The notes beneath the pieces were generated by a model, which saw only the letters and a list, made by a program, of their open reading frames with translations, ran no database searches and was not told the DNA's origin. DNA of 64,000 nt from Chloroflexota bacterium (GTDB taxonomy: Bacteria > Chloroflexota > Anaerolineae > Anaerolineales > VGOW01): positions 14,217 to 78,216 of the forward strand of contig JACPWC010000071.1 in the NCBI GenBank assembly GCA_016197225.1, written 5' to 3'. Below are positions 1-64,000 of this stretch, piece after piece. Positions within the stretch are counted from its first letter, which is position 1. The number at the start of each line of letters is the position of its first letter. A program made the position numbers and the translations under genes.

Positions 1-1
1 A

Positions 2-958
2 CCGACGTTTTCACAAGCCTGCGCGACTTCAGCGCGCGTGATCGGGAGCGCGGCCTACGAAGTGGAAGCCGGGGACGGCGGGGGAAACGTTGTTCTATGC
101 CTCACCGCCGACCGCACCTCAAACGGGCCGCACCTGACGTACCCGAATCCTGCCAACCCCGGCGGCAAGCCCGACGCCGAAGACTGGGTGTGGGACAATT
201 TCAACTGCGACCCCTTCGCCCGCAATGCGATGATTGAGACGGCGGAAAACGTGGCCCGCGAACAAGAGATCACGGCTCAAGAACAACACGAAGTGATGTT
301 GATGCGCTACGGCCAATATCAAGAGTCGCTCAAAGACGAGGCGGCTTTCCACAAAAAGTATATGGTCACGCCGGTTGAGGTGAATCCATCCGGCAAAAAA
401 GTGGTCGCCACCGTGAAAGACGATGAAGGCGTGTTCCCAACCACCGCTGAAGGACTGGCGAAGCTCAAGCCGGTTGTGCCGAACGGCACGGTCACATTCG
501 GGGCGCAAACCTACCCCGCCGATGGCAACGCCGGAATGATCGTCACTTCGAAAGAGCGGGCGGCTGAACTCAGCCGTGATCGCCAGGTCGAAATTCAAAT
601 TCTCAGCTTCGCCCAGGGGCGAGTGAAGAAGGGCTTCATGCCGATGGCGAATGTTCCGGCGGCACAGCAGGCGCTTGAACAGGCGGGCATCTCGATCAAT
701 AATGTGAAGGCCATCAAGACTCACAACCCGTTCGCGGTGAACGACATCTACTTCTCGCGCGAGATGGGCGTGAGGAAGGAAGCGATGAACAACTACGGCT
801 CGTCGCTTATCTGGGGCCACCCGCAGGGGCCAACCGGGATGCGGCTGATTATGGAATTGATCGAAGAGCTGGTTCTGCTCGGCGGCGGCTACGGGTTGTT
901 CACCGGCTGCGCGGCGGGCGACACGGCGGCGGCGGTGGTGGTGAAGGTGGGAAGTTAG
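2..958 (+). CDS. thiolase-family acyl-CoA acetyltransferase, 5' end cut by the window edge
   Basis: The frame is open from nt 2. Upstream residues FSQACATSARVIGSAAYEV resemble the thiolase nucleophile-Cys region. The C-terminus has GHPQGPTGMRL and GLFTGCAAGD, which are thiolase C-terminal signatures. Confidence 0.85.
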   Translation, partial: PTFSQACATSARVIGSAAYEVEAGDGGGNVVLCLTADRTSNGPHLTYPNPANPGGKPDAEDWVWDNFNCDPFARNAMIETAENVAREQEITAQEQHEVMLMRYGQYQESLKDEAAFHKKYMVTPVEVNPSGKKVVATVKDDEGVFPTTAEGLAKLKPVVPNGTVTFGAQTYPADGNAGMIVTSKERAAELSRDRQVEIQILSFAQGRVKKGFMPMANVPAAQQALEQAGISINNVKAIKTHNPFAVNDIYFSREMGVRKEAMNNYGSSLIWGHPQGPTGMRLIMELIEELVLLGGGYGLFTGCAAGDTAAAVVVKVGS

Positions 959-988
959 AGATTAGAGAATTGGAGATTGGAGATTGCA
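954..988. repeat. heptamer tandem array (TTAGAGA/TTGGAGA units) spanning the thiolase stop codon and the next gene start
   Basis: Sequence gttagagattagagaattggagattggagattgcag has 7-nt periodicity and contains the TAG stop at 956-958 plus several GGAG cores. Confidence 0.8.
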
Positions 989-1909
989 GTGGACGAAGTG
1001 CATGTAGTGACTGGCGCGTTTGGGTACACCGGGCGATATATCACCCGGCGGTTGCTGGCGAGGGGAATCACGGTCAAAACGTTGACCGGCCACCCTGACC
1101 GCCCCAACCCCTTTGGCGATCAGGTGAGCGCCATGCCGTTCAACTTCGACAAGCCCGCTGAGTTGACGAAGAGTCTCGAAGGCGCGAGCGTGCTGTACAA
1201 CACTTACTGGGTGCGCTTCTCGCACGGACAGAACACGCACGAGCGGGCGGTTGCCAACACCCAGACTCTGATCCGGGCCGCTGAAGAAGCGGGCGTGAAA
1301 CGCATGGTTCACGTCAGCATCGCCAAGCCGTCGCTGGACTCGACGCTCCCCTACTATCGCGGCAAGGCGATTATGGAGCAGACTTTGCGCGAGTCAAAAC
1401 TCTCGTATGCCATCTTGCGCCCGACCGTGCTGTTCGGCGTTGAGGCAGGCGAGGACGTGCTCATCAACAACATTGCCTGGCTCCTGCGGCGTTTCCCGGC
1501 GTTCGCCATCCCCGGCGCGGGCGGCTACAAACTCCAGCCAATCTACGTCGAAGACCTGGCCGACCTTGCCGTTAGCGTCGGCCAACAATCAGAAAATGTG
1601 GTCATCAACGCCGTTGGCCCGGAGATATTCACTTTCGATGAACTGGTGCGGTTGGTTGCCAAAGCAGTCAACAGCCGGGCGTGGATCGTCCACGTGCCGC
1701 CGGGTCTGGCGCTGGCTCTGGCTCAATTGATCAGCCTGCTCGTCGGGGACGTGATGCTGACCGGCGACGAAGTGGCCGGGTTGATGGGCGATCTGCTCTT
1801 CGTCGATTCGCCGCCGCCGGGCCAGAAGCGCCTGAGCGAGTGGCTGGCCCAAAACGCGAAGGAAGTCGGCGCGCGTTATGCTTCCGAGTTGGGGCGGCAT
1901 TTCAAATAG
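977..1909 (+). CDS. NAD(P)-binding NmrA/atypical-SDR-like protein (epimerase/dehydratase fold)
   Basis: N-terminal Rossmann motif VTGAFGYTGRYI and a length of about 300 aa. The start is uncertain (TTG 977 or GTG 989/998). Confidence 0.7.
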   Translation: MEIAVDEVHVVTGAFGYTGRYITRRLLARGITVKTLTGHPDRPNPFGDQVSAMPFNFDKPAELTKSLEGASVLYNTYWVRFSHGQNTHERAVANTQTLIRAAEEAGVKRMVHVSIAKPSLDSTLPYYRGKAIMEQTLRESKLSYAILRPTVLFGVEAGEDVLINNIAWLLRRFPAFAIPGAGGYKLQPIYVEDLADLAVSVGQQSENVVINAVGPEIFTFDELVRLVAKAVNSRAWIVHVPPGLALALAQLISLLVGDVMLTGDEVAGLMGDLLFVDSPPPGQKRLSEWLAQNAKEVGARYASELGRHFK

Positions 1910-1925
1910 AGATTGGAGGTTGGAG
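1907..1925. repeat. short TTGGAGR heptamer array covering a stop codon, SD and start context
   Basis: tagagattggaggttggag lies directly before ATG 1926. It includes the TAG stop of the upstream gene and GGAG cores. Confidence 0.7.
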
Positions 1926-2333
1926 ATGACGAGACCCATCCGTGTGCTTATTTCCAAACCCGGACTCGACGGCCACGACCGGGGGGCCAAGGTGGTGGCG
2001 ATTGCCCTGCGTAATGCTGGGTTTGAAGTCATCTACACCGGCCTGCATCAAACTGTCGATCAAATTGTCGAAGCGGCAACGCAGGAAGATGCGGACGTGA
2101 TCGGCCTCTCGGTCCTCTCCGGCGCTCACTTGCCGATTGCGCGAAAGTTGATGGCGAAATTGCGCGAGGCCAAAATGGATGACGCGCTGGTGATGGTCGG
2201 CGGCAATATCCCGGAGCGCGACGTTGCGCCGCTGAAAGAATTGGGTGTGGCCGGCGTCTTCCCCACCGGAAGCAGTTTTGACGCTATCGCCGCCTTCATC
2301 CGCGAGCGAGCAGGCGAAACAGCAAACATATAA
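1926..2333 (+). CDS. B12-binding small subunit/domain of a methylmalonyl-CoA-mutase-family enzyme
   Basis: RVLISKPGLDGHDRGAKVVAIALRNAGFEVIYTG ... VIGLSVLSGAH ... VMVGGNIP matches the canonical DxHxxG/SxL/GG cobalamin-binding domain. Confidence 0.9.
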   Translation: MTRPIRVLISKPGLDGHDRGAKVVAIALRNAGFEVIYTGLHQTVDQIVEAATQEDADVIGLSVLSGAHLPIARKLMAKLREAKMDDALVMVGGNIPERDVAPLKELGVAGVFPTGSSFDAIAAFIRERAGETANI

Positions 2334-2345
2334 GTGGAGAAAACT

Positions 2346-3164
2346 ATGAACACGGAAATGTTGAAAATCGGCGGCGATTCAATCGCCATCTATCAGAGCC
2401 AGGGCAAAGGGCCGGCGGCGCTGCTCGTCCACGGCAACTCCTGCTCAAGCCGGTCGTATCAACGCCAGCTTGAGGGCGCGTTCGGCGAGAAGTTCCGGCT
2501 GGTGGCAATGGACTTGCCCGGCCACGGGCAATCGTCGCCCGCGTCCGACCCGGCGACCTATTCCCTGCCCGGTTACGCCGAAGTCGTGGTGGAAGTCGCC
2601 AAACAACTCGGCCTGGCCGAAGCCGTGTTTGTAGGCTGGAGTTTGGGCGGGCATATTGTGTTGGAAGCGAGCGGTCAACTGCCAAAGGCCGCCGGCTGGA
2701 TGATTTTCGGCGCGCCGCCGCTGGCGTTTCCTCCGGCGATGGCCGAGGCCTTCCTGCCCAACCCGGCGGTGGCGGTCGGCTTCAAGCCCGACCTGACCGA
2801 CGAGGAAGCGGCGGCTTACGCCGCCTCGTTTTTCAAGCCGGGCACGCCAACTCCCGATTCGTTTTTGGAAGATATTCGCCGCACGGATGGCCGGGCGCGA
2901 TTGGGGCTGGGCGGCAGTATTCGCCCGGACGGTTATAAAGATGAGGTTGAAATTGTGGCCAATCTCTCGGTGCCGTTGGCAATTCTTCACGGCGAGCACG
3001 AGCAACTCGTCAACCGAGCCTACATCAGCGCCTTGAAAATGCCTGGCCTCTGGCGCGGCGCAGTCCAAATTGTCGGCGACGCCGGACACGCGCCTCACTG
3101 GGAGCAACCGGATCAGTTCAACTCGCTCCTTGAAGCGTTCCTGCTGGAAACGGCCAAACGATAA
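2346..3164 (+). CDS. alpha/beta-fold hydrolase
   Basis: GWSLGGH nucleophile elbow, HGNSCSS near the N-terminus, and GDAGHAPHWEQP near the C-terminus. GTG 2334 is an alternative start. Confidence 0.8.
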   Translation: MNTEMLKIGGDSIAIYQSQGKGPAALLVHGNSCSSRSYQRQLEGAFGEKFRLVAMDLPGHGQSSPASDPATYSLPGYAEVVVEVAKQLGLAEAVFVGWSLGGHIVLEASGQLPKAAGWMIFGAPPLAFPPAMAEAFLPNPAVAVGFKPDLTDEEAAAYAASFFKPGTPTPDSFLEDIRRTDGRARLGLGGSIRPDGYKDEVEIVANLSVPLAILHGEHEQLVNRAYISALKMPGLWRGAVQIVGDAGHAPHWEQPDQFNSLLEAFLLETAKR

Positions 3165-3174
3165 AGGTCGGCCA

Positions 3175-3342
3175 TGCTGTGTGGTCGCCAATGCCACCGG
3201 CTGTGTGGAGGTCTGCACCAGAGTCTACCCGTACACTGCCTGGCGCGTGCCGTGGATTAACAACGGCTTCGAGGATGCGGCGGCCACCATTAGCGGAGTC
3301 GAAACCGCATATAAAGCCATAAAGCGACGCGGCGATCTCCCG
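3175..3342 (+). pseudogene. remnant of a 2-oxoacid:ferredoxin oxidoreductase beta (TPP-binding) subunit
   Basis: CCVVANATGCVEVCTRVYPYTAWRVPWINNGFEDAAATISGVETAYKA resembles the conserved ATGC...YP.TAW.VPWIH..FEN.AA..SG block of PorB/KorB-type subunits. Only about 55 codons are present, with no N- or C-terminal remainder. Confidence 0.45.
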
Positions 3343-3447
3343 GCGCGGAAGGCCATTGAAGCCCGCGTGCCGGGGAAGGCAAAGGAGATCAATCGCCGGG
3401 TGTTTGAAAGAGGGGGAGGCGTTGAAATAAGCAGGCACTCGGCGGCG

Positions 3448-3654
3448 CTAAACCGTCACCGACTCAGAGCGCATGGAGGCCTTTACCAGGCCTGAGAGAA
3501 ATTCGCTGGCGCGGAGTATTTCGAGCAGAACCGGGCGGTCATCCGGATCGAGGTGGAGAATAAGGGAGCCCACATGTTCGGCGTGGTCAATCGTGGCGGA
3601 AGCATCCAGCTCGATGGTCAGGATGTCTTCTTCACGGTCGTAGCTAACTTTCAT
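3448..3654 (-). CDS. DUF2283-like small protein (putative antitoxin partner)
   Basis: 68 aa. MKVSYDREEDILTIELD...ILHLDPDDRPVLLEIL is typical of DUF2283. It overlaps the upstream DUF4258-like gene by 11 nt. Confidence 0.7.
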   Translation of the reverse strand: MKVSYDREEDILTIELDASATIDHAEHVGSLILHLDPDDRPVLLEILRASEFLSGLVKASMRSESVTV

Positions 3655-3913
3655 ATCGCTGCCTCCTGCCCGGGTAAAATGTGATTATGACTTTATCATC
3701 GCCTTCAATACGAAATACTACCCGGAGAACATGCTTTTCGTCAAAACCTTTTTGGGCTACTGGCGGGTCTTGGTCGGTTTCGACTTTATCAGGCGCATTG
3801 ACGGTATCAATGACCTGAGCCTCTGTTACCACAAACTTGTGGCGGGCGAGTATTTCGAACTTTTCCCGCGCATGTTGGGTGAAACGGACGGCCATTGACA
3901 ACGATTGTATCAC
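3644..3913 (-). CDS. DUF4258-like small protein (putative toxin partner)
   Basis: 89 aa. The FTQHAREKFEILARHKF...VVFRIEGDDKVIITFYP pattern is typical of DUF4258, and it is paired with DUF2283. Confidence 0.65.
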   Translation of the reverse strand: MIQSLSMAVRFTQHAREKFEILARHKFVVTEAQVIDTVNAPDKVETDQDPPVAQKGFDEKHVLRVVFRIEGDDKVIITFYPGRRQRYES

Positions 3914-3930
3914 AACGGTGAGAGGAAGTT

Positions 3931-5523
3931 ATGCCCGACAAAAATCGTGATGTGATTCTAGAATCAGGCATCCCCGTCAAACCCGTTTACGGGCCGGAAG
4001 ACCTCAAGGAGGCTGACGGCATTGGCGGGCCGGGCGAATTCCCGTTCACGCGCGGAATCCATCCGCTCATGTATCGCGCCCGCCCGTGGACGATGCGCCA
4101 GTATGCCGGCTTCGGCACGCCCGCCGAGACCAACGAGCGCTTCAAGTTCCTCATCGGCAACGGGCAGAACGCGCTTAACGTCGCCTTCGATCTGCCGACG
4201 CAGATGGGATTGGACTCCGACGACCCGCTGGCCGAGGGCGAAGTGGGGCGGGTGGGGATGGCGGTGGACACGTTGGCGGACATGGAGACCGCCTTTGACG
4301 GCATCCCCATCGAGAAAATCAGCGTCTCGCTCACCATCAACGCCGTGGCCGCGCCAATTATGGCGATGTATCTCGTCGTGGCCGAGAAGCATGGCGTCCC
4401 GCTCACTGACGTTCGCGGGACTTCGCAGAACGACATTCTCAAAGAATACATAGGGCGCGGAGCGTGGATTTTCCCGGTGGAGCACGGCATCCGGCTGGTG
4501 ACGGACACGATTGAGTTCTGCGCCAAGCAAGCGCCGAAGTATTACCCGGTGAGCGTGTGCGGCTATCACATCCGCGAGTCGGGCGCGAACCCGGTGCAGG
4601 AGATCGCTTACGCTTATTGCATCGCCCGCGCCTACATTCGCGAAGCGCTGGGGCGCGGCCTGAACGTGGACGACTTCGCCGAACGGCTCTCGTTCAACTT
4701 CGACATCTTCGGCAACCTCTTCGAACAGGTGGCAAAATTTCGGGCGGCGCGCAAGCTGTGGGCCAAAATTCTGCGCGACGAGTTCGGGGCGCAGAAGCCG
4801 GGCACGATGCAGATGAAGATGATCGCCGGGGGCGGCGGCGGCGGCCTGACCATTGAACAACCGGAAAACAATATCGTGCGCGGCGCGTATTACGCCCTCA
4901 TCTCCGCCCTCTCCGGCGCGCAAACGATGGCCCTGTGTTCATACGACGAAGCCTACACCATCCCCACTGAGAAGGCGGCGTTGATTTCCCTGCGGACGAT
5001 GCAAATTCTGGTGGAAGAGATGGGATTGTGTGACACCGCCGACCCGCTGGGCGGCTCCTACTATGTCGAATGGCTGACGAACGAAATGGAGCATCGCATC
5101 GCCGCCGAGATGAAGCGCGTGGACGGCGAGATGGGCGGCATTGTTCGCGCCGTGAGCGAGGGCGCGGTGCAACGCGAGGTGGCGCATCAGGCCTTGAAGG
5201 TTGAGCAAGGGTTGCAGGACGGGACGATTCCCAAAGTCGGCGTCAACCGGTATCGAATGAATGAAGAAAGCCGCGACGTTGAATTGCACGACTACAAACC
5301 GGAGCAGGCCGAAGACGCCATCCGCCGACTCAGCGCCGTTCGCGCCAGCCGCGATTCACAGGCAGTGGCCTCGGCGCTGGAGAAAGTGCGCGAGGCGGCG
5401 GCGGACGGCCAGAACGTGATGCCGGCGATGATGGACGCTGTGCGGGCTTACGCAACGCTGGGCGAGATCACCAAGACGTTGAAGGAAGTGTTTGGCGTGT
5501 TTCGAGAGCCGGTGCGGTTGTAA
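3931..5523 (+). CDS. methylmalonyl-CoA-mutase-family catalytic (TIM-barrel) large subunit, without a B12 domain
   Basis: FPFTRGIHPLMYRARPWTMRQYAGFGT, NALNVAFDLPTQMGLDSD and YHIRESGANPVQEIAY are hallmark mutase blocks. The 530-aa protein ends before any cobalamin-binding domain. Confidence 0.9.
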   Translation: MPDKNRDVILESGIPVKPVYGPEDLKEADGIGGPGEFPFTRGIHPLMYRARPWTMRQYAGFGTPAETNERFKFLIGNGQNALNVAFDLPTQMGLDSDDPLAEGEVGRVGMAVDTLADMETAFDGIPIEKISVSLTINAVAAPIMAMYLVVAEKHGVPLTDVRGTSQNDILKEYIGRGAWIFPVEHGIRLVTDTIEFCAKQAPKYYPVSVCGYHIRESGANPVQEIAYAYCIARAYIREALGRGLNVDDFAERLSFNFDIFGNLFEQVAKFRAARKLWAKILRDEFGAQKPGTMQMKMIAGGGGGGLTIEQPENNIVRGAYYALISALSGAQTMALCSYDEAYTIPTEKAALISLRTMQILVEEMGLCDTADPLGGSYYVEWLTNEMEHRIAAEMKRVDGEMGGIVRAVSEGAVQREVAHQALKVEQGLQDGTIPKVGVNRYRMNEESRDVELHDYKPEQAEDAIRRLSAVRASRDSQAVASALEKVREAAADGQNVMPAMMDAVRAYATLGEITKTLKEVFGVFREPVRL

Positions 5524-5528
5524 GAGTA

Positions 5529-5600
5529 AACAGTAACCAGTGAACAGTCAGCAGCAGTGTTCACTGTTCACTGATGACTGTTCACTATTCACTCCTCATG
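5529..5600. repeat. GTTCACT/GTGAACA heptamer array with internal inverted repeat
   Basis: aaacagtaaccagtgaacagtcagcagcagtgttcactgttcactgatgactgttcactattcactcc. The pair cagtgaacag / ctgttcactg forms an inverted repeat. Confidence 0.8.
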
Positions 5601-6776
5601 CCTTTGCTCTCCTCTCTCACCGTCCTCTCTCTCGAACAAGCCACGACTCTCCCGTTCCTAACTCAGCGTTTAGCGCGGGAAGGAGCGCGAGTGATTCGCA
5701 TCGAGACTCCGGGGCGCGGCGACCCGAACCGCTATGTGGGCAAAAAGTTCCTCGATGAAGACGGCATGGCCAGTTACTTCCTGCCGAACAACTGCGGCAA
5801 GCAAGCCATCACCCTCAACCTCGCCGAAGCCGAAGGCCGCTCAATCCTTCAATCTCTAATCTCTAATCTCCCCGTAGACATCTTCGCCACCAACAACCGC
5901 CCGTCCAGTTATCACAAACTTGGCATTGACTACGAGACTATCAAGACCATCCGACCAAACATCATCTGGCTCGGCACCACCGGCTTTGGCCCGGACTCGG
6001 ACGAAGCGGCCTACGACCCGGTTCTGCAAGCCCGCGCCGGTTGGATGGACTTGACCGGCGAACCGGACGGCTCACCGCTCGTCTTTGGCTTGCCGATGGT
6101 TGATCTTGGCGCATCTGAGCACGCTTACGGCGCGTTGATGAAAGCACTGTACCGACGCGCCGTGACTGGCGAAGGAAGCCGAATTGATATTTCCATGTTC
6201 CGGTCAACCGTCTCCTGGATGGCAAGCCCGATCATGCTCACCGCCCTCGGCGAACGGGTGACCCGACGCGGCAACACTCACCAGTTTTTCGCCCCGGCCT
6301 CGGTTTACCCGACTCGCGATGGCTACGTTTACGTGGCCGTCGGCAATGACCGGCAGTGGGAGGCCATCACCAAACTGCCCGGCTTCGAGTCGCTGGCCGA
6401 CGAAACGTATCAACGCAACGCGGGCCGAATCGCCGATGTGGAGAAACTGAACCGGCGACTCGCCGACTGCACCCGAACCATGAGCGTCGCCGATCTCGCA
6501 ACCGCCCTGAACAGCATTGGCGTGCCAATTGCCAAAGTGAACACGCTCCGAGACGTGCTGGAAGACCCTCTGCTGAAAAAGGAATTTACCAACGTTCGCG
6601 ATGAGAGAAGCGGCACAGAAGTGATCCTGCCACCGCTGGCTGAGGCCGGGGTAATTCGTGAATTGCCCCTACGCTTCCCGCCGCGCCTCGGCGAACACAA
6701 CGAGGCGATTTACGGCGAAGCGCTCGGCTTCGATTCCCGAAAAATCGCCAGCCTGAAAGAACACGGTATCATCTGA
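5598..6776 (+). CDS. family III CoA-transferase (CaiB/BaiF-like)
   Basis: LTVLSLEQATTLPFLTQRLAREGARVIRIE is an N-terminal CoA-transferase III pattern, with GFGPDS and a ~390-aa length. ATG 5598 was chosen over the longer ORF start at 5574. Confidence 0.8.
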   Translation: MPLLSSLTVLSLEQATTLPFLTQRLAREGARVIRIETPGRGDPNRYVGKKFLDEDGMASYFLPNNCGKQAITLNLAEAEGRSILQSLISNLPVDIFATNNRPSSYHKLGIDYETIKTIRPNIIWLGTTGFGPDSDEAAYDPVLQARAGWMDLTGEPDGSPLVFGLPMVDLGASEHAYGALMKALYRRAVTGEGSRIDISMFRSTVSWMASPIMLTALGERVTRRGNTHQFFAPASVYPTRDGYVYVAVGNDRQWEAITKLPGFESLADETYQRNAGRIADVEKLNRRLADCTRTMSVADLATALNSIGVPIAKVNTLRDVLEDPLLKKEFTNVRDERSGTEVILPPLAEAGVIRELPLRFPPRLGEHNEAIYGEALGFDSRKIASLKEHGII

Positions 6777-6826
6777 TCACCGTTCACCGTTCACTGATCA
6801 CTGATTACTGTTCACTGGAGACTGAG
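6774..6826. repeat. GTTCACY/GATCACT heptamer array
   Basis: tgatcaccgttcaccgttcactgatcactgattactgttcactggagac covers the stop codon of the CoA-transferase and ends with a GGAG before ATG 6828. Confidence 0.8.
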
Positions 6827-6827
6827 A

Positions 6828-8903
6828 ATGCGATTGGGAATTGACGTCGGCGGCACCTTCACCGACTTTGTTTTGCTCGACGATGCCACCGGGCAGGTCA
6901 ACACCTACAAGTGCCTCACCACGCCCCGCGATCCCTCGGACGCGATTGAAGAAGGCGTTCGCGGGCTGGCCGATCAGGTTCCCGATCACGTCGAACGGCT
7001 GGAAGAGATTATTCACGGCACGACGCTGGTCATCAACGCCATCATTGAGCGCAAAGGCGCGCGCACCGGCTTGATTACGACCCAGGGCTTTCGCGACGTG
7101 CTGGAACTCGGGCGCGAGATTCGTTACGCGCCCTACGATGTCTTCGCCGAAGTCCCGGAGCCGCTCGTTCCCCGCCACCGCCGACTGGAAGTGGTCGAGC
7201 GCCTGCGCGCCGACGGGACTGTCGTGAGGCCGCTTGATGAATCAGAAGCGCGGGAGACAGTGCGGGCGCTGAAAGAGATGGACGTTGAGTCCATCGCCGT
7301 CTGTTTGCTCAACTCATTCGAGAACCCGGCGCACGAACTGGCCCTCAAACGACTCATCTGTGAAGAATTTCCATCGGCTTCTGTTTCAATTTCATACGAA
7401 GTCCTGCCGCAAATCCGCGAATACGAGCGCACCAGCACCACCGTCACCAACGCCTACGTCAAACCGCTCACCGAAAAATATCTGCGGGCGCTCTACAACC
7501 GGCTGGCCTCGCTCGGCTTCAGCGGACGGCTGTTCATCATGCTGTCCAGCGGCGGAGTCACCTCTGCGGAAACTGCCGCCGAGTTTCCCGTCCGCATTAT
7601 CGAGTCCGGGCCGACGGCGGCGGTCATCGCCGGGCAATACTACAGCCGCCTGTTCAATTTGCCGGAAATGTTCTGCTTCGACATGGGCGGCACCACGGCC
7701 AAGTCGTGTTTGATTCAGGAAGGCATCGCCGGGGTTGTGCCGACGTTTGAAGTGGGGCGCGTCCAACGCTTCATGAAGGGAAGCGGCCTTACCATTCAAG
7801 TGCCGGTTGTAGACTTGATGGAGATCGGCGCGGGCGGCGGGAGTATCGCCCGCATGAGCCGCCTCGGCACTTTGCAAGTGGGGCCGCAGAGCGCGGGCGC
7901 GGAGCCGGGGCCGATTTGCTACGGTCGCGGCGGCGTTGAGCCAACCGTCACCGACGCCGATTTGCTGTTGGGCTATCTCGACGCCGATTACTTTCTCGGC
8001 GGCACAATGAAGCTGGATGTTGAGGCGGCCAAACATGGGATCGAAGAACGAGTCGCCAAACCGCTGGGCGTGTCTTATCTTCAAGCCGTGTGGGGCATTC
8101 ACGACCTGATCAACGAGACGATGGCCGCCGCCGCCAAGACGCACATCGCCGAGCGCGGCGGCAACCCGCAGGTGGTCACCGTCGCCGCCTTTGGCGGGGC
8201 GGGGCCGGTTCACGCTTACGGGCTGGCGCGCAAGCTCGGCGCGCCGCGCCTCATTGTTCCGCCCAACGCCGGAGTCGGCTCGGCGCTGGGATTCTTCACC
8301 GCCCCACGCGCCTTCGATCTGGTTCGGAGTCACAAAGCGCCTGTTCTGTCGGCGGACTTTGCGGAGATCGAATCGTTGTTCCGCGAGATGGAGGCCGAAG
8401 GCGAACGCACGTTGCGGAAGGCAGGCGCGGAGGGCGCGATTGAGTTTTTGCGTTCGGTGGATGCGCGGTTTATTGGGCAAGGTTCGGAAACGAATCTGCC
8501 GATTCCCGAACGCGATTTCACGATGCTGACTCTGGCGGACGTGCGCCGCCGCTTCGACGAAACGTATAGCCACTTGTACGGGCGCACGTATCCCGAGTCG
8601 CCAGTTGAGTTTGTCAACTTCCGGGTGCGGGCCAGTTTGCCGGTGCGGTTGCTGGAATTGCCGCGATTGCAAAACAGGAGTGGGCGCGTTCAAGACGCGA
8701 TCAAAGGCGAACGCAGAGCATTTTCCGGCCTCGCCCGCGACTTCATCCCCTTCACCGTGTACGACCGCTACAAGTTATTCCCCGGCGCGACGTTCTCCGG
8801 CCCGGCCATTGTCGAAGAGCGCGAGTCAACCGTCATCATCGGCGAAGAGGCGAGGGTGAGGGTGGATGAGTTTGGATTCTTGTGGATTGATTTGAAAGAA
8901 TAG
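6828..8903 (+). CDS. hyuA: hydantoinase/oxoprolinase A-type subunit (HyuA/acetone-carboxylase-beta-like)
   Basis: MRLGIDVGGTFTDFVL N-terminal ATPase motif, DMGGTTAK, and a 691-aa length, followed by a HyuB-type gene. Confidence 0.85.
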   Translation: MRLGIDVGGTFTDFVLLDDATGQVNTYKCLTTPRDPSDAIEEGVRGLADQVPDHVERLEEIIHGTTLVINAIIERKGARTGLITTQGFRDVLELGREIRYAPYDVFAEVPEPLVPRHRRLEVVERLRADGTVVRPLDESEARETVRALKEMDVESIAVCLLNSFENPAHELALKRLICEEFPSASVSISYEVLPQIREYERTSTTVTNAYVKPLTEKYLRALYNRLASLGFSGRLFIMLSSGGVTSAETAAEFPVRIIESGPTAAVIAGQYYSRLFNLPEMFCFDMGGTTAKSCLIQEGIAGVVPTFEVGRVQRFMKGSGLTIQVPVVDLMEIGAGGGSIARMSRLGTLQVGPQSAGAEPGPICYGRGGVEPTVTDADLLLGYLDADYFLGGTMKLDVEAAKHGIEERVAKPLGVSYLQAVWGIHDLINETMAAAAKTHIAERGGNPQVVTVAAFGGAGPVHAYGLARKLGAPRLIVPPNAGVGSALGFFTAPRAFDLVRSHKAPVLSADFAEIESLFREMEAEGERTLRKAGAEGAIEFLRSVDARFIGQGSETNLPIPERDFTMLTLADVRRRFDETYSHLYGRTYPESPVEFVNFRVRASLPVRLLELPRLQNRSGRVQDAIKGERRAFSGLARDFIPFTVYDRYKLFPGATFSGPAIVEERESTVIIGEEARVRVDEFGFLWIDLKE

Positions 8904-8907
8904 CTGT

Positions 8908-9105
8908 CACCGCAAAGACGCAAAGAGCGCAAAGAAGATCACAAAGTCTCTTTTGTTTATCTTAGCGGCCTTCGCGGGCAGTGTCCCTGTATAGGGCAGG
9001 TGTGTTTTTTTTGTGCGCGAAAGGCCTTGAAAACAAGCTGTTTCGCAAGCGCCAAAAGGCTACCTGCCCGTTATAGGGCCACTACCCCTTCGCGCCTTCG
9101 CGGTG
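8908..9105. repeat. CGCAAAG-type palindromic intergenic element (MITE/REP-like)
   Basis: The left end is caccgcaaagacgcaaagagcgcaaagaag. The right end, cttcgcgccttcgcggtg, is its approximate reverse complement. There is an internal partial inverted repeat (ccctgtatagggcaggt / acctgcccgttataggg). Confidence 0.6.
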
Positions 9106-9121
9106 AAACAGGTTTTGTTCG

Positions 9122-10792
9122 ATGAGCAACTTTGACCCCGTCACCCTCGAAATCCTCTGGCGTCGCCTGCTCTCCATCGTGGACGAAGCCGACGCCGCCG
9201 TGGCCCGCACCGCCTTTTCCAGCCTGCTGCGGGACGCTCATGACTACACCTGCATGTTCACCGACCGGCGCGGGCGCGAACTGGCGCAAGGCTCGTTTGC
9301 CACGCCCGGCCAGTCGGGGGCGATGGCGATTGGAATCAAGAAACTGGTGCAAAGCCTGCCAGCTGATTCGTTTGAGCCCGGCGACGCCTTCATCACCAAC
9401 GACCCCTGGGCGCTGGCCGGCCACCTCAACGACGTTTGCGTCCTCAGCCCGATCTTTTATCGCGATCAACTCACCGCCTTCACCGCCTGCGTCCTCCACC
9501 ACGCCGACATTGGCGGGCGGGTGGCCTCGGATAATCACGACGTGTTCGAGGAAGGTCTGTTCATTCCGCTCGTCAAACTTTACGACGGTGGCAAGTTGAA
9601 CGAGGCGGTGATGGACATGATCCGCTGGAATGTAAGAACGCCGGAGCAGGTCATCGGCGACATCCGCTCGCAGATCGCCGCCAACCACGTCTGTGCCGAG
9701 CAAGTGTGCAAGATGCTGGCCGAATACAATTTAGATGGCTTGGACGATCTGGCCGACGAGATCATCGGTCGCAGTGAACGAAGCATTCGCGAGTCCATCG
9801 CCAAAGTGCCGCCCGGCGTTTACCGGGCCGAAGGCATCATCGAGCAGATGCGCGGAGCGGGCCGCGCCGACCTGATCATCAAGTGCGCGATTGAAGTCGC
9901 CGGGAGCGACATCAAAGTTGATCTTACCGGTTCATCGCCGCAAGTGGACTGGGGCGGCAACGTCGTCTACAACTTCACCTACGCCTACGTCCACATGGCC
10001 GTCAAGAGCATCTTCGATCCCGACCTCCCCAACAACGACGGGAGCGCCGCGCCGATTCAATTGACGGCCCCTGAGGGCACGGTGGTCAACTGCAAATTTC
10101 CGGCGGCGGTCGCGGCCCGAATGCAGATCGGCCACTTCATGACCGAGATCATCTACCGCGCGCTGGCGGGGGCATTGCCGAATCGAGTCGTCGCCGGAAG
10201 CGGCGGCACACCGGCGACGATGCAAGTTTTCTACGGACGACGCAATACGGGGCAGCCGTTTCATGCCGTGTTGATCCGGGGCGGCGGCCTCGGCGCGGGC
10301 GGCGCCCGCGACGGTGAAGGCTGTTTCATCTTCCCGGCCAACGGCGCGAACACTCCGGTCGAAATTTTAGAGAGCGACTCGCCGCTCGTCGTCGAACGAC
10401 GCGAACTGCTGACGGACTCAGGTGGCCCCGGCAAACAGCGTGGGGCGCTTGGGCGGCGGGAAGTGTTCCGTGTTCCTGATGACGACTATGCCCCTCAGCC
10501 GCCGGTGAATCTTGGAATCCAGTCGGGCCGTTTTCGAATCCCGCCGGAGGGATTATTCGGCGGCCAACCCGGAGCCAAAGCCCAATTTCTGGTCAACGGC
10601 CAAACCGGCAATCCCTACGGCCTCACCCGCCTCAAACCGGGCGATGTCGTCATCATGGACGCGGCGGGCGGCGGCGGCAACGGCAATCCAAAAGATCGGG
10701 AGCGTGATCAAGTGATTCGCGACGTGCGCGACGGCAAAGTGAGTCGTGAGAGCGCGTTGAAGGATTACGGAGTCGAGATCGCCGATGTGTAA
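9122..10792 (+). CDS. hyuB: hydantoinase B/oxoprolinase-type subunit
   Basis: DPVTLEILWRRLLSIVDEA start, DPWALAGHLNDV, 556 aa, and pairing with the HyuA gene. Confidence 0.85.
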   Translation: MSNFDPVTLEILWRRLLSIVDEADAAVARTAFSSLLRDAHDYTCMFTDRRGRELAQGSFATPGQSGAMAIGIKKLVQSLPADSFEPGDAFITNDPWALAGHLNDVCVLSPIFYRDQLTAFTACVLHHADIGGRVASDNHDVFEEGLFIPLVKLYDGGKLNEAVMDMIRWNVRTPEQVIGDIRSQIAANHVCAEQVCKMLAEYNLDGLDDLADEIIGRSERSIRESIAKVPPGVYRAEGIIEQMRGAGRADLIIKCAIEVAGSDIKVDLTGSSPQVDWGGNVVYNFTYAYVHMAVKSIFDPDLPNNDGSAAPIQLTAPEGTVVNCKFPAAVAARMQIGHFMTEIIYRALAGALPNRVVAGSGGTPATMQVFYGRRNTGQPFHAVLIRGGGLGAGGARDGEGCFIFPANGANTPVEILESDSPLVVERRELLTDSGGPGKQRGALGRREVFRVPDDDYAPQPPVNLGIQSGRFRIPPEGLFGGQPGAKAQFLVNGQTGNPYGLTRLKPGDVVIMDAAGGGGNGNPKDRERDQVIRDVRDGKVSRESALKDYGVEIADV

Positions 10793-10813
10793 GTGACGTA
10801 GCGAGCGCATGAA

Positions 10814-11971
10814 ATGATACGCAAAGTTTTGGCCGCCATCGCCAAATTCATCGCCTTTGTGCTGGCAGTGTTGGCGGTGATTGTGGCAGTAGCGGCGCTG
10901 CCGCTCTTCAACGTCGGCCTGCACCTGTTCAGCCCGGACGTGTATAAACGCGCTTTGGCGGCGCAGAACATTTACGACCGTCTCCCGGCGCTGGCGGCTG
11001 AACAACTCGATCTGCAACTCCATTACACCGGGCCGGGCCTCGAAGAGGGGGGCGAGGGCCAGGCCTCCACTCCAGAACCCGGCAGTGGCCCGCCGCCCAT
11101 GTTCCAAAATATTAGCCGGGCCGGCTGGGAACAACTTTTGTCTACCCTGTTGCCAGCCGACTGGCTGAAAACTCAGACCGAGAGCGCGCTTGATCAGACG
11201 TTTGCCATGCTGGATTCGACTGATCCCGACTCGAAAGTCACTATATCGCTGGTTGAATTAAAAGCGCATGTCGGCGGCGAGGCCGGGGTGGCCGCCTTTC
11301 TACAATTAGTGCGCGCTCAGCCGCCCTGCTCGCAGGAAGAATTGTTGGGGTGGGGCGGCGCGGCGGAGGCCGCCTTGCCCATCTGTCGCCCGCCGGAGGA
11401 AATTCTCACGGCGGCCACCCCGCAGATTCAAGCAATGCTGGCTGCGGTCGTGGTGGGTCTTCCCGATGAGGCTGATCTAGCCCAGACATTCGCGGGCGGC
11501 GGCGAGAGCGAGCAAGGCGAGTCTTCTGTTCCAAATTCCGGTGAGCCGCAACCGGATCCGCGAACGACTCTACGGTTGATCCGGCTTGGTCTGCGCTTGA
11601 GTCCGTCCCTCCCGCTCGTTCTACTGTTGCTGGTTGCGCTTTTCGGCGCGCGCTCGCGCAAGGCGTTACTGCGCTGGTGGGGCATCCCATTGCTGGTGGC
11701 CGGCCTCATCGGCGTGATTGAAGCATTGACATTAGTGCCAGCCATGCAGGCAGGTTACGCCACATTTGCCGCCGACAAAATCCCGCTGTACCTCTCAGAA
11801 AGTTTTGTGCAGGCCGGGCTGGATGTGGCTTTGCGCCTCGGACAGACGCTTGCGTGGTGGATTGGAAGCGAAGCTGTGCTGATCGGGTTGAGCGGCCTGG
11901 TGATGGTGGCCGGGTCGCGGTTACAGGCACAGCCCGCGAAAAGCACGCGAACTGCTCCCACAGCTTCTTAA
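10814..11971 (+). CDS. membrane protein of unknown function
   Basis: N-terminal TM helix (FIAFVLAVLAVIVAVAALPLF) and several C-terminal TM helices. I recognise no family. Confidence 0.5.
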   Translation: MIRKVLAAIAKFIAFVLAVLAVIVAVAALPLFNVGLHLFSPDVYKRALAAQNIYDRLPALAAEQLDLQLHYTGPGLEEGGEGQASTPEPGSGPPPMFQNISRAGWEQLLSTLLPADWLKTQTESALDQTFAMLDSTDPDSKVTISLVELKAHVGGEAGVAAFLQLVRAQPPCSQEELLGWGGAAEAALPICRPPEEILTAATPQIQAMLAAVVVGLPDEADLAQTFAGGGESEQGESSVPNSGEPQPDPRTTLRLIRLGLRLSPSLPLVLLLLVALFGARSRKALLRWWGIPLLVAGLIGVIEALTLVPAMQAGYATFAADKIPLYLSESFVQAGLDVALRLGQTLAWWIGSEAVLIGLSGLVMVAGSRLQAQPAKSTRTAPTAS

Positions 11972-12013
11972 TGGGATATGACGGCCAAACGCCGATTAAA
12001 CTGGGAGAAAAAT

Positions 12014-12036
12014 GTGATATATTTGCCGTATATCAC
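12014..12036. promoter_or_regulatory. AT-rich inverted repeat upstream of the dehydrogenase/ETF operon (candidate operator or promoter element)
   Basis: GTGATATA-tttgccg-TATATCAC is a perfect 8-bp inverted repeat about 45 nt upstream of ATG 12082, in an otherwise GC-rich genome. Confidence 0.25.
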
Positions 12037-12081
12037 TGTCGCACTTGTCGCCAGGCATCAAAATAAAAAGGAGTATCTCCC

Positions 12082-14598
12082 ATGAGTTCATTCCCAAACC
12101 AAGCAAACGTCGTCATCATCGGGGCCGGCATTGTCGGCAACAGCATGGCCTACCACCTGGCCCGGCTGGGCTGGAAGGACATTGTGTTGCTGGACAAAGG
12201 GCCTCTGCCCAACCCCGGCGGTTCCACCGGCCATGCTTCAAACTTCATTTTCCTCACCGACCACTCCAAAGAAATGACCAAGTTCACGTTGGACAGCGTG
12301 AAGCAATATAGAGAATTGGATGTGTTTATTCAGAGCGGCGGCATTGAGGTGGCCCGCACCACCGAACGCGCTGAAGAACTCAAGCGCCGCCTCGCCGCCT
12401 CCAAGTCGTGGGGCATTGAGTCGGAGTTGATCTCGCCGGCGCGGGTGAAGGAACTCGTGCCGTATGTCAACGATAAGATCATCCTCGGCGGTTTCTACAC
12501 GCCCGGCATCGGCACAGTGGACTCCTTGCGCGGCGGCACGCTCATGCGCGAGAAGGCGCAAGCGATGGGCGCTCTGCAAGTGTTTGCCAACACCGAAATT
12601 TTGGGCGTCGAAACCCAAAATGGCCGCGTGCGCGGCATCAAGACCAGCCGGGGCGACATCAAAGCGGAAGTGATAGTCGTGTGCTGTGGCATCTGGAGTC
12701 CGCGCATTGCCCGCATGGCCGGCGCATCCATCCCGCTCACGCCCGCCGTCCACCAGATGATCAGCGTGGGGCCGGTGCCGCTCTTCGCCAACACCAAAGG
12801 CGAGATCGAATATCCCATCATCCGCGACATGGACACCAACGGTTACGAGCGTCAGCACGGCAGCGATCTGGAAGTCGGCTCGTACGATCACCGCCCGATC
12901 CTGATGGAACCCGATGACATCCCGCCGAACGAAAAAGCGGCGCTCTCCCCGACCGAGATGCCGTTCACCAAAGAGGATTTCGATCCGTCGCTGGAGCGGG
13001 CGTTGGAACTGATCCCCGACATTTTGGCCGACGAAAAAGTGGGCATCCGCTACGCCATCAACGGCTTACTCTCGCTCACGCCCGACGGCTTCCCGCTCCT
13101 CGGCGAGACGCCCGAAGTGAAAGGGCTGTGGGCAGTGTCCGCCATTTGGATCAAGGAAGCGCCCGGCATCGCCCGCGCGGTGGCCGAGTGGATGACGAAC
13201 GGCCAGCCGGAGATTGACCCGAGCAGTTCAGACATCGCCCGCTTCTATGGCCATCAGAAAACCAAGACCCACGTCAACGCCCGCACCGCCGAAGGCTTCA
13301 ACAAGACTTACGGCATTGTGCATCCGCGTGAGCAGTGGGCGTCCAACCGTTACGTGCGAACCAGCCCGCTCTTCGAGCGTCAGAAGGCGCTGGGCGCTGT
13401 TTTCTTTGAAGCGATGGGCTTCGAGCGCCCGCAGTGGTACGAGTCCAACACTAAACTGCTGGCGAAGTACGGCGAGCAGGTGATGCCGCGCAAGTACGAG
13501 TGGGACGGGCGCTGGTGGTCGCCCATCATCAACGCCGAGCATTTGGCGATGCGCGAAAGCGTGGGCATGGTTGACCTCTCGGCCTTCGCCATTTTCGACG
13601 TGACCGGCCCGACTGCGCTCGACTACATTCAAAAGATGGCCGTGGCGCAGATGGATGTTCCGGTGGGCCGCGTGGTTTACACGCCATTGCTGAACGTGGC
13701 CGGCGGCATCAAGTCCGATCTGACCATCATGCGCCTCAGTCAGAATCACTTCCGCGTGGTCACCGGCGTCTTCGACGGGCCGCGCGACAAGAAGTGGTTC
13801 GCCGATCACTTGCCCGCCGACGGCTCAACCCAACTGAGCGATGTCAGTTCGGCCTGGACGACGATTGGCATGTGGGGGCCGAATGCCCGCAAGCTGGTGC
13901 AGTCGGCCACCGAACACGACATGTCGCACGCCGCCTTCCCCTTTGCCACCTGCCAACAAGTGGACTTTGGCCCGATCCGCGCCATCGCTTCGCGCATTTC
14001 TTACGTGGGCGAACTGGGCTGGGAAATTTACGCGCCGATGGAACAGGCCGGGCGCTTGTGGGATATTTTGTGGGAAGCGGGGCAACAGTTCAACGTCGCT
14101 CCGGTAGGCATCGGCGTCTACGGCACAACCGCCCGTCTGGAGAAATCCTATCGCCTGTACGGCAACGAACTGGAGTTGGAATACAACCTGGTCGAGGCCG
14201 GCCTGGCCCGGCCACAGGTGAAGCCCCAGGACTTCGTCGGCAAGGAAGCGTATCTCAAGCAACGAGGCGGGCAACCTGCCGCCATCCTCTGCACGCTCAC
14301 CGTGGACGACAACACTTCCAAGTCCGGCTTCAAGCGCTACATGCAAGGCCGCGAACCGATCCTCACGCCCGACGGCAAACCGATTGTGGACGCACATGGC
14401 CGCGGCTCGTACGTCACCAGCGCCGGCTCCGGCCCCTCCATCGGCAAGACCATCCTCATGAGCTACCTGCCGCCGCAACACGCCAAAGTCGGCGCGAGCC
14501 TCATGGTCGAATATTTCAACGAGCATTACCCGGTGACCGTGGCCGCCGTTGGCCCGACGCCGGTGTTTGATCCGAAGAATGAAAGAATGAAGGGTTGA
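12082..14598 (+). CDS. dimethylglycine/sarcosine-dehydrogenase-like flavoprotein (FAD oxidoreductase fused to a GcvT aminomethyltransferase fold)
   Basis: VVIIGAGIVGNSMAYHLA dinucleotide-binding motif, 838 aa, and a C-terminal half with GcvT-like blocks (VGMVDLSAF, GELGWEIY). ETF genes follow immediately. Confidence 0.85.
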   Translation: MSSFPNQANVVIIGAGIVGNSMAYHLARLGWKDIVLLDKGPLPNPGGSTGHASNFIFLTDHSKEMTKFTLDSVKQYRELDVFIQSGGIEVARTTERAEELKRRLAASKSWGIESELISPARVKELVPYVNDKIILGGFYTPGIGTVDSLRGGTLMREKAQAMGALQVFANTEILGVETQNGRVRGIKTSRGDIKAEVIVVCCGIWSPRIARMAGASIPLTPAVHQMISVGPVPLFANTKGEIEYPIIRDMDTNGYERQHGSDLEVGSYDHRPILMEPDDIPPNEKAALSPTEMPFTKEDFDPSLERALELIPDILADEKVGIRYAINGLLSLTPDGFPLLGETPEVKGLWAVSAIWIKEAPGIARAVAEWMTNGQPEIDPSSSDIARFYGHQKTKTHVNARTAEGFNKTYGIVHPREQWASNRYVRTSPLFERQKALGAVFFEAMGFERPQWYESNTKLLAKYGEQVMPRKYEWDGRWWSPIINAEHLAMRESVGMVDLSAFAIFDVTGPTALDYIQKMAVAQMDVPVGRVVYTPLLNVAGGIKSDLTIMRLSQNHFRVVTGVFDGPRDKKWFADHLPADGSTQLSDVSSAWTTIGMWGPNARKLVQSATEHDMSHAAFPFATCQQVDFGPIRAIASRISYVGELGWEIYAPMEQAGRLWDILWEAGQQFNVAPVGIGVYGTTARLEKSYRLYGNELELEYNLVEAGLARPQVKPQDFVGKEAYLKQRGGQPAAILCTLTVDDNTSKSGFKRYMQGREPILTPDGKPIVDAHGRGSYVTSAGSGPSIGKTILMSYLPPQHAKVGASLMVEYFNEHYPVTVAAVGPTPVFDPKNERMKG

Positions 14599-14656
14599 GA
14601 GAGAAAAGAGAAAAGAGAATTGGAGAATTAGAGAATTCTCTAATCCTCCAATTCTC
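14599..14656. repeat. palindromic form of the GAGAATT/GGAGAAT heptamer array
   Basis: The 19-nt arms are gagaattggagaattagag (14615-14633) and ctctaatcctccaattctc (14638-14656). They match 18/19 as an inverted repeat around AATT and are preceded by gagagagaaaagagaaaagag. Confidence 0.8.
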
Positions 14657-14667
14657 TATTACCTGTC

Positions 14668-15432
14668 ATGAACATTTTAGTTTGCGTCAAACGTGTCCCG
14701 GCGGCGGGCGGCAAGATGTCGCTGACGGCGGACGAACAGGACATTGAAACGCGCTACTTCAGCTTCACAGTCAGCCCGCACGAAGAATGCGCGATTGAAG
14801 AAGCGGTGCGGTTGATTGAGGCGCACGGCGGAAGCTCGACTGTGCTGACGCTCGGCCCCGAGGTTGCCACCGAGCAATTGCGCGAAGGCATGGCGCTTGG
14901 CATCGAGCGGGCCATCCTGCTGGAAACCGATGGCCGCGAGTGGGATGGCGGGGCAACAGCGGGGGCTATCGTCGAGGCCGTTCGGGCGCAAGAGGCGGCT
15001 GGACACAAGTTCGATCTTCTGCTCTTCGGCAACGAGGCGGCGGACTCGGGCGGCTATCAAGTCGGCATCCGCGTCGCCCACGCCCTCGACTTGCCGTGCG
15101 TCACCGGAGTCAAAGAGTTGAAGATTCGGGATGGCAAGGCCGTTGCCAAACGGCAGGCCGGCGGCGGCTGGGACATTTTTGAAGTTCCCCTGCCCGCCGT
15201 CATCAGCGTGAAAGAGGGCATCAACCTGCCGCGCTATCCGTCTCTGCCGGGCCGCCTCAAAGCCAAGAAGAAGCCCATCGAACGCCTCACCCCAACCTGG
15301 CCCGGAAACGGTTTGGAAAAGATTCGACTCAAACTGCCCGCCGAGCGCGATCATCAAGTTGAGATTTTGGGCAAAGGCCCGGAAGCGGCGGTGAAGGCCG
15401 TTGAGTTGTTGCAAAGATTGGGAATGGTATGA
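14668..15432 (+). CDS. etfB: electron transfer flavoprotein beta subunit
   Basis: MNILVCVKRVP start and EtfB-typical length and blocks. It overlaps the etfA start. Confidence 0.9.
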   Translation: MNILVCVKRVPAAGGKMSLTADEQDIETRYFSFTVSPHEECAIEEAVRLIEAHGGSSTVLTLGPEVATEQLREGMALGIERAILLETDGREWDGGATAGAIVEAVRAQEAAGHKFDLLLFGNEAADSGGYQVGIRVAHALDLPCVTGVKELKIRDGKAVAKRQAGGGWDIFEVPLPAVISVKEGINLPRYPSLPGRLKAKKKPIERLTPTWPGNGLEKIRLKLPAERDHQVEILGKGPEAAVKAVELLQRLGMV

Positions 15433-16403
15433 CCATGATTCTCGGATTGATAGAACACGACCGTGGCAAGTTGAACGACCTGTCGCTTGAGATGCTGACG
15501 TTTGGCCGCCGACTCGCCAATCAACTTGGTTCTACGCTTGAGGCCGTTTTGATCGGCGAGGCCGCCCGCCCGTTGGCCGAGCGGCTTCAGGCTTACGGTG
15601 TTTCGACCGTTTATCTCGTGCAACATGATCGACTCGACGATTACGCTCCCGAAGCCTGGGCGGGGAGTCTGGTGGAAGTGATGATGGCGGCCAAGCCGCA
15701 GATCGTGATCGCGCCCGGAAGCGATCGTGGCAACGAAGTGATGGCTCACGTGGCCGCTCGAAGCAACTTGCCAATGGCCGCCAACTGCACTGGAGCTTTG
15801 CCGGGCGATCCATTCATTGTGACTCGCGTGCGCTGGGGCGGCAGTCTTCTGGAAGAAGCCCGGCTGGGCGGCGAAGTGAAACTGCTGACGGTTTCGCCGC
15901 ACGCCCTTGTTGCCGAAGAAGCGCCCGCGGCTGAGCTGACGATCAACACCATCACCCCGTCTCTCGCCGACAAAGATTTTCGGGTGCGGGTCACGGGCCG
16001 GGTTGAGGCGGGCGAAGGCAAAATCTCGCTGGCCGAAGCCAAAGTGGTGGTGGGCGGCGGGCGCGGCGTGGGCAGCGCCGAAGGCTTCAAGAAGCTTGAA
16101 GAGTTGGCCGGACTGTTGGGCGCGGCGGTCGGTTGCTCGCGCGCGGTGACAAGCCTGGGCTGGCGGCCACACGCCGACCAGATCGGCCAGACGGGAACCC
16201 GCATCGCGCCAGAGATTTACATCGCCTGCGGTGTGAGCGGGGCTACGCAACACCTTGTTGGCTGTCAGGGGGCCAAGCGCATCTTAGCCATCAACACCGA
16301 CCCCGAGGCGACTATCATCGCCAAAGCCAATTACGCCATCATCGGCGACCTGCACGAGGTGCTTCCGGCGTTGAGTGAGGAGGTTAGGAAGGTGAGGAAG
16401 TAG
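15429..16403 (+). CDS. etfA: electron transfer flavoprotein alpha subunit
   Basis: The C-terminal FAD-binding block is VVVGGGRGVGS...GQTGTRIAPEIYIACGVSGATQHLVG...[10 protein letters not shown]. Confidence 0.9.
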   Translation: MTMILGLIEHDRGKLNDLSLEMLTFGRRLANQLGSTLEAVLIGEAARPLAERLQAYGVSTVYLVQHDRLDDYAPEAWAGSLVEVMMAAKPQIVIAPGSDRGNEVMAHVAARSNLPMAANCTGALPGDPFIVTRVRWGGSLLEEARLGGEVKLLTVSPHALVAEEAPAAELTINTITPSLADKDFRVRVTGRVEAGEGKISLAEAKVVVGGGRGVGSAEGFKKLEELAGLLGAAVGCSRAVTSLGWRPHADQIGQTGTRIAPEIYIACGVSGATQHLVGCQGAKRILAINTDPEATIIAKANYAIIGDLHEVLPALSEEVRKVRK

Positions 16404-16477
16404 GCGGGCGCGGGAAGCTGCTTTGAATGTAGAATAAAGGCGTATTACGCAACCCAGAACGATAAGCGGAGACCCCA

Positions 16478-16684
16478 ATGGAAGTCGTAACTGTTTCGCC
16501 AAAGTTTCAGGTCGTCATCCCCCTCAGTGTCCGGCAGTCACTCGGCCTCAAGCCCGGCCACAAAGTACAGGTCATCTTGTACGAAGGCCGGATTGAGCTG
16601 ATCCCGCTCAAGCCCATCAAGAAGATGCGCGGCTTTCTCAAAGGCATTGATACGACGATTGAGCGCGAAGCCGACCGCGTATGA
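16478..16684 (+). CDS. vapB: AbrB/SpoVT-fold antitoxin (VapB-like)
   Basis: 68 aa. VSPKFQVVIPLSVRQSLGLKPGHKVQV is a typical AbrB-type swapped-hairpin motif. It has a 4-nt overlap with the PIN gene. Confidence 0.8.
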   Translation: MEVVTVSPKFQVVIPLSVRQSLGLKPGHKVQVILYEGRIELIPLKPIKKMRGFLKGIDTTIEREADRV

Positions 16685-17058
16685 ACGTCGTTGACTCATC
16701 GGGCTGGCTGGAATACCTGGCCGAAGAGCCAAACGCGGATTTTTTCGCGCCCGCCATTGAGAATACAGCCGAGTTGATTGTGCCTTCCATCAGCGTCTAC
16801 GAAGTGTTCAAGCGCATCAGCCAACAACGCGATGAGCATACGGCACTCCAGGCAACGGCGCTAATGATGCAAGGCCAAGTCATTCCTTTGGATATTTCGA
16901 TTGCGTTGAGCGCGGCGAAAACCTCAGTAGCACTGTCTCTGCCGATGGCGGATAGTGTGATCCTGGCGACGGCGCGCGCTTTTGGCGCGACCCTGTGGAC
17001 GCAAGATGAGCACTTCAAGAGCGTTGAAGGGGTGCGCTACATCGCCAAGAAGAAATAA
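16681..17058 (+). CDS. vapC: PIN-domain ribonuclease toxin (VapC-like)
   Basis: 125 aa. It has an N-terminal VVDSSGWLEY acidic motif and later D/E residues (ADSVILATA, TQDEHF) in PIN-like spacing. Confidence 0.8.
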   Translation: MNVVDSSGWLEYLAEEPNADFFAPAIENTAELIVPSISVYEVFKRISQQRDEHTALQATALMMQGQVIPLDISIALSAAKTSVALSLPMADSVILATARAFGATLWTQDEHFKSVEGVRYIAKKK

Positions 17059-17083
17059 CGGCGACAACGCCGCCGAGTTGTGG

Positions 17084-17211
17084 AGCGCATCTTAGCCATC
17101 AACACCGACCCCGAGGCGACTATCATCGCCAAAGCCAACTACGCCATCATCGGCGATCTGCATGAGGTGCTTCCGGCGTTGAGCGCGGGGATTAAGAAGG
17201 TGAAGAAGTAA
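17084..17211 (+). repeat. displaced duplicate of the etfA 3' end (direct repeat of 16276-16403)
   Basis: Hand alignment gives 118/128 identical nt. The copy reads in frame as [41 protein letters not shown]-stop, against ...PALSEEVRKVRK-stop in the intact gene. Confidence 0.9.
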
Positions 17212-17300
17212 GTGGGGTGGCTTTGGGATATAAAGTGGAATTGTTATCCCGAAGCCTTGATTTGGTAGCTTCCCTGTAGCCGAAAGTTTCGTGAGGTCTC

Positions 17301-18473
17301 ATGAGTTGGTTGGATCTGTTGCAAACGGTCATTGATAATTTGCGAGACGGGTTCGAACGCCGCGAACAACCCATCCAAAATTCAAATGACCATCGCATGC
17401 GCCCATTAACACGAGATGATGTCATAAAGATGATTCAGCAGAATGGTGGCTCAGAAGGTTTAGACCTATCCAAATGTGATCTGTCGGGAGCGGATTTACG
17501 CAATCTGAGTCTGCGCGGGGTCATATTTGGCAGATGTGATTTTGTAACCACAGGATACGGCGCAAACCTGGTAGGCGCTACCTTTACCGACTCCGACCTG
17601 ACGCGAGCTAATCTGACGCATACAAACCTTCAAGATGCCGGTTTTTGGGAAGCCAATCTCTATGAAGCATCATTGTTTGCGGCTCAAGCTCAGAATGCAC
17701 ATTTTGGTCGAGCTGATCTGAGGCGAGCCGACTTGTATGGTTGTCAATTAGGCGGCGCTAATTTGTGGTACGCTCGTTTGGAGGAAGCCAACCTCGCAAC
17801 TGCTAGACTCGCCGACGCCTTAGTTACAGGCGTTCAATTGGGTGATTTTCTATTACAGGAAAAGCAGAAAGACTATGAAGAATACTTCGAACGTTGGTAT
17901 GCAAGAGACCTGCCAGCCAAGTATCGAGAACGCCACCTGAAACTCAGGTATCACGAAGCCACCGAAATATATATGAATCTCAAGAACGCCTACTTGTCAC
18001 ATGGGCGCTACAAGGAAGCAAGTCGGGCATATATCAATGAGCGTCTATCAAGGCGGGCGACTTGTGCCCCATGGCGAGCGAAAGCATATTACAGCACCGA
18101 ATGGAATAGTAGCATTTTGAGAAAACTTTGGTTCTACCCCAAATATTTCGTTACATGGATTTTGGATTGGTTGGCAGACTTGCTGTGTGGTTATGGCGAA
18201 AAACCTCTTCGCACCGTGCTATGGGCGGGCGTTATTCTACTGGCATTCCCTCTCCTATTTGCCTTGTCAGGTGGTGTTGTTTCGCGGAGTGGACAAATGA
18301 CGTGGCTGGATTACTTGAACTACAGTTTGGGAACTTTCACTACGATAGGGTTTAGCCAATTCGAAGCCCAAACGCCTTTAGCGCAAGTTCTGACCAGTAT
18401 CGAAGCCTTGCTCGGTATTTCCACTTTGGCATTACTAATGTTTACTTTAGGCAATCGTATCAGTCGGTCGTAG
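17301..18473 (+). CDS. pentapeptide-repeat protein fused to a two-TM, K+-channel-like pore domain
   Basis: Runs of A(D/N)LxG-type pentapeptides (CDLSGADLRNLSLRGVIF...ANLVGATFTDSDLTRANLTHTNLQDAGFWEANLYEASL). C-terminal TM helices flank LGTFTTIGFSQF, which resembles a pore-helix/selectivity-filter motif. The region is visibly AT-richer. Confidence 0.7.
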   Translation: MSWLDLLQTVIDNLRDGFERREQPIQNSNDHRMRPLTRDDVIKMIQQNGGSEGLDLSKCDLSGADLRNLSLRGVIFGRCDFVTTGYGANLVGATFTDSDLTRANLTHTNLQDAGFWEANLYEASLFAAQAQNAHFGRADLRRADLYGCQLGGANLWYARLEEANLATARLADALVTGVQLGDFLLQEKQKDYEEYFERWYARDLPAKYRERHLKLRYHEATEIYMNLKNAYLSHGRYKEASRAYINERLSRRATCAPWRAKAYYSTEWNSSILRKLWFYPKYFVTWILDWLADLLCGYGEKPLRTVLWAGVILLAFPLLFALSGGVVSRSGQMTWLDYLNYSLGTFTTIGFSQFEAQTPLAQVLTSIEALLGISTLALLMFTLGNRISRS

Positions 18474-18498
18474 GGAATTTGAAATCGCCACCTAGCCC

Positions 18499-18620
18499 CA
18501 ATACGGTTCGGTTAAGCCGTATCGGGGCTTGCCCGCTTGAAGTTTCGCCAAGTTTATAGCCAAAATCGCGATGTTTTCAGCCAAATCCAACGGATGTGAT
18601 CTGCTAACCGAACCGTATTG
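18499..18620. mobile_element. 122-bp MITE-like element with perfect 16-bp terminal inverted repeats and a 10-bp target-site duplication
   Basis: The TIRs are caatacggttcggtta (18499-18514) and taaccgaaccgtattg (18605-18620). They are flanked by direct repeats cacctagccc at 18489-18498 and 18621-18630. There is no ORF inside. Confidence 0.75.
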
Positions 18621-18694
18621 CACCTAGCCCGCGAATGCAGGTGCTGTTGGGCAAGCTACATCGGATGAACAACTCTATCCCCTCCGAACTCAAA

Positions 18695-19129
18695 ATGACC
18701 TCCCCCTTCAAATTCTTCACCCCCCTCAAAGTCCGCTTCAACGAAACCGACCTGCAGGGCCACGTCAACTTTGCCCACTATCTCACCTATTTCGACGTGG
18801 GCGCGACCGAGTACATGGCCGCCATCGGTTACGACTACGACGCTTTGCTGGCCGAGGGTGTTGACCTGCTGTACGCCGAGTCGCACTGCAATTACAAATC
18901 GCCGGTCAAGTGGCCCGAAACTTTGCGAATTCACACCCGCATCGCCGAACTTGGCCGCCGCAGTCTGCGCTACGAATTTGACGTTCGGGCCGAGCAGGAC
19001 GGACGGCAAGTGGCCACCGGCCACATCATCGCCATCATCGCCGAGCGCGGGACGTGGGCCGAACGGGAAGTGCCGGCCAAACTCCGGCAGGCGGTTACAA
19101 ACTACGAAAACAAGGAGATTACACAATGA
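18695..19129 (+). CDS. 4-hydroxybenzoyl-CoA-thioesterase-family (YbgC-like hotdog) acyl-CoA thioesterase
   Basis: VRFNETDLQGHVNFAHYLTYFD ... LYAESHCNYKSPVKWPETLRI is the typical hotdog thioesterase pattern. The start is either ATG 18695 or 18665. Confidence 0.8.
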   Translation: MTSPFKFFTPLKVRFNETDLQGHVNFAHYLTYFDVGATEYMAAIGYDYDALLAEGVDLLYAESHCNYKSPVKWPETLRIHTRIAELGRRSLRYEFDVRAEQDGRQVATGHIIAIIAERGTWAEREVPAKLRQAVTNYENKEITQ

Positions 19130-20086
19130 ATTCAACAGCAGATGTCGTCGTCATCGGCGGCGGAGTCATGGGCGCGAGCACGGCGTTCCGGCTGGCCGAG
19201 CGTGGGCTAAAGGTGACGCTGGTGGAGAAGAGTTTCCTGGCCGGCGGCACCACCGGCAAATCGTCGGCCATTGTTCGTCAGCATTACTCAAATGAGACCA
19301 CGGCTCGCATGGCGCTGTTCGCCCTGAGCATCTTCCAAAACTTTGCCGAGGCCACCGGCGGCGAGTGCGGCTACATGCCGGTTGGCTTCGTGGTGCTGGC
19401 CTCGGCGAACGATCGCGAAGGACTGGCGGCCAACGTGGCGATGCAGCAGAGCGTGGGCATCAACACTCGCCTGCTCTCAGCCGAAGAAATTCGCGAAATC
19501 GCGCCCGGAATGGCCCAATGCAAAACTGTTCTCAATAAAAAGGCTTTTCTATTTGTGCACAAGTGTCAAAATACAGTTTTTTAAAAGTTTTATTCTTCCA
19601 TATTTTGACTATTGTGCCGCGCCTCACGTTTTCGTTGACTTCCCCAACGTCGCCTACTTCCGCCCTGAAACCGGCGGCATGACCCTGGTGGGTTCAGTCG
19701 ATCCGGTCGAGGCCGACGATCGCGCCAACCCGGACAGCTACAACGAGCGGGTTGACTTTGAGTTTGTGGCCGACTCTGGAACCAAGCTGGCGCGGCGCTT
19801 TCCGTGCATGGAGCGCGGCGTGAGCCGCGGCGGCTACGCCGGCATTTATGACGTAACGCCGGACTGGCATCCGGTGATTGACGAAGTTCCGGCTGGCAGC
19901 GGATTCTTCGTCGCCGCCGGGCACAGCGGGCACGGTTTCAAATTAAGCCCCGCCGTCGGAGTGATGGTGGCCGACCTTGTTACCGGCCAGCGCACCGAAG
20001 GCCTTGACCCAACTTTGTTCCGCTTTGCGCGTTACGCTGAAGGCCGGCCTGTGCGCGGACGATATGACTATGGTATTGCGGGTTAG
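19126..20086 (+). pseudogene. DAO/sarcosine-oxidase-beta-family FAD oxidoreductase, disrupted (frameshift plus internal replacement)
   Basis: The N-terminal part (DVVVIGGGVMGASTAFRLAERG...EEIREIAPGM, frame 1) runs into stops at 19582. The C-terminal part (VAYFRPETGGMTLVGS...GHSGHGFKLSPAVG, frame 2) resumes near 19640. About 100 aa of the central domain is absent, and an AT-rich ~110-bp filler sits between the parts. Confidence 0.75.
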
Positions 20087-20136
20087 GCGACTGCTTCGCT
20101 TGATGAGTGAAAAACAGCGACCGCCGGGCTGAAACG

Positions 20137-20234
20137 CTCAGAGCCTGTTTGAAAATTGCTCAAAGCCCGCGTCCTCGCGGGCGTTCCCAACCGCGAGGAC
20201 GCGGTTGGGGAGCATTTATTAAACAGGCTCTCAG
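20137..20234. repeat. nested palindromic element upstream of an orphan gene
   Basis: The outer stem is agagcctgttt / aaacaggctct. The inner stem is a perfect 13 bp, cgcgtcctcgcgg (20168-20180) / ccgcgaggacgcg (20191-20203). An alternative pairing is cccaacc / ggttggg. Confidence 0.6.
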
Positions 20235-20285
20235 GAGGGATATAATGCGGGTTAGGCGCAACGTGCCAAAACCGGAGAGGCAAGC

Positions 20286-21554
20286 ATGGCCAAAACAACT
20301 TCAACCCGCCACACCCCCTTCAACCTCAACAGCTTTTTCAAGCAACTCAACATTCCCGAACCGGAACGGGCGCTCGTAGCCGACTGCCTGGCGCGCGGCC
20401 TCGAGCACTATTACCAGCACATTTACGGCTACAACAAATATGGCCGCCGCCCCGACTTCTTGATTCCGGAGCGCATGCACGAACCTTATATCTTCGGTTT
20501 CGGCGCGGTGGAAGTCGTGCGGCTTGAGACCCTGTCGCAGGAAACGCGGCTGAAGATCACCCAATATGCGTTTCAACAAATTGACGCCAATGCCGAGTAC
20601 GGCACGCCGCACGGTCTGCCGGTGATGATCAGCTACCTGGCCGGCCTGGGCCAGCTCGACCCGGCCAGCTTTCGCTCGCTGATGATCGCCGCCGACTTTG
20701 GCGGCCCGCTCTTCGACGACTGGGAACTGATGGAAGTGCGCCGCCTGTTCGAGTGGCTGATCGCCAAGGCCGACATCCCGGAGCCAGAGCGGCTGTGGTG
20801 GCTGTGGCATCTGTGCGTCAATTGCGAGTCAACGCAAATGTGCCGCTCCCTGGCCGAAGTGCTGTTGACCGACACAAAGCTTTCCAAAGCCGGCAAGCGC
20901 GCCCTGTGTGAAGCCTGGCTGGCCGACGCTCCGGTCGGCAAGCCGCCGGCTCAGTGGGAAGCCATGCAAGCCCTGTTGAGCGGCAACGTGGACGCCTTCA
21001 CCGCCCACGCCGCCGAGGCCGGTCTGCCCGTCTCTGGAACCCTGCCCACCCGTGAAGCCATCGAGGCCGAATACGACTCGGCCCTGGACGCCTTGATGGC
21101 CGACGACGACAAAGCTTTCGACACGCCCACCTCCATCCACCTCTTCCGAAAAATGCTGGTCGGGCCGCTGGGGCTGGTGGTCCTCACGCCCGGCGCGTTG
21201 AAACGAGCCGCCATCTCGGCTTTGCCCAGCCTGGGCCAGTCGCCGCTCAAAGTGTGCCAGCAGTATCTCGGCTCGGCCAGGGAATACTATGCCGACACTA
21301 TCAATCAAGGCGTGGCCGACGTGATTCGCGCTTACCACCACAAGATGACGGGCGAGGAAATCAAGACCCTGATTGAGCGCGGCCTCAAAGTGGGCGCGGT
21401 GCCCACCCGCAAAACCTTTTATCAACTGGGGGCTGACCTTCTCGGCGAAAAGTTTATGAAGCGGGCGGCGCGCGACAGCGCCAAGTCCATCCGCGAGTGG
21501 GCGGCAAGGAAAACCGAAAGCGCCCCCAAAAAGAGGCGGGTCACCCGTGTCTAA
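20286..21554 (+). CDS. hypothetical protein (422 aa), no recognisable domain
   Basis: A long ORF with ordinary amino-acid composition and a basic C-terminal tail (KKRRVTRV). The antisense ORFs are Arg/Gly-rich artefacts. Confidence 0.5.
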   Translation: MAKTTSTRHTPFNLNSFFKQLNIPEPERALVADCLARGLEHYYQHIYGYNKYGRRPDFLIPERMHEPYIFGFGAVEVVRLETLSQETRLKITQYAFQQIDANAEYGTPHGLPVMISYLAGLGQLDPASFRSLMIAADFGGPLFDDWELMEVRRLFEWLIAKADIPEPERLWWLWHLCVNCESTQMCRSLAEVLLTDTKLSKAGKRALCEAWLADAPVGKPPAQWEAMQALLSGNVDAFTAHAAEAGLPVSGTLPTREAIEAEYDSALDALMADDDKAFDTPTSIHLFRKMLVGPLGLVVLTPGALKRAAISALPSLGQSPLKVCQQYLGSAREYYADTINQGVADVIRAYHHKMTGEEIKTLIERGLKVGAVPTRKTFYQLGADLLGEKFMKRAARDSAKSIREWAARKTESAPKKRRVTRV

Positions 21555-21593
21555 TCGCTTCACATTTGATTCATCAAGGAGCTTCCCCTTTTT

Positions 21594-22733
21594 ATGACTC
21601 TTCCCTCTCCAGCTTTTGTCAAAGGGTTGGCCGGCGTGGTCGCCGCCCAAACTGCCCTGTCGTCGGTGGACGGCGCCAACGGCGTGCTCACTTATCGCGG
21701 CCTCAACATCCACGACCTGGCCGGAAATGTTGAATACGAAGAAGTTGTGCATCTATTGCTTTACGGAACGCTTCCCACCCAGGCGCAGTTGACCACCCTC
21801 AAAAAGGAACTGGCCGCCAACCGCAAACTCCCTAAAGCCGTTCTCGACCTGATCCGGTCTGCGCCCAAAAAAGCCGTGCCCATGGATACCCTGCGCACGG
21901 TCATCTCGGCCCTGGCGCTTCACGAAAAAGATGTAGACGATATTTCGCTGGAGGCCACGCGCCGCAAGGGCCTCCGCCTCACGGCCCAAATGGCAACCGT
22001 CGTGGCCGCCATCCAGCGCGCCCGCAAAGGCAAAGAGATTCTCAATCCTAAGCCGGGCTTGAGCCACGCCGAGAATTTTCTCTACATGCTTCACGGCGAA
22101 AAGCGAAACCGGCTTGAGAACGAGACGATGAACTTGTATTTCGTTCTGCTGGCCGATCACTCGCTCAACGCCTCGACCTTCACCGCCCGCGTCGTGTCGT
22201 CCACCAACGCCGACTTGCACGCCGCCGTCACCGCCGCGCTGGGCGCACTCAAGGGCAACCTGCACGGCGGCGCGGCAGAAGCCACCATGAACACGCTGTT
22301 GGAAATCGGTGCGATTGATAAAGTCAATCCTTTCGTGGACAACGCCTTTGCCAACAAACGCAAAATCATGGGCATCGGCCACCGCATTTACAAGCACGGC
22401 GACCCGCGCGCCCGGCACTTGCTGGAGTGGGCGCGCAAGATGGAAACCGCCGAAGGCAAGGGCAACAATTACGTGGACATGGCTCTGGCGGTGGAGCAGG
22501 CCGTCTTGCGTCATCGCGAGTTGTACCCGAACGTAGACTTTTTCTCCGCGCCTTTGCTCTACTATCTCGGCGTCCCGACGGACTTGGACACCTGTGTGTT
22601 CGCCGTCTCCCGCGTGGCGGGCTGGGCGGCGCACGTGATCGAGCAGTACAACGACTCGGCTCTGATCCGGCCGGCCGCGCAGTACACCGGCCCGGCAGAA
22701 CAGGCGCTTGTGTCAATTGAAGATCGGAAGTAA
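21594..22733 (+). CDS. citrate synthase / 2-methylcitrate synthase family
   Basis: LADHSLNASTF and GIGHRIYKHGDPRA active-site blocks, 379 aa. Confidence 0.9.
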   Translation: MTLPSPAFVKGLAGVVAAQTALSSVDGANGVLTYRGLNIHDLAGNVEYEEVVHLLLYGTLPTQAQLTTLKKELAANRKLPKAVLDLIRSAPKKAVPMDTLRTVISALALHEKDVDDISLEATRRKGLRLTAQMATVVAAIQRARKGKEILNPKPGLSHAENFLYMLHGEKRNRLENETMNLYFVLLADHSLNASTFTARVVSSTNADLHAAVTAALGALKGNLHGGAAEATMNTLLEIGAIDKVNPFVDNAFANKRKIMGIGHRIYKHGDPRARHLLEWARKMETAEGKGNNYVDMALAVEQAVLRHRELYPNVDFFSAPLLYYLGVPTDLDTCVFAVSRVAGWAAHVIEQYNDSALIRPAAQYTGPAEQALVSIEDRK

Positions 22734-22742
22734 TCTAAGGCC

Positions 22743-23048
22743 ATGACGAATCCATCCTTTCCCTCCAACTCCGACGAACTCGTGCGGCTGATCCAGGACG
22801 CCGCTTCGGGCGCGATCGCGCCTGAAATGTTCCTCAGGCTTTTCCGCGAAACGCACGAAGTGCTGGAGAGGGCCGGACGAGTGAGATACGCCTCTAAAGA
22901 ACAGGCCCGTTTGATCTGGGATGTGTTGTGGGATATGGAGTATTGCTCGCCCGACCCCTCGAAAGAGGCCAGGCCGGGTGACTGGCACACGGCGGATCAC
23001 CTGATGAAAACGGTGAAGCACACCGCAGAGAAGCTGGCAAAGTTGTGA
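22743..23048 (+). CDS. hypothetical small protein (101 aa)
   Basis: The ORF ends just before a strong hairpin terminator. I recognise no family. Confidence 0.4.
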   Translation: MTNPSFPSNSDELVRLIQDAASGAIAPEMFLRLFRETHEVLERAGRVRYASKEQARLIWDVLWDMEYCSPDPSKEARPGDWHTADHLMKTVKHTAEKLAKL

Positions 23049-23057
23049 AAGAAAAAC

Positions 23058-23089
23058 GCCCGAAGGTTCATAACCTTCGGGCATTTTTT
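23058..23089. terminator. bidirectional rho-independent-type terminator between convergent genes
   Basis: An 11-bp stem gcccgaaggtt / aaccttcgggc with a 3-nt loop. An A-run lies upstream and a T-run (tttttt) downstream. Confidence 0.75.
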
Positions 23090-23092
23090 GTT

Positions 23093-26059
23093 TCACCATT
23101 CTGCAAGTTTCCAGATTTCCGGTTGCCATTTGCTGGTATTCGCGCCAACGCCGGCCTCGACGCCAATTTCGGCGAACAGGACGACGGCTCGTTTGAGATG
23201 TTGCATGGCGGCTTCGGTTTGGCCGTCGGTGTGTAAAAGATCGGCCAGGTTGTTGTGCAGAGCCGCTTCGCGGTGACGGTCGCCCTGCGAAGCGCACAAC
23301 TTCAAGGCCCGTTCAGTGAGCGTGATTGCAGTCGCCGTCTGTTCATTAGCCCCAAAGGCCAGCGCCAGATTATTCAATGCCGCCGCCTGCGCGCCCGTGT
23401 CGCCCAAAGTTTCGGCCAGCGCCAGGCTACGCTCAAGATGAAGTTGAGCAGTCGGGAGGTCGGCCTGACTGCTGGCGAGAATGCCGAGAATGTTGTGCGC
23501 TTGCGCCAGCGCCCGCTGGTCGCCGCCGGCCTCGGCCAGCGTCAGCGCCTGCCGAGCCAGATCGAGCGCCCGCTCTGTTTGACCTCGATGATGAGCGGTG
23601 AGACTCCAGTCGGCCAGAACACGGGCGCGGCCACCTTGAGAACCGTCCACGCCGAACGCCGCCAGCGCGGCCTCAAAATGGCGCTCGGCCAGTTCCCCAT
23701 CACCACGTCGTTCGTAAACATTGCCCAGTTTGTGTTCCAGTTCGGCCAGCGCCTCGAGTGAGCCGAGCGCCGCCGCCGTCTGGTAACTCGTCAGGGCAAC
23801 GCCGTATTCGCCGGCCAGCGTTTGCAGATCGCCAATCGCTTCGTGCAGGGCGGTGGGATCAGGATGGCCTAAGGCCAGCGCCGAGCGATAGTGCGAGAGG
23901 GCTTCGGCATTGGCATACAGCTTGCGGGCGTGGTCGCCCGCCAGTTTGTAGTAGTGGGCGGCTTCGGCGTTGCGACCGCCCAGCCGGTAGTGCAAGGCAA
24001 CCTGGCCGGCGAGCGGCCCGGGCGGCGTTTGAGCGCGGGCGCGCGAGGTGAGGGCTTCGGCCACGCGCCGGTGCAGGAGCCGGCGGCGGGCGAGGCTGGT
24101 TTCGTCGTAAACCAGGGCGCGCAGTTTGTCATGGCCGAAGTCATACGTCAGCGCGCCGTCGCCGCCGCCCACTTCGTGGACGAGACCGCGCGCGATCAGA
24201 GATTCCAGTCCGGCCACCGTTTCTTCGTCACTGCGGCCACTGGCAACTTGCAGAGTGTCGAAGTCAAACGAGCGCCCGATGACGGCGGCGGCGCCGAGCA
24301 ATTGTCTGCCGGCGTCGTCAATTATTGCCAGGCGCGAGTGAAGCAGGCCGCGCACACCTTCGGGCAGAGGCCACTCGGCCTCAGGCCCGCCGCCGCCCAG
24401 CGCCGCCAGATATTCGACGAGAAAGAGCGGGAGGCCTTCGGTCTCGTGGTACAGCCGCTCCGCAATCCGGCTTTCGGGCGCGGACTTCATCGTTAGTTGA
24501 ACCAGTTCTGCGACTGCGGATTGGCTGAGCCGCGAGAGCGAGAGCAGGTGGGCCAGCCCGGCCCGTTGCGATTCGGCCAGCGCCTGACGCAGGCGATGCC
24601 CGGTCGGCACCTGCTCGTCGCGCCACGTTCCCAGCAGGCACAGGCGATGGCCGCGCAGGCGGCGCGCCAGGTAGGCGAAGAGGTCCAGCGAGGCCTCGTC
24701 AATCCAGTGGAGGTCGTCCAGAAAAACGACGGTGGGCAAGTCGTTTCCCAACGCCAGCAAAATCTGGGTGATGCTTTCAAAGAAGCGGCTTTGCGCGCCG
24801 GGGCTGTCGAGAGGCGGTGTGGGCGGCAGGTCGCTCCTCAGGTTAGCCAGGTCAGGCAACAGCCGGGCGGCCTCGCTCAACCAGTGTGGCTCCAATGACT
24901 CAAGCCGGGCGGCAATGGCCGGTTGCCTCAGCGCCGATTGCAGGGCTTCGAGGAAGGGGCCATAGGCCAGGTTGCGTTCGCCTTCGTAGCAACGGGCGGG
25001 GAGCGTGGTCGCGCCTTGAGCCTGCGCCCGCTCGATGAAGGCCTCTGCCAGTCGCGTCTTGCCGATCCCAGCTTCACCCTCTATCACGATCAACGCGCCG
25101 TCCGCGCTCTGAGAGGCATACTGATTTTGCAAGGCGGCAACTTCGGCGGAACGACCGATGAGGGGGAGGTTAGAGGTTAGAGGCTGGAGGTTAGAAGTTA
25201 GAGGTTGGAGATTGGACGCCTGAACTACGGCGGGAAGTTGGACGCCTGAACTACGGCGGGAAGTTGGGATTTGGGATTTGGGGCTTGGAGTTTCCGTCGT
25301 CGGGCGGTTCTCTTTGATAGCCTCGTACAGCCGCGTCGTCTCTTCCAGCGGCGGCACGCCGAGTTCTTCGTCAAGAATTCGCGCACACTCCTGATACTGG
25401 CGCAGGGCGGCGGCGCGTTGCCCGGCGCAATCATACAACGACATGAGCCAGCGGTGAGCCGGTTCGTGCATCGGGTCGAGGGAGAGCCAGCGCCGAGCGT
25501 GGGCAATGGCGGCGTCCACTTCGCCGGCTGTGCTGTGACACTTCACCAGCCGTTCCAAAGCGTCGGCCAGTTCGCGGCGCAGTCCTTCACTCTGAAAAAA
25601 TTGCCAGTCGTCGAAGGCGGGGCTGTCGCGCAGGCTGAAGCCGGCCAGGAAGTCGTCGTGGTAAAGCGTCACTGCCTCAGAAAGGGGATGGACGCAACGC
25701 GGGCAGGGGTCGTGAGGCGGGTGACCGTGAGTCCGGCAATCGGCCAGGCGGCGGTGAAACTCGGCCACGTCCACCCAGGCCGCCCCCGTCTCCAAATTCA
25801 CCGCCTCCCGCTCAATCCTCAATCCTTCTCCATCCAGCGCCTTATTCAACACCGAGAGAGTGCGGCGCAGGGCGGCGTGCGCTTTGGCCTCGTCGGCGTC
25901 AGGCCAGAAGAGGGTTGCCAGGCGCTCGCGGCTGTGCAGTTCGCCCGTCACCGCCAGGTAGACGGCGAGGGCGGTGGCTTTGCGCGTGTCCACTTCGATG
26001 GGTGCGCCGTCGAGTTCGACGCGGGGCGAGCCGAGGAGGTGAAAAGCAAGCCGGGGCAT
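23093..26059 (-). CDS. SARP/BTAD-family transcriptional activator fused to an AAA/STAND ATPase and TPR repeats (AfsR-like)
   Basis: N-terminal LLGSPRVELDGAPIEVDTRKATALAVYLA is a winged-helix motif, and a BTAD region follows. The Walker A is IEGEAGIGKTRL, and the C-terminal TPR-like repeats are rich in LGNVYERRGD/AHNILGIL patterns. Confidence 0.85.
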   Translation of the reverse strand: MPRLAFHLLGSPRVELDGAPIEVDTRKATALAVYLAVTGELHSRERLATLFWPDADEAKAHAALRRTLSVLNKALDGEGLRIEREAVNLETGAAWVDVAEFHRRLADCRTHGHPPHDPCPRCVHPLSEAVTLYHDDFLAGFSLRDSPAFDDWQFFQSEGLRRELADALERLVKCHSTAGEVDAAIAHARRWLSLDPMHEPAHRWLMSLYDCAGQRAAALRQYQECARILDEELGVPPLEETTRLYEAIKENRPTTETPSPKSQIPTSRRSSGVQLPAVVQASNLQPLTSNLQPLTSNLPLIGRSAEVAALQNQYASQSADGALIVIEGEAGIGKTRLAEAFIERAQAQGATTLPARCYEGERNLAYGPFLEALQSALRQPAIAARLESLEPHWLSEAARLLPDLANLRSDLPPTPPLDSPGAQSRFFESITQILLALGNDLPTVVFLDDLHWIDEASLDLFAYLARRLRGHRLCLLGTWRDEQVPTGHRLRQALAESQRAGLAHLLSLSRLSQSAVAELVQLTMKSAPESRIAERLYHETEGLPLFLVEYLAALGGGGPEAEWPLPEGVRGLLHSRLAIIDDAGRQLLGAAAVIGRSFDFDTLQVASGRSDEETVAGLESLIARGLVHEVGGGDGALTYDFGHDKLRALVYDETSLARRRLLHRRVAEALTSRARAQTPPGPLAGQVALHYRLGGRNAEAAHYYKLAGDHARKLYANAEALSHYRSALALGHPDPTALHEAIGDLQTLAGEYGVALTSYQTAAALGSLEALAELEHKLGNVYERRGDGELAERHFEAALAAFGVDGSQGGRARVLADWSLTAHHRGQTERALDLARQALTLAEAGGDQRALAQAHNILGILASSQADLPTAQLHLERSLALAETLGDTGAQAAALNNLALAFGANEQTATAITLTERALKLCASQGDRHREAALHNNLADLLHTDGQTEAAMQHLKRAVVLFAEIGVEAGVGANTSKWQPEIWKLAEW
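25165..25290. repeat. composite repeat block inside the SARP gene: GGTTAGA heptamers, a 26-bp tandem duplication and TTGGGAT heptamers
   Basis: ggaggttagaggttagaggctggaggttagaagttagaggttggagattgg is followed by ttggacgcctgaactacggcgggaag twice (25212-25237 and 25238-25263), then ttgggatttgggatttgggg. On the minus strand it encodes SNLQPLTSNLQPLTSNLP. Confidence 0.85.
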
Positions 26060-26158
26060 CTCGATTGCATTGTACTCGAAAAGTGATTCCGTAACGCCTG
26101 CCGTAACGTTGCCGGAATGCGCGTTGTGTAAAGTGGAAGCAGATTAACGGAGGCAACT

Positions 26159-26614
26159 ATGGTCAAAGAACAGAGTCGAGAAACGACAATGGGCGATGCG
26201 GCGGTGGACGGCCTGCTGGCCGGTGGAATGGCCGGGGTGTTGATGGCGGTTTATTTGGCAGTGGCCGGCCTGACCTGGGGAGACGGAATCGGCGTGACGC
26301 TGGGCCATTTCGATCCAGGGGCAACCGCCTCGCCGGTGGTGGGCGTGATCTCCCACCTGGCCGTGTCGGGCGTGTACGGGGCGTTGTTCGGGGTCGGGTG
26401 GCGGCTCGTTGCCCGTCTCTGGCAACGTTTGTCGGCCTATGCCTGGCTGGGCGGGCTGGCCTTCGGGCTGGCGCTGTGGGGGCTGGCCGGCGTCGTTCTC
26501 CTGCCGGGTGCGGCCTCAGCCCTCAGAGCCGTGCCGCCTCTCCATTTTGTCATCGCCCACATTGTCTACGGCTTGACGCTTGGCATCGGATTGTCCATGC
26601 GACAGCATGAATGA
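26159..26614 (+). CDS. small polytopic membrane protein
   Basis: About four hydrophobic helices (e.g. GLLAGGMAGVLMAVYLAVAGL). No family recognised. Confidence 0.5.
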   Translation: MVKEQSRETTMGDAAVDGLLAGGMAGVLMAVYLAVAGLTWGDGIGVTLGHFDPGATASPVVGVISHLAVSGVYGALFGVGWRLVARLWQRLSAYAWLGGLAFGLALWGLAGVVLLPGAASALRAVPPLHFVIAHIVYGLTLGIGLSMRQHE

Positions 26615-26713
26615 CTGGCTAAGACCTGCCAGGTCTGGTCGAAAGTTCGGCAAAACTTAAAGCTGGCAAGACCCGGCAGGTCTTCCAGATAGTTGCTCAG
26701 GAGGCAAACTAAA

Positions 26714-27694
26714 ATGATCGCAAACATCCTCATCTTTCTCGTTCTGATTGTTCTCACCATCGGCGCGGGCTGGCTGACGTGGCGGGTCGTGCGGGCCAAA
26801 CGGCTGTGGGTGAAGATCGCCGGCGGGCTGGGAGCCGGACTGCTCACGCTGATTCTGACCGCCGTCTCGTTCGCGGGCGGCAAAGGCATCGCCATTCTTT
26901 ATTTCCCCGGCGCAAAACCCGCGTCCGATCTCAAAGTGGAAGGCACGCCGGAGCAAATCGCGCGCGGCGAGTATCTAGCGGACATCGGCTGTGTGGGTTG
27001 TCACGGCCAGGTGGATGCCGACGGAAAGCCTACCGAAAAGTTTCCGCTCTCCGGCGGCTATAACATTGCAGAGGCGGAGGGCTTCGGTTTTGTCGGTCAA
27101 CTCGCCACCGAGAACCTGACCCCCGGCGGCAAGCTGGCGAGCTACAGCGACGGCGAACTGTTCCGCGCCATCCGGCACGGGGTGAATAAAGACGGCCAGT
27201 CGCTCGGTTTCATGTCCCTCCTGCCCTTCGGCCAGATGAGCGACGATGATACGAAGGCCGTCGTCGCCTTCCTGCGCTCTCAGCCCGCTGTCACCCTCAG
27301 CAACCCAACCGGCGATAACATCAACTTCGTCGGCGCTCTGCTGTTTGGTGCGGGCATGTTCCCCAGCCCGGAGCCAAAACCAGATTCCATCACCGCGCCG
27401 CCCGCCGGCCCGACGGCAGACTACGGCAAGTACGTTGCCACCTTTGGCGAGTGCCGGGGCTGTCACGGCCCGGATGTCACCGGGGTGGAAGCCTCCTCGT
27501 TAGGCCCGGCGGTTCCCAACCCGCGCCCGTTCATATCCACCCTGACGGCTGAACAGTTCGTCGAAACCATGCGCAGCGGCACGCGGCCCAACGGCGTTGC
27601 CTTCCCCGAAACCATGCCCTGGCAGAACGCCTCGAAGATGAGCGACGACGATCTGGCCGCGTTGTACGCCTATCTCACCGCGCCGGTTAAGTAA
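26714..27694 (+). CDS. membrane-anchored dihaem c-type cytochrome
   Basis: N-terminal TM helices and two CxxCH motifs (CVGCHG, CRGCHG). AGGAGG lies 9 nt upstream of ATG 26714. Confidence 0.8.
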   Translation: MIANILIFLVLIVLTIGAGWLTWRVVRAKRLWVKIAGGLGAGLLTLILTAVSFAGGKGIAILYFPGAKPASDLKVEGTPEQIARGEYLADIGCVGCHGQVDADGKPTEKFPLSGGYNIAEAEGFGFVGQLATENLTPGGKLASYSDGELFRAIRHGVNKDGQSLGFMSLLPFGQMSDDDTKAVVAFLRSQPAVTLSNPTGDNINFVGALLFGAGMFPSPEPKPDSITAPPAGPTADYGKYVATFGECRGCHGPDVTGVEASSLGPAVPNPRPFISTLTAEQFVETMRSGTRPNGVAFPETMPWQNASKMSDDDLAALYAYLTAPVK

Positions 27695-27752
27695 GGGCGA
27701 AGCATGCTTCGCCCCAACAGACCCGAAGGGTCTCCAAGACCCTTAGGGTCTT
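27695..27752. repeat. triple hairpin block (terminator/REP-like)
   Basis: The first is gggcgaag-catg-cttcgccc, a perfect 20-nt palindrome. The other two are agaccc-gaa-gggtct and aagaccc-tta-gggtctt. Confidence 0.65.
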
Positions 27753-27784
27753 CAACACACTCAACTCAAAAAGGAGACTTCACA

Positions 27785-28219
27785 ATGAACAAACTCAAGT
27801 GGTGGTTTCGCATCGTCGGAGCGTTCTATCTGCTCCTGGCGCTGATGAACATGTACGGCATGTTTATCAACCGTCAATTTTTCGCCAGCGTAATCCCGTT
27901 CCCCGCGGATGAGTTCGCAGTCAAGGCATTTGTGGACGGGTGGTCTCCCTTCGCATTCGAGATATTGGGGATAGCCACGTTCATGCTCTGGGCGTCGCGT
28001 GACCCGCTCAAGTATCTCGGCGCGGTCTGGCTCATCGTCTGGCTCGAACTCCTTCACGGGGTTGTGGATGATGTGTACTTGATTGCCAACGGGTATGACG
28101 CCGTGGGCTACCTCGTTTTCATCGTCGTTCACCTGATCATCATCGGCACGGGGGTCATGTTCACGCGGCAGGCGTCAGTCCAAACACCGGCTCGCGCATC
28201 AGTTCCGATGAAGGCTTAG
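27785..28219 (+). CDS. small membrane protein (four TM helices)
   Basis: ATG 27785 is preceded by aaaggagac. The N-terminus MNKLKWWFRIVGAFYLLLALMN is hydrophobic. Confidence 0.55.
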   Translation: MNKLKWWFRIVGAFYLLLALMNMYGMFINRQFFASVIPFPADEFAVKAFVDGWSPFAFEILGIATFMLWASRDPLKYLGAVWLIVWLELLHGVVDDVYLIANGYDAVGYLVFIVVHLIIIGTGVMFTRQASVQTPARASVPMKA

Positions 28220-28235
28220 TGCTTCGCTATAGAAA

Positions 28236-28299
28236 CCCTGCGGAGCAAGCATCCCCAGATGCGGCGCAGGCCGCAGAAGGGGATGCAGACTCCGCAGGG
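28236..28299. repeat. three-tier nested palindrome
   Basis: The three stems are ccctgcggag / ctccgcaggg (10 bp), gcatcccc / ggggatgc (8 bp) and tgcggc / gccgca (6 bp), all perfect and concentric. Confidence 0.7.
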
Positions 28300-28322
28300 A
28301 TTAAATTGCGGGAGTCTAAACG

Positions 28323-29669
28323 ATGACCCTCGATGCCGAACTTGCCTCAGCGACGCGCCTGCAGGGTCGTTGGCTCACAGCGGCCCGCGCGGTGTGGGCG
28401 GCCGTATTTGTCTTCTCGGTGGCCGTTTTCCTCGTCGCCCTGCCAGCGCGCTATGCCCAACTGCTATCACCCGAGGATGAAATCAGGGATGGGATGACGC
28501 GCCTCGGTTTTTCGCCAGAGATTGTTGAACAGTATGGGAGCGAGGCCGCCATGCGCGCGGTCTTGTCCCAGCTTAGCCTGCCGGAGACGGGGTATGCCGT
28601 TTTCAATGTAGCCCTCGAAGGGGGCGTGGCATTAGTGTACATCGTCGTCGCGCTAATGATCTACTGGCGCAAATCCGATAGCCTGATGGGGCTTTTCACC
28701 TCCCTGTTCCTGGTCACTTTCGGCGTCGCCGGGAGTTCTTACCTTTTGATACCGCTCGAAGTGCGGCATCCGGCCGGATTCTACCTGGTGGCGGTAGTGG
28801 CTACCCTGGCCTATTCGATGCTGCCGCCGTTTTTCTATCTCTTCCCCGATGGGCGTCTGGTGCCCTATTGGGCGTGGATTCCGGCCGGGTTTTGGGCGGG
28901 CACAACCTTTTTCTGGAATTTTTTACCCCGCTCGCCATTAAATCCAACCAGTTGGCCGCTCTGGCTTTTTTTCCTGTATTTGCTCTTGCTTTGGGGATCA
29001 ACAGTCGTTGCCCAAATCTATCGCTACCGGCGCGTTTCGAGCATGGCCCAGCGCCAACAAACCAAGTGGGTGGTGTTCGGTTTTGGGCTGATGATTTTAC
29101 TGATCCTTCCTCCCTACATGATTCTCCCCGGTTTGTTACCGAACGTCGCGCCCGAAACGGTTTATTCAATACTGTCACCCGTACAAACCCTGGCAATGAG
29201 CATCATCCCGATTGCGCTTGCCATCAGCATCCTCCGTTACCGCCTGTGGGACATTGACATCCTCATCCGCAAAACGCTGGTGTACTCGGTGCTGACCGGT
29301 GCCCTCGCCCTCACTTACTTTGGCAGTGTCGTCATTCTGCAAAGCCTTTTCACCGCCGTCACCGGCCAGCAGTCGCCGGTCGTCGTCGTCCTCTCTACCC
29401 TCGCCATCGCCGCGCTGTTCTTCCCGCTCCGCAAGCGCGTGCAGGACACGATTGACCGCCGCTTCTACCGCAAGAAGTACGACGCCGCCAAAACACTCGC
29501 CGACTTCGCCGCGACCTGCCGCGACGAGACCGACCTGGAGAAGTTGACGGCTCGGCTAGTGGAAGTGGTGGAGGAGACGATGCAGCCGGAGAGTGTGAGC
29601 CTGTGGCTGACTTTAAATAAAGTGAGCTCAGCGAATCCGCACAACGAGCGTACTGAGCAGGAGAGATAG
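28323..29669 (+). CDS. polytopic membrane protein, paralog 1 of a four-member family with a conserved cytoplasmic C-terminal module
   Basis: A variable multi-TM N-terminal part is followed by YRYRRVSSMAQRQQTKWV, LRYRLWDIDILIRKTLVYS, DRRFYRKKYDAAKTLADFAATCRDETDLEKLTARLVEVVEETMQPESVSLWL. Confidence 0.75.
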   Translation: MTLDAELASATRLQGRWLTAARAVWAAVFVFSVAVFLVALPARYAQLLSPEDEIRDGMTRLGFSPEIVEQYGSEAAMRAVLSQLSLPETGYAVFNVALEGGVALVYIVVALMIYWRKSDSLMGLFTSLFLVTFGVAGSSYLLIPLEVRHPAGFYLVAVVATLAYSMLPPFFYLFPDGRLVPYWAWIPAGFWAGTTFFWNFLPRSPLNPTSWPLWLFFLYLLLLWGSTVVAQIYRYRRVSSMAQRQQTKWVVFGFGLMILLILPPYMILPGLLPNVAPETVYSILSPVQTLAMSIIPIALAISILRYRLWDIDILIRKTLVYSVLTGALALTYFGSVVILQSLFTAVTGQQSPVVVVLSTLAIAALFFPLRKRVQDTIDRRFYRKKYDAAKTLADFAATCRDETDLEKLTARLVEVVEETMQPESVSLWLTLNKVSSANPHNERTEQER

Positions 29670-29700
29670 GGTGAGGTTGAAACGAGTAAGGGGAAGCCAG

Positions 29701-30120
29701 TTAAAGTTCTGGCGGATGGTAACCGGCTTGAACCCAAAGAGCGCGGGCGCGCACGCGCAGTTCGTCGTTGAGCGACAGGGCCTGAACAGTCGCGCGGCCT
29801 ATCGCCGTCAGGCCAAGGATATGGACGCTTTGCTCATCCCAAGCGAAATGTCCGGCCCACGTTTGCGTTCGAGGGTTGTAGAGGGGAACGGCCTCGCCCG
29901 TTTGAGGATCAGCGGCTTCGGTCAGAACGCCTTTGGCTTCGTTGCACAGGCGGCACGAGAGCCACAAGTTCTCTTCGGCGTCGGACCCGCCGCGCGCTTT
30001 GGGGGTGAGGTGTTCGAGGGTGAGGGGGATGCCGCTGACAACTTCCTGCGTGTGGCAATAGCCGCAGCAATGGCGGGCTTGCGCGGCGACTCGTTGGCGC
30101 AGAGCCACAGAGACCGTCAT
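29701..30120 (-). CDS. HNH endonuclease
   Basis: CCGYCHTQEVVSGIPLTLEHLTPKARGGSDAEENLWLSCRLCNEAKG contains the CxxC...H...N...CxxC HNH/zinc-finger pattern. Confidence 0.85.
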   Translation of the reverse strand: MTVSVALRQRVAAQARHCCGYCHTQEVVSGIPLTLEHLTPKARGGSDAEENLWLSCRLCNEAKGVLTEAADPQTGEAVPLYNPRTQTWAGHFAWDEQSVHILGLTAIGRATVQALSLNDELRVRARALWVQAGYHPPEL

Positions 30121-30539
30121 GCCGCCAAACTCAGTTCGGCGAGTGTTGGCAGGTGGTAGCCGCGCCGCTTGAGGAGAACAGCGGCGTAGCCTTTGCGAAA
30201 GGTCAACGCATCGGCTTCTTGGCGAAGCGAGTCGAGTTTGGCTTGTTCAGCCTCGCTCAAGAGCGATGCCTTCTTCTTGTCGAGCAGGGCTTCGTATTCG
30301 GCCCACCGTTCGGCGGGCAGACGGCGACGGGACTCTTGAATGAGTTCAGTCTCGCTCATGGATAAGAGCGGGTAGACGTCGGGCTGGTAGGCGGGCGGAA
30401 TCTCTTCGAGGAGCGGCGGCAGACTGTGCGACAGGCTTTGCTCGACGATCACATCCACTGGTTGATGGGCAAGTTCCGCCGCTTGCTTGAGGTGGTTATA
30501 GGTCGCATCGGAGAGTTTGACAGTGAGCGTCTGAGTCAT
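30117..30539 (-). CDS. small helical protein with an RHH-like N-terminus, translationally coupled to the HNH gene
   Basis: TLTVKLSDATYNHLKQAAELAHQP resembles a ribbon-helix-helix strand-helix start. It has a 4-nt overlap with the HNH gene. Confidence 0.5.
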   Translation of the reverse strand: MTQTLTVKLSDATYNHLKQAAELAHQPVDVIVEQSLSHSLPPLLEEIPPAYQPDVYPLLSMSETELIQESRRRLPAERWAEYEALLDKKKASLLSEAEQAKLDSLRQEADALTFRKGYAAVLLKRRGYHLPTLAELSLAA

Positions 30540-30682
30540 TGTATGTTCATCATCCTTGCTGGGGATTATAGCATGAGCGGCGTGGCGATAAATGCGACAC
30601 CTGGCCGACTTCGCCGCGAATGATCATAAATCTTTACATTCTTTGCGGCCTGGCGTCTTTGCGTTGAATTACGGAGGGGAAA

Positions 30683-32458
30683 ATGGAAAAGCAGATGAAT
30701 CTCAAACTGGAAGACGGCTCTCGCGTAGCAGTGATGGGCGGTGGCCCGGCGGGGTCGTTCTTCGCCTACTTCCTGCTCGACATGGCTGAACGTGCCAAGC
30801 TGAGCCTTCGCGTGGACATCTACGAGCCGCGCGATTTCACCGTTCCCGGCCCACTCGGGTGTAATATGTGCGGCGGCATCATCTCCGAGTCGCTGGTGCA
30901 GATGCTGGCCGCCGAGGGCATCAACTTGCCGCCCACCATCGTCCAGCGCGGTATCTCGGCCTACATGTTGCACACCGACGCGGGCAGTGTTCGCATCGCC
31001 ACGCCGCTGGAGGAGAAGCGCATCGGGGCAGTGTATCGCGGCCCTGGCCCGCGCGGCATCAAGGAACTCAAGTGGGGCAGTTTCGACGGCCACCTGCAAT
31101 CGCTGGCCCGGCAGAAGGGCGCGAACGTGATCCGGGCGCGGGTCGAGGAGGTGAGCTGGCAGGACGGCAAAGTGGCGGTCAAGGGCAAAGGCGGCGCGCC
31201 GGAAGTCTACGACCTGCTGGCGGTGACGGCGGGCATCAACACCGCCGCCGCCAAACTCTTTGAGAAGTTGAATCTGGCTTACAAGCCGCCGAAGACGACC
31301 AAGACCTTCATCCGCGAATACTATCTGGGCGAAGAGACGATTGGGAAAGTCCTCGGGAACGCAATGCACGTCTTCCTGCTCAACATCCCCCGGCTGGAGT
31401 TCGCCGCCATCATCCCCAAAGGCGACTACGTGACGACCTGCCTGCTGGGTGAGGACATTGACAACGATTTGATCCAATCCTTCCTGAACTGCCCCGAGGT
31501 CAAGCGCATCATGCCGCCGGAATTGAATCTGGAGCAGGGGGCGTGCCAGTGCCAGCCGCGCATCGCCACCGAGGGCGCGGTTCAGCCGTTCGGCGACCGC
31601 ATCGTCTTCATCGGCGATTGCGGGGTGACGCGGCTGTACAAGGACGGCATCGGGTCGGCTTATCGCACCTCGAAGGCCGCGGCCACAACCGCCGTCTTCG
31701 AGGGTATCTCCGCTAATGACTTTCGCAAGCACTACCTGCCTGCCTGCCGGGCCATCGAATTCGACAACGCCATCGGCAAGATCGTCTTCCTGGTCACGCG
31801 GCTGATTCAGGAGCGGGGCTTCGCGCGGCGGGCGGTGGTGCGCATGACGGCGGACGAACAGCAGAGGCCAGGCAGTCGGCGGCGCATGAGCACCGTGCTG
31901 TGGGATATGTTTACCGGGAGCGCGCCCTACAAAGAAATCTTTTTGCGGACTCTGCATCCGGCATTCTGGCTGCGGTTGAGCTGGGATTTGTTGGTCTCGC
32001 TTCTGCCTGCCAGCGCCGGTTCGCAAGCCGAGGCGGGTGAGCGCCGCCAGGAGTTACCTATGAATTCCGGAGCCTTAGGCAAGGTCTTTGAACCCGGCGA
32101 CATCCTCTTTCGCCAGGGCGAGGTCGGCCAATGTATGTTTGTCATTCAGGAAGGGCAGGTGGCAATCGTGCAGGAACACGAGGGCGAAGAGATTTTTCTG
32201 GGCGTGCGCAGCGCCGGCGAGTTTTTGGGCGAAATGGCGATTTTTGAAGCCGAGCCGCATTCGGCGACGGTGCGCGCCCTGAGTCAGGTGCGCGTGCTGA
32301 CGGTGGATCAGAAAAACTTTCAGCGGCGCATTCACGAAGACCCGTCGCTGGCCTATCGTCTCTTCAAACTCATGTCGCGCCGTATCCGCGAGTTGGGCCA
32401 GGAGAAAGCCCTGCTGAGCAAGGAGATTGACCGGCTGAGCGAGGGGAGGGCGGAATGA
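30683..32458 (+). CDS. FAD-dependent oxidoreductase (geranylgeranyl-reductase-like) fused to a C-terminal cyclic-nucleotide-binding domain
   Basis: The N-terminal VAVMGGGPAGSFFAYFLL matches GxGxxG. The C-terminal ~120 aa (FRQGEVGQCMFVIQEGQVAIV...FLGEMAIF...RSATVRAL) is a cNMP-binding beta-barrel pattern. Confidence 0.75.
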   Translation: MEKQMNLKLEDGSRVAVMGGGPAGSFFAYFLLDMAERAKLSLRVDIYEPRDFTVPGPLGCNMCGGIISESLVQMLAAEGINLPPTIVQRGISAYMLHTDAGSVRIATPLEEKRIGAVYRGPGPRGIKELKWGSFDGHLQSLARQKGANVIRARVEEVSWQDGKVAVKGKGGAPEVYDLLAVTAGINTAAAKLFEKLNLAYKPPKTTKTFIREYYLGEETIGKVLGNAMHVFLLNIPRLEFAAIIPKGDYVTTCLLGEDIDNDLIQSFLNCPEVKRIMPPELNLEQGACQCQPRIATEGAVQPFGDRIVFIGDCGVTRLYKDGIGSAYRTSKAAATTAVFEGISANDFRKHYLPACRAIEFDNAIGKIVFLVTRLIQERGFARRAVVRMTADEQQRPGSRRRMSTVLWDMFTGSAPYKEIFLRTLHPAFWLRLSWDLLVSLLPASAGSQAEAGERRQELPMNSGALGKVFEPGDILFRQGEVGQCMFVIQEGQVAIVQEHEGEEIFLGVRSAGEFLGEMAIFEAEPHSATVRALSQVRVLTVDQKNFQRRIHEDPSLAYRLFKLMSRRIRELGQEKALLSKEIDRLSEGRAE

Positions 32459-33756
32459 CTTTCGAATCCAACACAACCCTGCGCCCGCCGTGGCTCAACG
32501 TCGCGCGCGCCGCCTGGATCGCCCTGTCACTCAGCGCGCTTATCGTGTTCACCATCGGCACGTTCAATCAACTGCAAGGACCGCTGCCGAGCTGCACCAC
32601 GCCGGGCACCGAGTGCGGTCCGTGGTCGATCAGTCAAGAGGATATTCAATTGGGGCAGCAGTTGGGCATGTCAGGACAGCTCTTGTTTCTGATCGCGACT
32701 GCGGTGTTGTGGGTCCCGCGGCTGGGCTATATTTTCGTCGCCGGGATTATTTTCTGGCGCAAGTCAGACGATTGGATGGCATTAGCGTTATCTTTGCTGC
32801 TGACGCTAGGGATCACCGAGGGTATCACCGACGTCGGTGTGCTGTTGCCGCTGCAATCTACGGTCTACGCGCTGTCCATCGCACTCTTTGTGCTATTGCC
32901 CTTTGTTTTTCCGAACGGACGTTTTGTGCCGCGCTGGATGCGCTGGCTGGTTCTGCCCATATGGCTGGCGTGGTTGGCTTCAATGGTCTGGACGCAGCTA
33001 CTTGGCCTGGTCAGCCTGATTTGGTTTGTTCCGGCGGCGTACGCCGTGGTCCACCGCTATCGGCGCGTCTTCAACGCGGTGGAACAGCAGCAGACCAAAT
33101 GGGTGATGGGTGGGCTGTTAAGTTCGTTCGTGGCGTTTGTGCCCATATTGTTCAGCTCGTTCGTTTTTCCGCCGACGCAGTCCACCCCCGATCGGCTCGC
33201 GTTCATGTTTCTGGTGTATGTCCCGGTTTATGTGGGCGTATCGTTGCTGGTGCCCATCTGCATCGGCGTGGCTATCTTCCGCTATCGGATGTGGGACATC
33301 GACGTCATCGTTCGCAAGACGCTGGTGTACTCGGTGCTGACCGGCGCGCTCGCCCTCACTTACTTCGGCAGTGTTGTCATTCTGCAAGGCCTCTTCACCG
33401 CTATCACCAGCCAGCAGTCGCCGGTCGTCCTTGTCCTCTCCACCCTCGCCATCGCCGCCCTGTTCTTCCCGCTTCGCAACCGGGTGCAGGATTTCATTGA
33501 CCGCCGCTTCTACCGCAAGAAGTACGACGCGGCCAAAACGCTGGCCGATTTCGCCGCCACCTGCCGCGACGAGACGGATTTGGACAGGTTGACGGCGCGG
33601 CTGGTGGAAGTGGTGCAAGAGACAATGCAGCCGGAGAGTGTGACGTTGTGGCTAAAAGATTCCAACGCAAAGCCTGCCCCTTCGGCAAGCTCAAGGCAAG
33701 CTCTGAGCCTAATGTGCTCGTTGAGAAGCTTGTTATCGTCGAAGCGAAGGCCGTGA
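32455..33756 (+). CDS. polytopic membrane protein, paralog 2
   Basis: It shares HRYRRVFNAVEQQQTKWV, FRYRMWDIDVIVRKTLVYS and DRRFYRKKYDAAKTLADFAATCRDETDLDRLTARLVEVVQETMQPESVTLWLKDSNAKP. Its ATGA overlaps the stop of the upstream FAD/cNMP gene. Confidence 0.75.
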   Translation: MTFESNTTLRPPWLNVARAAWIALSLSALIVFTIGTFNQLQGPLPSCTTPGTECGPWSISQEDIQLGQQLGMSGQLLFLIATAVLWVPRLGYIFVAGIIFWRKSDDWMALALSLLLTLGITEGITDVGVLLPLQSTVYALSIALFVLLPFVFPNGRFVPRWMRWLVLPIWLAWLASMVWTQLLGLVSLIWFVPAAYAVVHRYRRVFNAVEQQQTKWVMGGLLSSFVAFVPILFSSFVFPPTQSTPDRLAFMFLVYVPVYVGVSLLVPICIGVAIFRYRMWDIDVIVRKTLVYSVLTGALALTYFGSVVILQGLFTAITSQQSPVVLVLSTLAIAALFFPLRNRVQDFIDRRFYRKKYDAAKTLADFAATCRDETDLDRLTARLVEVVQETMQPESVTLWLKDSNAKPAPSASSRQALSLMCSLRSLLSSKRRP

Positions 33757-33890
33757 CTGTGTACAATCCGATCTTTGAAGCTCAAGCCCTGACTTATCTG
33801 CGCCTGCTCGACTTGCGGCTAGCACTCGTCATCAACTTCGGCGAGAAACTTGTAAAGAACGGTATCCATCGTGTCGTCAACGGCCTGTGA
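33708..33890 (+). pseudogene. C-terminal fragment of a GxxExxY-family (PD-(D/E)XK-like) protein
   Basis: LVEKLVIVEAKAVTVYNPIFEAQALTYLRLLDLRLALVINFGEKLVKNGIHRVVNGL matches the C-terminal half of GxxExxY proteins (VElKa...aQl.nYL...GLLiNFg...). The N-terminal half, including the GxxExxY motif itself, is missing. Confidence 0.65.
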
Positions 33891-33906
33891 AACACCAAAG
33901 AACAAT

Positions 33907-34015
33907 CCTTGCGCCCTTGCGTTAAAAGCTTTAACGCAAAGTCGCAAAGACGCCAGGGCGCAAAGAAATAGATAAAAGACCTTTGCGTTCTCTGCGTCCT
34001 CGCGTCTTTGCGTTA
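33907..34015. repeat. CGCAAAG-type palindromic element
   Basis: ccttgcgcccttgcgttaaaagctttaacgcaaagtcgcaaagacgc ... gcgtcctcgcgtctttgcgtta. The terminal motifs are TAACGCAAAG / CTTTGCGTTA. Confidence 0.75.
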
Positions 34016-34029
34016 GAAAGAGACATTGA

Positions 34030-36768
34030 GTGACTGACACAGATCTCAAGCAACCTGGCGCCCTCATCGGTGGCCGTTACCGGCTCGGCGAGCGCCTGGG
34101 GCGGGGCGGCATGGCCGAGGTCTACAAGGCCTACCAGGAAAGCCTCGATCGCCACGTCGCCATCAAGTTCATGCACGCCTTCCTGGCCGAAGACCCGCAG
34201 TTCCAACAGCGCTTCCAGCGTGAGGCCCGCAGTGTCGCCGCCCTGCATCATCCCAACATCGTCCAGGTCATTGACTTCGACTGGGCCGAGGGCGCGGCTT
34301 ACATGGTGATGGAGTTCATTGACGGCCTCACCCTCGACGCGCGTTTAGCCGAACTGGCCGAACGCAAAGAGCGCCTGCCGCTCGCCGAAGCCGTCCGCGT
34401 CGTCCGCGACGCCGCTCACGCCCTCAGTTACGCCCACGCCCGCGACATCGTCCACCGCGACATCAAGCCGGCCAACATCATGCTCGAACGACAGGGCCGC
34501 GTCATCCTCACCGACTTCGGCCTGGCTAAGCTCATGTCGGCCTCGCGCTTCACCACCTCCGGGGCCATCCTGGGCACGCCCGCTTACATGGCCCCCGAGC
34601 AGGCGCTGGGGCAGGCGGGCGATAAACGGGTGGACATTTACGCCCTCGGCGTCCTCCTCTACGAACTGGTCACCGGTCAACTCCCCTTTGAGGCCGACTC
34701 GGCCATCGCCCTCATCCTCATGCACCTCAACCAGGCCGCCGCCCCCCCGCGCACCCTCAACCCCGACCTGCCCGAAGGCCTGGAGCAAGTCATCCTCAAG
34801 GCCATGAGCAAACGGCCCGAAACCCGCATTCAATCCGCCGACGAACTGGCGGCGCATCTCAACTTTTTCCTCTCGCCGACGAGCGCCGCGCCCCCCGATC
34901 TGGCCGCCGCTCCCTCCGTCAACCTCCGCCCCTTGCCGCCGCACAACCTGCCCGCCCAGCCCACTTCGTTCATTGGCCGCCAACAGGAACTTTCTGAAGT
35001 GTGCGCGCTCCTCCGCCAGCCTGAGGTGCGTCTGGCGACTCTCACCGGCCCGGGCGGCGCGGGCAAGACCCGCCTCAGTTTGCAAGTCGCCAGCACCCTC
35101 CTGCCCGAATTTGCCGACGGCGTCTTCTTCGTTCCTATCGCCGAGATTCGCGAACCCGATTTCGTCATCACCGCCGTTGCCCAGGCCCTCGGCGTCAAAG
35201 AAGGCGAACGCGCACTACTCGATCACCTCAAGGCGCACTTACAATCCCGGCAAGTCTTGTTGGTGCTGGACAACTTCGAGCAAGTGTTGGAAGCCGCGCC
35301 ACTCATCGCCGAGTTGCTAATTGCTTCACCGGGCTTGAAAGTGCTGGCGACCAGCCGCGCCGCCTTGCGCGTCTATGGCGAACACGAATTCCCTGTGCCG
35401 CCGCTGGCCGTGCCTGATCTGAATCAACTGACTTCGCCGGGTGCGGAAGGGGCCGCCGACCTGACTCGATACACCGCCATTTCTCTCTTCGCCGAGCGCG
35501 CTCAGGCGGTGAAACCCAACTTCACCCTCACCCACGACAACGCGATCACGGTTGCTCAAATTTGCGCCAAACTCGACGGCCTGCCTCTGGCCATCGAACT
35601 GGTTGCGCCGCGCATCAAATTGCTTTCTCTCTCGGCCATCCTCAACGGCCTCGACAGCCGTCTCAAACTGCTCACCGGCGGCGCGCGCGATCTCCCGGCC
35701 CGCCAGCGCACCCTGCGCGGCGCGATTGACTGGGGCTACAATCTGCTCGAAGAAGACGAGCGGATTCTGTTTGCGCGGCTGGGGGTGTTCAGCGGCGGCT
35801 TCACCCTGGAGTCCGCCGAGGCGGTTCTGGGAGCAGAGCCGGTCAACCCTGAATACTCGATCCTCGACGGCCTCACCGTCATGGTAGATAACAGTCTTCT
35901 ACGTCAGACCGAAACCGCCGCCGCCGAGCCGCGCTTTACAATGTTTGAAACCATCCGCGAGTATGCGCTTGAAAAATTGCAGGCGGGCGGCGAACTGGCG
36001 CGCTATCAGACTTTGCATGCAACGCACTACCTGGCGCTGGCCGAGGCCGCCGCGCCGCAACTTCAGGGCCGCGATCAAATTGCCGCTCTCAACCAGTTTG
36101 AAGCCGAGCATCACAATCTCATCGCCGCGCTGGCCGGGTCGCTCGCGCGCCGCAGTCTGCCCACTGTTCTTCGCCTCGGCAGCGCCCTGTGGCGTTTCTG
36201 GCTTTTGCGCGGCCACCTCAGCGAAGGCCTCAAATGGCTGGACGAGATTCGGGCGCTGGCCCGCGAACATCCGTCGCCCGATCCTGTTCCGCTCGCTCGC
36301 GCCCTGTACGGCGTGGCCGCGCTCCATAACGAACGCGGCGACACGGCCACGGCTTCGGCATTGTTTGAGGAGAGTCTGACTCTATTCAAGCAGGCCGGCG
36401 CGGCGAGTGGGGCCGCTTACGCGCAAAACGATCTCGGCGCTTCGCTGTTGGCCCAAACGCGCACTGAAGAGGCGACGGCTCTGTGTGAGGCAAGTCTCGC
36501 CGCTTTCAAAAAAATGGGCGATGATTGGGGGACGGCCAGCGCGTTGACCAACCTCGGTCTGGCCGCCCTCTCGCGTGGCGACGCGGCCCGGGCCACGCAG
36601 TTGTGCCAGGAGAGCTTGAGTCTGTTTCAAAAGCTGGGCGACCGCTGGGGCATGGCCCTGGCCCTGAATAACTTAGGGTTGGCCGCCTTGCCGCAGGGCG
36701 ACCATGACCGCGCCAGCACCCTGGTGGAAAGCGGCCTGGCGCTGATACGCGAATTGGGAAGTAGATAA
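34030..36768 (+). CDS. Ser/Thr protein kinase fused to a STAND/AAA ATPase and TPR repeats
   Basis: Hanks kinase motifs are present (GRGGMAEVYKA, HRDIKPANIM, DFGLAK, APE). The Walker A is LTGPGGAGKTRL, the Walker B LLVLDNFEQ. C-terminal TPR-like repeats include ALNNLGLAAL and ALTNLGLAAL. Confidence 0.9.
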   Translation: MTDTDLKQPGALIGGRYRLGERLGRGGMAEVYKAYQESLDRHVAIKFMHAFLAEDPQFQQRFQREARSVAALHHPNIVQVIDFDWAEGAAYMVMEFIDGLTLDARLAELAERKERLPLAEAVRVVRDAAHALSYAHARDIVHRDIKPANIMLERQGRVILTDFGLAKLMSASRFTTSGAILGTPAYMAPEQALGQAGDKRVDIYALGVLLYELVTGQLPFEADSAIALILMHLNQAAAPPRTLNPDLPEGLEQVILKAMSKRPETRIQSADELAAHLNFFLSPTSAAPPDLAAAPSVNLRPLPPHNLPAQPTSFIGRQQELSEVCALLRQPEVRLATLTGPGGAGKTRLSLQVASTLLPEFADGVFFVPIAEIREPDFVITAVAQALGVKEGERALLDHLKAHLQSRQVLLVLDNFEQVLEAAPLIAELLIASPGLKVLATSRAALRVYGEHEFPVPPLAVPDLNQLTSPGAEGAADLTRYTAISLFAERAQAVKPNFTLTHDNAITVAQICAKLDGLPLAIELVAPRIKLLSLSAILNGLDSRLKLLTGGARDLPARQRTLRGAIDWGYNLLEEDERILFARLGVFSGGFTLESAEAVLGAEPVNPEYSILDGLTVMVDNSLLRQTETAAAEPRFTMFETIREYALEKLQAGGELARYQTLHATHYLALAEAAAPQLQGRDQIAALNQFEAEHHNLIAALAGSLARRSLPTVLRLGSALWRFWLLRGHLSEGLKWLDEIRALAREHPSPDPVPLARALYGVAALHNERGDTATASALFEESLTLFKQAGAASGAAYAQNDLGASLLAQTRTEEATALCEASLAAFKKMGDDWGTASALTNLGLAALSRGDAARATQLCQESLSLFQKLGDRWGMALALNNLGLAALPQGDHDRASTLVESGLALIRELGSR

Positions 36769-36771
36769 GCC

Positions 36772-38025
36772 ATGAAAAAACTGGAAGTTGTTCCTAACCC
36801 CTGGCTCCGCCTCATGCGCTACGCGTGGGTTGTGACGGCTGTGCTGGCGTTCGGCATTCTCATCGCCGCCCTGCCACACTACTACGCCAGAGTCCTGGTG
36901 GAGGCGGCCAACCAGCTCGTGGACGGGCCGCCCGAGTTCGTCTTCGCGATGGATTTCATCGGCACGTTTGCTTCCGTTCTCGCCGCGGTCGTCTCCCTTG
37001 CCGTCGCGGTTCTGCTGTTCAGGCGCAAAGCGCGCGACGGCATGGCGCTGTTCCTGTCATTCTTTCTGCTCGGCTACGGCACGATGATGGCGGGGCCGCT
37101 GGAAGCGCTTTTTGATTTTGGCGGCCCGGGCAGTGAGTTTGCCCTGCTGGCCCAGACCGGTCTGCTGACGGCGCCAATGATTGCCTTCGGTTTCCTTTTT
37201 CCGAACGGGAGATTTGTCCCGCGCTGGAGCCGGGGCCTCCTGGTCATCTCGCTTTTTCTCCTGCCACTGCTGGCCTCGACGCCGGTGAGCCAATGGTTTT
37301 CGACCCCCACGCCCGCGACCCTCGTGGGCGAATTCGGTCTGGGGGCGCTCCTCCTCGCGGCGCTCGGCGCGCAAGTCCACCGCTATCGCCGGGTGTCGAA
37401 TTTCGACGAGCGCCAGCAGACGAAATGGGTGCTGTATGGCTTCGTGCTTTTCTTTGCCCTGATAGTTGTCTTGACGATCCCGTACTCGATCTTGGAGGCC
37501 ATCCCGAAAGGCAGGCGCATTCCCTGGTGGGGGCCTCTGAACGGCGCGCTGTGGTGGCTCTCGTTGTGTGTTCTGCCCGTTTCGATTGCGCTGGCCATTC
37601 TGCGGCATCGCCTGTACGACATTGACATCCTCATCCGCCGCACCCTGCAATACTCGGTGTTGACCGGCCTGCTTGCCTTCACCTACTTTGGCAGTATCGT
37701 CGTCCTGCAAAGTATTTTCACAGCAGTCACCGGCCAGCAGTCGCCGGTCGTCCTCGTCCTCTCCACTCTCGCCATCGCCGCCCTGTTCTTCCCGCTTCGC
37801 AACCGGGTGCAAGATTTCATTGACCGCCGCTTCTTTCGCAAAAAGTACGACGCGGCTAAAGTCATCGCCGAGTTCGCCGCCACCTGCCGCGACGAGACGG
37901 ATTTGGATAAACTGACAGCACGGCTGGTGGAAGTGGTAGACGAGACGATGCAACCTGAAAGTGTGACGCTGTGGCTAAAAGACTCTAACGCAAAGCCGCA
38001 AAGGCGCGAGGGCGCAAAGGAATGA
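36772..38025 (+). CDS. polytopic membrane protein, paralog 3
   Basis: HRYRRVSNFDERQQTKWV, LRHRLYDIDILIRRTLQYS, DRRFFRKKYDAAKVIAEFAATCRDETDLDKLTARLVEVVDETMQPESVTLWLKDSNAKP. It starts 3 nt after the kinase stop. Confidence 0.75.
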   Translation: MKKLEVVPNPWLRLMRYAWVVTAVLAFGILIAALPHYYARVLVEAANQLVDGPPEFVFAMDFIGTFASVLAAVVSLAVAVLLFRRKARDGMALFLSFFLLGYGTMMAGPLEALFDFGGPGSEFALLAQTGLLTAPMIAFGFLFPNGRFVPRWSRGLLVISLFLLPLLASTPVSQWFSTPTPATLVGEFGLGALLLAALGAQVHRYRRVSNFDERQQTKWVLYGFVLFFALIVVLTIPYSILEAIPKGRRIPWWGPLNGALWWLSLCVLPVSIALAILRHRLYDIDILIRRTLQYSVLTGLLAFTYFGSIVVLQSIFTAVTGQQSPVVLVLSTLAIAALFFPLRNRVQDFIDRRFFRKKYDAAKVIAEFAATCRDETDLDKLTARLVEVVDETMQPESVTLWLKDSNAKPQRREGAKE

Positions 38026-38060
38026 AAAGAATCTTTGCGACCTTGCGTCTTTGCGTTAAA
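37986..38060. repeat. CGCAAAG-type palindromic element overlapping the last codons and the stop of paralog 3
   Basis: taacgcaaagccgcaaaggcgcgagggcgcaaaggaatgaaaagaatctttgcgaccttgcgtctttgcgtta. The TGA stop at 38023-38025 lies inside the element. Confidence 0.8.
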
Positions 38061-38071
38061 GGTTTAACCTG

Positions 38072-39349
38072 ATGAATACAATTGCCTCCGAATCAAATAC
38101 GACGCTGCGCCCGCCCTGGGTTCACCTGGCACGCGCCGCCTGGATTCTCATAAGCCTTGCCACGCTTACACTGTTCCTCGTCGGCACGGTGAAAACCATT
38201 CGCGCGCCCTTGCCCAGCTGCATAGCCCCCGATGCCGCCTGCACGCAGGTATTCATCAGCCGCGAAGACGCGCAGATTGCCGAACAAATGGGGCTGCCGA
38301 TCCCATTATTCGCCGTCACTCTGGCATTAGCGATTGTTGCCCGGCTGAGCCTGGTCGTGGTAGGCATCATCATCTTCTGGCGCAGGTCGGATGACTGGGT
38401 GGCGATGATGCTGTCCGGCTCGCTGATGACGACTCTGATTGAGGGCGGGTTTGGAAATATGGGCGTGCTTAATGTCGCCATTGCCTTGTTGTTTGCAATT
38501 GGGGCTGCGCTCTTTAATCCGCTCCCGTTCGTGTTTCCCAATGGACGTCCCGAGCCGCGCTGGACACGTTGGATTGTCATTCCACTCACAGCTGGGTTTA
38601 CCCTCACGAGTCTGGCGGCTTATTTTTCGCCGCAATGGGCGGGGCCGAATGCCGCCTTGACCATTATCTGGGTCACCCTTTCGCTTTATGCGATGGTCTA
38701 TCGCTACTTCCGCGTCTCGAACGCGGTAGAGCGCCAGCAGACGAAGTGGGTGCTGCTTGGTTTGTCAGCCACTTTCGTCGTTGGGATTAATTACGTTGTC
38801 AGTAACTCCATTTTTCCCTCGTCGCAGCCCTCGCCCACCCGAATCACCGGGTTATTGATCGGCTTGGCGCTCTATCTGGGGGGCTATGGTTTTTTCGCTT
38901 TCTCTATGGGCGTGGCCATGCTCCGCTACCGGCTGTGGGACATTGACCTCCTCATCCGCCGGACGCTCATCTACTCGATTCTCTCTGGCCTCCTCGCTCT
39001 CACTTACTTCGGCAGTGTGGTGGTTTTGCAAGGCATTTTTACTGCCATCAGCGGCCAATCGTCCGCCGTCAGCATTGTCATTTCCACCCTCACCATCGCC
39101 GCCCTGTTCTTCCCGCTTCGCAACCGCGTGCAGGATTTCATTGACCGCCGCTTCTATCGCAAGAAGTACGACGCGGCCAAGACGCTGGCCGAGTTCGCCG
39201 CGACCTGCCGCGATGAGACGGATTTGGACAAGTTGACGGCGCGGCTGGTGGAAGTGGTGGACGAGACGATGCAACCGGAGAGTGTGGCCTTGTGGCTGAA
39301 GCCGACCGAGACCGCGATCTCCAGGAAAGGGATCAACGATCAACGATGA
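38072..39349 (+). CDS. polytopic membrane protein, paralog 4
   Basis: Its N-terminus is alignable with paralog 2 (SNTTLRPPW...ARAAWI...PLPSC...IIFWRRSDDW). The C-terminal module is LRYRLWDIDLLIRRTLIYS ... DRRFYRKKYDAAKTLAEFAATCRDETDLDKLTARLVEVVDETMQPESVALWL. Confidence 0.75.
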   Translation: MNTIASESNTTLRPPWVHLARAAWILISLATLTLFLVGTVKTIRAPLPSCIAPDAACTQVFISREDAQIAEQMGLPIPLFAVTLALAIVARLSLVVVGIIIFWRRSDDWVAMMLSGSLMTTLIEGGFGNMGVLNVAIALLFAIGAALFNPLPFVFPNGRPEPRWTRWIVIPLTAGFTLTSLAAYFSPQWAGPNAALTIIWVTLSLYAMVYRYFRVSNAVERQQTKWVLLGLSATFVVGINYVVSNSIFPSSQPSPTRITGLLIGLALYLGGYGFFAFSMGVAMLRYRLWDIDLLIRRTLIYSILSGLLALTYFGSVVVLQGIFTAISGQSSAVSIVISTLTIAALFFPLRNRVQDFIDRRFYRKKYDAAKTLAEFAATCRDETDLDKLTARLVEVVDETMQPESVALWLKPTETAISRKGINDQR

Positions 39350-40824
39350 CGAACATTATTGTAGTTGGCGGCGGGCCGGCAGGTGTCACCGCCGCCCTGC
39401 GCGCCCGCGAACTGGGCGCAAACGTGACCCTGGTAGAACGCGGACGACTCGGCGGTGTTTGCACCAACGACGGTTGCGCGCCGACGCGGGTGCTGGCCAA
39501 AGCGGCCCGTCTCGTCCGCGAGGCCGAACAGTTTGGCGATTACGGGCTGATCGGCCAGCCGCCCACTGTGGACCTGGCCGAATTGCTGGCGCGAGTCCAG
39601 CAAACGATCTACCGCCTGCAAGAGAAGAAGCAACTGCTCAGCCACCTGGAAGAGGCCGGGGTTAAAGTGCTGGCGGAGGTTGGCGAAGCGCGTTTCGTGG
39701 ACGCGCACACGCTGGTCCTTGCCGGTAGTAACGACTTTAGTCGTTCGCCAGCGACTGAAGTCGCTACTACAATACTGAAAGCTGATAAGTTCATTCTCTG
39801 TGTCGGCGGCCATGCCCGACGATTGAATTTCCCCGGCAGTGAATATGCCCTCACACACAGCGACGTGTGGACGATGCGGAGTCTGCCACGCTCGGTCGCC
39901 GTCGTCGGGGCGGCGGCCACCGGTTGTCAACTGGCTTCTATCCTCGCCGCTTTCGGCGCGCAGACTCACTTACTTGATCTCGCGCCCCGCATCCTGCCCG
40001 CCGAGGATGAAAATGTGTCGGCGGAGATCGCAAATGGTTTTCGGAAACACGGGATCAAGATCATTACCGGCATCGGCGGCGTCCACCAGATTGACAAGAT
40101 CGGGTCGGGACTCTGCCTCCACTACAAATCCGGCGCCGACGTTCTCTCCCTGGAAGTGGAAGCGGTCATCATGGCGACCGGTTGGGCCGGCAACGTTGAA
40201 AGGTTGAATGCCGAAGCGGCGGGTATCAAGACCGAACACGGTTACGTGGTAGTGGACGATTTTCTGCGTTCGACCGCGCCGCACATCTTTGCCGCCGGCG
40301 ACATCACCGGGCGGATGATGCTGGTGCAGAGCGCCGGTTACGAAGCGCGGGTGGCCGCCGAGAACGCCGTGCTGGGCCTGGCGCGCAAATACGAACATCG
40401 GATCGTGCCGCACGGCGGCTTCACCGACCCAGAATACGGCAGTGTGGGCTTCACCGAAGCGCAGGCGCGGGCCGCCGAGCCGGATTGCGTTGTGGCGCGA
40501 GTGTCTTACGCCGAACTGGATCGGCCCGTGATTGATGGCCGCCCGGACGGGTTCTGCAAGCTGATTGTTTCGCGAGCCACGCGCCAACTGTTAGGCGCAC
40601 ACGTCGTCGGCGAGCAGGCGGTGGAAGTCGTACAATTGATTGCCACCGGCATGGCGGCCGGACTGCAAATCGAGCAGTTAGCCGAACTGGAACTGGCCTA
40701 CCCGACCTTCACCGAAATCGTCGGCCTGGCGGCGCGGCAGTCCGCACACGAATTGGCGGTGACCCCGCTCGCGCCGCACTGGCGCGCTCTCGGCCAACGA
40801 AGCGCTTTAACGCAAGGACGCTAA
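39346..40824 (+). CDS. pyridine-nucleotide-disulfide oxidoreductase family flavoprotein (dihydrolipoyl-dehydrogenase/mercuric-reductase-like)
   Basis: IIVVGGGPAGVTAALRA, a GGVCTNDGCAPTRVL redox-Cys region, a second Rossmann VAVVGAAATGCQLA, AAGDITG, and a dimerisation-domain ELAYPTFTE. ATG 39346 overlaps the stop of paralog 4. Confidence 0.8.
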   Translation: MTNIIVVGGGPAGVTAALRARELGANVTLVERGRLGGVCTNDGCAPTRVLAKAARLVREAEQFGDYGLIGQPPTVDLAELLARVQQTIYRLQEKKQLLSHLEEAGVKVLAEVGEARFVDAHTLVLAGSNDFSRSPATEVATTILKADKFILCVGGHARRLNFPGSEYALTHSDVWTMRSLPRSVAVVGAAATGCQLASILAAFGAQTHLLDLAPRILPAEDENVSAEIANGFRKHGIKIITGIGGVHQIDKIGSGLCLHYKSGADVLSLEVEAVIMATGWAGNVERLNAEAAGIKTEHGYVVVDDFLRSTAPHIFAAGDITGRMMLVQSAGYEARVAAENAVLGLARKYEHRIVPHGGFTDPEYGSVGFTEAQARAAEPDCVVARVSYAELDRPVIDGRPDGFCKLIVSRATRQLLGAHVVGEQAVEVVQLIATGMAAGLQIEQLAELELAYPTFTEIVGLAARQSAHELAVTPLAPHWRALGQRSALTQGR

Positions 40825-40918
40825 GATGCAAAGGCGCAAGGGAAATAAATGGGACGCAGATGAACACAAATTTCCGCAGATAAATCGAAAAATCTGCGTA
40901 AATCTGCGAAATCTGCGG
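40807..40918. repeat. composite CGCAAGG/CGCAGAT palindromic element overlapping a gene 3' end
   Basis: ttaacgcaaggacgctaagatgcaaaggcgcaaggg ... cgcagatgaacacaaatttccgcagataaatcgaaaaatctgcgtaaatctgcgaaatctgcgg. The TAA stop of the oxidoreductase (40822-40824) lies inside it. Confidence 0.7.
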
Positions 40919-40979
40919 ATAAGCCCGTAACGCTCTTCGTAACGATCCGCAAACGCTTATCCTGTAGACTGGAGTTGAA

Positions 40980-42599
40980 ATGACCACTTTACTGAGATCT
41001 TTCTGGCAAACGCTGACCGGTCAAAGCCAACCGGCGGCAACCGAGACGCCTCAACAGCCGGCGGCCCAACCGGCCCGCCCGGTCAAGGCGCTCACCCTTG
41101 AAATTGCGCCCAACGACCCGCTGGCGGTCTATTTCCAGAGTTCGCCCGGCACAGTGGAGATCGAACGACTCAATATGGACTCGCCCGCGCTGAAAGTGTT
41201 GAAGGCGGCCCGGGTCAAACTGATAGTGCCGCTGGTCAGCCAGGGTGAACTCATTGGCGTGGTCAGCCTCGACCATCGCCGCAGTGAGCAGGACTATTCC
41301 AGCGACGACCGCGGGCTGTTGAGCAACCTGGCCACGCAGGCCGGGCCGGCGGTGCGCGTGGCGCAACTGGTGCGCCAGCAACAACTCGAAGCGCAAGCCC
41401 GTGAACGGTTGGAACAGGAATTGCGCGTCGCGCGCCTGATCCAGCAAACGCTTCTGCCTAAAGAATTACCCGCCCTGGCCGGCTGGAACGTGGCCGCCTA
41501 TTACCAACCCGCGCGCTCGGTGGGCGGCGACTTTTACGACTTCATCTATTTGCCCGATGGCCGCCTGGGTCTGGTGATCGGCGATGTCACCGACAAAGGC
41601 GTACCGGCGGCCCTGGTCATGGCCACCGCCCACGCGCTCTTGCGCACGGCCGCCCTCCAATTCGACACCCCCGGGCAAGTGCTGGCGCAAGTCAACAACC
41701 TGATCTGCCCCGACATCCCGCCCAAGATGTTCGTCACCTGCCTGTACGCCATCCTCGACTCGACCACTGGGCGCTTGCACTACGCCAACGCCGGCCACGA
41801 TTTGCCCTATGCCTGGTCGGGCGCCGGCGCAACCGAACTGCGTGCGCGCGGGATGCCGCTCGGCCTGATGTCGGGCATGAACTACGAAGAAAAAGAAAAG
41901 ATGATCGCCCCCGGCGAGAGCATCCTTTTCTACAGCGACGGCCTGGTGGAAGCCCACAATGCCCGGCGCGATATGTTCGGGTTCCCGCGCCTGGGGCGGC
42001 TGGTTGGCGAACACAAGGGCGGCGCGAGCGTGATTGAATTTTTGCTCGACGAACTCAAAACCTTCACCGGCCCGGACTGGGAACAGGAAGACGATACGAC
42101 GATGGTGGTCGTTCAACGTGGTGAAGCAGAGGATGGGGGGGAAGCCGCCTCCTGGCAAACCATTGCCGCCTTTACTGTCCCCAGCGAACCCGGCAACGAA
42201 CGTGAAGCCATGCAACGCGTGGCCGAGGTAGTGAAGGACCTGAACCTGCCCTCGGCCCGTTTTGAAAAATTGAAGACGGCAGTGGCCGAAGGCACGATGA
42301 ACGCCATCGAGCACGGCAACCAGAACCGGCCCGACCTGAACGTGGAAATCGCCGTGTTAGTGTCGGCGGCCCGGGACGCGTTGGCGGTGCGCATCACCGA
42401 TCACGCTCTGGCTGGCAACAAGCCGGTGGCGGCGGCCACCCCCGATCTGGACGCCAAGCTGGCCGGCCTGCAAACGCCGCGCGGCTGGGGGTTGTTCCTC
42501 ATCGAGAAGATGGTGGACAAGATGAACGTGATCAGCAACGAGGCGCACCACACCCTCGAACTCATCGTAACTCTTCAAGGAGACGGGCATGCCCAATAA
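40980..42599 (+). CDS. GAF - PP2C (SpoIIE/RsbU-type) phosphatase - HATPase_c (RsbW/SpoIIAB-like kinase) fusion protein
   Basis: PP2C blocks GGDFYDF, VIGDVTDKGVPAAL and YSDGLVEA. The C-terminal block NAIEHGN ... RGWGLFLIEKMVDK is typical of anti-sigma Ser kinases. Confidence 0.8.
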   Translation: MTTLLRSFWQTLTGQSQPAATETPQQPAAQPARPVKALTLEIAPNDPLAVYFQSSPGTVEIERLNMDSPALKVLKAARVKLIVPLVSQGELIGVVSLDHRRSEQDYSSDDRGLLSNLATQAGPAVRVAQLVRQQQLEAQARERLEQELRVARLIQQTLLPKELPALAGWNVAAYYQPARSVGGDFYDFIYLPDGRLGLVIGDVTDKGVPAALVMATAHALLRTAALQFDTPGQVLAQVNNLICPDIPPKMFVTCLYAILDSTTGRLHYANAGHDLPYAWSGAGATELRARGMPLGLMSGMNYEEKEKMIAPGESILFYSDGLVEAHNARRDMFGFPRLGRLVGEHKGGASVIEFLLDELKTFTGPDWEQEDDTTMVVVQRGEAEDGGEAASWQTIAAFTVPSEPGNEREAMQRVAEVVKDLNLPSARFEKLKTAVAEGTMNAIEHGNQNRPDLNVEIAVLVSAARDALAVRITDHALAGNKPVAAATPDLDAKLAGLQTPRGWGLFLIEKMVDKMNVISNEAHHTLELIVTLQGDGHAQ

Positions 42600-42936
42600 C
42601 ACACTATCCACAAGCGTGCGCCAGGCAAACTCAACTGCGATTATTGACTTGCGCGGCGAGATCAATTCCTTTGCCGAAGAAGTTCTGAACAACGCCTATA
42701 CCGAAGCCAACCAGGCCCATCCTAAAATTATCCTGCTCAACTTCAGCGGCGTAGACTACATCAACAGCACCGGCATCGCCCTCATCGTCGGCCTGCTGGC
42801 GCAAGCGCGCAAGTCGGGCCAGCGGTTGTTCACCACCGGCCTGAGCAGTCACTATGTCGAAATCTTCCAGATCACCCGGCTGTCCGATTTCATGAACATC
42901 TATCCCGACGAGGCCAGCGCCCTCGCGGCCCAGTAA
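42589..42936 (+). CDS. STAS-domain anti-sigma-factor antagonist
   Basis: 115 aa. IIDLRGEINSFAEEVL...LNFSGVDYINSTGIALIVGLL has the conserved phosphorylatable Ser context (INSTG). Confidence 0.85.
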   Translation: MPNNTLSTSVRQANSTAIIDLRGEINSFAEEVLNNAYTEANQAHPKIILLNFSGVDYINSTGIALIVGLLAQARKSGQRLFTTGLSSHYVEIFQITRLSDFMNIYPDEASALAAQ

Positions 42937-43033
42937 TTTTCGATTTAGGATTTTAGATTTTTGATTACGGATATGACGGCTCCCTCCCGACGGAAGCGGT
43001 TGTCAATCCAAAATCCCCAATCCGAAATCCAGA
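42937..43033. repeat. imperfect inverted arrays of GGATTTT/GATTTAG-type heptamers
   Basis: The left arm is ttttcgatttaggattttagatttttgatt. The right arm is caatccaaaatccccaatccgaaatc, roughly 70 percent complementary by eye. Confidence 0.6.
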
Positions 43034-43399
43034 ATGAGGAATGCCATGACCCCGGCTAAAGCGACTCTCACCGTGCGTTCACTTAATAGCCACGCCAGTG
43101 TGGTGGACATCAAAGGCGACATCACCGCCGCCGCCGAGGCGGCCTTGTCGGATGCTTACACTCAGGCCACCGCCGCCGGTGCGCGCATCATCATCCTGAA
43201 TTTCAGCGGCCTCGAATACATGAACAGTTCCGGCATCGGCCTGCTGGTGACTCTGCTCGTGCGCGCCAACCGGCAAAAGCAACACCTGCTGGCCTGCGGC
43301 CTGAGCCAGCACTACCAGCAGATTTTTGAGTTGACCCGCCTCAACGAAGCTATCGGCATCTTCAATACCGAAGCCGATGCAATCGCCACGGCTGGCTGA
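43034..43399 (+). CDS. STAS-domain anti-sigma-factor antagonist (second copy)
   Basis: VVDIKGDITAAAEAAL...LNFSGLEYMNSSGIGLLVTLL. ATG 43046 is an alternative start. Confidence 0.85.
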   Translation: MRNAMTPAKATLTVRSLNSHASVVDIKGDITAAAEAALSDAYTQATAAGARIIILNFSGLEYMNSSGIGLLVTLLVRANRQKQHLLACGLSQHYQQIFELTRLNEAIGIFNTEADAIATAG

Positions 43400-43413
43400 T
43401 CAATGGAGAACGC

Positions 43414-44184
43414 ATGAGCACCCAATCCTCCTCTCTTCCCGAAGACGAGAATCCCCACGTCGCCTCGTGGGCTGTGCCGGTCACTAAACTCAAAACCGAG
43501 GACGTCCCGCGCGAGGCCGTCAACCTGAACGTGGATGGCCGCCGCCTCACCGGGCCGCTCAAAGGCTTTGGGCAGATGTGGCAGAAAACCTACTCGGTGC
43601 GCCTGCCGGGCGTCCAACAATCGCCTGCCGACATCATCAACATTTGGAAGAAGAACTTTGGCAGTTTCTGGCAGAAGGGCAACCGCTTTTATGGCTCCAT
43701 CATCGGCATTGCGCCGGGCGAAGTGGCCCTGCTCAACCTGGCCGGGCCGGGCGGCATGACCGGCCCCGGCGGCGCGCCCCTCATCTCCACCGGCGTCCTG
43801 GTCATCTACGCCGACGACGTCTCTTTCAGCTTCATGACGCCCGAAGGCCACATGTTTGCCGGCATGATCACCTTCAGCGCCCACGAAGACGAAGATGGCC
43901 CGGTGGCGCAAATCCAGGTTCTCATCCGCGCCAACGATCCTGTCTACGAACTTGGCTGTCGCCTCGGCGTCGTCCACAAGACTGAAGACACGCACTGGCA
44001 TGCCACACTCACCAATCTGGCAACCCACCTCGGCGCGCAGAACATCAAAGTCGGGCAGAAGAACACGCTTGTAGATCCGCGCGTGCAGTGGAGCGAAGCG
44101 AAGAACGTCTGGCACAACGCCGCCCTGCGCACGGCGCTGTACATGCCGCTGACGCTGACCAGGAAAGTTTTCAAACGCGGCTGA
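43414..44184 (+). CDS. hypothetical protein (256 aa)
   Basis: A long ORF with normal composition immediately after the STAS genes. I cannot place the family with confidence. Confidence 0.5.
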   Translation: MSTQSSSLPEDENPHVASWAVPVTKLKTEDVPREAVNLNVDGRRLTGPLKGFGQMWQKTYSVRLPGVQQSPADIINIWKKNFGSFWQKGNRFYGSIIGIAPGEVALLNLAGPGGMTGPGGAPLISTGVLVIYADDVSFSFMTPEGHMFAGMITFSAHEDEDGPVAQIQVLIRANDPVYELGCRLGVVHKTEDTHWHATLTNLATHLGAQNIKVGQKNTLVDPRVQWSEAKNVWHNAALRTALYMPLTLTRKVFKRG

Positions 44185-44186
44185 AA

Positions 44187-44268
44187 GACTTCGACGCCAA
44201 GACGCAGGGACGCAAAGGAATGAAAAAGAAACCTTGCGCCCTTTGCCCCTTGGCGGCTTTGCGTCAAA
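44187..44268. repeat. CGCAAAG-type palindromic element
   Basis: gacttcgacgccaagacgcagggacgcaaaggaatgaaaaagaaaccttgcgccctttgccccttggcggctttgcgtc. It shares the core gcaaaggaatgaaaa(a)gaa with the copy at 37986-38060. Confidence 0.7.
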
Positions 44269-44275
44269 CCACCCT

Positions 44276-45691
44276 ATGCCTATTTACGACGCCATCATCG
44301 TCGGCGCCGGCCCCAACGGGCTGGCCGCCGCCATTACCCTCGCCCGGGCCGGGCGCAAAGTGCTGGTGCGCGAAGCCGCTTCCACCATCGGCGGCGGCTC
44401 CCGCTCCGCCGAACTGACTCTGCCCGGTTTCGTCCACGACGTGTGCGCGGCCGCCCATCCTCTTGGATTGGCCTCCCCGTTTTTCCGGTCGTTGTCATTG
44501 AGTGAATTCGGCCTGGAATGGATCCAGCCGTCAATTCCTGTGGCTCACCCGTTTGACGACGGCACGGCGGCAGTGCTGGATCGGTCGCTTGAAGCCACGG
44601 GCGACTCGCTCGGCGCAGATTCAAAAACCTATCAACGCTTGATGAAACCGCTCGTGGCGGACTGGGAAAAGATCATGCGCGAGTTTCTCGGCCCGTTGCG
44701 CTTTCCGCGCTACCCGCTGGCCATGACTCGCTTTGGCCTGCTGGCGATCTGGCCCGCCCGGACTCTGGCTCAGACTCTCTTTCGGGGCGGGCGGGCCAGG
44801 GCCTTGTTCGCCGGGTTGGCCGCCCACTCGATCCAACCGTTGGAGCGCCCACCCACCGCCGCCTTCGGCTTCATGCTCGGCATCCTCGGCCACGCCGTCG
44901 GCTGGCCGGTCGCCAAAGGCGGCTCGCAATCCATTGTGAACGCGATGGCGGCTTATCTTCGTTCGCTGAGCGGCGAGATCGTCACTGATGCGCGAGTGGA
45001 CTCGGTGGATGAGTTGCCGTCCGCCCGCGCTGTTCTTTTTGATGTGACCCCGCGCCAGTTCCTGCATCTGGCAAAGGATCGCCTGCCGGCGTCGTATCGC
45101 AACACGCTGGAGCGGTATCGTTACGGGCCGGGGGCCTTTAAGATTGACTTTGCCTTGAGTGAGCCGATCCCGTGGAAAGCTGAAGCATGCCGACGCGCCG
45201 GCACGGTGCATCTGGGCGGCACGCTTGAGGAAATTGCCGCTTCCGAAAGCGCCGTGTGGCGGAACGAAACCGCCGAGCGGCCTTACATCTTGCTGGCCCA
45301 GCAGAGTCTATTCGATTGCTCACGCGCGCCGCAGGGCCAGCACACGGCCTGGGCTTACTGCCACGTGCCACATGCCTCCACCGTTGACATGACCGAACGC
45401 ATCATTGCCCAAATCGAGCGCTTCGCGCCGGGCTTTCGCGATTGCATTCTGGCGCATCACTCTCATTCGACAAAAGTGATGGAGCAATACAACCCCAACT
45501 ACATCGGCGGCGACATCACCGGCGGGGTGCAGGATTTTGGCCAACTCTTCACCCGTCCCACGTGGCATTTTCCGCCTTACGCCACTCCAGCCCGCGGCCT
45601 CTATCTTTGCTCGGCTTCCACCCCGCCGGGCGGCGGCGTGCACGGCATGTGCGGCTACTTTGCGGCGCAGACGGCCTTGCGCGATGAAAGG

Positions 45692-45697
<6 letters not shown>
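44276..45697 (+). CDS. phytoene-desaturase-family (CrtI-like) NAD(P)/FAD-dependent oxidoreductase
   Basis: [31 protein letters not shown] is a dinucleotide-binding motif. The protein is ~470 aa and has the C-terminal block [16 protein letters not shown] typical of this family. Confidence 0.75.
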
Positions 45698-47365
<1,668 letters not shown>

Positions 47366-47520
47366 AATGGTGTGGTTGCTTACAGGGTGAGGTGTGGTCT
47401 GATTCCGAATGTGGGATATTATACCGCTCAGTGTGGGTAACATCTTGTAGAGGGGTGTTGGCCTGTAGAGCAACTTATCGAGTGGCTTTCCCAGGCACAA
47501 GCTTGGGCATATAATTCAGC

Positions 47521-48651
47521 GTGATGGTATCCAAACATAAGCTAGAAGAAGTAACAGCCAAGAGTCTCCGTCGGAAGATACTCGCGCATTTTAAGCAGGT
47601 AAAACAATCCGACTCGGAGGAGACAAAAGATTCCCTCCGCGCTTTGCATGAGCCAGCCGTTCAAGTCGAACTGCTCAAAAACCAAAAGTGGATTAAGGCT
47701 AATTATCCCAAGTATTCTAAGTATTTTGCAGACGGCATTGATATGGCCCCTGCAAAAATTAAACCTATTCTGATAGAAGTCAATGACGAGCATTGGGCCA
47801 ATCTTTTTCGTCTTGCACGGCTAACGTGGTCTTTACCATTTACACGGGGTTACGGCAGACGGCTAAGATATGTTTTACTGGATGAAGCCAACGAAAAATT
47901 AATTGGCGTTCTTGGTCTACAGTCCCCTCCACTTGATTTTCCTGTACGTGACAAGCTATTCAACTACCCGGAAGGGCGAAAAATTGAGCTTGTAAATCAA
48001 ACGATGGATATATACACGCTAGGCGCAATCCCCCCTTACAATCGGTTGTTGGGCGGGAAATTAGTTGCGCTGACCGCCGCATCAAACGAAGTTAGGCAGG
48101 CTTACAGTAAAAAATACACCGGGGCAGTTACCGAAATTGATAAACGGACTTTGCCAGCAAGACTCGTTGCCCTCACTACAACAAGCGCCTATGGAAGAAG
48201 CAGCATCTATAACAGACTAAACTACAACAACCGTGCCATAGCATATTCAATCGGTTACACGGAAGGATATGGCAGTTTCCATCTCGCGCCTTTGTACCCT
48301 TTGGTCTGCGAGTTTCTAGAGAAATCAGGAGAAGTTATACGGGGCGGCTTTGGGGTTGGCCCTCGCATCATGTGGCAAAACTACAAACGGGTTTTTAGCC
48401 TGCTTGACCTGCCAAGCCAATTACTCAAGCATGGCGTAAGGCGCGAGGCTTTTCTGTTTCCACTAAGTTCTAATCTAGAAAACTATATGAGCGGAAAAGC
48501 ATCTCGCCCCGTTTACTATCACCAATCGTTTCAAGACCTAGTAGATTGGTGGTGCGAACGGTGGCTATTGCCGAGAGCCGACAGAGTCGACGGTTGGCAC
48601 GCTTGGGATAAAGAACAAATTGAGCATTTGCTCACTTTGAAGAAATCATGA
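47521..48651 (+). CDS. DUF4338-like protein (the domain found in Druantia DruA), first gene of a three-gene operon
   Basis: RGYGRRLRYVLLDEANEKLIGVLGLQSPPLDFPVRD ... IYTLGAIPPYNRLLGGKLVALTA ... LTTTSAYGRSSIYNRL follows the DUF4338 pattern as I recall it. The region is AT-richer than its flanks. Confidence 0.6.
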   Translation: MMVSKHKLEEVTAKSLRRKILAHFKQVKQSDSEETKDSLRALHEPAVQVELLKNQKWIKANYPKYSKYFADGIDMAPAKIKPILIEVNDEHWANLFRLARLTWSLPFTRGYGRRLRYVLLDEANEKLIGVLGLQSPPLDFPVRDKLFNYPEGRKIELVNQTMDIYTLGAIPPYNRLLGGKLVALTAASNEVRQAYSKKYTGAVTEIDKRTLPARLVALTTTSAYGRSSIYNRLNYNNRAIAYSIGYTEGYGSFHLAPLYPLVCEFLEKSGEVIRGGFGVGPRIMWQNYKRVFSLLDLPSQLLKHGVRREAFLFPLSSNLENYMSGKASRPVYYHQSFQDLVDWWCERWLLPRADRVDGWHAWDKEQIEHLLTLKKS

Positions 48652-49790
48652 ATGCTAATTTCGACCGCCCTTTTGCCGATTTGCCATCGGCGCTTGTTGA
48701 CGAAGTGCTACAGCGCACTCAGGAAGTGGGAAAAGCCCTTCTGGACTCATTCCATGAATTGCAATCACAGAAGGCCGCCCGCCGCAATCAACTGACAGAC
48801 TCAAAGCTATTGGGCCGCGAATCTGATTTTGAGTATGGCATCATCCCGACAACTTGTGGAATAGATGGAGCATTTGCCATTGAGCGATTATTGGCTATTG
48901 ACTTGATAGCGGTGGCAGCGGTTGCTATGGAGGGACTGACCCCGCCGTCAGAAAACCGTTTCTGGCCTGAACCGCGCCATCAGGTTTTGATTGAAACCGA
49001 GTCGCACGACCCCGACACCGGAACAATAGCGAGAGCCTTGATGATGGGGATGGAGTTAAGCCTAGCCGTACAAGCCCCTCATGAAGTTGTTTTTCTTGAT
49101 GGGTCGCTGACCACTCCAATCATCTTCTTCAATCAAGCACTGAACAAAATACAGGAAGCAGAACATTTGAAAACTTCGCAGGAGTTTCTGGCCCGTGCGA
49201 AGGACATTTTGGAAGCCTATCAGGCAATACTCAAAGCGCACCGTTCCGACAAGTATTGGGTGGCTATCCCTAAATACACTACTCGTCGTGAAATAGGAGA
49301 AATATCGCAGTGGCCAGAGTCACAAGATGACCGTTCTATTTTGACTGGCATCCTAGAGCCAGGAGAAATTACCCAACCAGTTGAGTTGAAAAAGCCTGAA
49401 AAGCCTTGGCATTTGAATACTAACCCTATTAAGGCCAAGGGTGTGGCGGAACTCGCCGACGACATCACAAATCGCTTGTATGAAATTCAGGTGGTGTATT
49501 ACCGGCCATATCCTTGGTTGCCTGCTTTGCGCCTTGAAATGAGTCGCGCGGTTGCCAAAACCCCCGCTAGACTTGCAAGCGTGTTACATGCTATCAAACA
49601 TCAATGCGGCGCACCCGCAATGATGGAACCTTACCCGCTTTATATGGCTGACCGTATGGTTAAGTCGCTTGCAACAGCCATCCCAACGTTTAGACAAATT
49701 ACAAGCCAGCACATGGCCGAGGCATATCAAGGCGATGTCGCAGATATATTCCTTGGGCTTCACGGATATCGAACTGAAACAGGTAGATGA
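48648..49790 (+). CDS. nurA: NurA-like nuclease
   Basis: GIDGAF (Asp73) and VVFLDGSLTTP (Asp151) match the NurA catalytic DG/DGSL motifs. ATGA overlaps occur at both gene boundaries. Confidence 0.65.
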   Translation: MNANFDRPFADLPSALVDEVLQRTQEVGKALLDSFHELQSQKAARRNQLTDSKLLGRESDFEYGIIPTTCGIDGAFAIERLLAIDLIAVAAVAMEGLTPPSENRFWPEPRHQVLIETESHDPDTGTIARALMMGMELSLAVQAPHEVVFLDGSLTTPIIFFNQALNKIQEAEHLKTSQEFLARAKDILEAYQAILKAHRSDKYWVAIPKYTTRREIGEISQWPESQDDRSILTGILEPGEITQPVELKKPEKPWHLNTNPIKAKGVAELADDITNRLYEIQVVYYRPYPWLPALRLEMSRAVAKTPARLASVLHAIKHQCGAPAMMEPYPLYMADRMVKSLATAIPTFRQITSQHMAEAYQGDVADIFLGLHGYRTETGR

Positions 49791-51622
49791 CTATGACACA
49801 CGATACTTCTAGCCACGTTGACAAACTGATAGACCAGTCTGAGCGAATCGGAGTTATAGGTTCGCCATCTTCAACGAATGAGTTGGCCCTAGACATTATG
49901 GGCGGGGCAGTCAGCAAAAAACTCGTTGGTGAGTTGGCTTTATTGCGGTATCTGCAAGATAACAGTCCTCACTATGCCCTCGGCCAAATCACCGAAGTGA
50001 CGTTGCGAAACGTGTGGCACGAAGACCCTACGATGCGGAGTCTCATTAGGCAACGCGGGCGTATTGACGCTGTTAGCGAACGCCAAGACACCCATCAAGG
50101 CGAAATGCTCATCAGTGCTGTGTTTGCCGGAGGAGCCAATGGTTATAGGCCAAGCATTCTTGGCACAGTTCCAGCCACCGGAACGCCCATTCATTTAGTT
50201 GATGATGGCGTACTCAATGAACTGCTATCACCTTATCGACAGCAGTTGTTTTACCTCGGCAAGGTATACGGTTCTACTCCCAACCTGCCCTTATGGTTTA
50301 AGCATTTTGACACAGGGCCAGATGGAGCAGGCGAGGCCTATCACCTCGGCATCTTCGGCAAGACTGGCTCAGGCAAATCAGTTTTGGCGAAAATGATATT
50401 GCTGGCCTATGCGCGTTATCCAAAGATGGCTATGCTGGTCATTGACCCGCAGGGAGAATTTGCAAAGGAAGCCAAAGGCGAGTCGGTGCTTGGGCAATTC
50501 ACTTTACCGACTAAAACCGTACTCAATCAACTCAACAAGTCAACCCAAGTTTACAGCGTCCGCGACCTTATACTCGACCGATGGGAACTCTTTGAGCAAA
50601 TACTTACTGAGTCGCGATTCTTTCGAGAACTTCAAATTATGACTCGCGACAAGGCGGAGTTAGCGTCCGGCCAACTCATTTTGGAAATGCAGAAGGCCAA
50701 GTTAACTCTGGCGAAGTTGCATGAGCGAAGCAGCTTTGACCGCGCTTGGGCATTACTAAAACAGGATAAGGTGCAGAACAAAATCTATGCAAAGGAAGGA
50801 GCAGCGGCTGAGAGATTCGCTGAAGCTATACAAGAAGCCGACCCTGATGAGATATATCGAACAATCTGGCTACCTGTTGCTCAACTTTTCAGGGAAGACC
50901 GAAAGAGTGCGCGGAAAGTTGAAGCCCTTTTGCGCGGCTTATTTGACCCAGAGAAAGACCGCCGTCCTCTTGTAGTAATTGACCTGTCAATTGAGCAGGC
51001 TATATCGCTGGGTGGTAGTAGCAGTTTAGGGCCATTGTTTAACGAAGAAGCGCAATCCGAGCAATCCGTAGAGGTGCTGTGGAACGAGACAATCCAGGCT
51101 TTGGTGATTAAGCGTCTGCTGGAGGGTATTCGCAGAACCGCTGAAGAAGCCTACAAACAGAACCGAAGTCTCAATACACTTGTCTTGATAGATGAAGCAC
51201 ACCGACTCGCCCCACGCGAAGAACCTGAAAATGACCAGAAAAAAAGCGTTAGGGGCATATTGATTGACGCAGCCCGAACCACGCGCAAGTATGGCGTGGG
51301 CTGGATGTTCATAAGTCAAACCTTGTCTAGTCTGCATCGGGAGATTCTGGAACAATTGCGTATTTTTTTCTTTGGCTTTGGGTTGGGCATGGGGTCAGAG
51401 TTCAAGGCCCTCAGCGAGTTAGTTGGCGGGCGAAGCAAAGCCCTTGACCTGTATCAATTATTCCGCGACCCTCACTCATCGTTTGATACATCATCGCGAG
51501 AATATTCATTCATGACGATTGGGCCAGTATCGCCTTTGTCCTTTTCGGGAACGCCTTTATTCCTGAGCAGTTTCAATAAGTCAGACGACTTTTTGAAGGC
51601 GAATGGCTTGGATAAGCCATAG
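49787..51622 (+). CDS. herA: HerA/DUF87-family hexameric ATPase (FtsK-HerA superfamily)
   Basis: N-terminal barrel-like region (IGVIGSPSSTNELALDI...ALGQITEV), Walker A GIFGKTGSGKS, Walker B LVLIDEAHRLAP, and RKYGVGWMFISQTLSSL. Confidence 0.8.
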   Translation: MTMTHDTSSHVDKLIDQSERIGVIGSPSSTNELALDIMGGAVSKKLVGELALLRYLQDNSPHYALGQITEVTLRNVWHEDPTMRSLIRQRGRIDAVSERQDTHQGEMLISAVFAGGANGYRPSILGTVPATGTPIHLVDDGVLNELLSPYRQQLFYLGKVYGSTPNLPLWFKHFDTGPDGAGEAYHLGIFGKTGSGKSVLAKMILLAYARYPKMAMLVIDPQGEFAKEAKGESVLGQFTLPTKTVLNQLNKSTQVYSVRDLILDRWELFEQILTESRFFRELQIMTRDKAELASGQLILEMQKAKLTLAKLHERSSFDRAWALLKQDKVQNKIYAKEGAAAERFAEAIQEADPDEIYRTIWLPVAQLFREDRKSARKVEALLRGLFDPEKDRRPLVVIDLSIEQAISLGGSSSLGPLFNEEAQSEQSVEVLWNETIQALVIKRLLEGIRRTAEEAYKQNRSLNTLVLIDEAHRLAPREEPENDQKKSVRGILIDAARTTRKYGVGWMFISQTLSSLHREILEQLRIFFFGFGLGMGSEFKALSELVGGRSKALDLYQLFRDPHSSFDTSSREYSFMTIGPVSPLSFSGTPLFLSSFNKSDDFLKANGLDKP

Positions 51623-51678
51623 AGAGTCAAACCATAGTATGGAGTAGCCTACCAATTGCCCCAGGATAGGAGTTCGCT

Positions 51679-51897
51679 ATGACCCTTGCAGAAATTCTCC
51701 CCACCGTCCAGCAACTGCCGGCGCAAGACAAACTCAGGCTGATTCGTATTCTCGCTGAAGAACTGGACGCCAAAACCGAGGCTGTTTTTCCATTTCAACC
51801 CAACAGGATTTACTATCTGCCCACTCCTTACAATTCGTTTGGAACTGGCCGAAAACTGATGGACGCCATGAAGCTGGCTGATAATCGCAAGAACTGA
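51679..51897 (+). CDS. small addiction-module-component-like protein (72 aa)
   Basis: ILPTVQQLPAQDKLRLIRILAEELD resembles the N-terminal helix of putative addiction-module antitoxin components. AGGAG lies upstream. Confidence 0.45.
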   Translation: MTLAEILPTVQQLPAQDKLRLIRILAEELDAKTEAVFPFQPNRIYYLPTPYNSFGTGRKLMDAMKLADNRKN

Positions 51898-51906
51898 ACG
51901 CTAACC

Positions 51907-52536
51907 GTGAACATGCAAGCCACCCCACCCTCCATTTGGGATGTGTATCAGGAAGGGAGCCGTTTCTTTATGAAGGAAGGCGATGTCTACGAAACGCTTC
52001 GCGCCCTGGCAACCCGGTTGAGGGAAGAGGGGCTGGAGTACGCGCTGATCGGCGGCCTGGCCCTGGCGGCGCACGGCTACCGCCGTTTCACCGAAGACGT
52101 GGACATTCTGATGACGCCTGAGACATTGCGCCTTTTCAAGGAGAAATTTGTCGGGTTGGGGTATTTGCCGGCCTTTGCCACCGCCTCAAAATCTTTCCGC
52201 GACACGCGCACCGGCGTCAAGGTCGAAGTGATGACGACCGGTGAGTATCCGGGCGACGGCAAACCGAAACCGGTGGCGTTTCCTGATCCGGTTTTGGCCC
52301 GCGTGGAGCGGGACGGCTTGTGGGTTTTGGCGTTGGAGAAGCTCGTCGAACTCAAGCTGGCTTCCGGCCTCTCGGCCTCCCACCGGCTCAAAGACCTGGC
52401 CGACGTTCAGGAATTGATCGCCATCTTGAAACTGCCGCTGGAGTTGGCCGGGCAGTTGGATGCCAGCGTCCGCGCCGAGTATCAACGGCTCTGGCAGGGC
52501 GCGCAAACCGCCCCGCCTGAGGAAGGGATGTCATAG
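51907..52536 (+). CDS. nucleotidyltransferase-fold protein (minimal NTase, GG...DxD)
   Basis: YALIGGLALAAHGYRRFTEDVDILM matches the G[GS]-x(9-13)-DxD minimal nucleotidyltransferase signature. The start is GTG 51907 or ATG 51913. Confidence 0.6.
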   Translation: MNMQATPPSIWDVYQEGSRFFMKEGDVYETLRALATRLREEGLEYALIGGLALAAHGYRRFTEDVDILMTPETLRLFKEKFVGLGYLPAFATASKSFRDTRTGVKVEVMTTGEYPGDGKPKPVAFPDPVLARVERDGLWVLALEKLVELKLASGLSASHRLKDLADVQELIAILKLPLELAGQLDASVRAEYQRLWQGAQTAPPEEGMS

Positions 52537-52577
52537 CCTCTGCAGTAAGAAACACATGATATTTGTCATTTGTTTGA

Positions 52578-52607
52578 AGCGCCCTCACCGTGAGGGCGCT
52601 TTTTTTA
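52578..52607 (+). terminator. rho-independent terminator
   Basis: agcgccctca-ccg-tgagggcgct is a 10-bp perfect stem, followed by ttttttt. Confidence 0.8.
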
Positions 52608-52625
52608 TTCCCGGCCCGGCCTGAA

Positions 52626-52641
52626 TATGACGATTGTCATA
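52626..52641. promoter_or_regulatory. perfect 16-bp palindrome upstream of nosZ (candidate Crp/FNR-family operator)
   Basis: TATGAC-GATT-GTCATA has 5-4-5 geometry like FNR/Crp half-sites and lies about 86-101 nt upstream of the nosZ ATG. A Crp/FNR regulator is encoded at 60608-61306. Confidence 0.35.
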
Positions 52642-52726
52642 CGCTCCGATTGTGTTTTAAGGAACAATCTGGGGCATATCGGTTATTCAAGCGATTCGCT
52701 TTTCTCACAACCCCAAGGAGGCTTCT

Positions 52727-54715
52727 ATGAAAAAAGTATTGACAACACTGTTAGCGCTGGTCACCCTGCTGGTGGCCTGCAGTGGCGGCAAGCCGGCCGC
52801 CACCCCGGCCACGAGCGGCCTGCCCGCCGACGCGGCGGCCATTGCCGCCGCCCGTGGCCTGACCCAGGACGACATCGCTGCCGCCCTCAAGACCTACACC
52901 CCCTCCGGCCAGCTCGACCCCTACATCATGTTCGCTTCGGGCGGGCAGGGCGGCCAGGTGCTGGCCATTGGCGTGCCGTCCATGCGCATCCTCAAGCTCA
53001 TCGGCGTTTTCACCCCCGAACCCTGGCAAGGCTACGGTTTCGGCGGGTCGAGCGACAAGGTCATCGAGGGCGGCTACATGCCGAACGGCGATGAACTCAA
53101 GTGGGGCGACACTCATCACCCCAACCTGTCGGAGACCAAAGGTGAGTACGACGGGCAGTTCCTCTTCATCAACGACAAGGCCAACGCCCGCCTGGCGGTG
53201 ATTGACCTGCGCGACTTCGAGACCAAGCAGATCATCAAAAACCCCAACGCCATCAACGACCACGGCGGCGCGTTCGTCACCCCCAACACCGAGTACGTCA
53301 TCGAAGGCCCGCAATATGCCGCCCCGCTCGGCTTTGAGTATGCGCCCATTGACGAGTATCAGAACAAGTATCGCGGCCTGATCACCTTCTGGAAATTTGA
53401 CCGGGCCAAGGGCCGGGTGGACGAATCCCAGTCCTTCCAGATTGAACTGCCGCCCTACTGGCAAGACCTGTGCGACGCCGGCAAAGGCGTGAGCGAGGGC
53501 TGGTTCTTCTGCAACTCGTTCAACACCGAATTGGCCACCGGCGGCGTGGAACTGGGCAACCCGGCCTTCGAGGCCGGCACGACCAAGAACGACGTGGACT
53601 ATCTGCACATCGTGGACTGGAAGAAGGCCGAGCAGGTCTTCAAGGGCGGGGACGTAGAAAAGCTGAACGGGATCGCCGTCATCAGCATGGAGACCGCCAT
53701 CAAGGAAAACATCCTCTACTTCGCCCCCGAGCCGAAGAGTCCGCACGGCGCGGACGTGACCCCCGGCGGCGAGTTCATCGTCGTCGGCGGCAAGCTCGAC
53801 CCGCACGTGACGATCTACTCCTTCGACAAGATCAAGGCCGCCATCGAAGCCGGCGGTTTGGAGACCGACTCCTACGGCGTCCCCGTCATCCCGCTCGACA
53901 AGGTGATGGAAGCCCAGGTTGAACTCGGCCTCGGCCCGCTTCACACCGTCTACGACGACAAGGGTTACGCCTACACCTCGCTCTTCCTGGACTCGGCGGT
54001 GGCCCGCTGGACTCTCGGCGGCCCGTACGCCGACAAGCACCCTGAAGAACCGTGGACGCTCGTCCAGAAACTGCCCGTGCAATACAACATCGGCCACATC
54101 GCGGCGGCAGAAGGCGACACCGCCTCGCCCGATGGCGGCTACGTAGTGGCCCTCAACAAGTGGAGCATTGACCGCTTCGCCAACGTCGGGCCGCTCCTGC
54201 CGCAAAACTTCCAACTGGTGGACATCGCCCAGACCGGCGATCAGATGAAAGTGATCTACGACATGCCCATCGGCATGGCCGAGCCGCACTACGCTCAGAT
54301 CATCAAGGCCGACAAACTGCACCCATTCGAGGTCTACCCCGAAATTGGTTGGAACCCGGAGACGATGAGCGTTGACCCGAACGCCATCACCGACGCGGCC
54401 CAGGCCCGGGTGGAACGCAACGGCAACAACGTTGAAATCTGGACGGCAGTCGTGCGGTCTCACTACACGCCAGAGCACGTTGAAGTCAACAAAGGTGATC
54501 ACGTGGTCTGGCACTTCACCAGCCTTGAGCGCCAGCGCGACGCGACACACGGCTTTGGCCTCTCCGGCTACAACATTAATCTCAGCCTTGAGCCAGGCGA
54601 AGCACAGACCATTGAGTTCGACGCCAACAAGGCCGGCACCTTCACCTTCTACTGCACCGAGTTCTGCTCGGCCCTGCATCTGGAGATGATCGGGTACTTC
54701 TTAGTCAAACCGTAA
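52727..54715 (+). CDS. nosZ: nitrous-oxide reductase, Sec/lipoprotein-type (clade II-like)
   Basis: The C-terminal CuA site is FYCTEFCSALHLEMIGYF. Seven-bladed-propeller His-rich blocks are present (e.g. GDTHHP, NDHGGAF). The N-terminus MKKVLTTLLALVTLLVACSGG carries a lipobox and no twin-arginine motif. Confidence 0.9.
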   Translation: MKKVLTTLLALVTLLVACSGGKPAATPATSGLPADAAAIAAARGLTQDDIAAALKTYTPSGQLDPYIMFASGGQGGQVLAIGVPSMRILKLIGVFTPEPWQGYGFGGSSDKVIEGGYMPNGDELKWGDTHHPNLSETKGEYDGQFLFINDKANARLAVIDLRDFETKQIIKNPNAINDHGGAFVTPNTEYVIEGPQYAAPLGFEYAPIDEYQNKYRGLITFWKFDRAKGRVDESQSFQIELPPYWQDLCDAGKGVSEGWFFCNSFNTELATGGVELGNPAFEAGTTKNDVDYLHIVDWKKAEQVFKGGDVEKLNGIAVISMETAIKENILYFAPEPKSPHGADVTPGGEFIVVGGKLDPHVTIYSFDKIKAAIEAGGLETDSYGVPVIPLDKVMEAQVELGLGPLHTVYDDKGYAYTSLFLDSAVARWTLGGPYADKHPEEPWTLVQKLPVQYNIGHIAAAEGDTASPDGGYVVALNKWSIDRFANVGPLLPQNFQLVDIAQTGDQMKVIYDMPIGMAEPHYAQIIKADKLHPFEVYPEIGWNPETMSVDPNAITDAAQARVERNGNNVEIWTAVVRSHYTPEHVEVNKGDHVVWHFTSLERQRDATHGFGLSGYNINLSLEPGEAQTIEFDANKAGTFTFYCTEFCSALHLEMIGYFLVKP

Positions 54716-54738
54716 TCAGAGCCGAAGACATGGAGATC

Positions 54739-54772
54739 GGGAGACAAGGAGATTAACTTCTCCTTGTCTCCC
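54739..54772 (+). other. perfect 14-bp stem-loop just after nosZ, with no T-run
   Basis: gggagacaaggaga-ttaact-tctccttgtctccc. It could act as an RNA-stabilising or attenuating hairpin between nosZ and the next gene. Confidence 0.55.
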
Positions 54773-54806
54773 CTGCTCCCCTACTCCCTGTCTCACGAGT
54801 AAACCC

Positions 54807-55499
54807 ATGAAGCAGTTCTTCTCCCTCGACCCCGACGTCAAAGTCCTCCTCCCCGACGGCAGTACCCGCCGCCTGACGGATTATCTTTTCCCCAGCGCCC
54901 TGCTCATGCTGGCCGCGTTGATGCTGATGATCTCGATGTTCCTGCCCTACTGGAGCATGACGATGACAGCCCCGCAGTATCCCAAAGGCCTGAAGGTGGA
55001 TGTGTACGTCAATCATCTCGAGGGCGACATGCGCGAGATTGACGAACTCAATCACTACCTGGGCCTGCCGCCGCTCGACGAGGGCGGCCAGTTTGAACGC
55101 TCGATCTCCATTTTCTCGATTGTGGCCCTCGGCCTGCTGTTGATCGCCGGAGTGTTCATTCACAATCAATGGGCCGGCGTGCTGGCCCTGCCCGTCCTCG
55201 GTTTCCCCGTCGTCTTCGTGGCCGACCTCTGGTACATCCTTTATCACTACGGTCACAGCATTGACCCCGACTCGGCGCTGGGCGACGCTATCCAGCCTTT
55301 CACCCCGCCCATCATCGGCATTGGCAAAGTCGCCCAGTTCGGCACTGTCGCCAATTTCACCGCCGGCTTCTACCTGGCGATTGCCGCCATCGTCGTGATG
55401 CTCGTCGGCCTGTGGTTCCACCGCGCCGCCTACAAACCGATTGTGGACGCCCGCAAGAAAGTGGGCAGTGATCAGTTGCCAGTTATCAGTAATTCGTGA
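54807..55499 (+). CDS. integral membrane protein in the nosB position of clade II nos clusters
   Basis: 230 aa with four or more hydrophobic helices, located directly between nosZ and nosD. The family assignment rests on position only. Confidence 0.5.
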   Translation: MKQFFSLDPDVKVLLPDGSTRRLTDYLFPSALLMLAALMLMISMFLPYWSMTMTAPQYPKGLKVDVYVNHLEGDMREIDELNHYLGLPPLDEGGQFERSISIFSIVALGLLLIAGVFIHNQWAGVLALPVLGFPVVFVADLWYILYHYGHSIDPDSALGDAIQPFTPPIIGIGKVAQFGTVANFTAGFYLAIAAIVVMLVGLWFHRAAYKPIVDARKKVGSDQLPVISNS

Positions 55500-55518
55500 G
55501 CGACAAGTGAGTCGAGCA

Positions 55519-57906
55519 ATGAAACTGTCTATGCCGGGAATCATGGGGGTCGTGTTGGCAATATTGCTTGGCGCGTTGCCAACTACAGCGGCTCCGTCTG
55601 CCACTGATCACTCTTCACTGTTCACTGATCACTTGATTGTTTCCCCCTCCGGCCCCTACACCACCATTGAAGCCGCCCTGGCCGACGCCGGCGACGGCGA
55701 CACCGTCGAAGTTCACGGCGGCGCGTACCCGGCACTCGTGATCGCAAAATCGGTGACGCTGGTTGGGGTGGATTGGCCGGTGATTGACGGCGGCGGACAG
55801 GGCACGGTCGTCATGCTCAACGCGCCCGGCATCGTCTTCAAAGGGTTCCATGTGCGCGGCAGCGGCGTCGAGCCGGATCGCGACCACGCCGGCATCACCC
55901 TCACCGCGCCGGATATCACGGTTGAAGGCAATCGTTTGAGCGACGTGCTCTTTGGCGTCTTCGTCGAGCAGGCCGACGGGGCTGTGGTGCGCGGCAACGA
56001 CATTGCCAGCAAAGCCCAGTACGACTCGGGCCGCAAAGGCGACGGCATTCGGGTCTGGTACAGCAAGGATGTCATCGTCGAAGGCAACCACGTTCACGAC
56101 GCCCGCGACGTGGTGTTGTGGTACGCCGAAAACATCGTCGTGCGCGACAACCTCATCGAAGGCGGGCGCTACGGCCTGCATCTGATGTACTGCAACAACT
56201 CGCAGGTGGAAGGCAACCGGGTGCTGAACAACTCGGTGGGCGTTTACACCATGTACTCCAGCAACGTGATCCTGCGCGACAACGACATTCGCGGCCAGCG
56301 CGGGCCGAGCGGTTACGCCCTCGGCTTCAAAGACGCCGACTTTGTCGAAGTGACCGGCAACGTGGTGGTGGACAACCGCGCCGGAATTTTCGTGGACGGC
56401 ACGCCATTCAACCCCCAAAGCTGGGGCCGCTTCACCGACAACATTTTCGCCTTCAACGACGTGGGGGCGATCCTGCTCACTGCCGTGCGCGGCAACACGT
56501 TTGAGAACAACACCTTCTGGGAGAACGTGGAACAGGTTGCACAGCAGGGCGGTGGCCACCCCGGCGAAAATGTCTGGCGGGGCAACTACTGGAGCGATTA
56601 TGCCGGTTTCGACGTTGACGGCGACAACCTGGGCGAGTCGCCTTACACCTCCGAACGTTTCTTTGAAAGCCTGACCGATCGCGAGCCGATGTTGCGCGCT
56701 CTCATCTACAGCCCGGCGGCGCAAACCATCGAGTTCGCCGCGTCCTCATTTCCCATTATCAAGCCCCAACCCAAATTAGTGGATGAGTCGCCGCGCCTGC
56801 AACCCGCAATCATTCCGGCCTCGGCCATCGCCCCGAAGAAACCGGCCCTGCCCATGACTCTGCTGGGGGTCGCTATATTTGCCGTTGGCATCCTGTTCGG
56901 CGCTTTGGCTTTTATGAACCGCAAAGAAAACACAAAAGGGCATCACCCTATGGCAACTCAAACCCCACCCGAAACCGCTGTGCGCGTTGAGGGCCTGATC
57001 AAACGCTACGGCAAGACGGCGGCCCTGAACGGCGTTTCGTTCACGGCCCGCCCCGGCGAGGCGCTGGCCCTGTGGGGCGAAAACGGCGCCGGCAAGACTA
57101 CCCTAATCAAAGCCCTGCTCGGCCTCATCGAGTTTGAAGGCGACGTTTCCATTCAGGGCTGTGATGTGCGTCGGAACGGCAAGGCCGCCCGCCGCAACAT
57201 CGGCTACGTGCCACAAGAGGCGATCTTTTATGATATGACCGTTCAGGCGACGATGGAGTTTTATGCCCGGTTGAAAGAAAGAAAAGAGATGAGAGATGAG
57301 AGATTGGAGATTGAGCAATCTCTCGTCTCTCATCTCTCATCTCCCATAGAACGTATTCCGGCCTTGCTCGAACGCCTCGGCCTGAGCGAGCACGCTCGTA
57401 AACCCGTGCCCGCCCTCTCCGGCGGCCTCAAGCAACGGCTGGCGCTGGCGGTGGCTCTGCTGTCCGACCCGCCCGTGCTTCTGCTCGACGAGCCGACGGC
57501 CAACCTCGACGCTAAAGCGCGGCGCGACTACCTGGCTCTGTTGGGGACGCTTCGCAAAGAGAAGAAGACCATCATCTTCGCCTCGCACCGCATCGAAGAA
57601 GTGGAAACGCTGGCCGACCGGGTGGTCGTCATGGAGGCCGGTCGGGTGGTTGAGACGCTCAACCCCGGCGAAGTCCGTTTGCGGCTCGCGCCGGATGTTG
57701 AACTCACCCTGTGGGTCGCCGATGGCGAACGTCCCCGCGCCCTGGCCTGCTTTGAGAGCAACGGCCTCAACGCTCACCTTAACGGGCGCGGAACCGTCGT
57801 CGTCCGTGTAGACCCGCAAAACAAATTGCAACCCCTGAGCCTGCTGGCCGAGCAGGGCATCTCGGTGCTGGACTTTGAAGTGGAGCGAGGCCGTTTGTGG
57901 AATTGA
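55519..57906 (+). CDS. nosD/nosF: apparent NosD - TM helix - NosF fusion (periplasmic beta-helix copper-insertion protein fused to the ABC ATPase)
   Basis: The signal peptide is MKLSMPGIMGVVLAILLGALPTTAAP. Parallel-beta-helix repeats follow (GNRLSDVLFGVFV, GNHVHDARDVVLWY, GNRVLNNSVGVYT, GNVVVDNRAGIFV). The TM helix is LPMTLLGVAIFAVGILFGALAFM. ABC motifs are GENGAGKTT, LSGGLKQRL and LLLDEPTANLD. No stop codon separates the two parts. Confidence 0.75.
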   Translation: MKLSMPGIMGVVLAILLGALPTTAAPSATDHSSLFTDHLIVSPSGPYTTIEAALADAGDGDTVEVHGGAYPALVIAKSVTLVGVDWPVIDGGGQGTVVMLNAPGIVFKGFHVRGSGVEPDRDHAGITLTAPDITVEGNRLSDVLFGVFVEQADGAVVRGNDIASKAQYDSGRKGDGIRVWYSKDVIVEGNHVHDARDVVLWYAENIVVRDNLIEGGRYGLHLMYCNNSQVEGNRVLNNSVGVYTMYSSNVILRDNDIRGQRGPSGYALGFKDADFVEVTGNVVVDNRAGIFVDGTPFNPQSWGRFTDNIFAFNDVGAILLTAVRGNTFENNTFWENVEQVAQQGGGHPGENVWRGNYWSDYAGFDVDGDNLGESPYTSERFFESLTDREPMLRALIYSPAAQTIEFAASSFPIIKPQPKLVDESPRLQPAIIPASAIAPKKPALPMTLLGVAIFAVGILFGALAFMNRKENTKGHHPMATQTPPETAVRVEGLIKRYGKTAALNGVSFTARPGEALALWGENGAGKTTLIKALLGLIEFEGDVSIQGCDVRRNGKAARRNIGYVPQEAIFYDMTVQATMEFYARLKERKEMRDERLEIEQSLVSHLSSPIERIPALLERLGLSEHARKPVPALSGGLKQRLALAVALLSDPPVLLLDEPTANLDAKARRDYLALLGTLRKEKKTIIFASHRIEEVETLADRVVVMEAGRVVETLNPGEVRLRLAPDVELTLWVADGERPRALACFESNGLNAHLNGRGTVVVRVDPQNKLQPLSLLAEQGISVLDFEVERGRLWN
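57286..57343. repeat. 28-nt imperfect inverted repeat (GAGATGA/GGAGATT heptamers) embedded in frame in the NosF ATPase region
   Basis: The arms gagatgagagatgagagattggagattg (57286-57313) and caatctctcgtctctcatctctcatctc (57316-57343) are complementary at 25/28 by hand alignment. They encode EMRDERLEIEQSLVSHLSS. Confidence 0.85.
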
Positions 57907-57975
57907 GGGGACGCAGATGAACGCAGATGAACACAGATTTGGAATCACGATCCGTGTGCATCGGTGAAAATCCGT
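57905..57975. repeat. CGCAGATGAA-type repeat element
   Basis: gaggggacgcagatgaacgcagatgaacacagatttggaatcacgatccgtgtgcatcggtgaaaatccgtgcc. It is related to the CGCAGAT arrays at 40850-40918. Confidence 0.6.
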
Positions 57976-57985
57976 GCCTGAAAAA

Positions 57986-58813
57986 ATGGAATTGACACTG
58001 CTCTGGACGATTGCTCAACGTGAACTGCGCGAGAGCTTGCGCAACAAGTGGCTGGCCTTTTACGCCGTCGGTTTTGCGGCGCTGGCCTTTGCCCTCTCGC
58101 AAGCCAGCCAGGCCTCCGCCGGCTATAGCGGCCTCGGCGGCTTTGGTCGCACCGCCGCCAGCCTCGTCAACGCCCTCCTGCTCTTCGTGCCACTGCTCGG
58201 CCTCAGCGTGGGCGCGGGCGCGCTGGCCGGAGATCGCGAACGGGGAACCTTGATGTACCTGCTGGCCCAGCCGGTGAATCGCGCCGAAGTATTCTTTGGC
58301 AAAGCATTAGGGGCCGGGTTGGCCGTCACTGCCGCCCTGGCCGTCGGCTTCGGGTTGGCGGCCATTGCCCTGTCGTCAACCGGCGACGGCGACCCCTCAG
58401 TCTTTCTCGCCCTCACCGGCTACACCGTCCTGCTGGCGCTGGCCTCGCTGGGCTTCGGCTTCGTCATCAGCGCCCTCACTCGCAAAAGCGCAACAGCCGT
58501 CGGCGCTTCGCTGTTACTGTGGCTGGGGCTGGTCTTCTTCGGCGACCTGAGTGTGGTGGGCGCAACCCTGACTCTGCGCCCAACCCCGGCCATGCTCCTC
58601 AGCATGTTGCTCGTTAACCCTCTGCAAGCCTTCAAGCTGGGCGCGATCTACAGTCTGCGAGCCACGCTCGACACGCTGGGCGCGGCCGGCCAATATGCCA
58701 CGTACCGCTTCGGCGAAAGCCTGCCCTTCCTGCTCGCCGGCCTGCTTCTTGCCTGGATCGTTCTCTCATTCGGCATTGCCTTTGCCACCTTCAGCCGTCG
58801 AGGCGACTTATGA
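57986..58813 (+). CDS. nosY: ABC-2-type permease NosY
   Basis: Six predicted TM helices and a position after the nosF module. The N-terminus ELTLLWTIAQRELRESLRNKW is typical of ABC-2 permeases. GTG 57974 is an alternative start. Confidence 0.8.
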   Translation: MELTLLWTIAQRELRESLRNKWLAFYAVGFAALAFALSQASQASAGYSGLGGFGRTAASLVNALLLFVPLLGLSVGAGALAGDRERGTLMYLLAQPVNRAEVFFGKALGAGLAVTAALAVGFGLAAIALSSTGDGDPSVFLALTGYTVLLALASLGFGFVISALTRKSATAVGASLLLWLGLVFFGDLSVVGATLTLRPTPAMLLSMLLVNPLQAFKLGAIYSLRATLDTLGAAGQYATYRFGESLPFLLAGLLLAWIVLSFGIAFATFSRRGDL

Positions 58814-59328
58814 AGACTGATTTTCAAGTGTCAAATGTCATAAATAACTTGTCACATTTGACGTTTGATCTTTCACGCCTCCCACTGTACTTTTTGCTGA
58901 TGGGCCTTTTGCTTTCCGCCTGTAGCTCCAATTCCAACGAACCCCAACCGCCGGAAATTCTTTACGGCCAGGACCTGTGCGACGCCTGCGGCATGATCAT
59001 TGACGACGCCCGCTTTGCCGCCGCCACCCTGCTCACCAGCGGCGAGTTCCGCAAATTCGACGAGATTGGCGACATGATGATTTATCACATGGAGCACCCG
59101 GAAGAACAGGTGCAGGCCTATTTCGTCCACGACTACAAATCTGAAGCGTGGATTCGCGGCGAGACGGCGTTCTTTGTGGAAGGCGATATCACGACTCCGA
59201 TGGGCGGCAGTATCGTCGCCTTTGAAGATCAAACCGAGGCCAAAGCTTTCGCCGCAGAAGTGAATGGCAAAGTATTCACCCTCTACGACTTGCGTGTGGA
59301 AGCTCACCTGGCCGTGCATGGAGGATAA
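58810..59328 (+). CDS. nosL: NosL copper-chaperone lipoprotein (copy 1)
   Basis: Lipobox LLSACSS, CDACGMIIDDARFAA, and FDEIGDM are NosL signatures. Confidence 0.8.
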   Translation: MKTDFQVSNVINNLSHLTFDLSRLPLYFLLMGLLLSACSSNSNEPQPPEILYGQDLCDACGMIIDDARFAAATLLTSGEFRKFDEIGDMMIYHMEHPEEQVQAYFVHDYKSEAWIRGETAFFVEGDITTPMGGSIVAFEDQTEAKAFAAEVNGKVFTLYDLRVEAHLAVHGG

Positions 59329-59337
59329 GGACTGAAA

Positions 59338-59904
59338 ATGTATCGTTGGATATGCGTCTTATTGCTTGCCGGAAGTCTGCTCACCGCCTGCGGCGGCGGG
59401 GCCGCCGCCACCCCTACAGTGGAGCCGCCGACGGCCACCCCGTTGCCGCCCACGCCCACGTCGCCGCCGCCCACCGCCACCGCCGAGCCGGCAACGCCGC
59501 CGGAGATCAACTACGGCCACGACTTCTGCGACGAGTGCAACATGATCATCGGCTACGACAAGTTCGCCGCCGCCACCATTCTCACCAGCGGCGACTCGCA
59601 CAAGTTCGACGAAGTCTCAAACATGCTCTTCTATCACCTCAAGCATCCCGACGAGCAAGTGCGGGCCTGGTTCGTTCACGACTACGCCAGCAAGACGTGG
59701 ATCAGAGGCGAAACGGCCTTCTACGTGCAAGGCGCCGCGATCATCACCCCGATGAACGACGGCATCATCGCCTTCGAGCAGGAGGCCGACGCTCAGGAAT
59801 ATGCCGTCACCAAGAACGGCGACGTCTTCACCTTTGAAGAAATCCAACTTGTTGCTCAACAACTATTGCAGGCCAAAGAAGCCACTGCCTCGCCTGCGCC
59901 CTAA
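59338..59904 (+). CDS. nosL: NosL copper-chaperone lipoprotein (copy 2, with a Pro/Thr-rich linker)
   Basis: Lipobox LLTACGGG, a PT-rich spacer, CDECNMIIGYDKFAA, and FDEVSNM. Confidence 0.8.
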   Translation: MYRWICVLLLAGSLLTACGGGAAATPTVEPPTATPLPPTPTSPPPTATAEPATPPEINYGHDFCDECNMIIGYDKFAAATILTSGDSHKFDEVSNMLFYHLKHPDEQVRAWFVHDYASKTWIRGETAFYVQGAAIITPMNDGIIAFEQEADAQEYAVTKNGDVFTFEEIQLVAQQLLQAKEATASPAP

Positions 59905-59934
59905 CCTTCAATTCAATAATTCAGGAGACCCACA

Positions 59935-60327
59935 ATGAAAGTTCGACTACTCACCATTTTTTCTCTGCTTCTCGCAGGCGCCTTGATCATCGCCGCCTGT
60001 GGCGGCGGCGGCCCGGCGGCCACCCCCACGCCCGAAGGCCCCGCCGGCGACGCCGTGGCCGGCAAAGCCAAGTTCGAAACCACCTGCACCACCTGTCACG
60101 GCCCGGATGCTAAAGGCCTGCCCGGCCTCGGCAAAGACCTGACGGCCAGCGAGTTTGCCAAAGGCCTTTCGAATCAGGAATTGGTTGACTTCCTGCTGGT
60201 TGGCCGCCCGGCGAGCGACCCGCTCAACACCACCGGCGTTGACATGCCGCCCAGAGGCGGCAACCCGGCCTTCACCGATCAAGACCTGGTTGACATCATG
60301 ACTTACATTCGCACCTTGCAACAGTAA
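59935..60327 (+). CDS. monohaem c-type cytochrome lipoprotein
   Basis: Lipobox IIAACGGG, a single CTTCHG haem motif and a distal Met region (VDMPPRGG). Confidence 0.8.
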   Translation: MKVRLLTIFSLLLAGALIIAACGGGGPAATPTPEGPAGDAVAGKAKFETTCTTCHGPDAKGLPGLGKDLTASEFAKGLSNQELVDFLLVGRPASDPLNTTGVDMPPRGGNPAFTDQDLVDIMTYIRTLQQ

Positions 60328-60359
60328 TTCTGAAAACGAAAGAGGAACGGGGAGCTGTC

Positions 60360-60623
60360 ATGGCGGAACCGAATCACCCTTTGAATCAGTGGCGAATTGA
60401 CCCGGTCACGGGCCTGCCGCTCCCCGATCCTTTTCCCGAATACATTCACTGCCCGCACTGCGGCGAGTCGGAAGTTGAGGTCTTCTGTTATCAAACCAGC
60501 GTGAAGTGCCACAACTGCGGCAAGGAGATTCCACATACGCGCCCGCCCGGTTGCGGCGCCTACCCTTTTTGCAAACGGGGCGAGCCGTCGAAGGACGAGA
60601 AGCCGCCTCAAGAAGGAGGGTGA
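60360..60623 (+). CDS. small zinc-ribbon protein (87 aa)
   Basis: CPHCGESE...CHNCGKE forms a CxxC-x16-CxxC pattern. A GAGG-like SD lies upstream. Its 3' end overlaps the convergent Crp/FNR gene by 16 nt. Confidence 0.45.
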   Translation: MAEPNHPLNQWRIDPVTGLPLPDPFPEYIHCPHCGESEVEVFCYQTSVKCHNCGKEIPHTRPPGCGAYPFCKRGEPSKDEKPPQEGG

Positions 60624-61306
60624 GCCTGTCGGCGCAATTTTTCCACGTCGGTGATGACGAGGTAGCCGCCGCGCCGGGTTTCGATCAGCCCCTGAGCGCG
60701 AAAACGGGACATGGTACGGATGGCTGTCTCCAACGTCGTTCCGGCCATGTCGGCTAAATCCTGTCGCGAAAGTGAGATGGTAATCAGAACTCCGTCGGCC
60801 TCGGCCCGGCCCACCCGGTCGGCCAGCTTGAGCAGGATGTGAGCCATGCGCCGCTCCACCTTCTCGCCGGCCAAAATCTGCAGGCCCATCATCGAGTGCA
60901 AACGCATGCCCAACATGCGGATGAGTTTGAGCGTTGTGGCGGGTTGCGTGGTTAGAAACTGAGCATACGCGGCGCTGGGCAGGCTCACCGTTTCCACCTC
61001 GTCCATAGCTTTGGCCGTGGCCGGGTGGCGGGGCATGAACAGCACCGCGCCGCCAAAGACCTCGCCCGGCGAGATCATTTCCAGAATCACCTCGCGCCCG
61101 GCGTCTTCGTGATAGACGATCTTCACCCGGCCCTGCCGCACCAGCCACACCCGGTCGCACTCATCGCCCTGATAAAAGATGGCCGCCTCGCGCTCGAAAT
61201 GATCGACGCGGGCCTGACCGGCTAGCGAGGCCAGGTCTTGTTCGACAAGATCGGCAAACAACGGCAGTCGCCGGAGCAGTTCGATAATCTGGGAAGCGGC
61301 CAGCAT
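60608..61306 (-). CDS. Crp/FNR-family transcriptional regulator
   Basis: An N-terminal cNMP-binding-like barrel (FYQGDECDRVWLVRQGRVKIV...GEVFGG) and a C-terminal HTH (SRQDLADMAGTTLETAIRTMSRF). Confidence 0.85.
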   Translation of the reverse strand: MLAASQIIELLRRLPLFADLVEQDLASLAGQARVDHFEREAAIFYQGDECDRVWLVRQGRVKIVYHEDAGREVILEMISPGEVFGGAVLFMPRHPATAKAMDEVETVSLPSAAYAQFLTTQPATTLKLIRMLGMRLHSMMGLQILAGEKVERRMAHILLKLADRVGRAEADGVLITISLSRQDLADMAGTTLETAIRTMSRFRAQGLIETRRGGYLVITDVEKLRRQAHPPS

Positions 61307-61360
61307 ACGGATGTAAAGCGATTATATCGCATCAGCCCTCACAACAGCCCGGAGCCTTTC

Positions 61361-61693
61361 ATGGAAAAACCCTATTCACATCTTGTTCTTGGCGAGCAAT
61401 TCCCCGACCTCCCCGCCGACAGCATTCTGAGCCGGACGATCTACGGCGACGAGCAGGTGAAGGCGGTGCTGTTCAACTTTGCCGCCGGGCAGGAGCTTTC
61501 GGAACATACGGCGGCCATGCCGGCCATCATTCACATTCTGCAAGGTGAAGCAAAGCTCACGCTTGGCGGTGAGGCGCTGGAGGCCCGCGCCGGAACCTGG
61601 GTGCGCATGGCGGCCAATTTGCCGCACAGCCTGCTTGCTAAAACGCCGGTGACGATGTTGCTATTGATGTTGAAAACACCCGGAGGGAAATGA
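61361..61693 (+). CDS. cupin-domain protein
   Basis: ~110 aa. FNFAAGQELSEHTAAMPAIIHILQGEAKLTLGGE...GTWVRMAANLPHSL has cupin motif spacing. Confidence 0.7.
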   Translation: MEKPYSHLVLGEQFPDLPADSILSRTIYGDEQVKAVLFNFAAGQELSEHTAAMPAIIHILQGEAKLTLGGEALEARAGTWVRMAANLPHSLLAKTPVTMLLLMLKTPGGK

Positions 61694-62787
61694 GACGCGA
61701 GCATCTTCCGTTGATGGTCCTGGCCGGGCTGACTCTGTTGGCCGGGCTGTGGGCCGGGTTGAACCGCCTCGGCTGGGGGTTGCCGCCTCTGCGCCCAACC
61801 GCTCACGGCCCGCTGATGATCTCCGGCTTCCTCGGTGCCCTCATCAGCCTGGAGCGCGCCGCCGCCTTTGGCCGCCGCTGGCCTTACGCCGCGCCTGCGC
61901 TCGCGCTCGCCGGAGTCGTCCTGCTCCTCGCCGGCGCGCCCGCCCCGGTTTATCAAAGCCTGATTCTTCTGGGTAGCCTGTTTCTGCTCACCGCCTTCCT
62001 CGTCACCTATCATCGGCACTACGGCTTCAAGCTGGAATGGGCCGCGGCCACCATGTCGCTGGGCGCGTTGTGCTGGGTGGCGGGCAACCTGGCCTGGCTC
62101 GTCGGGCGGCCCCTCTTTCAAGTGTCGCCCTGGTGGATCGGCTTCCTCATGCTCACCATTGCCGGAGAGCGGCTGGAGTTGGCGCGAGTGTTATTGCTCC
62201 GCCGCGCCTCGCTGATCATGTTTGCCCTCAGCGTCGCTGTTTTCTTCGGCGGCTTGCTGGTCTCGTTGAGCTTCTTCGCTCGCGGCCTGCAGCTAAGCGG
62301 CTTCGGCCTGGTCATGCTCGGCTTGTGGCTGCTCCGCTTCGACGTGGCTCAGAAGACCGTCCGGCAAAGCGGCCTGACTCGTTTCATCGCCGCCTGTCTT
62401 CTGCCGGGCTATGCCTGGCTCGTGGCCGCCGGGGCGTTGTGGGTTGCCTGGCCGGCCTACTTTGTGGCCGGGTCGGCCTACGATGCCATGTTGCACATGA
62501 TTCTGGTTGGCTTTGTGTTCTCGATGATCTTCGGCCACGCGCCCATCATCGTCCCCGCCATTCTGAATTTGCCTATCACTTACCGCCCCGCGTTCTATCT
62601 GCACCTCATTTTGCTCCATGCCTCGCTCGTTCTGCGCGTGTCGGGCGACATTGCCGCCCTGCCGGCGCTCAGATTATGGGGCGGCCTGCTCAACGTCACA
62701 GCCATCTTGCTCTTCATTGGCAACACTATCCTGGCAACACGAAAACAGACCTCAGGCGCCCGCTCGGCGAAGACCTCTGAGGTGTGA
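61690..62787 (+). CDS. polytopic membrane protein (about 10-12 TM helices), function unknown
   Basis: Hydrophobic throughout, with conserved-looking His residues (MLHMILVGFVFSMIFGHAPII). Its ATGA overlaps the cupin gene. An NnrS-like role is conceivable in this context but is not supported by motifs I can verify. Confidence 0.55.
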   Translation: MRREHLPLMVLAGLTLLAGLWAGLNRLGWGLPPLRPTAHGPLMISGFLGALISLERAAAFGRRWPYAAPALALAGVVLLLAGAPAPVYQSLILLGSLFLLTAFLVTYHRHYGFKLEWAAATMSLGALCWVAGNLAWLVGRPLFQVSPWWIGFLMLTIAGERLELARVLLLRRASLIMFALSVAVFFGGLLVSLSFFARGLQLSGFGLVMLGLWLLRFDVAQKTVRQSGLTRFIAACLLPGYAWLVAAGALWVAWPAYFVAGSAYDAMLHMILVGFVFSMIFGHAPIIVPAILNLPITYRPAFYLHLILLHASLVLRVSGDIAALPALRLWGGLLNVTAILLFIGNTILATRKQTSGARSAKTSEV

Positions 62788-62874
62788 GTCCTTCACGAGC
62801 TAATCTCCGTAGCGGGCCTCAACCTTACGCTCGAAGAAGTGGAAAGCATCTTCGCTCCGCAACCTCGGCGCTGT

Positions 62875-63813
62875 CTACGTCTCCTGCACAAACCGGATGA
62901 CCCTTTCGGCAACTTCCTGCGCTTTGTCTTCAGCGAGAAAGTGGTTGGCGTCAGCCAAGATGTGAACGCGCTCCGGCGGCACGCGCAGGTCGCGGGCGAA
63001 CTGCACCGGAATCTTGGCATGGTTGAGCACCGGGTCTTTCTTGCCCCAGAGGATGGTCGCCGGGACGTTCAGGCGTTTGAGAGCCGCTTGCCAGCGCGGC
63101 ATTTGGGCGAAGACGAAATCGAAATTGCTTACAAATTGCTGGAACGGGCGTGTAGCGCCCTCATTCATGGGGAGCCAGTAGCCCTCGGCCGCGGCGGAAT
63201 TAATCACCTCGGGGTGGCCGGTGAACTCCTTGATGAACGACGCCATCATCATCGGCCCCATCAGCTTACCGCTCATCATACTCAACATCATCGGGCCTAG
63301 CGGACTCATCATCATCTTAATCATCGCCGGGGGCTGGAAGCCATCTGTGTAGGCGGATGTGTTGAGAATGACGAGGCGGGCAACGCGCCCGGGCGCGCGA
63401 TCCACTATCTCCCAAGCCCAGGGGCCGCCAAGGTCATGCACCACGAGCGTAGCTTTATCCACGCCGATTTTGTCGAGCAGGGCGGTGACACGCCGGGATT
63501 GCTTATCGAGGGTGTATTCGCTCAGGTCGGCGGGCTTGTCGCTGGCGCCCCAGCCGAGCAGGTCGGGCGCGATGACGCGCAAGTTAGCGACGGTGAGGTG
63601 CGGGATAACTTTGCGCCAGAGCCACGAGTTGGTGGGCATGCCGTGCAGAAGCACAACTGGCTCGCCGTCGCGCGGGCCTTCGTCCACATAAGCGATGTGG
63701 CCGCCTTCCACTTGCGCTTTCTTCAAGCGGGCGCGGTGCTCGGCCACAGTCTGCGGGATGTGGTCGGCAGTGGGCGATTGAGCGCGGAGGGAATCAACAG
63801 TCGGTGTGGTCAT
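62875..63813 (-). CDS. alpha/beta-fold hydrolase (haloalkane-dehalogenase-like)
   Basis: VVLLHGMPTNSWLWRKV and VVHDLGGPWAW (nucleophile Asp context). AAGGAG precedes ATG 63813. Confidence 0.8.
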   Translation of the reverse strand: MTTPTVDSLRAQSPTADHIPQTVAEHRARLKKAQVEGGHIAYVDEGPRDGEPVVLLHGMPTNSWLWRKVIPHLTVANLRVIAPDLLGWGASDKPADLSEYTLDKQSRRVTALLDKIGVDKATLVVHDLGGPWAWEIVDRAPGRVARLVILNTSAYTDGFQPPAMIKMMMSPLGPMMLSMMSGKLMGPMMMASFIKEFTGHPEVINSAAAEGYWLPMNEGATRPFQQFVSNFDFVFAQMPRWQAALKRLNVPATILWGKKDPVLNHAKIPVQFARDLRVPPERVHILADANHFLAEDKAQEVAERVIRFVQET

Positions 63814-63926
63814 GGTCAGGGTCTCCTTAATTGAAATTTGATGGCAACAGGGTAACGCCGAAATCGGTTGGACCGTGTCCACCGGCCGGTTGAATAGGGG
63901 AGGTTGAATTAGGTGATGCCGCTTAC

Positions 63927-64000
63927 TTAAAGGAGGCCATGTTCTCGCGCCCGCCCCACTGCCTCGATACGGTTGCGGACGGAGAGTTTGCCGTAAATAC
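63927..64000 (-). CDS. C-terminal end of a LuxR/NarL-type HTH protein (partial, continues beyond the window)
   Basis: The minus-strand translation IYGKLSVRNRIEAVGRAREHGLL-stop is the canonical end of the LuxR-type HTH. Confidence 0.6.
   Translation of the reverse strand, partial: IYGKLSVRNRIEAVGRAREHGLL

Follow-up and report, generated by a model that had tools for sequence, protein, structure and literature searches.

Is a reading frame that runs without interruption from a NosD beta-helix through a membrane helix into a NosF ATPase a genuine gene fusion, and what would such a chain mean for the maturation of nitrous oxide reductase? The question is raised by a nos cluster within a 64-kb stretch of Chloroflexota DNA, the whole of which is referred to here as the window. 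N2O reductase is, to our knowledge, the sole known biological sink of the greenhouse gas N2O, and its copper centres rely on NosDFY. Clade II organisms, these Chloroflexota included, are abundant N2O consumers, and we know of no studies of the clade II maturation machinery. We regard the frame as a genuine NosD-TM-NosF gene fusion in a clade II nos cluster of a Chloroflexota metagenome-assembled genome, and put the probability of this reading, with the origin and function proposed below, at about 0.85.

The nos cluster and the fused gene

The genes lie in the order nosZ-nosB-nosDF-nosY-nosL-nosL-cytochrome c (Table 1). The nosZ product passes the Sec-type model TIGR04246, and its score against the Tat-type model TIGR04244 (403.6 bits) falls under the cut-off of that model; the cluster is classed by its sequence as clade II (Sec-dependent). 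The ORFs scanned between 49.8 and 62.8 kb include neither nosR nor nosX. The nosB-like ORF has no Pfam or NCBIfam match, and carries motifs that can be set beside the LNHYIGM and YGHN of the published NosB set (PMC9697520). Three related loci, L081, L083 and L086, have in its place a gene of 71-73% identity, and also have nosY in the matching position and the c-type cytochrome. The window ORF is likewise homologous to the same-position ORF of a split Gemmatimonadaceae nos cluster (L002), one of the matches listed from a contig scan with the motifs NGAGKTTL and LSGGLKQRLA. Fused relatives such as L081 and L083 keep the nosZ-nosB-nosDF-nosY-nosL-cytochrome c context, and a separate nosF is absent there.

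Table 1. Features of the nos cluster and of the fused gene, with coordinates on the window.
Feature	Position (nt)	Strand	Residues or size	Basis or remark
nosZ, Sec-dependent (clade II) nitrous-oxide reductase	52727..54715	+		TIGR04246 842.7 bits (cut-off 625); Pfam nos_propeller and cupredoxin
nosB-like polytopic membrane protein, separate gene	54807..55499	+	230 aa	motifs LNHYLGL, YGHS
nosDF fusion ORF	55519..57906	+	795 aa + stop	ORF, Pfam, NCBIfam, homologues
Predicted N-terminal signal peptide (MKLSMPGIMGVVLAILLGALPTTAA)	55519..55593	+	~aa 1-25	read from sequence
NosD domain: right-handed beta-helix and C-terminal helices, ending at conserved PQPKLVD	55630..56808	+	aa 38-355 (beta-helix), aa 381-410 (helices)	TIGR04247, 7o0y_A alignment, AF2
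Single transmembrane helix, past canonical NosD C-terminus	56848..56916	+	aa 444-466	AF2 helix; hydropathy
Cytoplasmic linker (NRKENTKGHHPMATQTPPETA), disordered, basic, hypervariable	56917..56979	+	aa 467-487	pLDDT, homologue comparison
Met478 codon	56950..56952	+	aa 478	17 residues before K495 of KRYG motif
NosF nucleotide-binding domain	56980..57687	+	aa 488-723	ABC_tran (PF00005) aa 503-661, E 1.2e-30
Walker A GENGAGKTT	57076-57102	+	aa 520-528	
Signature LSGGLKQRL	57415-57441	+	aa 633-641	
Walker B LLLDEPT	57478-57498	+	aa 654-660	
NosF C-terminal domain ('R-domain' in PDB entry titles)	57697..57885	+	aa 727-789	AF2 confident alpha/beta domain
nosY, ABC-2 type permease	57974..58813	+		ABC2_membrane_2 E 2.8e-29
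nosL copy 1, copper chaperone	58810..59328	+		Pfam NosL E 2e-19
nosL copy 2, tandem paralogue	59338..59904	+		Pfam NosL E 1.2e-18; 55% identity with copy 1
c-type cytochrome, conserved last gene of cluster	59935..60327	+		Pfam Cytochrom_C

The nosDF frame is free of stop codons from the ATG at 55519 to the stop at 57904-57906, as the original prediction had it, and encodes 795 residues; the 796 given there counts the stop codon. The protein is identical to an NCBI entry labelled 'MAG: NosD [Chloroflexi bacterium]' (P0001). The predicted full-length chain is of ~88 kDa, and the tryptic peptide of the fused product that spans the join is GHHPMATQTPPETAVR.

That NosD repeats and a complete ABC ATPase share this one chain was confirmed by profile, sequence and fold comparisons. 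The N-terminus is a hydrophobic, signal-like segment, modelled by AF2 as a helix at residues 7-17 followed by a low-confidence stretch. The NCBIfam NosD model TIGR04247 scores 372 bits (cut-off 300) over residues 50-427, covering profile positions 1-376 of 377, Pfam places NosD/Beta_helix at residues 125-363 (PF05048, E 6.5e-41), and residues 68-420 of the 436 in P. stutzeri NosD (7o0y_A) align in phmmer with an E value of 2.8e-28. ABC domains made up most of what Foldseek retrieved for the whole model, so the support for the NosD half comes from sequence. For the NosF half, a sequence search matches 7o0y_B (E 3.3e-31), and Foldseek aligns the two, C-terminal domain included, over 312 columns with a TM-score of 0.79 on the target. 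Across 89 homologues there is no variation at K526, Q566, S634-G636, D657, E658 and H690, and the nucleotide-binding domain is complete, with intact Walker A and B motifs, Q-loop, signature and H-loop. The AF2 model of the whole protein has a mean pLDDT of 89, exceeding 90 in the NosD domain, and shows the proposed architecture, in which the TM helix is modelled confidently and the linker is disordered.

One ABC ATPase is not easily told from another, and eukaryotic ABCA proteins outscore NosF in the PDB sequence search, but we reject as wholly implausible the reading that some ABC ATPase unrelated to NosF forms the C-terminal half, as this half shares 67% identity with the NosF that L086, a syntenic split cluster, encodes separately, is encoded directly upstream of nosY, has no second ABC ATPase of the NosF kind beside it in the cluster or across the 64-kb window, and has the fold of 7o0y_B.

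Distribution of the fusion

The comparison with orthologous clusters suggested in the original prediction bears the fusion out, as both domains are present at full length in at least 120 protein clusters (90% identity) from independent assemblies. Clusters with the NosD-NosF architecture are 57-91% identical to the window protein and come mostly from Chloroflexota metagenome-assembled genomes. When the architecture of the 150 nearest NosD representatives (50% identity clusters) was classified by BLASTP, 51 of them were found to carry NosD and NosF in one chain. Longer single chains also occur among the NosD relatives, namely NosD-F-Y, NosB-D-F and NosB-D-F-Y, of which P0175 is an example, and NosB-NosD recurs as well.

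These homologues bear directly on whether the frame could be a sequencing or assembly artefact, that is, a missed stop or a 1-nt indel where nosD and nosF overlap. The window sequence does come from a metagenome-assembled genome, and the ancestral junction is a 4-nt overlap, at which one indel would fuse the frames. An artefact of this kind would, however, have to account for more than 120 fused clusters, some as little as 57% identical, whose in-frame linkers differ greatly in length and sequence; for the junction KG[DH]HPM[AT]TQ, common to four 90%-identical clusters; and for identical fused proteins from independent samples and assemblers, one of which (P0111) is found on 15 contigs that include an NCBI genome and a Logan run. 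We consider this scarcely credible and reject it. Because the window protein is present in NCBI and has at least 120 two-domain homologues, its continuous frame is neither chance nor sequencing error.

We found no published NosD-NosF fusion in the open-access literature, and although absence there is no proof, the fusion is, as far as we have found, apparently undescribed. A related published case is that of the NosB-NosL fusions of Dyadobacter fermentans and Flavobacterium azooxidireducens (PMC9697520), in which adjacent nos accessory genes have likewise been merged into a membrane protein, but which join B to L whereas the window joins D to F. The interest of the finding is limited: neighbouring genes of an operon often fuse, neither domain is new, and structures have already proven the physical coupling of D, F and Y.

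Membrane topology and origin

The hydrophobic segment LPMTLLGVAIFAVGILFGALAFM (residues 443-465) lies between the two domains as claimed originally, is modelled as a helix by AF2, and has a counterpart at the corresponding position in all 111 fused homologues compared, with Kyte-Doolittle values of 1.59-2.58. The mean net charge in these homologues is +2.3 after the helix versus +0.35 before it, and a conserved positive-inside bias of this kind supports the earlier proposal that the chain crosses the membrane once, from an outside NosD to a cytoplasmic NosF; the predicted N-out, C-in orientation fits it. The linker has a pLDDT below 50 over residues 467-483, and among homologues varies from 16 to 102 residues with no conservation of sequence.

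The membrane helix appears to be older than the fusion. All NosDs at least ~37% identical to that of the window have a C-terminal TM helix, and most of those below ~33% end without one; P. stutzeri NosD stops ~16 residues past the aligned region and has no TM helix, whereas the window NosD is anchored. A C-terminal TM helix has been reported for NosD of Bacillus azotoformans, and is predicted there and in Geobacillus thermodenitrificans, both monoderms, much as in the NosD clade of the window; in those Bacillota clusters, however, nosD is followed by nosY or nosL rather than nosF, and a D-F fusion is not reported (PMC3475470).

The closest relative, L086, has a syntenic cluster in which nosD and nosF are split, with identities to the window of 75% for NosD (BLASTP; 76% over the trimmed alignment) and 81% for NosZ. 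Its nosD, whose 495-residue product is found in three assemblies, bears the TM helix, and the nosD stop overlaps the nosF start as ATGA. The split clusters of close relatives (L086, L088 and others) have the same gene cluster and the same TM-anchored NosD as the window, and differ in that an ATGA overlap and a stronger Shine-Dalgarno match, neither of which the window has, hold nosD and nosF apart. The ancestral state was probably that seen in these close relatives: a NosD with a C-terminal TM anchor and a short basic cytoplasmic tail, followed directly by a nosF whose ATG overlapped the nosD stop. Loss of the stop/start overlap would then have joined the two frames, an event that is topologically allowed only because the anchor leaves the C-terminus of NosD in the cytoplasm, the compartment in which NosF acts.

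In a NosD tree the fused and split forms are interleaved, with 7-9 state changes, counted without regard to direction as fusion or fission, in 100 of 100 bootstrap trees, and with four fused/split sister pairs supported at 89-100%. These are neighbour-joining trees of ~370 columns that comprise metagenome contigs without assigned taxonomy. Together with the architecture counts above, they indicate that the D-F fusion is common and that environmental bacteria have gained or lost it repeatedly; in evolution the two states, split and fused, are nearly interchangeable.

The proposed product can be pictured as follows. The Sec-type signal peptide would export the N-terminal part, and because of this the copper-handling NosD beta-helix would lie outside; the chain would then pass the membrane once and lead by a floppy linker of variable length to the NosF ATPase, which would dimerise on the NosY permease encoded next. 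By analogy with the P. stutzeri NosDFY(L) structures, NosF would bind and hydrolyse ATP to power conformational changes that are relayed through NosY and enable NosD to accept Cu(I) from NosL and hand it to apo-NosZ. The tether would bring co-translation, co-localisation and a fixed 1:1 ratio of D to F, with no new chemistry.

The long chain might instead be a precursor that is cleaved after insertion, at the linker or the TM helix, to give separate NosD and NosF, with the fusion serving co-expression and targeting only. The linker is disordered and exposed in the AF2 model, and the covalent link seems dispensable because split and fused forms swap freely, both of which count in favour of cleavage. 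Yet the hypervariable linker lacks a conserved cleavage motif, no protease gene was found within the nos cluster or those of the compared relatives (Pfam scan, synteny), and cleavage is unneeded because the topology is already right; we judge it very unlikely.

Stoichiometry and the internal start

Structures of the P. stutzeri NosDFY(L) copper-site assembly machinery were reportedly described by Mueller et al. in Nature in 2022. This system (PDB 7o0y, 7osf and related entries) has the same families in the same order, D-F-Y, as the window, with the NosL and NosZ partners likewise encoded alongside and with a NosF that aligns with that of the window through its R-domain. It differs in being a clade I, Tat-dependent system, whereas the window NosZ is Sec-type, and in that its D, F and Y are separate polypeptides, whereas D and F form one ORF in the window and in more than 120 homologues. 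The earlier suggestion that a fusion would argue genetically for physical coupling has been overtaken by the NosDFY structures already solved. The claim that it fixes the stoichiometry stands in so far as a 1:1 ratio of D to F is encoded, but this does not match the characterised ratio: the solved complex, by PDB chain counts and chain identities, sets a single NosD chain (7o0y_A) against two of NosF (7o0y_B, 7o0y_C). The fusion would therefore force a different ratio, which calls for an additional NosD that stays undocked or for NosF from some other source.

An internal start could be such a source. The ATG from which the original prediction would derive free NosF is indeed present, and in L086 the NosF start methionine lies at -17 from KRYG, the position of Met478 in the window, so that Met478 is best read as a relic of the ancestral nosF start codon. 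Initiation there, in addition to or even in place of full-length translation, would yield free NosF, and the fused chain plus free NosF would restore D1F2Y2, the characterised complex having two NosF per NosD. Besides the exact coincidence with the ancestral start, this finds some favour in the enrichment of methionine 6-25 residues before KRYG (61 of 111 fused homologues versus 27% expected, with a peak at -17), as some lineages could retain internal initiation; the same enrichment is also expected as a relic of recent, repeated fusions. Against it, Shine-Dalgarno pairing at the window ATG is weak (AAAGGG, -3.1 kcal/mol) compared with the nosF starts of split relatives, mostly at -5.8 to -10.4 kcal/mol with two weaker; there is no ATG at the old nosF start in 6 of the 13 fused loci for which DNA is available, nor a methionine in 45% of fused proteins; and in the NosD-F-Y and NosB-D-F-Y chains the ratio is beyond rescue by internal starts. 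With the ATG absent from about half of the fused genes, a conserved internal start is rejected. Free NosF from Met478 is possible, yet as the answer to the ratio we hold internal initiation to be improbable.

A second, undocked NosD has parallels elsewhere. In the ABC transporters GlnPQ and OpuA the extracytoplasmic binding domains are tethered covalently, and in MacB-type proteins a single chain holds a cytoplasmic nucleotide-binding domain and a periplasmic domain. As in the window, these place an outside domain and transporter core on one chain, and each dimeric transporter has at least two outside domains, of which not all need dock at the same time. Their outside domain sits on the permease or between its TM helices, whereas in the window an extra, dedicated TM helix ties it straight to the ATPase and the NosY permease is usually separate.

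Returning to the genuine fusion, we raise, as a tentative possibility that goes well beyond it, that NosZ maturation in this clade may give each NosF its own tethered NosD in a symmetric D2F2Y2 complex, working by alternating sites or with the TM helix as a mechanical link between ATPase and NosD. NosB might then be a stoichiometric part of copper delivery rather than an electron-transfer component, because NosB-NosD, NosB-D-F and NosB-D-F-Y chains recur.

Implications

Pipelines label the fused proteins plain 'NosD', and because of this surveys can wrongly score nosF as missing. A Thermoflexus study gives nosZDYL, a list in which nosF does not appear; for the cultured Thermoflexus hugenholtzii JAD2 it prints IMG gene ids 2413742816-18 and 2143742820 for nosD, Y, L and Z, whose unlike prefixes are probably a misprint, and none for nosF. 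The NosD-TM-NosF and NosB-D-F-Y chains offer natural constructs for expression and cryo-EM, and the latter provide a 'Rosetta stone' link between NosB and the copper-delivery complex. The single chains challenge the generality of the model of one NosD per transporter, and if the D2F2Y2 and NosB reading were true, a large and mostly uncultured clade would mature its N2O reductase with a machine built unlike the P. stutzeri model.

Domain organization of the nosDF product

The nosDF gene lies in a clade II nos cluster ordered nosZ, NosB-like gene, nosDF, nosY, two nosL genes and a c-type cytochrome gene (Table), and no second NosF-like ATPase or second NosD was found within the 64-kb window. Its ATG is a sensible start because the preceding gene stops at 55499, and the NCBI model of an identical 795-aa protein (P0001, 'MAG: NosD [Chloroflexi bacterium]') begins at the same position. 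The single reading frame of the original prediction stands, with 795 open codons in place of the 796 residues proposed. Pfam assigns NosD/Beta_helix to the first half of the product and ABC_tran to the second, and the NCBIfam NosD model TIGR04247 scores 372 bits (cut-off 300). The N-terminal half matches residues 68-420 of the 436 in Pseudomonas stutzeri NosD (7o0y_A, E 2.8e-28); for the C-terminal half the counterpart is P. stutzeri NosF (7o0y_B), matched in sequence (E 3.3e-31) and in fold, over 312 columns that cover the C-terminal domain (TM-score 0.79). All ATPase motifs of the original prediction are present and invariant across 89 homologues, as are NosD core residues such as H221, M223 and M245. 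The predicted succession of NosD repeats and a complete ABC ATPase is borne out by these matches, and the one hydrophobic helix expected between them is modelled confidently by AlphaFold2 (89 sequences; mean pLDDT 89.1). Since the NosD alignment spans only residues 68-420 of 436, this helix lies past the canonical NosD end.

Table. Features of the nosDF product and of the surrounding cluster in the window.
Feature	Window position (nt)	nosDF product (aa)	Remarks
HerA/DUF87-type ATPase	49787-51622		611 aa; with the 209-aa protein, directly upstream of nosZ
209-aa protein	51907-52536		directly upstream of nosZ; weak matches to nucleotidyltransferase families (NTP_transf_5, AbiEii), both below Pfam cut-offs
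642-aa ORF	52751-54679 (-)		antisense to nearly all of nosZ
nosZ			cluster gene 1; Sec-type; TIGR04246 842.7 bits
NosB-like membrane protein			230 aa; after nosZ; motifs LNHYLGL and YGHS
nosDF	55519-57906 (+)		ATG 55519; stop 57904-57906
Beta-helix		38-355	AlphaFold2 model
C-terminal helices of NosD part		381-410	AlphaFold2 model
TM helix		444-466	AlphaFold2 model, confident
Disordered stretch		467-483	AlphaFold2 model
Internal ATG	56950-56952	478	Met478
NBD		488-723	AlphaFold2 model
C-terminal domain		727-789	AlphaFold2 model
Gap, nosDF stop to putative nosY GTG start	57907-57973		67 nt
nosL, first copy	58810-59328
nosL, second copy	59338-59904

The tandem nosL copies share 55% identity across 121 aa, and nosL is single-copy in the related loci L081, L083 and L086; in L083 the end of nosDF is overlapped by nosY (10376 vs 10385). 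The two genes upstream of nosZ may form a defence or toxin-antitoxin module without relation to nos, and the antisense frame is most probably no gene but a shadow ORF in sequence of 60% GC.

Distribution of NosD-NosF fusions

A search of 5.8 billion proteins recovered at least 120 clusters with both domains, 57-91% identical and about 730-900 aa long (mostly 760-830), whose named sources are Chloroflexi, Anaerolineae or Anaerolineales MAGs. One fused homologue, P0111, occurs on 15 contigs, among them an NCBI MAG contig and a Logan contig assembled independently, and both it and P0022 show the cluster organisation of the window and no separate nosF. Orthologous clusters from independent assemblies carry the same fusion, and an artefactual nosDF frame is excluded for practical purposes. 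Homologue alignments show high conservation of the NosD and NosF parts and a TM helix constant in position and hydrophobicity; the linker is highly variable in both length and sequence, with the frame always maintained. Across 111 fused homologues the best 19-residue hydrophobicity of the helix is 1.59-2.58, the linker measures 16-102 aa (median 30), and net charge averages +2.3 over the 15 residues past the helix vs +0.35 over the 15 ahead, a positive-inside pattern that fits the predicted topology of NosD outside, one TM pass and NosF inside.

The NosD half was also searched exhaustively with HMMER against 1.84 billion representatives at 50% identity, and we sorted the 150 nearest NosD clusters by Pfam and BLASTP. 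NosD-NosF chains make up 40 of these, NosB-NosD-NosF 10, NosB-NosD 17 and NosB-NosD-NosF-NosY one (P0175, 1290 aa); NosD stands alone with a C-terminal TM helix in 48 and without it in 23, and the remaining 11 are truncated at the C-terminus and unclassified. P0175 is encoded at L085:2278-6150, and its 11 member sequences come from several assemblies. NosB, which has its own gene in the window, shares a chain with NosD in numerous environmental sequences (P0175, L104, P0127, P0131, P0132, P0138, P0151 and others), and such chains link this protein of unsettled function to the copper-delivery ABC machine.

Scanning metagenomes with a sub-alignment specific to NosD added 80 loci, whose stop-to-stop ORFs we classified by BLASTP. 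NosDs with about 37% or more identity to that of the window all bear a C-terminal TM helix with basic residues behind it; below about 33%, most stop a few residues past the domain without one. Within the TM-bearing clade, D-F fusions occur at 11 loci plus the window, D-F-Y at L108, B-D-F-Y at L085 and B-D at L104, and the roughly 20 split loci keep the order D-F-Y without exception. A profile search also gave P0295, a 1006-aa NosD+ABC_tran protein annotated to a Planctomycetes MAG, so that the fusion also exists beyond Chloroflexota; Phycisphaerae NosD matches from that search (P0312, P0315) are unfused.

Split relatives and the origin of the fusion

The top match of the NosD-half search, P0121 (71% identity), has 495 aa and comprises NosD alone. 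It is encoded on contig L086, whose cluster matches that of the window (nosZ 81% identical) except that nosD and nosF are separate genes. There NosD carries the TM helix with a cytoplasmic tail of 28 aa, and the TGA of nosD shares bases with the nosF ATG (ccATGAaa). The separate NosF starts MKTNSQTNPMMCVDHVSKRYG, with its Met 17 residues ahead of the K in the KRYG motif, exactly the position of Met478 (MATQTPPETAVRVEGLIKRYG) in the fused protein; this identifies Met478 as the former start codon of nosF.

In a NosD neighbour-joining tree, fused forms are intermixed with split ones, and parsimony requires 7-9 state changes in all 100 of 100 bootstrap trees. Four well-supported sister pairs of a fused with a split form are window/L086 (bootstrap 96), L105/L101 (100), L090/L095 (97) and L089/L088 (89). 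Read-through fusions of D and F arose, or were undone, many times, and a membrane-anchored NosD would have been the precondition; such fusions are topologically harmless because the NosD C-terminus is cytoplasmic and the nosF start overlaps. A C-terminal TM helix of NosD has already been described for Gram-positive Bacillus (PMC3475470). The conventional clade II nosZ-nosB-nosD-nosF-nosY cluster of a Gemmatimonadaceae MAG (L002:5539-7916) encodes a NosD without this helix, and there the nosD stop and nosF start share an ATGA; this overlapping junction therefore predates the membrane anchor.

Stoichiometry and the proposed internal start

In the PDB, the P. stutzeri complex is represented by a single NosD sequence in each entry (16 chains, 16 entries) and two NosF (30 chains, 15 entries), as in 7o0y, where chain A is NosD and B and C are NosF. 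The original prediction that fusion fixes the stoichiometry is right as to a fixed ratio, but that ratio is 1:1 rather than the characterised 1:2. Possibly two NosD domains serve each F2Y2 core, docking alternately, with a long floppy linker that would permit one to stay undocked; the assembly could also be symmetric, or free NosF might be provided by some other route. Since D-F-Y and B-D-F-Y occur as single chains, a 1:1:1 ratio is probably workable.

Free NosF might also come from Met478, the internal start proposed originally. The ATG is present, preceded by AAAGGG with a Shine-Dalgarno pairing of -3.1 kcal/mol; values at nosF starts of split relatives are mostly -5.8 to -10.4 kcal/mol, with two weaker. 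Six of 13 fused loci lack any ATG 6-25 codons ahead of KRYG. A Met falls in the old-start zone in 61 of 111 fused homologues vs 27% expected, peaking at -17, and is missing in 45%. On these sequence comparisons, the ATG is better explained as a relic left by repeated recent fusions and now decaying than as a conserved second start, and a minor free-NosF product could be made in the window organism.

Discussion

The NosD-NosF fusion is real, widespread and evolutionarily labile, and searches of open-access full texts returned no description of it; NosB-NosL fusions are known in Bacteroidota (PMC9697520). For Thermoflexus hugenholtzii JAD2, a cultured Chloroflexota isolate, the published 'full' system is nosZDYL; D, Y and L have gene ids there, and nosF has none (PMC8129789). 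This would fit a fusion that went unnoticed and hints that there may be a cultured carrier.

By homology to the characterised P. stutzeri system, ATP turnover by NosF would act via NosY on NosD, which would take Cu(I) from NosL and deliver it to apo-NosZ. The nosDF sequence gives no sign of new chemistry. Residues for ATPase catalysis and the core of NosD are both retained. In Chloroflexota, increasingly regarded as monoderm, fusion most likely gives co-translational assembly and membrane retention; it leaves the accepted roles of NosD, NosF and their partners unchanged, and its mechanistic interest lies chiefly in the D:F ratio and the link to NosB.
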